Part shown: positions 1 through 64,000 of the stretch, in pieces
How the letters are laid out: every line of letters starts with the position of its first letter
Numbering within the stretch: the stretch's first letter is position 1
Assembly (NCBI GenBank): GCA_965649765.1
Contig: OZ287748.1
Coordinates: forward strand, 13,640,001-13,704,000
Length of the DNA stretch: 64,000 bases
Direction of reading: 5' to 3'
Source of the DNA: Bispira polyomma
Lineage: Eukaryota
Translations under genes and position numbers: made by a program
The notes under the pieces: model-generated
What the model saw: the letters and a program-made list of their open reading frames with translations, nothing else
Databases searched by the model: none
What the model was told of the DNA's origin: nothing

Positions 1-137
1 TTGTGTATCCATCTTGTAGTTAGGTACATTTCATGAGCAACATAAACTATCAATGCAACTACAAAAGACAATCAATGCAAGAGTTTCCAATTCCTTGAAA
101 CGATAATGTAGCATAAAGAAGTCTAGACTGCACTCAC

Positions 138-960
138 TTAAGTCAGGTGGACAATGTGTTGTGCAGAGACTACAGGACCTAAGGAAAAATCTGCATCATC
201 CCTAGATTGCCAAGCTACATCTTTCAAGTAGAAGTTAGTAAAGGTGTTATGTGACTTCCAGAAGCAAGCTCCCAGTATCTGGTCTAAAGAGACCCCCCCT
301 TTAAAGGCCAATGAGGCCGCCATGGATCTCAAATCGTGGGCCTTAACTTGACACAGATTTTCAATTTCCGTGTCAGCATGCTGGTAGGCTAAGATGATGA
401 TTTGCTTAAGCCAGGATGAGATAGTACTGGAGAGGGAGCTACTGTGACCTCTTTCCAGTGTGGTTTATGTTTGAGTGATTTAAAGGTCCAGGCATGTATT
501 TCACCTCTTCTTTTGCCAGAGGCTAAGGCCATCAAAAATACTGTTTTGAAGGTAACAAGTTTCAGGGAAGCCTCTTTGATTGGTTCAAAAGGAGGCTTAG
601 TTAAAGCCAGTAGTACCAATGAAAGATCCCAACTAGGTATACCTCTGTCTTTGGTAGGTTTGTCCCTATAAAAACTGGCTAGAAGTCTGTTCAGATCAAG
701 ATTTTTGAGACTTCTAGTCCTGAGGTGCCCAAATGGTCTGCAATAGCAGTTTGGTATCCCGCAATTGTAGCAGGTTTGCGATTTCGTTTCTGAAACAGGA
801 ATACTAAGAAATCTGCTATTTGAGCTATATTAGCTGAGGAGCTGACCACCTTATTCTCTGAAGCCCATTGTTCAAATAAGGCCCACCTTGATTCATACAC
901 TTGTCTAGAGGATGGTCTCTGAGGTGCCTTAATTCGTTCTTCCACTGATCTGGAATACTG
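138..960 (-). pseudogene. DIRS tyrosine recombinase, frameshifted
   Basis: KTVFLMALASGKRRGEIHA; AHDLRSMAASLAF; WKSHNTFTNFYLKD (R, HxxR, W, Y catalytic set). Confidence 0.88.
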
Positions 961-2850
961 GGATTCTGTTGGCATGGAGATTCCAGTATCCAGACATGGA
1001 GATTTAGATATGGCAGGTTTTGGTGATATTGGAAGCCGAATGGTTGCTTTAGCAGAAGAGGCCACTGAGGTAATAGGAGTGGTGGTCTTATTGATAGGTC
1101 CACTAGATCCCAAAACCATGTCATCTCCGGCCATCCTGGAGCTAAGACCATTATTCGACACTGGTAAGTTATGATTTTCTGAACCAGCTTGGGTAAAAGA
1201 GGTACTGGACAAAAGGCATAGCCGTCCAGACCCTCCCAGGAGATGTTCAATGTATCTACCTCCAGGGCATGGGCATCTGGTATTGGGGACACATACAGAG
1301 GTAGCTTGTGATTTTTGGATGTGGCAAACAGGTCTACTTGTGGTGTGTATAAGCTTTGACATAGGAGCTTGAACATTTTTGGGTGTAAAGACCACTCGGT
1401 TGGAATTATTTTGTCTTTCCTAGATAGGCTGTCTGCTATCACATTCAGTGACCCCTGTATATGACGGGCTCAAACCCTGATCTTTCTGGGGTTGCAGAAG
1501 GCAAGTATCCGCCAAACCATGAGACACATTTCTAGAGCTCGAATGCCGCCTTGTTTGTTCAGATATGAATTGACGGATGAGTTGTCTGAGGCTATTAGAA
1601 CTCTCTGTTGCCCAAGTTGGTTTTGGAAAGTTTTTAGAGCAAGATATACTGCCTTTAGTTCTAGCAGGTTTATATGTAAGCCTCTTTCTAGACTAGACCA
1701 GTGACCACTGGCGGTCAATTTGCCTAGATGTGCCCACCAACCTATGTTGGATGCGTCTGTGAATAGAAGAAGATTGTGCTCTCTTGGATGCAAATCTTCT
1801 CCTACCATGACATTCAAGGGGTCTTCCCACCATTGAAGATGGTTTCTTAACTGGACTGAAACCGGGATCTGAATGTCCAAAGGCTGGGGATGTTTCCAAT
1901 GGGATTTCAGGTACCACTGGCAAGGTCTCATATGTAGCCTGCCAAAGGGTACTGCTTTTTCCATGCTGGCCATCAAAGGACATTAGTATTCTGGGAGTAA
2001 TGACCTTGGAGTTTTTGACCTTGTTCACTAGTAGTAAGAGTTTTGACCATTTCTTTTTGGTTGGTGCGACTAGGCTCGCCTTTAAATCGAAATGGTACCC
2101 CAGGAAATCGATAACTTGAGTGGGCTGGAGTTCTGACTTTTTGAAATTGATTAGCCAGCCCATTTGTTGTACTACTGAAACCATCTTTGGTATCTGGATT
2201 CTGCTTTTTTCGAGAGATGGGGATCGAATTAACGTCTATGTACTGGTGAATTCTGATTCCTTGTGATTGGAGTACTAATTTTGTCTCTTTCACGACCCGT
2301 GTAAACTCTAGTGGGGCTGTGGCTATGCCAAACGGAAGCACCTGGAACTGATATGACTGGTGATCGACATTGAAACGCAGGAATCTTTGAGAATTCGGAT
2401 GAATCGGTATATGGAAGTAGGCGTCGGTTAAATCTATGGACGCTACCCACTCCCCTTTTCTCAGTGAACTGCGAATAACCTCTGCTGTCTCCATCTTGAA
2501 TGTTGGGACATGGATATTTCTGTTTAAAACACTCAAATCGATCACTGGCCGCCATTTTTTCAAAGGTTTGGGTACTAGAAATATTCAGCTGTAAAACCCC
2601 AAAGTTGTTGAATGTTTTACCTTGCAAATCGTTCGTTTTTCTAGCATTTGGGCCACACATTCTTTGAGAAACGCTTGCTTCTCTTTGTCTTTGTAACCGC
2701 TCAAAACACCCAGATGTCTGGTTAACGACACTCTGATTTTCGGCAATATTTGGTACCCGTATCTCAGAATTTGCACAACTCGAGGATGGCACTTTAAATT
2801 TTCCCATACCTGCCAGTAGTCTGCTAAGCGGCCCCCACCAGATCCTTGAT
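825..2850 (-). pseudogene. DIRS pol: RT, RNase H and adenine-methyltransferase-like domain, several frameshifts
   Basis: WRPVIDL, IDLTDAYFHIPI, LPFGIATAP, HQYID; LFTDAS, HINLLELKA, SDNSS; ADSLSR..EWSL, VDLFA..NHK, YAFCP, APGWP..WF. Confidence 0.9.
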
Positions 2851-2852
2851 TG

Positions 2853-4403
2853 TCACGTATGCCGCCCACTGCCTTTTCCACCACATGTGCTGTTGGTTTG
2901 ACCCTGGTAACTAGTGGACTTCTTAAAGTCGGTCCCACGCCCTTTCGACCAGTTCTGATTGGGCTTGAAGGTAGTATTTCTACTGTGATAAGTCGGTTGG
3001 TAATTCTGTTTGTTGTAAGCTGATTTAGAATCAGAATACCTGGGTCTTTTTGGAGAAGGTTGTTTAAATCTGGCTTTAGCTTGTTTCTTCTCGATATCAT
3101 TTAAGGTGGTAAGGTTAAAGAGGTCAGAAGTGAGGAAACCTTTCCTCCTGAGTCTATTGGTATCTTGTTCATCAAGGGGCGAACAGCAAGTCTTTAAAAT
3201 AGAATCCCTACGAACTAGTTGCAGGTTGCAAGCCAGGGCGATGGAAGTGTCCACTGTTGTCTCCAGTGCTTTGTCTACCGAACCCAAAATGGCTCCAGCA
3301 ATTTGAAGATTATCGCCCACTTTAATAGTAAGTCTGGTGGCCTCATCTTCCTTCACTAAATCCGCCAAAGCTAGTATGTTAGTGTCAGAATCTAAGAGAG
3401 TCTTGTCTAAAGCCCTTATAAAATGTGATACATAACTCAGTACCTGAACGTTCTCCCTCAAAACAGTTTCCATTTGGGCGACCTGCTTCATTGGAATATG
3501 CACATTATAAGGTTGTGTGGTGTTTTTCGCCATGATGCATTTGAAGGGGTCCTGGCACTTCGGCGCTGTGAGCGAAAATGCATTAGAGGACGATCGGGAG
3601 AACCTCATGGCTGGTCTCGAGTAATTGATAAAACTACCTCTGTTGATGGGCGTAGAATCGAGAACTTCAGTGTTTTTGGGATCGGGACGTCCCGCAGCCA
3701 GGTCTTCATAAAATTTCCAGCGAGACACCACTTCATCAAGTGGAGGCAGAGTGAGGGGAAGTACTGGTGACTTTTTACTTCTATCCCTGTTTCCAAAAAT
3801 TTTAGCAGGTTTGGTGCTGGGATCTGATGGGGTTTCCAATTCCAGCAAAGATCTCACTGTCCCCAATAGTTGCCTATAAGAGGGGTCCTCCTCTTTCTCT
3901 GCCACGTAGTCAGCCTGGTCAGTTGTCTGGTCATCATCCATGGGTGACTCAGATCTCTTCCTTTTATGCCTAGAAGTATGAAAATCTTCTTCTGAATCAT
4001 AGGTTCTACCGAAAGTACTGGTTTTTGAGGCTCTGCCTCTACCTTCTACTTTCTCTAGTCTATCAGATAGTTTACCTAGCTCAGCTAGTATTTGTTGGAG
4101 AGGGTCATCTTTCTTCATAGAAGGTGGAGATTCCTCATCCAGAAGGCTATCATCTGTGGTGTGAGTAGCAGGAAGCTTGTGAAACTTAAGTTTCCAAGCC
4201 TGTAGACATCTGGTCTGGTCAGAAGTCATCTGCATACAAATGTAGCAGTCCTCAGGACTGGAAGTTACACAGACATCAGCCCCAAGCCCCTTGTCTCTGC
4301 ATGTAAGGCAATGACCATGGTGGTCAAAATCGTAGACCTCATGTCCACACTTCGGGGTAATCCTCTGGGTGGAAACGGAAGAATTCAGTTCGTTTTCCGC
4401 CAT
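2853..4403 (-). CDS. DIRS gag-like ORF1 (516 aa) with N-terminal Cys/His zinc-finger-like cluster
   Basis: Open ORF; CGH..DHHGHCLTC...C....CYIC; lies directly 5' of the RT. Confidence 0.8.
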   Translation of the reverse strand: MAENELNSSVSTQRITPKCGHEVYDFDHHGHCLTCRDKGLGADVCVTSSPEDCYICMQMTSDQTRCLQAWKLKFHKLPATHTTDDSLLDEESPPSMKKDDPLQQILAELGKLSDRLEKVEGRGRASKTSTFGRTYDSEEDFHTSRHKRKRSESPMDDDQTTDQADYVAEKEEDPSYRQLLGTVRSLLELETPSDPSTKPAKIFGNRDRSKKSPVLPLTLPPLDEVVSRWKFYEDLAAGRPDPKNTEVLDSTPINRGSFINYSRPAMRFSRSSSNAFSLTAPKCQDPFKCIMAKNTTQPYNVHIPMKQVAQMETVLRENVQVLSYVSHFIRALDKTLLDSDTNILALADLVKEDEATRLTIKVGDNLQIAGAILGSVDKALETTVDTSIALACNLQLVRRDSILKTCCSPLDEQDTNRLRRKGFLTSDLFNLTTLNDIEKKQAKARFKQPSPKRPRYSDSKSAYNKQNYQPTYHSRNTTFKPNQNWSKGRGTDFKKSTSYQGQTNSTCGGKGSGRHT

Positions 4404-4695
4404 GCCTCAGTCAAATACTCATAAAAAAAGAAAACCCTATCTTGAAAACGGTCAATATGGTAAATTGGCTGAGCAAAATGGAGGTCTGATAAGTCGGACG
4501 ACCAAAATGAATCTGAGGCGTGCAAGCACTAACAGAAGTGACAACACTTCCTGCGTATGCGCGGGCCTCTTTGTCGGTTGAGAGTAAAAATTAAGAAACA
4601 AGAATAGTCTTTATAAAAAAGACTTTTGGTCGAGCAATTATTCTAAATGAATAAAAGCACTTAGTGAGGATAAGGTAAGGATATTTATCGCAATA

Positions 4696-4753
4696 AAAAG
4701 ACGTCGGATGACGGATTCGGAAGCAAAATCGGCCAGGTCTATTTGCCCCTTTA
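4696..4753. mobile_element. Right end of a MITE (family of 41582-41826), truncated by the DIRS element
   Basis: gacgtcggatgacggattcggaagcaaaatcggccaggtctatttgcccct matches 41775-41826. Confidence 0.8.
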
Positions 4754-5099
4754 ATTCACCCACGTGGGTTTAGCGTGCACCAGTTAAGTAGCATTTTACA
4801 ATTGCCGTTTCGCAAATTGTATAATTCTTACTGGTACCACCGAGTTATGGTTAAAAACATTACACCTTTTTATTAACTACTGCTTCTTTTATCATATTTA
4901 CTTTGTTCGCCTTTATAGGGTTTTTTCTTGGCATTTATCACCTAGTTGTTTAACCTTCTGTCATTATCACTCACATTCCCCATTTTATGCATTCGTTTTT
5001 TTCTGCGAATGTCGCATTTCCTTTTCCTCTATGTGACTTTTCACATATTTTTATACTACAAGTGCTTTTACATACAATAGGTTACATCTTTCATTTTGA

Positions 5100-8000
5100 T
5101 ACTGTCTAGCTGTGATTTTTTACTCTCTATATTTGGTTCTTTTTCTTGCTACTGCTCCTCACCTCTGAGATGTGGAAGTTCTGTTTGACACTTCTCCCGT
5201 GTATGATTCTGGCCGATGTCAGATTACATAAATGGAGCCCCTGCTCTCCATCAAATACACCATTTTTCGACCAATTTGCACTCGGTCCATCTCTGCTAGT
5301 CTCCCTGGATAAGGTAACCACTTCTTTTTTAGCCTTTCAAATTCACAGTACCTGCTGTGCCAACCCCAGGGTTAACAGTATTTGGATCCCTCTGCTGACC
5401 GCTCTCTGTGGAGACGTCAGCATAAATCCTGGCCCCCCTGCATCCATGCTTAACATCGGTGCATTTAATGCCCGTTCCTTGCGACTTAGTCATAGCCCAG
5501 GACCTGGATATTGCTGCCGTCTCCGAGACGTGGATCAGCAGTAGGGATACAACATCTTTTTTGTCGGATATTACTTCTCCGGGTTACAAATTTCTTCAGT
5601 TTCCCAGGTTGCACAAACGCGGGGGAGGAGTTGGCATTTTTGTGAAAAATACCCTTTCCTGTGAAATTCTAAAAAACCAGTCCTACTCGTCTTTCGAACA
5701 CATTTCATGCAAAATTTCAAACGCTTATCACTCATTCCTAGTTTCCTCCTTTTACAGACCACCCATCCCTTCTTTAACTACTTTTACTCAAGAGTTTTCC
5801 GAATTCGTAGAGACCCTTAACCTTCTCCCATTTGAAGCTATCATCCTTGGTGATTTCAACATCAAGCTCGACATAGAAAATACTATGACAAAAGATTTCA
5901 ACACCCTCCTCGACACTTTTGGGTTCTCACAGTTTATCTCCACTTCAACCCACATCCACAATCGCAGGACCAAATTCAAATCTCATCAGAGAACCATGGG
6001 TAACTGATGGGATTTCAGATCACCTAGCAACCTTTGCCTATTTAAATTTATCAATACCTGCCTCACATAAACCTCGTGTCATAAAATACAGAAACATCAG
6101 AAAAATCAATATAAACAAATTTAGAGACGATATCCTGGAAACTAATTTCATCAAACATCCATGCAAAAATGCTGAAAGCCTTAGCTTACAATACAGTCAC
6201 TGCCTTTCTACTGTCCTTGATAAACATGCGCCATGGTTATCTAAAACTCTTCCCCCAACTAACCCCCATGAATGGACCAACGCCGCCATTACAGAGGCCA
6301 AAAGACACAAATGCCAACTTGAGCGTCAATGGCGACGCAAAAAATCCTCCTTAGACAGAAGCCGTTACCATATCACCACAAATAATTACAACAGGCTAAT
6401 AACTGATGCCAAAAAACAACATTACGACTCCATCATCACTGAAAATCAGGATAATCCCAAAAGGTTATGGGCCTCCATAAACAAAATTCTACATCGAACA
6501 TCAGAGAAAGTTCTTCCCATAAACCACTGCCTTACTTTTTTAGCAGAAAAATTTGGAAAATTCTTTTATAGAAAAAATCAGCAACATTCGTGACGCCTTT
6601 CCAACGATACATCACTTCAATCCTCCAGCCCCAGGATATAAGGTTTGTAACCTGTTTTATTTTAGTACACTGTCAGAACTTGAAGTTCTAAAACTCATCA
6701 AATCCTCTACTATTTAATCTTGTGAATTAGATCCCATCCCAGCAGTTATTCTGAGTCAATGTCTTGATATTCTTGTCACACCCATAACAAATATATTAAA
6801 TTTTTCTCTTCGGGATGGTGTTTTTCCCACCTGTTTCAAGACGGCAAATGTAACTCCCTTGATTAAAAAACAAGGGCTTGATAAAAACCAGCTCAAAAAC
6901 TACAGACCGGTGTCAAACCTCAGCTTCGTCTCAAAAGTTATCGAGAAAGCTGTAGCTAAACAAATTTCTGACCACCTTAATAGACAAAACATTGAAAATC
7001 GCCACCAGTCTGTTTATAAAAAATTTCACTCTACAGAAAGTGCCTTTTTTTCCATCAGCAATGATATCAATCTTGCACTGGACCGCAATGACACAGTGGC
7101 CCTCACCCTTCTGGATCTCTCAGCTGCATTCGACACTATTGATCATGTCCTGCTCTGCGACACTCTCAAGCAGTGGTTCGGTATAAATGGTAGTGTCCTT
7201 AAATGGATCAGATCCTACCTTACTCTTAGGGCACAAAGAATTAAACTAGATGATCACCTATCATCTTCCATAAAGCTACCATATGGAGTACCCCAGGGAT
7301 CCGTCCTTGGCCCTCTACTTTTCACCCTTTATACATATCCTCTCAGCACTGTCATCAATAAACACAATATAAAACACCACATGTATGCAGATGACACTCA
7401 AGTCTATCTCTCTCTCAATCCACAAAATGCAAATACTAACATAGACCTACTTGCAGACTGTCTGTCTGATGTCCAGGTGTGGATGAACTATTCCAAACTA
7501 AAGCTTAACCCTGACAAAACAGAATTCATCCTCATAGGAAACAAGAAAAACAGTGAACTCCTAAAATCTTTGTTTCCCATCTCCCTGCTGGGAAAAGACA
7601 TACTACCTTCCGAAAATGCTAAAAACATGGGTGTCACTTTTGATTCAGCTTATTCGTTCGATACCCATATTGCCAACATCTGTCGCTCCTGCTATTACCA
7701 CATATACGACATTAAAAGAATCAGAATCCTCTTGTCCATGGACACAGGGATAACCGTGGCAAATGCCCTTGTGAGTAGCCGCCTCAACTACTGCAATTCT
7801 CTCTTGTACGGAGCAAACAAGTCACACATTAAAAGGCTCCAGTCCATCCAAAACTACCTATGTAGGGTCATTTTTCGCCTGGGTTGTTGCACAGTCACTC
7901 CTTATCTCAAAAAATTACACTGGCTGCCCATTAAATCTCGAATTTTGTTTAAGATTCACATTACCACTTTTAAGGCTGTAGTCATTCAACAGCCACCCTA

Positions 8001-8362
8001 CCTTGCCTCCCTTCTTTCCTTCAGTAACCGCAAGAGAGGCAATAGACTCTCCGTCACTTCGGTCAGACCAATCAGAAAGACGGGATGCAGAGCGTTCTCC
8101 ACTGCAGCTCCATGGTTATGGAACAGTCTCCCAGTTGACCTCAGATCAGTTGACACACTTATTGGTTAGGAAAAAGCTTAAAACCTATCTTTTTAATCTT
8201 GCTTACCCACCTTAGCTTTCCTCGTGCACACTCCCACTTCCTTCCTTACGACTTTGCAATTTCCATGGACTTAATGATTGGACTAATGATTCTGCTGTTG
8301 CGCTTTAGAATATGCCTAGCATCAATAAAGCGCATTAAAAATCTATAATAATAATAATAATT
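5100..8362 (+). mobile_element. L2/CR1-group LINE with near-complete ORF2 (APE + RT), disrupted; 5' boundary uncertain
   Basis: FNARSL, SETW, GGGV, YRPP, GDFN, SDH; [52 protein letters not shown]; (TAA)n tail at 8346-8361. Confidence 0.93.
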
Positions 8363-8801
8363 AAGAAATCTTAAATATGTTGAATAATAATGGTCATCTT
8401 CAAATCTCAGTCTTTATTTAGGAGAATGACAGTTTAAACTGTTACTGGTTGGCTGTACTTGAGCAGTCAAGAAAATAATTACTTAGGGCTTTAAATGCCA
8501 GATAAGGTAGATAAAATTGCCAAGCATAAATCTGTATATGAATAAACTTGACCCTATTATACCTTCTAAAAATAGATGAGTTTGTCATATCTGTATACAA
8601 ATCCAACACGGTAAATGTCTGTCTTTAAGGAAAGAACTACAGTAGTACCTCTTATTATATGAACATGCTGTGTTCATAAAATCTGATATTCGGATAATAG
8701 AGGTTCTACCATTATACCTATTTAAAGACAGATCATTACTGCAGATAACACCAAGCTGCCAAAGGGACAAGTATGACTGTCCACTATGCACCACCACTCA
8801 C

Positions 8802-8954
8802 TATTTAGTCCACTGAGAGGCAGAAATGGATCAGTATCATTCTGTATGGTAACGCCAACCAAATCTGCATGTTCACACTGTTCTGTCAGCTCCAAGCCAT
8901 GAAACGTGGAGTCCAATGGCCATAACCCATAAACAGGAGCCAAGGTCTTCTTTA
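8802..8954 (-). CDS. Lectin-mosaic gene exon 15: start of a putative LamG/ConA-like domain (VYGLWPLD)
   Basis: ccag|TA...AAT A|gtgagt, phase 1-1, 153 bp; domain call tentative. Confidence 0.7.
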
Positions 8955-9069
8955 CTGGAAACATTCAAATTATAAAACAATATTTAATATTACACACACA
9001 GCTTCCACGACTTTTGTCTATCGAATAGATACTCAGCTAAAAATTCAGCTGAAAAGCTGTAGACTTTAA

Positions 9070-9382
9070 CCATTTCGACCACTTAGTTATCGGCTAGCCG
9101 TCGACGGCATTTAATATTACTCACAGAAACTAGAATTATGTCTGTCGACAAGCAGTCAACAGTCAAAATTTTTTTTTTTATTTTCCTTTAGTTCTTCGAA
9201 ATGGAAAAATGTTTGTACTGCAGAATTTCCTTTTTAAAGAACTATATGCGAGGCCGTTCTCGAATGCCAGAAGTACTCTGTGGTATGATGATGTGTTTTA
9301 GTGACTCCAGCTATCTCTAACCTATTACCAAAAATATTTCTTTTCATTTTGCGGTACTAGTTTTCTGTTGGTGTTGAAAGGG
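9070..9382. mobile_element. piggyBac-like MITE, copy with a single internal unit
   Basis: TTAA|CCATTTCGACC ... GAAAGGG|CTAA; colinear with 55955-57263. Confidence 0.7.
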
Positions 9383-9822
9383 CTAATATATGTATTTACT
9401 TGTACTGTACACACCGATCCTCACTGTCATTATCAAACCCATCAAAAAAGCAGATTTGAAAATAACCATTTATACATACATAGGGATTTAATCACAAGAA
9501 TCAAGTATAAAATCTGACATATCTGAATAGTTTTGCATGATAAGACTGTAGGTTACATTCAAACACTGGTATACCAATGCATATATATATTAACATTAAT
9601 ACATAAATATAAATATAGGGAAACTTGTTAAAAGGTTTTTGGTTAAAACACGTATTGCTTCAATCAATTACAAAAATTGGGGGTTGCACTGGCCATGGAT
9701 AAATTTTAGAATTCAAAAAAATAGTTTTTACTTTTTAGGAGAGGAACTGTGGCACCTTGGTGAAGATTTGCCTCCTACTAAGTAGCCTTCTTGTTTTACT
9801 AATGCTAACAGTATGCACTTAC

Positions 9823-10044
9823 CTCTACTTGTGATTTCCATGTACGTAGTCGCTGGAAATGTTGTATAGATCCTCTCACAGATATGTTTGAAGTAGCACA
9901 AGGTGTATGAATATACAAAGGCAATGCAGTTGGTGATTGTAGAACACTGATGGCCACACTCCTCAGGAGAAACATTGGTTAAATGGCTAATGTCATTGCC
10001 AAGACAGTAAGTTTCAGGATAACTCACATAGTCAGAAGGCTCTA
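9823..10044 (-). CDS. Lectin-mosaic gene exon 14: PAN/apple domain
   Basis: YC.GNDI...SPEECGHQCSTITNCIAFVY...CYFK; acag|TA...G|gtaagt, phase 1-1. Confidence 0.88.
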
Positions 10045-10999
10045 CTGTAAAGACAAAGTAAATAAAATCAGTCAATCAGTGAGAGTTTTACAATAAAGTT
10101 GAAGATTGGCTTAATTTGATTGGACGCACTAATTGTTTAACGACAACTGATAAAAACTTTTTTGGCTAGACAATGGCATCATTGGGGAAGAACATTTCAG
10201 TGTTATTCAAGCACCATAGTTTGAACAATATGTTTTCATTTACTCCCATTCCAACATATTCTCTGTTGCTGAAAATGATCACATGATTACCTTGTTGTTT
10301 CTTGTAATTACAGTACAAGAGTTTCTTTTAAATACAAGATATATCTTGTAATTTACAAGGAACAGCTATCTGATAAGCCCAATACAGAGGGGCTGGGTAT
10401 ATACTGTAATATGTTTTGTGATGAGAGAACATCCACTTCACAGGATACACCAACAAACACGTCATAGCTTGGTGCATCGGAAATTGGGATCAGGTTATGC
10501 ACAGTTACTATAGTCTTTAATACAATTTCATACAGGTGAATCTTTATTATCTGAACTTATAAAATTTTTAAACTTATTTCCACTCTACCAAATTGACTCA
10601 TTTTGTCCTACTATAGTAAAATGCCTCTTTTATTTTATAAATCTTCTACTATCCAAACAAAATGTGGCTGCTATTGTATTGTGTTGGATTTTTGATTTTT
10701 TGAAAGACAAAGCACCCTAGGTAGCAAGCACCCTGGCTAGCACCCAAGCTATAAGCCTATGATTTCCTATGGGGCATTTATGCTAAAGCCTTAAATAGCA
10801 CAAGTGGGTTTCACATTACAAAACCTGTGGGACCAATAATGAGCGTGAGATAGACACTTTAAAGTTTGGCCTACCCGTTTGACCTTGCACGTGGGATCGA
10901 AGGTCAAATCTGACCACAGCAAAAGATTACAACTTTTAACTAAATTAGATAAAGTAAAACTACACATATATAAGAAGAAATGCATCTATTCTACATTAC

Positions 11000-11116
11000 C
11001 TGGTAATCCTAAAACTGTATTGTCTAGGCCATTGCTAATGCTCTCTATCTTCGCCAATGTGTCAGTAGAAGTTGAAATCACATTTGCAGAGAGATCATAA
11101 ATCTGGGAAATTGGAG
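11000..11116 (-). CDS. Lectin-mosaic gene exon 13: Ser/Thr-rich linker (PISQIYDLSANVISTSTDTLAKIESISNGLDNTVLGLP)
   Basis: tttcatatag|CT...G|gtaatg, 117 bp, phase 1-1, open frame. Confidence 0.7.
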
Positions 11117-12321
11117 CTATATGAAAGAATAAAGACGAATGGAGTGATCTTTAAACACAGATTGAACCTCAGTGCAGCAAGAGAAATACCTCTACTTTAA
11201 GGCTAGCATTTTTGTATTCAGATTTATACTCAGGGCATACACCTACCGTTGGCTTTCAGAGTGCTAATTAACCCATTTCTAACTGTAACAGTTAACTGCA
11301 TCAGTTTACTGTCATTCCCCTAACTAAAGAAAGAGGTTTGAGGATGACACCATTTATCCAGGTTCATCTTTCGCCTAAGATTTGTGCACTTAATGATGTG
11401 TTGTACGTGCATGTACATAACCTGGCGTGGAAGATGGTGTGCCATAAATTGCAACTTTTGAACTGTTCAAAATATGGTCACGCGAACCCCGTCAGATTGA
11501 AAGTGTGTCGATCTAAATATTTGTATGTCTGTGCGAGAGGTGGCGTAGTCTAGCTACCTCAAGCAACTCTCAGTGTACTACAACAAATCATTGTAAATGT
11601 GAAACGGCACCTGTAACACCTGTGGTTGTATATTGATTCATCAAATAGCCATACACAATATTATAACTTGTGGCCAACCTAAAACTACTTGATTAATTAA
11701 GTATGATTACTTGAAAATATTGCCCTATATTTGACTGATTTGACTGTAGCTACTAAGTTAAATAGAAAACAATTTCCTTGATGATTCATGTGTTTCTTTG
11801 TTGTCACCATTTAATATTCACAGTCATTCTTTTTTGAAGAAAAAAAAAATTATTCGCTATTTTTGGCATAAAATAAATGATAAGAAGATTGGATATTGGT
11901 TGTGAAGTATATGTAAATACCAAAGAGCCAAAGTGTGCACTTAACTCAAACAGCTTAAATGATTGACCATCTTATTGATGATAAAACTAAACCAAAAATG
12001 CGCAAAAATTTTAACAATAATTCAATGTAAAAAAAACTATAGTGTTAGACAATTAAATTTAAAGGCATCAGCACCCGTTAAATCTGGCCAAAAGTGGCTT
12101 TAAATTTCCTGGTGGTTTTACAATTTAATTCACTTGAGGCTTGTGTTTCCCTGTGTCTGACCATTGAACTGTCTGAGGGAGCAGTGATTTCTCTTCTCTG
12201 CTTCATATAGAATAAATTCACTCAGGCCTTGTGTCTTCCTATGTCTGACTATTTCAAAGTGATGTTCCACCCACATACTAATATTTGAACAGTTTTGGAA
12301 CTTTGAGTGTTACAGTCTTAC

Positions 12322-12484
12322 CAGTTTCTGGCTGCCCAGGATCTTTCTCACACAGATATAAAAGCGTCTCTTGACAGTCTACAATCTCCCAATGGCCCTG
12401 GCTACCAGCTGATACCACACAGGAGACCGCTAGTAGATCTTCTGAACTTTGTTCAGGGGACCAGTTAGAGTAGCCGCCTTCAGC
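12322..12484 (-). CDS. Lectin-mosaic gene exon 12: C-terminal part of CTLD3
   Basis: AEGGYSNWSPEQ...SCVV...GHWEIVDCQETLLYLCEK; ttag|GCT...G|gtaaga, phase 0-1. Confidence 0.88.
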
Positions 12485-12556
12485 CTAAATGGTATTGATA
12501 AACACATTAAAAGATGCTGACAATGTGTTTACTAGAAATCTGACATGAATATGGTT

Positions 12557-25145: not shown

Positions 25146-25825
25146 ACAGGGTTCCCATGGATATTGACATAATGTTTCCATACATTTCCAGTCAAAATAG
25201 TCACTTTTCAGGTATACATTTAAACGTGTCTATTATATTACAACCTCAAAAATAGCTGTACACTGCCTCTCCCCCCCCCATTCACCTTTTACAGCTGTCA
25301 CATACTATCAATTGGTTTTGGAATATAACATGTGAAATCTGACATGGACCTGTTTTACATTTTGCCGCAATTGCAGCTTTTTGTTGCATCAGATGTTGCT
25401 TAGATTAAAAAATTTCATGACTTTTCCATGACATTTTGAAATTTTTAAATTCCATGATTTTTTTATGACCCATGGTAACTCTGCACAGAGACTGTACATG
25501 TATTGTGTTATATAGGTATATTCCCTCACGCTTCCAATTATCGATCACGTAAGTGGGAAAATATAAGAAATGTATTTTAACAATTCAGTACCAGTCCTGT
25601 TTTGACCTCATATTTTCTAAACGTTTGTTGTTGATAAGTGGGAAGTTTGTTTACATTTTATAATGCCAAATGATTAGTCCTTCAACTTCTACAACATGAC
25701 ACAGTACAAAACGAATAGTTTGTTCCTGATTGATAATAGGAAGTGATTAAAAATAGGAAGTGATTGATAACAGAAAGTGATTGATTATAGGAAATTTGAC
25801 GATAAGACAAACTCAGAGATCTTAC

Positions 25826-25987
25826 ACTTCAAGAATTCAGCCTCTGCATGACTGTCTACCACCAGTAATTCTGAGCCACCCTCAGAACACTTGTCTTCTG
25901 CCTCAGACTGGGTAAAATTGGGTGAAGAGTTACCAGAGTAACAGTGGCCTCCAAATGTGGGTGAGTCATCAGCGCAGTACAGTTTGC
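25826..25987 (-). CDS. Lectin-mosaic gene exon 3: N-terminal part of CTLD1
   Basis: YCADD...FGGHCY...AEDKC...SELLVVDSHAEAEFL; ttatag|GC...T|gtaaga, 162 bp. Confidence 0.9.
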
Positions 25988-26249
25988 CTATAAAAAGGTG
26001 AATATATATAAGCAATTATCTGACAATAACAGATGGAAATCTAAAGCTTTTAACATTCACCAGACTTGGACATGTCACTAATTCATATTCCAATTTAAAA
26101 AACTATAAATACAACTAATGACATAAACTTAACCCTTTTCCCAGTATAAGCTTAGCTTTCTAGAATAGTAAAGTTATTTAAAACATTTTATTAACATAGG
26201 ATATTCTATTGTTCATATTAAACTATTCATATGTTATTAATGGCATATA

Positions 26250-29200
26250 GTTTGTTATCAGCAAAAGCCTCCACAAACCTTCAGAATTAGCATCGGTTTC
26301 CCCGAGCCATTTGACAGACTAGAGTATTTGCAATATGTAGACAAAATAGAACAACATGCTATAAAACATCGCTTAAGTTCTTTTATTATAACACTAATAT
26401 TCTTACCATGCAAATCATGTAAACCATTTGCTTTAGTGACCTTAAGGTTACCTTAACTTATTTAAGATTACTTTTTGTTACAGGTTTATGTTAGACTTAA
26501 GTTGGTTTTTACTAAGAATGGAAAAAAATAAAATTGCCAAACCCAATGTATGTGTAGATATGTAGTGTGGGAAGAGAGGTGCTTATGAAAAGTTTCTGCT
26601 ACTAAACCAGCCGCTGCTGGGGTTTTTACTAAATACCTCCAAATGGCATCCGAAAGCCACCCCGCATGTACCTTTATATATTCTAAATGCACATTGGAGA
26701 CAAAGGCCCAGGAGACCCCCGATCTGCGCAGAGAATGGAATCCAAATTCTGCAGGGGTGAGCCTAATCTTTCTGAGAAAACTAGCTAACACCGACCTGAC
26801 TTTGTAAGCTGAAATGACCACTGTATTCTGGTTTTCCCTATATTGAAATAAAGGAGCTTTATTGCTACCTTTTTTTGGTAATATATCCCTGAGAGCCTGT
26901 ACAGGGCACAGGTTTGAACCTGGCAAAAGAGGAACCTGAACTACCTGCAGCTGTCCAGAATGCTGCATGTTCTTAGAACACTCAGTTATTATGTGAGCCT
27001 CTGGTTTAGCCCAAACAACATCCCCCTGGGTGGGGAACCTAGTGGGGAGAAACTGTGAAGAGGAGGCGGGGACGAGTGTAGCCAACCTATTGAAACCAAA
27101 AAACGCCAGTAAGATTATTGCCTTGTAAACTGGAGCCCCTGGAAACCCTTGTAACAGGTGATCCAGTTGTTGGAGCTTATGGACACTGAAGACCCCTTTG
27201 ACCTTGAACTTAAGGAGGGCATTATTTGCCACTGGCTTTATCATCAAAGTAACCTTTTTATTGGAAAGTGCTCCCAAAGGGAAACCAAACATCTGAAAGA
27301 AATGCCTAATGACTGCCAGATATCCTGAGATTGTTTGTGAGCGCAGCCTTTGCTGTGCGACAAACTCGATAAACAATAATATAGACTGTAGCTCGTAGGG
27401 TGAGGGAAGCTGTAAATGTACCACAAACGCAGTGTAAGGTCGAAACTTGGAAAGGTAGGCTAAGGAGGTTTGCGGACGGAACTCTGTGGCCACCCGAGAG
27501 GTGACACCTTGTAATAGTTGTCTGACTACTGGATTTTCAGCAAATTGTAACATTAAATATCATAATTTGGTATCATCATGTCTTCCCTCACACTGTACCA
27601 GTTGCAAGTCTTCAAGAACTGGACCTCTGTCCTGTCAATATTGCTATAATGATCCCATCTTGATAAAATATCTGCATAAATGTTACTGACCCTGCTAATA
27701 TGCTGGGTGTCAACCTCTATATCGTAATGTGCTTTTATAAGCCATATTGTCCTTGCACAAACATTAAGAAACACGTCACTACTCTTAGCATTGTTTAACA
27801 CATAAACCACCGACATGTTGTCACAGTGTACACATATCTTAGAATCTTTCCATTACTCCCTCCATAAACGAAATGCCACGACGATGTTAACCATTTTGTA
27901 GTGAACTATTGTTAAGGGGCTGTATCCAGTAACTGGTATATTAAGACTATAAACATTATTGTTCCATAACGCGCCCATAGCTCTCGATGAAGCGTCTACA
28001 AAGACATGGTGTGTGGGTATCTGGTTTGTGTGCATAACTGTTCCACCTTTGTAGCAATCTAAGAGCTTACAGAACCAATTTTTACCTTTTTGAAAAGAGG
28101 GGCTTAGATGCACAGACCTATTTAGGGAAGTTCCCCTTAATACAGCCAATATTCTGTTGACAAATAACCTAGCCGGTTTAACACACTGGTGTATGTATAT
28201 CAGTTTTCCTTGTAGTTTTTGTAGGCATTTTCGTGTAGCCCAAGTTCGCTGAGCCCATTCGATACACATGTTCTTTGTGACTTATCCTTTTCATTAAGGC
28301 CAAGGCAATAAGGAGGATTTTAATTGTTCTTAACTGACACCTGGATATAAAATCCCTAAGCCACTCTCCCATGCTATCTATTAAAGTGTCACTACTTAAA
28401 TGAAGTATTGTTACATTATATTGAGAGACAGCCCTAACCTGGTCAACTATATTATCCCTCAGATTACACCTGATGTCCCCAAAGTGGCCCTGCTGTATGG
28501 CCATGCTAACGATAAAAGATAGTTGAGACCTCTCACTTGTGACAGTATCTAGTAAACTATAGGCCCATTGTTCCCCTGTTGAACTTACAGAGCTTGTGTA
28601 GTAACCAAAGTTCTCTAAACTAGTGTTTGACACATTTTAATACTGGGTGAGCCTTAGCTCTGCCCAAGTGAAAATGTATGACTTGCACCCATGTAAATAT
28701 GGTTTATAAGCCTAATATGTGTAAACTATTTGTCCATGTAAATATGGCCCTTGTTTCTAATAGAAGCAAAAGTGCTGTCTAAAGAATTCAGTAATTGATA
28801 TTTGTCCATGTATGTATGGCCCTGTCTTTTATGGGAAGCAGGACGGCTGCCCAGTAAAATGTCTAGATCACATTTGCCCATGTACATATGGTCCTGGTCT
28901 TTAAGGGAAGCCGGACAGCTGCCGATTGAAATTTCATCTTCAATACTACTAATGTTGCAGCCAATTTGTAATTCACACCTATTGACAGCCCTTTTACTCT
29001 GGAAAGTACTACATAAAATACCTTGAGGTCGTTGACTCTTTATACTACTATCAAGGTACATTTCTTCTAACACATGATTATACTGGTGACACTTAATACT
29101 GCCTGCCAGGATAGGTTCACTGTGATAATTAAAACTGTTCATATTCACCCTATTACTAGCTGGTTGAGGAAGTACAAGTCTATAACCAATGGTGGTGTCG

Positions 29201-30660
29201 CAAACGCACCACTGGCAGAAGCAGCAGCCCAGAAGCTTACTACCCCAGAATTTACTACTAAGAATGTCCCAGTCAAAGTGACTGTTTTTGGCTTCCTTAT
29301 TGTATGTGATTTGACTGTGTGTACTTCCCCTAGCCCTGCTAGTAAAATCAAAATTAAACACACTTTTTTCTCTTATCTGTACTGACTGGGCCCTTGCCTG
29401 GTTCCTGTGACTTCCGATTACACTTTATTTACGGATGCTCGTAGTTTTTATTAACCACATGATAGCAATAAGCACAGGAATGCTTTTGAAGTCGGCCCCC
29501 TTCATAATGATTCCCGTCAAACTTGCAAAAGCCCCTAGAGTATTTACCAAATATTGTCACCTTGCCCCCCTGCTCCCTGCTGCTTGTAGCACTGGTGGCG
29601 GGTTTTTGAGTGTTCTTTGCACGAAACACTGGCGAACTCCATCTATGCCGTCGAGATCATCCCAGGATAAGTTTTCCCTTTCGATTTCCGAAAGTATGGC
29701 CGCGTGAACTCTTTTGGCCGTGAGTCAGGAAAGTCTATAGCATCTTGCATTAACAAATATTGATAATGCAGCATATTTTTTTCTAATTTCAACGTCATTT
29801 TCATGTAACATACACCTAGCAAAGCCTTGGACCCACTGAAAAATATTCAAGTCCTCATATGTCGACTCTTTAACACTGGTATCCTTACGTTCTGGCTTTG
29901 GTGAACTGTGTGCTGAGGGTTTTGACTGCATCGAAAGGTCATTGTGTCGGCTGCATTCTTGCCTGGCCATGCGCTCCTCTAGCTGCTGAAACTTGTCCAT
30001 AAAGGGTGTCTAGTTTCACTAACACGTCTGCGTTATTTACCCTTTTCTTGGCTGTGACTTTCTTGGCTGGCTTCGCTTTCGCCCCATTTCCAGAAACTGC
30101 ACCTACGCCTGCTGGTTAGTACCGTGGGGCTCCTCTGTTTGTGACAGCTCCTCGTCCCCCTGTGTATCAACAGTATTGTCTTCAAATTCTGAACATGAGA
30201 GGGCCCCTTCGATGCCCTCCCCACCACAAAGTTCCCCGACTGGGGGCCCATGTGAAGTATTGCATTTAGAGCACTTCCGATTGACACTTCTGGTGTTATA
30301 AACTCTTGGTCGGCCCATACTGTGTAAAGGGCAGTATAATATAAACCGTATCCAAGTGACCAAAATAGTATAAGTTAAGAGAACGGTAATATCACACAAT
30401 TTCCACTAAAATATGTAAATGTTCCTCTCCAATGATAAAAAACACTTTTGTTTCCTTGCAATCAGTTTCCAGAATGAGCCCAATGCTTGACCCCAGCCAG
30501 AAAGAAGGGTTTTTGGCGGGAAACCATTGTGTGAAATTGCAAGTCTCTTAATGAATTGTTTGGTGTGTATTTTAGGTGACACTTATTAGGCAAGGGCTGA
30601 CACTGAACTGACCCAGGAAACTGACGTCTGATGCTGCCCCCCCTCACGCACTCAATTGAT
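26250..30660 (-). mobile_element. Ngaro/DIRS-like YR retrotransposon with the RT core missing; boundaries approximate
   Basis: Gag fragments 29429-30320 (Cys/His knuckles), RT thumb and RNase H 27553-28269 (VDAS, HCDN, ADILSR), YR 26486-27553. Confidence 0.85.
26486..27553 (-). CDS. Tyrosine recombinase of the Ngaro-like element (355-aa open ORF)
   Basis: LLAFFGFNR, LCPVQAL, FHSLRRSG, GWLSDAIWRY. Confidence 0.85.
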   Translation of the reverse strand: MLQFAENPVVRQLLQGVTSRVATEFRPQTSLAYLSKFRPYTAFVVHLQLPSPYELQSILLFIEFVAQQRLRSQTISGYLAVIRHFFQMFGFPLGALSNKKVTLMIKPVANNALLKFKVKGVFSVHKLQQLDHLLQGFPGAPVYKAIILLAFFGFNRLATLVPASSSQFLPTRFPTQGDVVWAKPEAHIITECSKNMQHSGQLQVVQVPLLPGSNLCPVQALRDILPKKGSNKAPLFQYRENQNTVVISAYKVRSVLASFLRKIRLTPAEFGFHSLRRSGVSWAFVSNVHLEYIKVHAGWLSDAIWRYLVKTPAAAGLVAETFHKHLSSHTTYLHIHWVWQFYFFPFLVKTNLSLT

Positions 30661-30721
30661 TTATATTTTGTTGCACAAAAATGTCATTACCACATATTGT
30701 ATTGACATTACAAAGCCTAGG

Positions 30722-30890
30722 GCCAGGGGGATCAGCGATTCCACTAGTAGAGATCCCGATCAGAGTTTCCCCTAGTGGAAACTGCGATTGCAGCCCTTAA
30801 ATAATGGATTGGAATCTCCACTAGTGGAAACTCTGATCGGGATCTCCACTAGTGGAATCTCCGTTTCCCCTGAATCGGAGTCTCCACTGT
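30722..30890. repeat. Hairpin with ~38-bp arms built from the palindrome TCCACTAGTGGA
   Basis: 30741-30779 versus 30818-30855. Confidence 0.8.
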
Positions 30891-31559
30891 GACATATATA
30901 TATGATTGAAATAAGTCATTTTTTAAATTTAAACAGAAACACTTTATTTTGGATGAAAAAATGTTAAAAAAGGACTATGTCAATAAACACTTTCCTTATG
31001 CAAATCACATAATTATATGCTTGAAATAAATTATTATTTCATTTTTTTAAACAGAAACCCTTTAGTTTTCATAACAAATAAACAAATTAAACTAAATGCT
31101 AAAAAAGAGTATCATTAAATAATATTATCTCAGAAACTATTATGCATTTTGCATTTTTATCAGATACATGTTCAATCTTTTACAGATTTGTTCTTTTTTT
31201 ATATGCTAATCACATATGTGCTTCGAAATATGTCATTATCTCATTAAAACAGAAACACTTTAGAATAGACAAATTAAATGCTGCACATCAACACAAATTA
31301 CTTTGGGATGCTTCGGTTTTATTTTTCAAAAACCATTTTCTAGTTTGTCTTTGTTGGTTCCGTCAATATGGTATTCTATATTTTTGCGGTATTTGACCAT
31401 TGCTAAATACCGCCCCCAGGTAAAGATTTTTTGTTTCTTAGTTTTAGCGTGTAATTGTCATTGCAATACCATTGCAGTGACACATTCCTGTGTGTCTGAG
31501 GTTATGTCAAAAAAGTACTCAGCACAGTAATCTATATTTATCTGTTATTAAAAGTACAA

Positions 31560-32415
31560 ATCAACCTTTTATTGACTATCCAAGTACAATCTACTAGTCC
31601 AGTAGCCTTTATTCCCATAACTGAGCGGAGAGATGAACGTTATTTTAGCCCACTGCCCAATACTGGGAATAGAACCCTATGACAGAGGTCTGCCATAATG
31701 GCTCTCGGTCAAACTGGGTACATTTATTTTGTTTGTAATTTTATGAAACGTAACAAACAAAAATAAACAAAGTGGAATTGGTGGAAACGCTACGAAAAAC
31801 TGAATTATGAGATGTTTTGTTCACGCATTCATCACATATTGGTAGCTGTTTCAACTAGGTTTGTGACGTTTGCCACGTTTTTTTATACGTTTGGTTATGT
31901 TCTATACAATTACATCACACATTTCATTATATTTTGATCTCATTTGCCATGTTTCAAATATTATATATTCGCTTCACTTATGTCTTTTATGTTTCTGGTA
32001 CATTTTGATAATGCTTTGGATATATATTACATCTGAGTGCCATCTTTTACGTTCATATACATGTCAGATGTGTCATACGTTTTCCCCCTACCCAGGAACC
32101 GTTTTAGTGAAGATTGTCAAAAATGACTTTAAACATAGCTTCATGTTGGTCGAAATGATGAATTTTTTTTCAATGTTTGAGTTATGCAAACGTACGCTTC
32201 CCTACGCACAATAGGTTCATCATGCAAATACTTACGTTTCATCTTCCATTTACTATTTTTTGTGCGTAATCAAAATGGACGCCCAGTGTGATCGAGCCAT
32301 TATGGTGTTCATCTGAGCCATTTGTATTTAGCTAGCCCTAGGCTGGCATGACATCGAACCTAGGTCCTCCTATTGTTCCTACGTGAACATGTGTTACCAG
32401 CTAGACCAATGAGTG
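31560..32415 (-). mobile_element. tRNA-derived SINE split by a ~600-bp TIR element (~31696-32302)
   Basis: SINE body gacagaggtctgccat | ggtgttcatctgagccat; imperfect TIR atggctc..ggtcaaactggg / cccagtgtgatcgagccat. Confidence 0.6.
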
Positions 32416-32905
32416 GCAGATATTACAGAAACTAAGTCACTAAAGTTTCCCTATTATGGGCGTTACAAATAACATTATAATTGCTTGGTGAAGTATCAGA
32501 TTGTATGTTTAAAAATTGCTCAATTATTTAAACTGTAAAATATAGATATTTTTGATAAAAAAAATGTATTTATTTCATATATCCGTATATACAATTACAA
32601 AAGTGATTGCAATACAGTTTGATAACAATTTAAACTTTACATTGAATAAAATTATAATTGGAAAAAAAACCTAAAAGAAAAAACAACAGAAAAACTGTTC
32701 AATATGTACACTTGAAATTAATAATGTGTTTTATCTCAGCTCTTATAAGTTAACATATCTCTTATAACTTCAACAGCAGCTGAAATTGCAGTATGATTAA
32801 AACAAGTTTTCCTTATGTTTAATTCAATATAGCCTCAGAATGAAGACTATCTATACAGTATTCTGAGACAAAATAAATACTTGAATATTAAATGCTTCTA
32901 CCTAC

Positions 32906-33038
32906 TTGCAAAACAACCCAGGATTTCTACTCGTATACAAGCACTGTCCATGGCCTGAATGATTTTAAATTCTACTGATATGGCAGCAAATGGAAACAGC
33001 AGCTGGTGGGTCTGTTTCTCTGAACCCACATTAAAAAT
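32906..33038 (-). CDS. Lectin-mosaic gene exon 2: C-terminal part of the F5/8C (discoidin) domain
   Basis: IFNVG...HQLLFPFAA..VEFKII.....CIRVEILGC; ttcag|ATT...A|gtaggt, phase 0-1. Confidence 0.9.
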
Positions 33039-33085
33039 CTGAAATGTGGAACAGGTAACAGAAGTATCATTGTAAAAATCACAAC

Positions 33086-33665
33086 AATTACAGGGGACGA
33101 TTACAAGATTGAACTCAAAAGTGAAGTCTACAGGTTTACTCCATGAAGGCAAACCTTATGATCTACAATTTACCAGAAAAATGTGATGAGGATTGCAGTA
33201 CAGAGGTGACGGCATTTAAAAAGAATATCCTGCAAATACCAAAAGACTTCATATTTGCACAACAAAACATAGGAGGAGAAATTAGATTTAACCTTGCACA
33301 CCAGCTTGGGCAGAAACGCAAAAAACCTAGACCTTTAATTTTCAAGTTTGTGACCCATCGAGGGAAAGTCCTATTCAAAATATCTGAAAACAACCCCTTT
33401 TACGATCAGTGAGCAGTTTCCAACTTCAGTGCGGGAAAGGCGTTCAGCACAGGTACCAACCCTTATTGAAATGAGAAAAGAGGCAAAAATTGGACATACA
33501 TATACCAAGATCAAACTTGTGAATGATAAACTAATTGTTAATTCAAAAGTAAACACTGAGGTTTTTGAGGAGAACCTCCTGGATTACACAATGTCAGTGG
33601 GAGAACCAATTTGTTTTGATAACTTGTTCCACTCAGAGGTTGTTTCAACGAAAGGAAGCATCTGA
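33086..33665 (+). pseudogene. LINE ORF1-like (L1 transposase_22/RRM-type) fragment
   Basis: NLMIYNLPE, AHQLG...PRPLIFKF, ISEQFP.SVRERR, LVNDKLIVN. Confidence 0.7.
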
Positions 33666-34049
33666 AATTAACTCATTATCTGCCCATTGCCAGGTTAGCA
33701 TGCATCAAAGTTGTGGAAACACATCAGTCCCTGGATATCTAACTATTATAATTTATCTATTATTATACAAGTCCTTGCACTTTTCTCTCAAAATAAAGTC
33801 AGCTAAGACCTCAATAAAGACTATAAACCTACACACATTTACATATAAACGAACAAGTCCTTAGACTTGTCTCTCAAAAAGTAACTTTCCCACAGGTAAT
33901 GGTAGAGGACATAAAAATAGTCCAACTACCCAATACCCATGTCTAACCACTAGGCCTGACACCAGAACAGAGAAAGAGAGTATTTAATACGATGAAATGA
34001 ACAAAAATTATGGTTGTTACTGTTTGAATAATTTAGCTAATTTGTTTCA

Positions 34050-34150
34050 TGACAGATATCGGGGCCACAAGTTTGACTTTCTTGACCAGGAATGAGAACT
34101 CTAGATGCGTAGTGGAGAGACCGAATGGCAGGGCTTCTAACTGAAATGGG
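34050..34150 (-). mobile_element. Short DIRS RT remnant
   Basis: FQLEALPFGLST..LEF...VK.VKL, similar to the RT at 1973-2563. Confidence 0.55.
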
Positions 34151-34479
34151 GTGCCGTTCCCCGAAGTTTTTAAGTAGGTTAAGCCCATTGCTAAACAAAG
34201 CCGGCGTGACACGGCCCGTTTTTTAAAAATAGAGATTTCTCTATATTTTTGTGGTGTCGCGTCAATACAAAATAAGCTATACATTTGTGTGGTGTCGCGT
34301 CAATACAGGTACAATAGAAGTTTCTTGGTATGTCTGATGTATAAATTAATATGAAAAATTTCCAACCAAATATTATTTTTTACTGAAATAATATTCAATA
34401 TTGTTTAAGTTATTACTATTTCAGGTACTTAAATCGATACAGGTTGCTCAGTAGCGAGTGCTAGCTGAAAAAATGACAA

Positions 34480-37400
34480 AAAAAAGTAGTTAACAGTCTT
34501 CTTGTGTTATCCACAAACTGTCAGGTTTACAGAATATAAAAAAACCCAAAAAAACCCAGATGTTTTGGCATATTATAAAGCAACAAAAGCTAACATAATG
34601 TGTCTTCAAGATACACATTGGGTTGAAAAAGACAAAATAAAAGTCAAATATGGGGAAATGAATGCTTTATCCATGGTACAAAATCAAATTCACATGGTGT
34701 AGCTATTTTATTCAACAAGCACTATCATATCCAATGGCTTACTTTGAATATGAAGTATTATTTTCATCATATGACAAAGACGGTAATTACATTTGCTTGA
34801 CTATAAAAACAAAATCTGTAACAATCAACTTTATGATAATTTATGCACCTAATACAAATAGTCATACTTTTTCACAAATATACGTGAGGTTATACAGCAA
34901 AATAATCCTGACTACTATGTGATTTGTGGGGATTTCAATTTAGTACTAGATCCGAAAACTGATTGTTATACCTATAGACAAGTTAACAACCCAGGGGCAA
35001 GATTAGAAGTGCTTGACATGACAGCCCAATTAGACTTGCTTGATGTATACTGTAATTAATACTCCCGTAATCGTAGATATACTTGGAGAAAACGAAATCC
35101 CCTAAAACAAGCCAGATTAGATTACTTTCTAATTTCTAATTCAATGATGACAATGTGACATTAAAACTGGCTATCGGTCTGATCAATCAAATATAAATCT
35201 GGAGATCATATTAAATAACTTTACCATTGGTAAAGGCGTATCGAAATTTAATTTCTACCTACTTAAAAATCACTATGATATTAATTTGATTAATACAGTT
35301 ATAGAAGAAGAAACCACAAAATATCCCTGTTTACAATCCTCTTTATAGAACAACTTTCAAAATACAACATTCACAGTAGATGATGACACATTACTTGAGA
35401 TGCTTTACCTCAGAATAAGAGGTGAAACCATCAAATTTGCTTCAATATTAAAGAAACAAATTCATCTAAAAGAAATCCAACTGAAAAATGATATCAAAGT
35501 TTAAAATTTCAGTGTATTTCAAAAAATTGACAGTTACTTTCAGATAAAAAAGCTAAATTAGAATCTATTAGGGAGGACAAAATGCAAGATCAAATGATGA
35601 GATAAAGAATACAGTGGTTAAGGGAGGCTGAGAAACCTCAGTACTTCATTACCAGGGCTGTAAACAATTGCTATAAAAAAGGCCAACTTTCAACTACTGT
35701 ACGACAATGGATTATAACATGCATTCCTAAAGGACACAAGGACAGATGTTTGATAAAGAATTAGTGACCTATATCCTTACTGTGTGTAGTATATAAACTG
35801 GCTTCTGGAGTAATAACAAACAGGATTAAAAAAGATCTTGACATAATTATTTCTAAAACACAAACTGGTTTATTGCTGGTAGGCAAATGAGTGACATGAT
35901 TCGATTGATATATGATATTATGGATATTGCAGAAAAGAAAAATATTCCATGTCTTCTAATGCTTACTGATTTTAAAAAAGCCTTTGGCTCGGTTTCCTGG
36001 ATATTTTTATATGATACTCCTCTTTTTTTTTTGGTTTTAGTGAAAATTTAATCCACTGAATACTATTTAATACCAACATAAAGGCTTGTGTAATACAATG
36101 CGGACATTTGTCTGAAGGAATATCAATAGAAAGAGGTTGTAGACAAGGGGATCCATTGTCCCCAAATTTATTTTTAGTTGGGGCGGAAATTCTTGCAATG
36201 TTAAATGAAATAAGTCCAAAAAAGTAGGTTTTAAATTACATACTTAAGAGTTTAAGCTAACACAGTTTGCAGATGACAAAACCCTCATGTTAGATAGAAA
36301 TCAGCACTCTCTACAGGCAGCGCTCAATATTTTTTAAATCTATGGCAATTTTTCAGGGTTAAAATGAATAAAGACAATACAAAAATTATATAGATAGGTA
36401 GAAAAAGATATTCAAAGGAAAAACTGAATATGTCAGTACGGTTGGATTGGGGAAAATCAGAGTTCACATTATCAGTTAGAATTTATTGTAAATTTGCCTG
36501 AAATCAATTACACTAAGGTTTTAGACAACATTACAATTGAATTAAAAAAGTGGCAGAGATGACAGCTTACACCAATTGGAACAATTACTGTAATAAAAAC
36601 CATGATACTATTAAAATTTATTCATCTGTTCACATCTCTACCAACTTCAGATAGATTTTTGATTAAATTAAATGACCTGCTGTTTAAATTTGTTTGGAAT
36701 GGGTGGCTAGAGCGTTGGCAGCACTAGATGTCAGTCCTATAAGTGACACTGAATGAATTACCCCCTCTTTTTCCCTGCTAGGATTTTTGTAGCTTAATGA
36801 CCAATGTTCTCTTTTCAGGGACTTATAACTGCTAGTACTGGATGCAGGCTATAAAAAACTCTCTATAAGAAACCATCTTCTATAAGAGTAGTAGCAGAAG
36901 TAGGGCCCTAAAATGGTTTCTATAAGAAACCATCAAGTTTCAAAGTGCTGCCAAAATTGTGTCTCCAATTTTAGGGCCCTACTTCTGCTACTACTCCAGC
37001 ACTTTGGCAAATGTCCAATTATTTGGATCAGATTTTATTACATTTTTGTGTTTTATCTTATTTTATTGTGACATATTTTGAATCTCAACAATATTTGTTG
37101 GAGTTATTGGGGCAGAAAGCGGATCCCAAATGTGTCATTGTATTTACGTGTTGTGATATAAGTGATATATAAATATGGTTGTACTAATGGTCTATTTTCG
37201 GAAATGTGGAAAACACCACCGTGGGAAGAATTTTACTCTAAATATAGCGGACCTTAGTTTTTCTCCTGCACATACTCCTGCCACCCGAGCTGCTGGAAAT
37301 CCAGTTCTCAAGGGACGACCTCGTAAGCAGACTGAACATGCTGATGTAGACGCAGTGTCGGTTACACCACCACGTGTCTCACAGAGTGACTCAAACAAGC

Positions 37401-40400
37401 TTAATTTTGTTATAAATAAATTACAGAGCTAAGAGGACCGTGTCAATGATGTAAAGAAATATCAGAGAAGCAAGAATGTGACCTTTCCAGACACCAGACG
37501 TCGCTCCAGATGCCCTTCTACTGAGAGAACTGGATATGTTCAAGAAGCAACCAGTAGGCCACCACAAAGCTCGCCTACCCGGGTCTACCCGAGTCTGAGT
37601 GCCGAGGGGGCCTGCCTGTTTCGACCAGATGATCCGAGCTGCTGCTGAGAGAGGACGCCAGGAGGACGACAAACTAGCTGATACCGGACATTTTGATCAA
37701 CTTGATTCTGAAGATTTCTTATTACCTAGCCAGAAATACTCACGTACAAATGACTACATACCACGCCAAGTCAACGTGGTCTCCAAAGTCATAAAAACAG
37801 GTTGGCCTCCTCACCTAAGGATTTAGGTAAGAAATTAAAGCCAGGTTAACAATGCACTGGTGAACACACTATGAAAAAGCACATTAATTAGCCCCATGAG
37901 CACTGTTATGTAAACCCAAGTCGAAAATACCCTGCATATGAAAAACTGATTCCCTTTTGTGGTTTCAGGGCTACTTGCAGTGTATGATTGAAAAACCTGA
38001 AGGTGTAATTAAAGAAAATATTATGCAGTATGGGGTTCAGTTGATGAGGGATGCCATGGAGATTTTACTGGTATACCGCTACAAGCGCCCATTGTGTGTT
38101 ACTCCTTAAAATAGAGAAGGCTAAAGTCGATTGGCAAGTTTGAAGAGCCATCCATGAAATCAACACTGGTCTTACCCAGAGAATCATAAAAGAAATTAGT
38201 CGTGACCCCACTACTACTGTTTTAAAAAGTAAATGAAAAATAGTTCTCTGTACTGCTTATAATAAAGGTACGTGTACCCAAACTGGTGATCACACATTTG
38301 CAGTGATGACATTAAAGCAGGGTTGTTCAAAATGGTTAAATTCAACAAGAAATTTAGTGCTCATAGGAAGATCAATTGTAAGGGGCCGGAAAATGGGAAA
38401 GGCTTCGAGACAGCTCCAAAAGTTTAAATATTAAGTCAAAAACCTTTTGGAACACAGCTTGGCTGGAGGCATTTACTAAAACAAAAAATTGAAATGAAAC
38501 AAAAACTTTAAATTCTCAAAATGATATTTCTACAGGAGAAAAAAAGGGGTAATCACGGGGAAGCTAGGGAAATCGAACAAAAAATCCCCCCCCACCCTTA
38601 CCCTTGTAATTGATCCTAAAAAGGTAAACAATGTGTCAAAATGTCAAGAAATCTGTGTACAAAAAGTATGTTAAGTAGCACAGCAAACCTCATCTCCCCC
38701 CAGAAAGAGGGGTATTATTGCTGTATTACCAGTGTCTCCAAAGTCACATTTGGTTCACTATTGTTCTGCTGTTAATTCAGGCAAAACTCGGGGCAGCCCT
38801 CCATTAAAATTACTTAAAAAGGGTATTTGTACATCAATGCACACAACCCATGACAAACAAAAGTTTGGAAAGACAAAAGAGAACTTTGGTTTAATGTGTC
38901 TATATACACCAGTGTATAGTATTCTAAAGTAGACGAATGACCTTAACAACACTAGAAGAATCATAGTTGACTTGTCGTGATCTCACATTAACTCTTCTGT
39001 GAATAATACTATAAATGGGGTGTATGACGCGCACTAATTTTCTCACTCTTCCAAATATAGACATGTTGGCTTTAATTGTGTATTATATAAGATTGATTTA
39101 TCTAGGGCATTTAGAAATTTACACATTGACCCTAGAGATTATAATTATGCTGCCCTTAAATGGAAAAATCAGACATATATTGATCTGTTGGTAATGATTG
39201 GCTACAAACACGGCACAGCTTTATGTGAAAAAGTAACTGATTCATTATTGGGCTAATAAATATAAAAGACTATCAAATCTACAATTACATCGATGACGTC
39301 AGATAAATCAAAAGGGAAACAATTTGTGGTGAATACCTTTTAGGTGGATTAAAAATGGGTAATGTACATAATTTGGTGAAATCATTAAAAGTAAGTTGGT
39401 TAAGGAGAATTTTTTTCTTGACGGTGAGTCCTACTGGTCTAAGCTTCTGAAAGAAACATATGGCAAATTTGATAATCTGTCATTAGTAAATATCTATTGG
39501 AAAAAGTAACAAATCCTTTTTGGGTTGAAGTTTTCACTAACTGGCAATCATTATGTAGATAGTTAACAGTAAAATCAAATTTTGAAATTATGCGATTGGT
39601 ATAACATTCATATTTCCAAAGAACCATTGTATTTTCCTGGTTGGAATGAAAAGGGAATTCCACAAATTGGTGATATTTTTGACAATGAAGGGCAAGTAAT
39701 GGCAATGGAAACTTTAATGGATAAATCTAATCTAAATATTACAATTTTTGATTATAACAGAATCAAAGCATTAGTTACAATTTTTTATTAAAATTCACAG
39801 AATGGAGGGTTTTTTTCAGGCCAAGTTTCCCTTTTCATTTCAGAATACTCTTTAAATCCAAGAAAAGGTGGAAAGATTTTTATCAGATATACCAGAAAGG
39901 AAATATACTTCCACCTCTTTGTGAGGCAAAATGGGCAGATTAAGCTGATGTCAATAATATAGACGACTTTTTGGATTAAAATTCTTTAAGCATATTCAAA
40001 ATCAATTCAAGATAATAAGTATATTTGGTTTCAATATCAGATCCTTTTTAATATTTTAGATACTAAAGAATATTTATTCAGAATAAAAATTTCTGAGGAT
40101 AAAAACTATAATTTTTGTAACAGTCGTACTGAAACCATTAAACATATTTTTGCACAATGTTCTGAATCTTTAGTACTGTAAAATAATGTAAAACAACAGA
40201 TTTTTAATAAACTTAGCATAGATATGGAAATAAATGAAACATTAAAAGTACTTGGGTACAATAGATTTGATGGAAACTTTTGGCCACTGAATTTTATACT
40301 TCAAACAACCAGATACTATATTTATTGGTGCTCAAAGAGGAATTTCAATCTCAATATATTTCAACTTTAAAAAGTAACCAAGAAAAGCTTTAAAGAACAG

Positions 40401-40750
40401 AAGCTTCTGTCAATAGTAAATCAAACAATTAATGTATTTGATAAAAGATGGAATTGGTGGCAAAATTTATTTTTCGATATCTAAGCTGTTTTTCTATAAA
40501 AGATTTATGCTATGGCAATATGGTGAATCTTGATTTTAAATTTCCCGAATTTCCAGTAACCGAAGTATTACAAAGGTTATATATGTATTTTTAGTACTAC
40601 AACTTTGAAGATTATATATTCTGTTTTCATGTGAACGTATATAAGTATAATTGGTAAATGTTTCTACCTTCTTCATGTATTTTATTGTCAAATTACCAAG
40701 AGCATTTAAATGTTAATGTACAATTATGTTTGAAATTAAATGAATAATTC
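34480..40750 (+). mobile_element. L1/Tx1-clade LINE ORF2, highly degenerate, interrupted at ~36702-39299
   Basis: CLQDTHW, IYAPN, GDFN, RLDYFL; RGCRQGDPLSP, QFADD; FKFVWNG resumes as DKIKR....LGGL after the insert; C-terminal FC...ETIKHIFAQC; ends before (TA)n. Confidence 0.88.
36702..39299 (+). mobile_element. Degenerate, 3'-truncated Ngaro/DIRS-like element nested in the Tx1 LINE
   Basis: Gag-like CGKHH, LMRDAME, CTAYNKGTC; RT RRIIVDLS, YKIDLSRAFR..IDP.DY, NYIDD. Confidence 0.78.
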
Positions 40751-40753
40751 ACA

Positions 40754-40754
<1 letters not shown>

Positions 40755-40835
<81 letters not shown>
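40755..40835. repeat. (TA)n microsatellite, ~40 units
   Basis: Direct observation. Confidence 0.98.
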
Positions 40836-40842
<7 letters not shown>

Positions 40843-41529
40843 TACAACAATTTATATGACATGTCTCTAAGAGTTATCAACTTTGTATATTTTTGCTTTT
40901 CCAGGAGGCAAGTAGAAAAAGATTTTTGTATTTTTACTTTGTAAAAGAGGTTGTGTTTTTGTTTTGTTTTTAGTTGGTTGTTGGTTTGTTTGTTGGCAGG
41001 GTTATAAAAAAAGAAACTATTGACCGAACTTTGTGGAGGACCATTTAAGATAAAATTAAATCTTAGTGCAGAACCAGATTAACCTACCTGAGTACTGAGT
41101 ACTTACGGTATACTTTAATGAGTACTTACATTATACCTCAAAACTACTATTAGAAATAGCTGTTTTGGTCCAAAAATAAGTTTTCTTATTCTACTTTTTG
41201 ATAAGCTATCAGATGGCCGACTATAAAAGGTCCGCAAGACTCTTTAGATTTTCTACCTCATGGCGGAGGTATAGTTTGATGTTTAATCATCTGCCTCTCT
41301 GAAATCAAAACAGCATTATTCGTTCCGATAATCTTTGTTTAACTTTTGTTGAATAAAACATTCCTAAATTTCTAAACTGATGTTATTGTTCCTTCCTGTC
41401 AATCATTAGTGGCAAAATAGAATATCACCAAATGGACAGCCCAACAAAAAGCTGACAAAATTTCCCCAAAATGGTATCCCACTCAATAAAGATATTCACA
41501 GTTCTGCCCACCCAAAGGTCACCCTAAAC

Positions 41530-42070
41530 AAGTCAACAAGATGTGGTTTACAATACATTGGGGAATCAAAAACACCCCTAAAGGGACGAATAGACCTGGC
41601 CGATTTTGCTTCCGAATCCATTATTCGTTTCCATCTTCCGAAAAAATATAATAAAATATAGAAGTAGCATACACCTGGCCGACGTCACCTCAGATACGAA
41701 CATGAACATCACAAAATCGGCCCGGTTTTCGGATGTAGTGTATCTGCAAATTCGAAAGTCAGATGATGGAAAAGGACGTCGGATGATGGATTCGAAAGCA
41801 AAATCGGCCAGGTCTATTCGCCCCTTTAGCAATAGAATATATGAACACAGAGCTGGTGTCATTAAGCTCTGTCAGAATAAACTGACCCCTGTCTCTAAAC
41901 ACTACAATACAGATCACCACTCTGTCAGAGACATGTGGAATTTATGGTACTGCAATGATTAGGACATACAGAAGTCCTAAACAGTACAGACAGACGTCAA
42001 CGTCAAGAAATGGACTTTATTTGGACCTTCCCTACCATTGCCCCCTACATGCATTCATCAACATGTATAA
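41530..42070 (+). mobile_element. Penelope-like GIY-YIG endonuclease remnant interrupted by a MITE
   Basis: CGLQYIGESKTPL | SNRIYEHR...PVSKHYN..HS..DM ... RQE..FIWT..TIAP. Confidence 0.75.
41582..41826. mobile_element. MITE with ~45-bp TIRs (Harbinger- or Kolobok-like)
   Basis: AGGGACGAATAGACCTGGCCGATTTTGCTT ... AAGCAAAATCGGCCAGGTCTATTCGCCCCT; flanked by TAA and TTA. Confidence 0.85.
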
Positions 42071-42735
42071 CTAAGTCCACTGTATTAGCTGATACCCCAA
42101 TACCCCTTATATATATTTAAGATATTTTTGGCGGTTGTTAACACAAGTTTGCTATCTCATTTCCATTAGATACATTCTGGATCGTGTGACAGTGATACAC
42201 AGTACAACTTCTGTTATCCAAATATTCAATGTAATAATAAACTCATTTCCACTCTCCCAAATCTATGTTTTCCTTTTATTTTATACAGAAGTGGCTTTTC
42301 TATTTTATGAACATTCCTCCGTTTGGTGACGAGGTCCATTATTCACACATAATCTTGCTCTCCCAGCATATATGTTCGGATGATAAATGGCATGTACCAA
42401 TATATATGGTCCCTGCCAACACAATTTTTGTATATATATATATATATATGTACCCATGTAATTTACAAACTACAGTCTAACCTCAATTCTCATTATATTG
42501 GGAGTGCCAGATTTTGTGTTGGATAAAAAAAGAAGAATCTTCATAAAATAGGGACGGACGTTTTAGTACATAAATCAATAGGAAAATGTCAATTTGAGAA
42601 AGTAAAAACGAATGAACTTTCATCACGCCTTTCATTCCCCAGCCCCCCAAGGTCAACATAAAATAAGACACACAGTGGGCTTTAAATGTTTAATCTAAGC
42701 AAACTTTGTTTTTATATACATTTGTAAAATACAGC

Positions 42736-42920
42736 AATACTGTAAAATAGTTATTATCATTACTATAGACATTAAAACTGCAAAATAGTTATTTTATCAT
42801 TACTATAGACATTGATACTATAAAATAGTTATTTTATCATTACTATAGACATTAATACTGTAAAATTGTTATTTACCATCACTATAGACATTAATAGTGT
42901 AAAATAGTTATTTCTCATTA
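42736..42920. repeat. ~39-40-bp minisatellite, ~4.5 copies
   Basis: atactgtaaaatagttattttatcattactatagacatt. Confidence 0.9.
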
Positions 42921-43275
42921 TTAGAAATTTTCCTAGGAGGTCACACAGTCACAATGCGCTCCCAGGGTGGATAAAAGGGCCTTTTGCCAGTAAATAAAAC
43001 AATTGTATTTATATTAATTACAGTCTGGTAATTAAATAATAACCTGCACTGGCCAAAGCAGGTACATTTACCCAAATTACCAAAATTCACTGAGTTTGTC
43101 AGCAGTGTGTTGTATTATTATTATATATAAGTTATGTCCTGTTTTGTACAGGAAACCACCGGTTAAAATTAGTATACCATAACTACATATTAAAACACCA
43201 AGTGTAAAATTGTAAAATGTTAAGACATGTAAATACAAGTTGGGATTGAGTAACTAGTTATGAATTGGCACCCAC

Positions 43276-43607
43276 CTTAGCCTCTGCACTGCTTCTGTCC
43301 TCAATGTATTGATCCCAGGACATCTTGCTATATGTACTAAGCACATGATCAGCACTGTAGCTCATCTGTAGACTACTGAAATATCTGCCGGGTTCACCTT
43401 CTGAGGAGAAACCAGTGATGAACATGGTCGTTTTAAAGTTGAATAAGAGTAGAAAATCAGGTTTTGCTGCTGCGACACACCAGAAGGGTAAGAGGTGTTT
43501 GATATGACTCAGGTACAGTGTGTAGTTGCCTGAACCGGCCCTCATAATTTCCCTCACAGGCCAGATGGGATACATGTAGTCTTCCCTGATCAGACTCGTG
43601 TTGCATT
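43276..43607 (-). CDS. Lectin-mosaic gene exon 1 (first confident exon): N-terminal part of the F5/8C (discoidin) domain
   Basis: ECNTSL...FWC...FLLLFNF....ITGFSSEG....FSSLQMSYS.D...WDQY; ttcag|AA...AAG|gtgggt, phase 1-0. Confidence 0.88.
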
Positions 43608-43934
43608 CTGAATCAAAAACAAAGAAAAAAAGAATTATAATATTGACTAAATTCCAAGAAAGATTTGACATGGTGAATATTTTGTTGTATTGGTGGAAAT
43701 GTATTAAATTTTCAGATATTTTCTTTAAATTAATAACCCACCAATTTATATTTATTGAGATTGGGAATTTCAATTATGTATTTGTTTTTACTATTTGACC
43801 CAACAGTGCAAGTAAAAGTGTCATCAATTGCATCAGATATTGTACACATCAGAACAATTTTATGCCATTATTACAAATTGTTTAATGGAGATGTCTTCTG
43901 TTAAAACAAATGTACAAGCCGACAAACAGACAAA

Positions 43935-44202
43935 TCAGTAGTCGTTGCTTTGCCGTTACCTGTTGAATGGAATAAACTCCCACACACTGTCAGATCACAG
44001 GATAAAATCACAGGTTTCAGAAGCCTTTTAAAAACTTAACTTTTCACACCGGCCTACCCCCTCCTTTGTCACCCTTCCCTTGGTGGATGCTTCATGTAAC
44101 AACCTTTTGCTTTGCCCTGGACTTTACCTTTTTGGATATCAGCGCTTTAGGGCATGTTCTCATCAATTTGGTGCTTTATAAATGTTTTGATTATTATTAT
44201 TA
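43935..44202 (+). mobile_element. L2 3' fragment with (TTA)n tail
   Basis: SRCFAV.PVEWNKLP..VRS, ..PAYP; tail as in 8200-8360. Confidence 0.7.
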
Positions 44203-45311
44203 TGTAACAGGCACTCATCTTACGTTAAACTATTTTAAGCTGAACCCTCAAGCTAATAGAGGAATTACCACCTCCTTCTGAGCACCAATCTACACTACCT
44301 CTTAATTTTAAAAGGAGAAAAACCTTTGTGGAACAACAGATTTATATCTACATAAAAGTGGAAATCAATTTACTAAATGTTATACAGCGACTCCATAAAA
44401 GCGGTAAACTAAACAATTATTAAATATGTGTAAATTAGTAAATAACTCCAACAAAATACATGGTATTGCATCGAAAGACACAGGATCAGAAACGATGGAC
44501 AGTTTATTTGGGCTGCTTTAGTTTTGAAAAGAATAGTGAAAAATGAAAACTAACATATATTAAAAACTTAAACTTAATATCACACTCTGTGGAATCTGGT
44601 GTATTTACCTGTGTTTTCTATATAAAGTCTAGCTTGACGAGCCGATTGCCTCAAAAGTATGGTAAAATATCTAGGAATACACGTAGAATGGAAAATACTG
44701 TTTTTTCCATTATATAAATTTAATAGTCTTCCCCCCTGTACACATAATATAATGTAATAATTCCAGTAATTTTCAGAAAATATATTTAATTTATCATTGT
44801 TACCATCACAAATCACCCATTCCAAACCATGGATATGGCATTGTGTGGAAAATTTACCATTGCTGGAGTTATAGATATACTCTGGATTCGTCCCTGGTTT
44901 AAGATGGGGCATAAATGATGCTGTAATATTCATATGTGAATACCGTACGTTCAATCAGGTTGTGCTACCTTAGTCTGGTTTACCACATTATACAACATTC
45001 ATTGCATCGCTTTTAACTAGGGAGCTAAAAATCTGTACAACTTGTTGCTGGATTGAGATACTTCCTTATCACAAACACAGTCAAAACTCAAAACCGTCGT
45101 TTGCTGCGAAAACTTTCAAAACTTCTGTGGTGACTTCTGCAACCTTTTCAAAAGTGTGACCTTTCAAAGCATAGTTCTAATTATTGTGTCTGCTGTACGG
45201 AGATGTGTGACCTTGGCATTATGTACTTACTGCTGTGATACTGATTGGCTGGGTCACCCAGTACCTCTGAACTCACAGAGGAGAGGAACGACAACACCAG
45301 AGCTAGTATGA

Positions 45312-45651
45312 GATACATCATCATTTATAAATGTGTACACTCCATCACAGGTGAAGTGGCCTAAATTACAAATACATAATTCGTTATAAATGTGTACACT
45401 CCATCACAGGTCAAGTGGCCTAAATTACAAATACATCATCACTTATAAATGTGTAGACTCCATCACAAGTTCAAGTGGCCTAAATTACAAATACGTCATC
45501 AGTTATAAAGGTGAACACTCCACCACAAGTTAAGTGGCCTAAATTACAAATACATCATCAGTTATAAATGTGTACACTCCATCACAGATTCAAGTGGCCT
45601 AAATTACAAATACTTCATCAGTTATAAAGGTGGATACACCATCACAGGTTC
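45312..45651. repeat. 59-60-bp minisatellite, ~5.7 copies
   Basis: tacatcatcagttataaatgtgtacactccatcacaggttcaagtggcctaaattacaaa. Confidence 0.95.
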
Positions 45652-48562
45652 ACACATGTTTATAGCTATCTCAATATGATTTTGAACAAAATCTCTATTT
45701 GTCAAACATGTTAGGAGGGCAAGATTTGATTGGAATAGGAGTGGTTTTACTATTTCCGGCTTCTTGGTTACAGAGTATTTAAGGTAGAAACGAAAATATT
45801 GGATAGGGTTGCAACTAAAATTCATAAAAGTAGTAAACAATTATAGCTTTGTTTAATATTCACAGCTATTCTAGGGAATGACTAGTTAATAATTTCAAAT
45901 GCATTCTGAAAGCTAATTCACCAAGATAAATCTTCAGAAGCTATTTTTTTAAGGGCCTTTCTGTAATGTTCGGCCATCTTGGATTTAAAAGGAAATCACC
46001 TAGCTCTATACTTTTCAAGATATCTAAAAAACAACAACAATAGTTCAGACCTATTTTCATTCATACTGAAATGTCAGGCTAGGATTGGTGTTTAATTTGA
46101 TGTATGATTTGTAGGGCCAGCTCTTCACCGGACTTCAGTATAGCTGAAAAGGCTGTAAGATATTATATAACAAAATTGATAGTGGTCTGACTCCAATAAC
46201 AGAAAGCTGACAAAATAAAAGTATCCCAACTGTATGGTTATATTTACAGTAGACTATGTATGGGTCCAATGTTAGTTCTGCTTCTGGCTGATGTCTAGGT
46301 ATACCTAATGATTTAAAACTAGTTTTTTGCAAGTTGGGACCAACAATGCTGGTTCTAGTTACAAAGAGTCTACTGTGATATTGGTAGAACCTCTACTGGC
46401 CAAACTGTTTGGACGAAACAGCAAAAGGTTTCAATGGAATACAATCTAATAGTCAATGGAAAATGAGTTCACAAAATAAAGTATTTGAATAATTTTGAAT
46501 TTTTTTTAAAAAAATTCATTATAAAACAAAAAAAAAAAAAAAAAAAAAAAATACATACAACAATAAATAAAATCAATATGCACTTCATTTCTGAGACAAG
46601 ATAACACATTTTTTTACTTAAAAACATATTTTACAACTTGACTGTAGAAAACAAGTTTTTTCTTTATCTATGTATTGTTTTGTACAATATAAACTAATCA
46701 AAGGATTCGTATGAGAATAAACAAATTACATCTAATTACCAAGAAATAGACTTTTACAGAAAATAAATTCAAAATATTTTGACATGTAATCTAATCTTAT
46801 CTACGAGTTTCTTTGTTAGCACAAATGTTTACTTTGTCAAATTTTATTGAAAGAAAAACCCCGATGACAAACTACACATAATACACACTTATTCAGGATT
46901 GTATGGAACTTGTAGAATATGAACACACAAAACAGTACACCTAAAAAATTCATCACTTTAAGTATGAATTTGAAAGAGATCCTTTACATTCTAAATGTGT
47001 GTGCAATTTATATAAATACTACATAAATACAACAGGCTAAAAAGTAATTGATTAATGGAAGTTTGGATAATGGAGTTCTTACTGGTTGATTATCACCCCT
47101 CATCTAAAAAAATACTATCTTTGAATTCTGCCATCACTTCATCAAATTATTGGAATTTCTATTGAAAAAAAACACACCTGTAAGGTTTTGCAATATTGGG
47201 CCACAATATTGCGTTATTAGGTTGTGTATCTCTCAAATGTTGTGGTAGAAATTGCATACATTATTATCTGAGATAAAATGTAGCAAGGGCAAGAGATTAG
47301 AGAATTTCTATTGTATGAAAGATTAGTATCTTACAACCTTTTTGTTAATGTAAAATATTTGCTTACCCATTGCTAGGCTAGTATATGACCTTTTAAGTCT
47401 AAGAAAATTATAAAGGGTGAAACGGTTGGAAAACCCCCAGTTGAAGACCATACCTTCCAGAAACGTCTTACATCTACCAGTTTGGCACTTGGAAATTTGT
47501 TCAAAATTTATATGCTTTCAATTCATCGTATACTACAATAGTAGCTTTTTAGGTGAACAAAACGTATTTGCACACTACATGTAGTCCAAAGATGTTAGAA
47601 TATGTTGTCACAGAATTTATATCACAGTTAAAAATACTTGTTCAACTCCTCGTATACTTATCCAACAAAGTAAGAAGTTGTCTGCTGCAATTTATTATCC
47701 AGAAATATTCATTTTTAAAAAATACATATTGTTTGTTTGTTTTTTATGTAACAACAATAAAACATATCCTCTACTAGCTTTCCATTCCGGAAATAAATAC
47801 ACAGTCGGTTTATGATCACTTTTACTTTACTCTAATGGTGCTCTAAATTAACAAAATTTTATCACAATATCATTTTTTTTTTATTAGCATCAAAACCATT
47901 TACTTTGTCTTTCTTCCTTCCAGGCACCTACTAGTAAGTTTAGTCACATCTGCATCTCACCTCCACATACTTTAACCCAATGGCTGTCTCTTTGCCTTGT
48001 AACAAAAAATAATGGGGAAGGCAATGTTTGGATACTCCACATTATAATCTTTGTCGTCTGCTCTAAACTGTTTTCCCGCCCTATTGTCTTTCTATGTTGC
48101 TGTCGGCTATTGTTTATATAACAGTGCCTATTGAGTGTCACTGAAGTGTTACAGAATGGAATCCACTTCACTGATCACAAACACAGATCACTCGATCTCA
48201 CGTTTTCTGGCTACTTTTTACATTATAGTTTGCAATTATTGCTTTTTAGTGAACAGTAAAAACTATTGGGTTTCATGTATAGATTACGCAAAGACACACT
48301 GTAAGATCGTCAAAATTATTGATCTTCAAATGCTAGAAACGTATTTGATTAGTACCTCCTAAATATGTCAATTGCCTAAGACTGGATCGTCCTTTGGGAA
48401 GGACAAAAATAGACCTTAGTCTAAGAAAATTCACAAGATTGACCTAAGATATGATACTTTTTTTTTTAAATTAGCAAGACATTGTATAGTAACTACAATA
48501 TGCTATTCAATTAGTTTCAGAAATGTTTGTAACTAGATGTTGTGGATTGTAATGGTAGCCAA

Positions 48563-48870
48563 TTATTAATAATAAATATCATTTGGTACAGCACATTTAT
48601 GAACATAACTGTTATCTAAAGCACTTTGACATTATTACCCCAGTCTGGGTTCCTTTACTTGACAACCAATTGTTCAGTCACAGCTTCCTCAGGAAGCGCA
48701 CTGGCTGTGCTGCCACATTTTGGTGCATAAAATACAAACACCCATAAGCAGCCATATACCCATCTATACACCAGGGTAGAGGGGGACAACTTTGTGTAAA
48801 GCACCTTGTCTATGGGTACAATCTCCAGGCTAGCAGCAAAGATCGAACCAGGACTCTCAGATCATAATAA
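48563..48870 (-). mobile_element. CORE-type tRNA-derived SINE
   Basis: B box ggttcgatc; CORE-like gacaaggtgctttacacaaagttgtccccctctaccctggtgtatagatgggta. Confidence 0.65.
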
Positions 48871-50189
48871 TAGTAATAATATATCAGACTTTTTTAGCAC
48901 TTATTTTCGTTGTAACTAATTCTTAGGTGCAAAAAACCACAGCCAGAGCCAAAAATCATTGATGATAGACAGAAGGAATTTTAATTGAGATATTTAACGT
49001 CCACTCTAGTACCTGTTTCGGTTGTATTGGGACGAGTCGTTGGAAACGCTGGAGGAAACACTGCATACAGTTCATCAAGGTTTTGCACTGAACAAAAGTC
49101 CGACACTTTAACCATTCGACCCGTGTCATACAGGTTGCAAAGTTACCATTAATTTGACTCTATATCTTTAGATAAGGCTGCCTTAAGAATATTAATAACC
49201 AACGTGAAGTCACAAGGTAGTAAAATCCAACAGCTGAATTTGACCTTTGCCAAATATGATTCTACTTTTTGAGTATACAGTGATCCACTTCCAGAATATT
49301 GAGCAATTAAAACTATAAACTCATCATGAAGTCCAAATGTAATGATTCAACATTTCCATTTGCCAAATAATATTTTACTCTGTGATTATTTTCCCCGTTT
49401 TAGGTTTGATACTCTAATGTCATTAATGGCATTAAGGATAATGTCATTCTCTATGTTAAGCAGGTATTTTGTCAGACCCCCATTGACTGGACTATTTGAT
49501 CTCGGGAATTAGGTGTAAAGTAATCAATCTGGGGTATAGTTGTGCAAAGGTCATAGTTTGACTGTTGACCCTTGGAGTTATATATTTGAAACTACTTCAG
49601 GCAGGAACTTTGCTTTTAAAATTGTTAGAAATGTTTTAAAAAGCATCATAGTCTGACCTCATTGTCACCTAGTAAGATGACCTTGATAAAAACATCATTG
49701 TTTCAACTAGATCACAGGAAGCTCATATTCAGTATACCTATTTGCTGAGAGATGTAGATGTGGTAACCTTTAAGTCCTATCTGATTTTGGCTTTGATTTA
49801 AAACTGATGACCTTGCTTGTACAAGGCCATAGCTTTCTTTTCTTTTGACTTTGGAGCTGTGACCTTGACCTGAAAGACTGCACATCAGCCACAGATTATA
49901 CCCCAGTTATCTATATAATAGTAAATAGACATTTTTGTAAATGCCCACGGTAAAGCTGATGAGTTTGCAAACCTTCAAAGTCTGTATATCTTGTAATAGC
50001 AGATTTTAAAATGTTTTATTGCCTAGGATGTCACGATAAGGGAGTTGTATTTGTCCAATTTTAGTAGATTATTTAATGAAAAGAGTCATTATAAAGCAGA
50101 CAATGAAACTCGTACAACAAGGTACAGGCTATGATGCATGTTATATTTGATGACATTCTGCTATACTGCATGTCTAGTGCAAAATGAAA

Positions 50190-50702
50190 TAATTACAGAA
50201 TATAAGCTGTTTGTGAGGGCCATACTGGGATATATGCACCCGAGGTCAGACCAATATGGCTTGAGGGTACATATATTCTAGTATAGCCCTCACAAACAGC
50301 TCATATTCTGTTTATTATACCGAAGCATTTTTAAAAATTTTCATTTAAGATAGTCTATCAATAAAACATTTTATTTTTGTTTATTTAAAAAAAAAATATT
50401 TATTTGCGTCTATTTTCACGTAGCTCCGAGGTCTCGGTGGTCCCATTGTATCAAGAATGTTCAACAGTAATTAGTTATATATAAAAATTATGTACTTATG
50501 TATAATTGTGTGTTAAACATAATTAATATCCCTTGTATGAAAACAAAAATTACTGCCAATGGTGCTTGCTAAACATTGTAAGTGATATGGCCCACTGAGG
50601 TGATATGGCCCGCGACTTCCTGGCCATATCGCGAATTATGTTATGTCACGTGATCGCATTTTAACCAATTGGATTGCTGGATTCGCCGCCAAGGTATAAT
50701 AA
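50190..50702. mobile_element. Non-autonomous element with a ~50-bp-arm hairpin and ttattatacc/ggtataataa inverted motif
   Basis: Hairpin 50190-50317; ttattatacc near 50311 and ggtataataa at 50693-50702. Confidence 0.55.
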
Positions 50703-51176
50703 TGCTAGTTATTTCATAGAAAAAACCCAGCTACCAGTGCCAGTATTTGGTGAATGAATATTGAAAAGCTTAAACACCTCCATCGATTCAAATAAAGCCT
50801 TTGTTGCAGATCTCCTGGCATATTGAAATACCTTACACTTTTAGGCAGTCATTTTCGTGGTGTTTGGAATGCTAACATCGAATATGGAGCTAGATTGTAA
50901 GTACTTTTGACAAGAGACATGGAGAGTATGTGAACTTGAGAAGAGTTTGAAACTAATAGTTTATTTGCATGGATTTTAAATATACAACATATTACAATTT
51001 GATCTTTCACTGAATAAGTTTAAAGTTTAATCTGTCTCACCCTCTTACATTGTCATGTAGTTCATATCAAATGATATTTTCCCAAAGTTAAAATAAAAGT
51101 TGAAATGAAAGCATTTATTTGGTTGACTTCTGTCTTTACATGTAATTATCGCTCTTCTGGTCTTTTAGCTTCTATT

Positions 51177-51225
51177 AACTTTACCTAACTTTACCTAACT
51201 TTACCTAACTTTACCTAACTTTACT
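51177..51225. repeat. 10-bp tandem repeat (taactttacc), ~5 copies
   Basis: Direct observation. Confidence 0.9.
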
Positions 51226-52303
51226 TCCTTTGTGTCTGAAACTTTAACAACACTCGATGGAAGTGAGTCTTGGGTTGAAACTTGTCCTGATTATTCCATC
51301 TGTATCATATATATGTATTGTATTTGACAATTGATCCTCCACTGACACAATATAACATTTCACTATATATTATTACAGCAGTGTGACCAATTTGGTGAGT
51401 ATATGATTTGTAACATTTAATTTTCAGTTCAGCTGGTTGATTATAATAAAGGGAATTTATCAGGCAAAGACTGTTGCACCACATCAATTGTATGATCAAG
51501 TGGGCAGAAACAAACAAACGATGGCAACATTATGCAAACAGGTAGAGGAAATCAATTGCTAATTAAAACTAGAGCTCTGTAAATAAAAAGATCTTATTGC
51601 CATTTTAGAGGTTTGGAACATAGACTATTGGTGAAAATGTGTGTAATTTGTTCTGTAGGTAGACCTCTTCCACTGGTCATTATACAAACTGTAATTGATG
51701 GTGTTATCCTGTGATACTCTAAATTACACATTGGTAAATTTGTAAGACCAACTAGGTCTATTTTTAAATACAGTTTCTTCTAGAAGATTGTTGTAGGTGT
51801 TCTCCATTGACACGTTTACATATTGTTCGATATGGGCATTATCTCATAGAATTATCTCAACAAAAGCGACCATGAAATAACTATTTTGCATATGATATTT
51901 TTTATAATTGCCATTGCAAGATATACCTTTCACATCCATGATACAATCTATATTTGTAAAGTATAAACAATGTAAAAATCATTAATGTTTTAACATCACA
52001 TAAAAGTTAATATTGTGGAACTTATAACCTTGAAAATGTGTCTTAAAATCAATAAAACACAAAATAAGTTTTCATGATAATATTATTTCTTTTGTATATT
52101 TAATCTTTTATATATCTTATAACGGTATTAAAACAACATGTACTAATAAACTACATTACATTTTATAATAGAAAACATTTATTACAGTGAAACAAATAAA
52201 TAGGTACTGTACTAGTATTAGATTTACTACATTACATAGAGAATGTCAAAATAATAGCAGAACAGAGAGAGAGAGATTGATATAGCAGAAATGCAAGCAA
52301 TCA

Positions 52304-53579
52304 TTAATGGACCACACCATTAGTCAGATGATACTGTTGTGTATCCACTATCACACTTGTATAGCCTGGCTGGGGCATTATGGGATGATAGTTCATACAG
52401 CTGTCCATCATGGAGGGATTAGAACAGTATTTATATCTGCCGTAAGTGTCGTATGTGCCACTACAACTGTTTAGTTCAGATTCACACCCAATGTCCCCAT
52501 TCTTTTCACTTACAGTTCTTCTACCTGGGTACAGCTGGTCTTCATCTGCTATATCATCTTCATCATCATCCTTACCTGCCAAAGCACACGGTAGCTCGGG
52601 TAAACTTCTCTTCTTGATGACCGAGTGCTGTATAGCAATCTGGCGACATGAAGATTTGGACTCTGTCATGTAACTATAGGTGTCTGAGTCTTTTTTGCAA
52701 GAGGATAAGCTTTTAGGTTCACCTTGGACTTGCTTCATTAAGGAATGGTCTCTACTAGTGCTGGAATTTTGAGCTTTTGAGCATGATGCTATCTGCTGCT
52801 GCTGTTGACATTCTTGAAGTAGACAATCCGCTGGTGGAGAACACGATATACTACTGGCTAAGGGTTCCGGTGTACCCAAAGAGTTATTCAGTTTTATTTC
52901 ACTTCTAAGAGGGATGTTACTATTTGGCACCTGGGGAAACGGATGTCTGCTACTATTGGCCTGTGCACATGGTTCAAACTGGTAATCTGAATCTACTGAA
53001 CCACATTCAGACTGTCTTTTGGATGAAGGATCTGTGATACTAGGACTTTCCATGTTTCTCATAGTGTCTGGTACACTGTGAAATGCATTTGTGGTATTGT
53101 AATAATTTGCATATGGGTTCATAGCGTCTCGTGGATCTCGGGAGAAGAACTTGTCTTCACACTGCATGCTATGACCAGCCATGTCCTCATAATACTTCTG
53201 ACTATTGCCGTAAGCGTACATCCCAAAAGGGTCGCCATACATGGAGTGAGGATGGGGGTAGGCATGGGTGTTGTTATACCAGATAAAGTGGCCAGTATCT
53301 GTCGAAGATTCAGGTGTAGGTGTACCACTGAAATAGCCATTTTCAGGTTTCTGAGATGGTTGAGATTCTAAGGATGGTTGAGGATGATCGTACATCTGTT
53401 CAGCTGGTGGCAATTCGGACTGTGATGTTAAGCTGACCGGATATGGAGACCGTCTGGATTTAGACCGGCTGACCTTGGTTTTTCCTGATTTTGGGGGCTC
53501 TTTACAGGCCACCATAGCTGTTTCCTCTTTAGGTAGGGTCTGCTCTAGCTGAAGTTTGAGATCTTTAGCTTCCATGCCA
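52304..53579 (-). CDS. sim: single-minded, last coding exon (C-terminal region)
   Basis: ttacag|T GGC ATG (phase 2); EAKDLKLQLEQ, SRSKSRRSPYP and terminal GYTSVIVD match SIM-family motifs; TAA stop. Confidence 0.93.
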
Positions 53580-54220
53580 CTGTAAGTAGAATAAAGAAAT
53601 TGTAAAATACTAGTATCTGGGTTGTACTTAGTGGATAACTACAATATATGTACTTAGCATATTCATAAAGCAAGTTAAACTAGATGTGAAAGATATCAAA
53701 CATTAGGCATTTATCTTAAATATTTAGAGCTCTCTAATTTTGTACCAGCCAAATTCACCAATCCCAACATAAAGTTTAGTTTCTAAACTCTGACATAAAT
53801 ATACAAGTTGTGTTGTAAGTACTCAACATCTGTTGGGAAGGTAAAAGTCTTAGGATGGGAAGCCTTGTTAAAAGAATCAGTAAAACTTTGGACCCATTTC
53901 TGGTCAAACAAGTGAATTAGCAGCAGAAACATCTATATCAAGAACAAACATCCCTGAAGTCCATCATTGTACAAAGTTACATTACTTTCAACATATCGAT
54001 GGATCTTATTTGTTTTGTCAATGTTGCCCAAGGTTAAACATATGCATTAACAAAATAACAATTGTTCTCTGATGAATAAACTGATTCTCAACAGTTTGAA
54101 ACATCACTATTTGAATTAGGTTGGTAATAGGTTATTTTGAGAATGTGAATAAACAGTATTTTATGAAGAATGTTTCAAATATCATTTTTTTTTCTGAATA
54201 CGTTTATGGTTACATTATAC

Positions 54221-55677
54221 CATGGTTGATGCTAACTTTACATTGTGACTTCTGTCTCTTACCTTATAACGTGGTTAATGCTGACTATACACAATGACTT
54301 CTGTCTCTTACCTCATCACATGGTTGATGCTGACTATACACAATGACTTCTGTCTCTTACCTCATCACATGGTTAATGCTGACTATACACAATGACTTCT
54401 GTCTCTTACCTCATCACATGGTTAATGCTGACTATACACAATGACTTCTGTCTCTTACCTCATCACATGGTTGATGCTGACTATACACAATGACTTCTGT
54501 CTCTTACCTCATCACATGGTAAATGCTGACTATACACAATGACTTCTGTCTCTTACCTCATCACATGGTTAATGCTGACTATACACAATGACTTCTGTCT
54601 CTTACCTCATCACATGGTTAATGCTGACTATACACAATGACTTCTGTCTCTTACCTCATCACATGGTTAATGCTGACTATACACAATGACTTCTGTCTCT
54701 TACCTCATCACATGGTTGATGCTGACTATACACAGGGACTTCTGTCTCTTATCTCATCACATGGTTAATGCTGACTATACACAATGACTTCTGTCTCTTA
54801 CCTCATCACATGGTTAATGCTGACTATACACAATGACTTCTGTCTCTTACCTCATCACATGGTTAATGCTGACTATACACAATGACTTCTGTCTCTTATC
54901 TCATCACATGGTTAATGCTGACTATGCACAGGGACTTCTGTCTTTTACCTCAGCACATGGTTGATGCTGACTTTACACAGTGACTTCTATCTCTTACCTC
55001 ATCACATGGTTAATGCTGACAATACACAATGACTTCTGTCTCTTACCTCATCACATGGTTGATGCTGACTTTACACAGTGACTTCTGTCTCTTACCTCAT
55101 CACATGGTTAATGCAGACAATACACAATGACTTCTGTCTCTTACCTCATCATATGGTTGATGTTGACTTTACACAGTGACTTCTATCTCTTACCTCATCA
55201 CATGGTTAATGCTGACAATACACAATGACTTCTGTCTCTTACCTCATCACATGGTTAATGCTGACAATACACAATGACTTCTGTCTCTTACCTCATCACA
55301 TGGTTGATGCTGACTATACGATGCAGACTATACACAATGACCTCTATCTCTTATCTTATTACATGGTTAATGCTGACTATACACAGTGACTTCTGTCTCT
55401 TACCTCATCACATGGTTAATGCTGACTTTACACAGTGACTTCTGTCTCTTACCTCATCACATGGTTAATGCAGACTATACACAATGACTTCTGTCTTTTA
55501 CCTCATCACATGGTTGATGCTGACTATACACAGTGCCTTCTATCTCTTACCTCATCACATGGTTAATGCTGACTATACACAGTGACTTCTGTCTCTTACC
55601 TCATCACATGGTTAATGCTGTCAATACACAATGGCTTCTGTCCCTTACCTTATTACATGGTTGATGCTGACTATACA
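54221..55677 (-). repeat. 49-bp minisatellite made of the sim exon 3' end (29 bp) plus the 5' splice site and intron start (20 bp); 29 units including the real junction
   Basis: Minus-strand unit GTAAGAGACAGAAGTCATTG-TGTATAGTCAGCATTAACCATGTGATGAG. Confidence 0.96.
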
Positions 55678-55796
55678 GTGTGGTCGTGATGATCTACTGT
55701 TGTGTACTATAGTGGCCTGACTCTGCATCCACACCCAGCCTCCGTCTTTAGCCAGAAAACGGTAATACTTGGTGGTGACCTGTCCTTTTAGGAGAA
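55649..55796 (-). CDS. sim: single-minded exon: PAS-B/PAC ([48 protein letters not shown])
   Basis: Closely matches the SIM1/SIM2/sim PAC region; ccag|TT...AG|gtaagg, 148 bp. Confidence 0.97.
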
Positions 55797-55954
55797 CTGG
55801 AACACAGACAACGCAATATTATCACAAATACATCTCTTAGATATCACAGGTTGGGATATTATCTTTGTAACATTTTTAACCATATGTGCTTAATCATTAA
55901 TTACAAAGAAAGGGCATGGGCATTGTATTCAGTCCAATGCAGAAGCTTCTTTAA

Positions 55955-57263
55955 CCCTTTGGACCCCTGTGTTTGTTGGCTAACAGTCGACGACATTTGT
56001 TACTCCCACAACCTTTGTCTGTTGGCAGGCAGTCGACACCCCAAAAATATTATTTTATTTTTCTTTAGTTCCTCGCAATAGGGCATTGTTAGTACAACAG
56101 AACCTCCCGTTTACCAAATTATATGTGAGGCCGCTATTGAATGCCCATAGTAGTCTGTGGTGTGCTTGTTTAGTGCTATTTTAATACCCATAATAGTCTG
56201 TGGTGTGTGTGTTTAGTGCTATTGAAGGCCTATAGTAGTCTGCGGTGTGCTTGTTTAGTGCTATTGAATGCCCATAGTAGTCTGTGGTGTGCTTGTTTAG
56301 TGCTATTGAATGCCCATAGTAGTCTGTGGTGTGTGTGTTTAGTGCTATTGAATGCCCATAGTAGTCTGTGGTGTGCTTGTTTAGTGCTATTGAATGCCCA
56401 TAGTAGTCTGTGGTATGCTTGTTTAATGCTATTGAATGCCCATAGTAGTCTGTGGTGTGTGTGTTTAGTGCTATTGAATGCCCATAGTAGTCTGTGGTGT
56501 GTGTGTTTAGTGCTATTAAATGCCCATAGTAATCTGTGGTGTGTGTGTTTAGTGCTATTAAATGCCCATAGTAGTCTGTGGTGTGCTTGTTTAGTGCTAT
56601 TGAATGCCCATAGTAGTCTGTGGTATGCTTGTTTAATGCTATTGAATGCCCATAGTAGTCTGTGGTGTGTGTGTTTAGTGATATTGAATGCCCATAGTAG
56701 TCTGTGGTGTGTGTGTTTAGTGCTATTAAATGCCCATAGTAATCTGTGGTGTGTGTGTTTAGTGCTATTAAATGCCCATAGTAGTCTGTGGTGTGTGTGT
56801 TTAGTGCTATTAAATGCCCATAGTAGTCTGTGGTGTGTGTGTTTAGTGCTATTAAATGCCCATAGTAGTCTGTGGTGTGTGTGTTTAGTGCTATTAAATG
56901 CCCATAGTAGTCTGTGGTGTGTGTGTTTAGTGCTATTGAATGCCCATAGTAGTCTGTGGTGTGTGTGTTTAGTGCTATTGAATGCCCAAAGTAGTCTGTG
57001 GTGTGTGTGTTTAGCGCTATTAAATGCCCATAGTAGTCTGTGGTGTGTGTGTTTAGTGCTATTAAATGCCCATAGTAATCTGTGGTGTGTGTGTTTAGTG
57101 CTATTAAATGCCCATAGTAGTCTGTGGTGTGTGTGTTTAGTGCTATTGAATGCCCATAGTAGTCTGTGGTGTGTGTTTTAGTGACTGCAGCTATCTGTAA
57201 CCTATTACCAAAATTTCTTTTACTCTAGTTCCCCGCGATAGTTTTCTTTTAAGGTAGAAAGGG
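55955..57263. mobile_element. piggyBac-like MITE containing an expanded 42-bp minisatellite
   Basis: TTAA|CCCTTTGGACC ... GGTAGAAAGGG|TTAA; flanks colinear with 9070-9382. Confidence 0.85.
56133..57183. repeat. 42-bp minisatellite, ~25 copies
   Basis: gctattgaatgcccatagtagtctgtggtgtgtgtgtttagt. Confidence 0.97.
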
Positions 57264-57543
57264 TTAAGATAAGTTTTCACAAATACACTGTACAAGAAAT
57301 TGTACATTTTTGCATCAGGACTGTTACTTTTGTGTTAAAGTACGGCAATGTGTCTGATTCGCCCTTAATAATTGACAGTAACCAGGTCAGTGGCAAGTCC
57401 AGAAAGGTAAGTAAAGGTATACTTTTAGTGTATAAAACCACCAATTAAAAACCACATATAAGGTAGATGTAAAAGTTTATACTAAGAAGAGTTAAAATAT
57501 TAATTTGATATCTGATTCACCCTTAATAATTGAGGGTACTTAC

Positions 57544-57650
57544 GTGTGTGATGTGCGTATCTGAGGTGTAATATATCACAGGCGTGGACATAATGGTAGA
57601 GGGTTTTCTCTATCAGATCTTGAGGTTCATAGCCAGTAAGAGCAGCAACT
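57544..57650 (-). CDS. sim: single-minded exon: PAS-B ([35 protein letters not shown])
   Basis: [15 protein letters not shown] is characteristic of SIM; ttcag|A...C|gtaagt, 107 bp. Confidence 0.97.
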
Positions 57651-57984
57651 CTGAAAGAAGAAGATATCATATTGCATTGCTACTCTGAGAATAAATACTA
57701 TAAATATATATTTCCTTTATTCTGCTGATACAATATTTGGCATGTGGTATATGTTGATGTAATGTAAAATACAGTGTAACCTCTATTATCCAAACATGTT
57801 GCGAGAACAAGGATTTTGTTTGGATACTATTCGAAAGTTCATAAAAAAAAATTTCCAGACACATATGCCAAAGACAAGATTTGAACCCAGAACAGAAAAG
57901 GTGGTAAACGAGAGAGTTAACACTACACCACTAAGTTCTGTCCTGAGATTGGGTTTTAAAATTAACCTCTTATTCTTACTTTAC

Positions 57985-58940
57985 TTGGTCTTTTAGTGGG
58001 TAACAGCACACTCGCTCAGGAACACAGAAGACCTGGGCCTGTATTCACTAAAGTTCTTATACTTAGAATAAGAATTTTTGATATTCACTAAAGTTCTTAT
58101 AGTTAGATTTTTTGCTTATTCTTAGAAAAATTTCAAAGAATGAGCTTAAATTCTAAGAATGGTCAAGAACTTACTTAAGTTAAGAAAAAGACATAAGGCT
58201 GTATGCACTAAAGTTGTTATACTTAAATATAAGAATCATTCTTATACTTAGAATAAGAATCATTCTTATACTTAGAAGATTTTCTATTATAAGAATTTTT
58301 CATTTTTATACTTAGAATAAGAATTTTCTTAGCTAAGAGTTGCACAAAAGAATGTCATATCTTTTTCTTAACTTAAGTAAGGTCTTGACCATTCTTAGAA
58401 TGAAAGCTCATTCTTTGAAAATTTTCTAAGAATAAGCAAAAATTCTAAGTATAAGAATTTTTCTAAGAATAATTCTAAGTATAAGAATTATCTAAGAATA
58501 ATCTGAGAATTATTCTAAGTATAAGAACTTTATTGAATACCAAAACTTCTTATTCAAAGTATGAAAACTTTAGTGAATGCGGCCCCTGGCATTCTTATGT
58601 ATTGCTTTACACAATTCTTAGTCAAAAGAAAATTCTTGTTGTAAGAATAAGTATAACAAAATTCTTAAAATAGAAAATTTTCTAAGTTTAAGGATGATTC
58701 TTATTCTAAGTATAAGAATTATTTTTATTCTAAGTATAAGAATGATTCTAAGTATAAGAACTTTAGTGAATAAAGGCCCTGGGTTTGATCCCAGCCCGGG
58801 GTGATAGGGTACATGAAGATACATATGGTGGCTCAGATGCCCACTTTAAATGTCAGTCCTCTATCATTATGTTCCTATCCCCAATGGCAGGCTAAAGACC
58901 CTAGTTCCTAATATATAACCAGTTTGGAATGGGTTATTCC
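57985..58940 (+). mobile_element. tRNA-derived SINE split between its A and B boxes by a foldback MITE complex
   Basis: tagtgggtaacagcac...gaagacCTG | CTGggtttgatccc; body related to 31560-32415. Confidence 0.65.
58036..58778. mobile_element. Harbinger-like foldback MITE complex with CTG target-site duplication
   Basis: CTG|GGCCTGTATTCACTAAAGTTCTTATACTTAGAAT ... ATTCTAAGTATAAGAACTTTAGTGAATAAAGGCC|CTG. Confidence 0.85.
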
Positions 58941-58963
58941 TTAAAATACAAACACATTAATAC

Positions 58964-59163
58964 CTGGCATCCAAAAAGATGAGTTTGAGATCGAGGCTGG
59001 CCCTGAACATGAACATGTTGCTGTACATCTTGACCTCTGTGATGGAGCTGGTGGGGAGAGAGTGTCCAACGGCAACCATCCCCATATTCTGATAGCAACC
59101 TTCAAACGGGGTCATGTCTAGACCGTACTGCTTGACCTTGAGGAAGCCACTGCAGTGAATAAC
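58964..59163 (-). CDS. sim: single-minded exon ([13 protein letters not shown]...[16 protein letters not shown]...[18 protein letters not shown])
   Basis: SIM-family sequence; ttag|GTT...AG|gtatta, 200 bp. Confidence 0.97.
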
Positions 59164-61099
59164 CTAATATACAGAATGGTAGAGAAACAAGAAAGTATTA
59201 TTTACAGGTATTATTGTATAGTATTGTATTATCTTAATACTTTCTGACCCCCTCCCCCCCCCCCCCCCCCAGTTCCCTCTCTGTACATCCCCAGCGTTAA
59301 AAATGTAAGAATACTATACAATACTTATACAATACTTCTCTCGTGGGGGTAATGTTTTCACCTGTGTCCGTTTGTTTCTTTAGACTATATTCGTTTATGT
59401 GTTTGTTTTATCTTGTTACCTTTGCTCCAAGGAGTTTATGTGGTCATCTGTGTCTGTTGGTTCGTTTAGATGTTTCTTTGTCACACAAAATAATACTTCT
59501 AATGAACCAATTTACATGAACTTTGTTGGAGGACGTTTTGCCTCAAAGGTGTGAATAAAAAGACAATCAGATGTATAGGTTGCAGTATACAAATGTTTAG
59601 AGAATTTAACCAAATTAATATTGGAATTGAGGTGTGCAACTTCAAAGATGAAGGTAAATACAGAACTAACTTTTTAAAATGTACCTATTATTGTCTTGTG
59701 GTGGTAAAGTTTTACGCCCAAACAACCTTTGGTGATAAAATAGCTTCAAGCTAGAACAAGTACATGTGAATCATTAATGGTATGATGTGGGCTATAGTCA
59801 AAGTAAGAAAACGTTTTTTTAAGAGTTCAAATGTATTGAAAAAAGCTACTCCCTTGGTTTTTATGTATGTTATTAATTAATTGATGTGTTTAAGTTAGCA
59901 CAATGCAATTTCATCATAAAAATTATAGTTTACACCTATAAATGGCAAAATAACACCCAGTATTTAGAACCGTCCCTATTGATACTCTTTGAACTGGGAT
60001 AAAACCCCCGTAATTACTGAAGCAAATTGACAAATGCTGTAAATATTTGCAGTTTCTAGAAGGAAACCTTTACCTTCCAATAACTGAAGAAAGAAAAATG
60101 TCGGTTTTTCTTTCACCAGCTGTTTTTACATCATAACAAAATAATCACTAGGAATTAAGGTTCTCTATAGTTTTTAGTAAAGGAGTCGAAAGTATGAAAA
60201 TAAATTTCTAGTGAAAGGTTTAAAAAAAAAAAAATTTAATGAATTTTTTTTTAAAGAAATGAAATGAAAATTTAATAACAGTGAAAATCTCAAAAATGAT
60301 AAGTTAGTGATGAAATTTGCTTCTAGCTAAACTTTTCACTGAAGCAGTAGATATATATATATATATAGCTATATAAGATATGAGTTTCTTTATGTTTCCA
60401 ACTGACTGCTATTCTGAGTAATTGATTATTCGTTTTAGTGCCCATGGTTTTCGTGGTGTTGATACTAAAATTGTTTCTAAATATTTTTTTGCTGAAGAGA
60501 CAGATCTATATATGGTGGAGCTAGGTACAATGGAAATATATATATGTATATGGGAAAATATTCTCTACAAAAAACTACTCAAGCTCAAACACAATGTCTA
60601 ATGTCATAAACAGTAAAAAAACATTGAAACTTTGCCTTTTTAAAATTTTTGTGGTGGTATACACTCTACTTAGTGTCCTTCTAATTTTTCTGTTATAAAT
60701 TACTATGGTGTTAATCAAGAAATTAGAAATGACTCAATCTAAGCTCGTTAAAATTTACAATTAAAAGCGGGGTTCACAAGACACTACTAATTGCATGCGA
60801 ATAATTGCATGAAACAAAAGTTATAACCAAGCAATTTTGTCTGATTTAAATAATCGCATATGATTAATTGCATTGTGTGGACCACCCTTCATAAGAGATC
60901 CATGGCAGTTTAAAATATTTTACACTAGTTACTACCTGGAAATGGAAAACTTTTTTTAGAATTGGCTTCATTAAAAGTGATAAAAAAAAGCAAAAAGTTT
61001 TATTGTGTAAACTATTTTTTACCATAAACTTTCTTCAGAATGACAAAAGTTACAATTATAATAAAAGTGCAAACATAACATATGACATAAATATAATAC

Positions 61100-61185
61100 C
61101 TTATAGCCCCCAGAAGTCAACCCTGCGTTTCTCTTAGCCAAGACACACTTCATTCTGATGAAGAAAGATTTTTCTATTTCATAAT
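61100..61185 (-). CDS. sim: single-minded exon ([28 protein letters not shown])
   Basis: [14 protein letters not shown] is characteristic of SIM; ttcag|AT...AAG|gtatta, 86 bp. Confidence 0.97.
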
Positions 61186-61289
61186 CTGAAAAAAAAGAGA
61201 CATAAAACAGAAATTGTAAATAAAAAAATCCAACAACCAGTCAATATTTTTGTACACTTAATACCCTTTTCAACTTTTAATAATTTTAA

Positions 61290-61700
61290 TAATTGAAACA
61301 TTTGTAGAGCGCCAAATTAATGAGAACTTTTTCTAAGGCACTGATATCCAAAAAGGGAAAGTCCAGGGTCAAGTGAACGTCGTTACCAGAAAAGCATCCA
61401 CCTAAGGGAAGGCTGACTAAAGAGGGGGTAGGCCAGTCTGAAAAGGTAAGTTTTTAAATGGCTTCTAAAACTAGGTATTTTATCCTGTGATCTGACAGTG
61501 TGTGGGAGTTGGTTCCATTGAACATTCCCCGGGTAAGGCTACTAGATTTGATGAGTGAGGACAAATAAGGAGGTTGGTTGAGTTTGATAGCTTTGAACAC
61601 AAGAACGTTGTATTAAGAAAATGCCTTGTTTTCCAGGTAGCCGGTGGAGTTTGTTGAGGTATGGTGAGACATCCAATCTTTTATTGGGTGTGGAATTAAG
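61290..61700 (-). mobile_element. L2 3' fragment
   Basis: SPYLNKLHRLP, WNQLP..VRS, FRSHLKTYLFRLAYP. Confidence 0.75.
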
Positions 61701-62632
61701 ATACACCTTTACCTGTATATCGGTGAACTTCAAATTCAGCACAGGCAGTTTTGCCAGCAGTGTTTTTGCCACAATTTTTTTTTTTTTTTTTTTTTTTTTG
61801 GGGGGGGGGGGCATTAATTTTTCCACAACCCATTTTACCGGCACATCGTGTGTCATAGAGTCTGACCTCATCTTGACCTTAGAATGCAAAATACCCGACG
61901 TTTTTTTTACAAAAGTGGCCAAAATGTTTTGGGCAAAACTGCTGGTGGCGAAGTTGACCCTCTCCTTGAATATTGATATCAATGGTTATTGTCTTTTGCT
62001 AGGATACACTAATCACCCCTGCTATTGAAAGGTAGTAAAGCATGAACTAGAGATATTGATGGACAATTTTGGGATCAATAGAATTATACGACCACAACAC
62101 CATGCAGACAACTGTCTGGAATTTATTACACAACAAGCAAGGGGAGAAAAAACCTAACATCCATAAATTGGTCTCTTAAAATGTTTGACCCCCCTCAAAA
62201 TGTGCATTGTTTTTACAGATTATATATTTATATCCTTACTGGGTAAACTATTTTGTAAGTCATCTGTATAATAAAAACAAGAAAAAAGACCAAAAAACTT
62301 TAAGAATTTCACAAAAAACCCCACTATTTGACTGACCTTGACAGTGTTAGTTCAAGATTTATACAGTGATATAATTGTGGTCAGGATTTACTCTTGTCTA
62401 TACGAATTATTCCATTTGTCTAAAAATTATACTTGATTACTTTTATATATCAATAAATTATTTCCTCCTCACTGAGTCAAAGAAGATAAATAACATAAAT
62501 ATAAGAGACATGTATCTTTGCTCTGGTTAAGAATGGGGGGGATTTATGATCATTGTCTGAAAACCTTGTGTGGAATACAAAGTGAATGGGTGGGGAATGG
62601 TTGTGTTGTTTTTGGGTAGTTTCTGTTACGCG

Positions 62633-63545
62633 CCATTTCGACACCAAGCACCAATTCGAATCGGCACCCGCTGAAAGTTGTGCTGCTTTGAACCCAACCC
62701 CAGTGCTTACTTGGCGTGGCCGTTTTAACACCAAGGAATAAACGTTTAAGATTTATTCTAATTAAATTACTACTTTTTGCTTGATTTTAACCAATAAGGT
62801 ATCATTTTAAAGTGTACAACGCAAGGAAATCTGCCATGGTTACAACTGATAGATCGAAGAAATACACAGCAAATCACAATTAAAATGAATTTAATTAAAT
62901 TTAAATTCAATTTTTCAGCTGGTTATTAACATAAGTTTAACAAAGATTTACTTAATAAACCAGCTATAATTATGTCATATTAATATCTCTGTGTATTAAG
63001 TTTCAAAATGATACCTAATTTGTTAAAATCAAGCAAGAAATGATGATTATACTAAAATAAACCTAAACCATTTTTTCTTTGGGTGTCAAAACGGCCACGC
63101 CAAGTAAGCACCAATGAAATGAAAATGAAATAGTACATTTGTTATAGCGCACTTATAGGGTCCTTTCAAATGCGCTTCCTTATGGGCAGCCACTATGGCT
63201 TGAGGATGACCATTTATCAACGTCCCCAAGGATCTTTAATCTGCCACTGAGGATATTACTCTGTGGATATGACCACCATGCCACTGAGGATATTACTCAG
63301 TGACAGAGGACCGCCATTTTAAGTGGTCATCTGAACCACTAGGCAAACTTGTGTTCACATCTTGCATAAGGATGTTATCCCACCAAGTGAAACTAGCGGC
63401 CAGTACCAGGACTTGAACCGGGGACCTTCTGATCATCAGACCAACGCCCTAACCACTAGACCACGGGGGGATCACCAATGCAAATATATGAGGGTGTTAA
63501 AACGGCCCCCTAGCCGATTCGAAACCGCAAGGGTGTCGAAATGCC
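62633..63545. mobile_element. Foldback element (inner arms 62703-62810 and 63004-63111) with a SINE inserted in the right arm
   Basis: gtgcttacttggcgtggccgttttaacacc versus ggtgtcaaaacggccacgccaagtaagcac; outer catttcgacacc/ggtgtcgaaatg and ttcgaatcggc/gccgattcgaa. Confidence 0.65.
63114..63470 (-). mobile_element. tRNA-derived SINE, best-preserved copy, with a small internal duplication
   Basis: A box tggtctagtgg, B box ggttcaagtcc, L2-like tail gcgc...gcgctataacaaat then (CATTT)n. Confidence 0.88.
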
Positions 63546-64000
63546 CCCCCGCCCCCCCTACAGTTTCTAAAATTTAAACTTTGACAATTCCCTGACAACC
63601 CTGTCCGGTCTAGTATCTGTGCTGTATGAGTGATTTATGATTTACTAAGCTGCCTGGCAATTTGTTGAATCAAAGACAATTTACAGAAAGAAAAAAAAAT
63701 TGTGAAATGAAAGGCTGATAAAGCTTTAAAGTGAGAAGAAGATAAGGTGAAATAAAAAGCTGAAAAAGTTGTAAAGTAATAAAAAAAAAACCATGTTTAT
63801 GTCAAATGCTGCAAACGATCTGTTGGCATTCCAAACCTAGGATGTTTCTGGAAAGAGTATTGGATGCATTGCATTGCATTAATTGTGCATGCAATGCTAT
63901 TGGACTCTCGTACAATTCTTTTGAATTTGTAATACATGAGACCACCATGACTTTATTCAGATCAGATATCACAATTAGTAATTTCACAGTCATTTAAAAT

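What the first reader, a model, noticed from the sequence alone, without database searches (positions are those of the whole stretch)
54221..55677. Splice-donor minisatellite: the sim PAC exon end and its 5' splice site are tandemly amplified 28 times
Seen: the 49-bp unit is the last 29 nt of the sim exon (encoding CIVSINHV[I/M]) plus the first 20 nt of the intron. I count 29 junction copies at 49-bp spacing (one 63-bp step) from 55648 (authentic AAG|GTAAGG) to 54262. Of the 28 extra copies, 25 keep GT, mostly GAG|GTAAGA; three (near 54752, 54899 and 55354) are GT->AT. Reading past the true donor gives AG-G TAA, an immediate stop. Established: SIM has an N-terminal bHLH-PAS dimerisation module and a C-terminal regulatory region; EJC-dependent NMD needs a stop more than ~50-55 nt upstream of the last junction. 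Inference: any decoy donor truncates Sim right after PAC. The first decoy leaves the stop only ~45 nt from the final junction, so it could escape NMD and give a dominant-negative-like protein, while distal decoys would feed NMD. Copy number could thus act as a heritable dial on sim dosage or isoforms, or as a U1 snRNP sink. It may also be a neutral slippage product.
Basis: partly seen in the sequence, partly recalled or inferred. Interest (0 to 1): 0.88.

Follow-up and report, generated by a model that had tools for sequence, protein, structure and literature searches.

The report
"Mirage" splice-donor minisatellite in worm sim
The end of one exon of the single-minded gene, with its splice donor, has been copied 28 times into the next intron; this is a known and probably harmless kind of repeat ("mirage") that sits on about a quarter of the exon ends sampled in this worm's genome, so it is unlikely to be a special control dial for sim.

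Summary
The gene is sim. The anatomy is a named kind: amphioxus "mirages" and human donor-spanning minisatellites (F7, CBS, 6-16, LMNB2, PDGF). In those, the most upstream donor is used alone or, in CBS and 6-16, with two pseudo-sites. The array is not special to sim. Seven of 28 myosin exons chosen without regard to repeats carry one (flank background 5%). A bHLH-PAS paralogue has its own 64-bp array at the same PAC junction. A triple-donor pattern is 3.5-fold over its control genome-wide. Three related sim genes lack it, and GT is not conserved above other positions. Best reading: a lineage-specific by-product, tolerated because the first donor wins. The decoys pair with U1 as well as the true donor, so some leak is possible; no RNA run was available to test this. 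The dial or dominant-negative reading is unsupported. The scan has reported this class many times elsewhere in this genome. What stays open is why donors seed such arrays so often.

The parts
54221..55677 (-). 49-bp minisatellite (29 nt exon end + 20 nt intron start), 29 junction copies including the authentic one; a 'mirage'
55649..55796 (-). sim exon (148 nt) encoding the C-terminal half of PAS-B (PAC); its last 29 nt are the first half of unit 1
   Evidence: (PAS_3 E=2e-9)
55643..55651 (-). authentic donor AAG|GTAAGG; first intron base 55648; intron bases +2..+4 form an in-frame TAA
   Evidence: the same intron position in three related sim genes
54262..55599 (-). 28 downstream pseudo-donors, mostly GAG|GTAAGA; GT>AT at 55354, 54899, 54752
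54205..54220 (-). degenerate 30th junction (AAT|GTAACC at about 54213), the decayed distal edge of the array
53580..54220 (-). unique 641-nt 3' part of the intron ending in the acceptor (..TTACAG)
52301..53579 (-). last coding exon of sim (C-terminal region, 424 aa) starting (S)GMEAKDLKLQLEQ; AATAAA at 52183
57544..57650 (-). sim exon, N-terminal half of PAS-B; no array at its donor
58964..59162 (-). sim exon between PAS-A and PAS-B; no array at its donor
   Evidence: named hits 'single-minded-like'
61100..61184 (-). sim exon in PAS-A; no array at its donor

Best explanation
A lineage-specific 'mirage' minisatellite that is a tolerated by-product. (1) A 49-bp stretch across the sim PAC exon end and donor was duplicated in tandem. 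That the unit is junction-derived is shown; slippage at a short CACTGT-like match is inferred and weak. (2) It expanded and was homogenised like any minisatellite: 19 distinct units, one present 7 times in the 3' half, divergent edge units and block repeats (shown). (3) The authentic donor is first in transcription order, so the spliceosome commits to it and the whole array leaves with the intron (inferred from human F7 and from amphioxus RT-PCR; not tested here). (4) Any rare decoy use puts a stop directly after PAS-B, with more than 1.3 kb downstream, probably an NMD substrate. The stop is shown; decay is inferred. (5) This genome makes such arrays at about a quarter of donors, so one of sim's four donors in the window carrying one is what the background predicts (shown on a small sample).
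For: 7 of 28 independent myosin-head exon matches have an array that starts in the exon and runs over its 3' end, against 5.3% of equal windows in the flanks (binomial p=5e-4); 1 of 28 at acceptors. Triple AGGTAAG pattern: 2,811 matches vs 803 for the reversed control; triple TTTTCAG: 520 vs 332. Most of the donor-pattern arrays fetched from the first 13.7 Mb of C1 start at the end of an open frame. Four have clear Pfam hits (helicase locus, VWD, dynein AAA_9, taxilin); a few show no exon. A paralogous bHLH-PAS gene has an independent 64-bp x 19 array at the same PAC donor, and two other paralogues have none. A TPMT exon has a 52-bp x 37 array. No array at this donor in sim of L081 (exon 98% aa identical), L082 or Paralvinella L083. 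Donor +1/+2 changes 3/56 vs 4.1% per position overall, p=0.5. Near-identical gene copies differ in unit number: myosin 12/24/17 with 98.6-99.4% identical flanks and taxilin 21/8. Literature: PMC1557585, PMC3087553, PMC3902484.
Against: No RNA data, so which donor is used was not measured. Decoys pair with U1 almost as well as the true donor and better than sim's other three donors. CBS and 6-16 do use two pseudo-sites besides the authentic one. The scanning rule was shown in mammalian cells, not annelids. Neutrality does not explain why donors carry arrays about five times more often than flanking DNA.
Confidence: 0.72

Rival explanations
1. Leaky but incidental, as in CBS and 6-16: the origin is neutral, but one or two proximal pseudo-donors (such as 55599 and 55550) are used at a measurable rate, giving stop-containing sim mRNA that is mostly degraded and lowers sim output slightly, without selection for it.
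For: U1 duplex -9.6 vs -10.0 kcal/mol. Decoy 1 and 2 exons would be a normal 197 and 246 nt. CBS and 6-16 each use two pseudo-sites (PMC1557585).
Against: F7 pseudo-sites with a consensus value up to 91 do not compete. LMNB2, PDGF and amphioxus Adh and globin use only the true site. With arrays on about 25% of donors, heavy leak would be a genome-wide load.
Confidence: 0.2
2. One reading: copy number is a selected, heritable control of sim dosage, or decoy 1 makes an NMD-escaping dominant-negative bHLH-PAS-only Sim, or the array acts as a U1 sink.
For: The stop falls right after PAS-B and 45 nt before decoy 1, inside the 50-55 nt limit. 25 of 28 copies keep GT. Unit numbers of such arrays change quickly.
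Against: A stop after the donor needs no design, since GTAA contains TAA; the paralogue's GTGAG donor also reads into a stop. The array is absent in three related sim genes. GT retention is at the array's general level. Under first-wins selection, units beyond the first cannot matter. Invertebrate NMD can ignore junctions and respond to long 3' UTRs (PMC4770240). [quoted passage not shown] A U1-sink effect of 25 sites is negligible among the very many such arrays here (inference).
Confidence: 0.06
3. Assembly artefact: the array is over-expanded or does not exist in the animal.
For: Long repeats are hard to assemble, and the runs that hold it may be the assembly's own source.
Against: 19 distinct unit variants in an ordered pattern; unit contigs at about 12-13 times flank depth in three DNA runs, near the expected 12-17.
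Confidence: 0.02

Closest known systems
'Mirage' minisatellites of amphioxus (Adh3, globins BflGb6 and BflGb9, TnC, PGBD5; PMC3087553, PMC3902484)
   Same: Tandem copies of an exon-intron boundary lying in the intron; unit 49 bp, within the 10-72 bp of Adh3; most but not all units keep the splice signal; homogenised centre with divergent edges.
   Different: Here in a probable annelid (best named hit Paralvinella), on about 25% of sampled donors and biased to donors, rather than described gene by gene. Splicing and allelic length variation were not measured here.
Human donor-spanning minisatellites: F7 IVS7 (37 bp x 5-9), CBS IVS13 (15-20 units), 6-16 intron 2 (25 pseudo-sites), LMNB2 (100 bp), PDGF intron 4 (81 bp) (PMC1557585)
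   Same: The first unit spans the exon-intron boundary, so the authentic donor is followed by a row of pseudo-donors; 6-16 has about the same number.
   Different: The sim unit carries more exon (29 of 49 nt; F7 only 4 of 37), and most decoys differ from the true site at -3 and +6. Donor use is known for the human genes and unknown here.
Intron gain by tandem duplication of AG|GT proto-splice sites (Rogers model, as discussed in PMC3087553)
   Same: The unit contains AG|GT.
   Different: No polypyrimidine tract precedes the AG in the units, and the intron position is old and shared with three related sim genes, so no new intron has been made.

Membership tests
mirage / splice-junction minisatellite | Head-to-tail tandem repeat of minisatellite unit size | tested here: met
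   49 bp, about 29.7 units, 91-93% matches
mirage / splice-junction minisatellite | The edge unit spans a real exon-intron boundary of the host gene | tested here: met
   Unit 1 = last 29 nt of a PAS_3 exon + donor; same intron position in related sim genes
mirage / splice-junction minisatellite | Extra copies lie in the intron and many, not all, keep the splice dinucleotide | tested here: met
   25 of 28 keep GT
mirage / splice-junction minisatellite | Concerted evolution inside the array, with divergent edge units | tested here: met
   First and last units differ from consensus at 5-6 positions; one unit type occurs 7 times in the 3' half
mirage / splice-junction minisatellite | Length polymorphism between alleles or cells | not testable with these tools
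   Only short-read contigs of at most two samples; other arrays differ in length between near-identical gene copies
mirage / splice-junction minisatellite | Normal splicing at the authentic site is preserved | not testable with these tools
   No RNA run listed; X4 covers only part of the last exon and no junction
single-minded (Sim) bHLH-PAS gene | PAS exons most like Sim, with Sim exon structure | tested here: met
   Named hits 'single-minded-like' at 77-83%; last exon hits 'single-minded homolog 2-like' weakly; five exons collinear in L081-L083; three paralogues only 47-52% identical
single-minded (Sim) bHLH-PAS gene | N-terminal bHLH domain | not tested
   Presumably upstream of the exons traced here; not looked for
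regulated unproductive splicing (AS-NMD) element | Conserved across related species | tested here: not met
   No array at this donor in L081, L082, L083
regulated unproductive splicing (AS-NMD) element | The stop-containing isoform is made and rises on NMD block | not testable with these tools
   No RNA data

The most novel reading that the evidence does not exclude
In this worm lineage splice donors themselves seed tandem duplication, through a transcription- or spliceosome-coupled mutational process (for example R-loops or U1-bound nascent RNA at the donor). The sim array would then be one of very many footprints of an undescribed link between splicing and genome instability. The excess over flanking DNA (25% vs 5%) and two independent arrays at the same PAC donor in two paralogues allow this but do not show it; local sequence bias plus purging of acceptor arrays remains possible.
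Probability: 0.2. Interest if true: 0.7.

Novelty: new member of a known kind. Interest (0 to 1): 0.25.

Why it matters
As a single locus it matters little: it is one more mirage, with human and lancelet precedents that mostly splice normally. If pseudo-donors were used in proportion to copy number, it would be a natural dosage allele of a developmental regulator, but nothing found supports that. The wider value lies in the genome. With about a quarter of donors followed by near-equal pseudo-donors, this animal is a large natural test of 'first donor wins' outside mammals, and of why such arrays form at donors. The sim array and the paralogue's array at the same PAC donor make a convenient matched pair for that test.

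Tried and rejected
RNA evidence: the look-up of sequencing runs listed no RNA holder. X1-X3 proved to be DNA (contigs run through the intron). X4, another organism, covers only parts of the last exon, with no junction. I did not lay reads on the whole array because the tool turns away long repeats; I laid 52250-54290, which holds only its last unit and a half. The original mirage paper (PMC117041) is not held; it is cited through PMC3087553. MaxEntScan was not available; U1 duplex energy was used instead. Rejected: a dispersed repeat family (the unit's only other genomic hit, 68% identity, is an unrelated donor array at a TPMT exon); intron gain in progress (no acceptor in the unit, old intron position); selection on GT (p=0.5, a naive test because copies are not independent); the 42-bp array in the upstream intron as part of the same element (337-360 bp from either splice site).

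Full report
Observation. On the minus strand the array runs from 55677 to 54221 (TRF score 2347). Cutting it at each junction gives 29 copies with first intron bases from 55648 to 54262, all 49 bp apart except one 63-bp step. Each unit is the last 29 nt of the exon (CIVSINHV[I/M]) and the first 20 nt of the intron. 25 of the 28 extra copies keep GT; 55354, 54899 and 54752 read AT. A decayed 30th junction lies near 54213. The intron has 25 AGGTAA against at most 6 in 1,000 shuffles. In three DNA runs the unique flank is one contig ending at about 54301, and unit contigs are about 12-13 times deeper than it. The commonest 31-mers occur 12-17 times in the assembled array. This fits a real array, with the caveats that contig depth is rough and these runs may be the assembly's source.

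The gene. Five exons were traced: 61184-61100, 59162-58964, 57650-57544, 55796-55649 and 53579-52301. The array exon matches PAS_3 and aligns to the end of PAS-B of HIF-alpha and NPAS structures. The 59162 exon hits proteins named single-minded-like at 77-83%. The last exon's best named hit is from the annelid Paralvinella, with a weaker hit to a bivalve 'single-minded homolog 2-like'. So the gene is sim and the animal is probably a polychaete (inference). Splicing 55649 to 53579 gives ...HVIS-GMEAKDLKLQLEQ. The same two exon ends are found in three related sim loci, which supports both the authentic donor and the acceptor.

What a decoy would do. Reading past the true donor gives Arg-stop. 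Decoys pair with the U1 5' end at -9.6 kcal/mol against -10.0 for the true donor and -5.7 to -7.2 for sim's other three donors, so they cannot be dismissed as weak. But the stop needs no design: GTAA contains TAA, and the paralogue below also reads into a stop. A decoy-1 mRNA would carry more than 1.3 kb after its stop. Drosophila and C. elegans define premature stops without introns, and long 3' UTRs trigger NMD (PMC4770240), so escape by the 50-55 nt rule is unsafe. [quoted passage not shown]

It is one of many. The unit's only other genomic hit was an unrelated 52-bp x 37 array built from a TPMT exon end and donor. Three AGGTAAG at 35-55-nt gaps occur 2,811 times in the genome against 803 for the reversed control; an acceptor-like pattern gives 520 against 332. 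The donor pattern marks about 16 arrays in the first 13.7 Mb of C1. Most of those fetched begin at the end of an open frame, with Pfam support for dynein, VWD, taxilin and a helicase locus, while a few show no exon. In a sample chosen without regard to repeats, 7 of 28 independent myosin-head exon matches have an array starting in the exon and crossing its 3' end, against 5.3% of equal windows in the flanks (p=5e-4). One of 28 has one at the acceptor (donor vs acceptor, Fisher p=0.051). Of four bHLH-PAS paralogues, two have an array at this same PAC donor: sim (49 bp) and L034 (64 bp x 19), with unrelated units. One of four sim donors in the window carries an array, which is the background rate.

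It is recent and behaves like an ordinary minisatellite. The sim genes of L081 (exon 98% identical in protein, 87% in DNA), L082 and Paralvinella have no array at this donor. There are 19 distinct donor-to-donor units, one repeated 7 times in the 3' half, and the edge units are the most divergent. Changes at +1/+2 (3 of 56) are in line with the 4.1% per position elsewhere (p=0.5, naive). Near-identical gene copies elsewhere differ in unit number: myosin 12/24/17 with 98.6-99.4% identical flanks and taxilin 21/8.

What is known. Tandem repeats spanning exon-intron boundaries are called mirages in amphioxus; Adh3 data and globin RT-PCR suggest they do not disturb splicing, and their origin is unclear (PMC3087553; PMC3902484). 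In humans, F7, CBS, 6-16, LMNB2 and PDGF have minisatellites whose first unit spans a donor. F7, LMNB2 and PDGF use only the true site, while CBS and 6-16 also use two pseudo-sites (PMC1557585). F7 mutagenesis showed that pseudo-sites are functional but the most upstream one wins, even against stronger downstream sites. The sim array meets every structural test for this kind that could be run.

Mechanism and verdict. Most likely (0.72) a junction-spanning duplication expanded as a minisatellite and is tolerated because the true donor comes first and the array leaves with the intron. The same logic would purge acceptor arrays, where decoys come first (inference). A small leak to proximal decoys, as in CBS, is the main rival (0.2). 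A selected dial, dominant-negative isoform or U1 sink is unlikely (0.06), and an artefact less so (0.02). Donor use could not be measured: no RNA run was listed. I kept the long repeat out of the reads tool, as its rule requires, and did not join exons into a spliced model. Neutral tolerance does not explain why donors carry arrays about five times more often than flanking DNA; that is the open question, and it belongs to the genome, not to sim. Earlier notes of this scan describe the same class in at least nine other windows of this genome. One gave me the term 'mirage', which I checked in the papers, and my own sample gave a similar rate. Novelty: new member of a known kind; interest 0.25.

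Noticed in passing
L034:359-1560 (G000:C2 near 1,014,195, minus): A class-I bHLH-PAS paralogue has its own 64-bp x 19 donor array at the junction homologous to the sim one; the two other paralogues (L035, L036) have none.
   Followed up: yes
L002:213-2133 (G000:C3 near 20,744,000, minus): 52-bp x 37 array made of a TPMT exon end and its donor; the first copy is AAG|GTGAGG, most later ones AAG|GTAAGG, so the decoys look stronger than the true site.
   Followed up: partly
L055, L056, L057 (C11, C8, C13): Three 98.6-99.4% identical copies of a myosin gene segment on different chromosomes carry 12, 24 and 17 units of the same 53-bp donor array; two taxilin copies (L049, L050) carry 21 and 8 units.
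   Followed up: partly
window 56133-57183: 42-bp x 25 minisatellite in the preceding sim intron, 337-360 bp from both splice sites; it gives a 324-aa repetitive ORF on the + strand that is probably spurious.
   Followed up: partly
window 45313-45650 (+): 59-bp x 5.7 array holding weak donor-like CAG|GTGAAG sites; no convincing coding exon seen upstream.
   Followed up: partly
window 691-4403 (-) and 26486-29361 (-): ORFs that look by eye like two DIRS-type retrotransposon copies (reverse transcriptase, RNase H and tyrosine recombinase pieces); no family search run.
   Followed up: no
window 5146-8169 (+) and 12594-13004 (-): ORFs that look like LINE endonuclease and reverse transcriptase pieces; no family search run.
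   Followed up: no
window about 63395-63475 (-): A tRNA-like sequence in a sim intron, probably the head of a SINE; not tested.
   Followed up: no
L051, L053, L066: Three myosin exons have tandem arrays that end a few tens of bases or less before the acceptor without crossing it.
   Followed up: no
window about 22500-23000: Assembly gap (N) flanked by an inverted repeat; left as it is.
   Followed up: no
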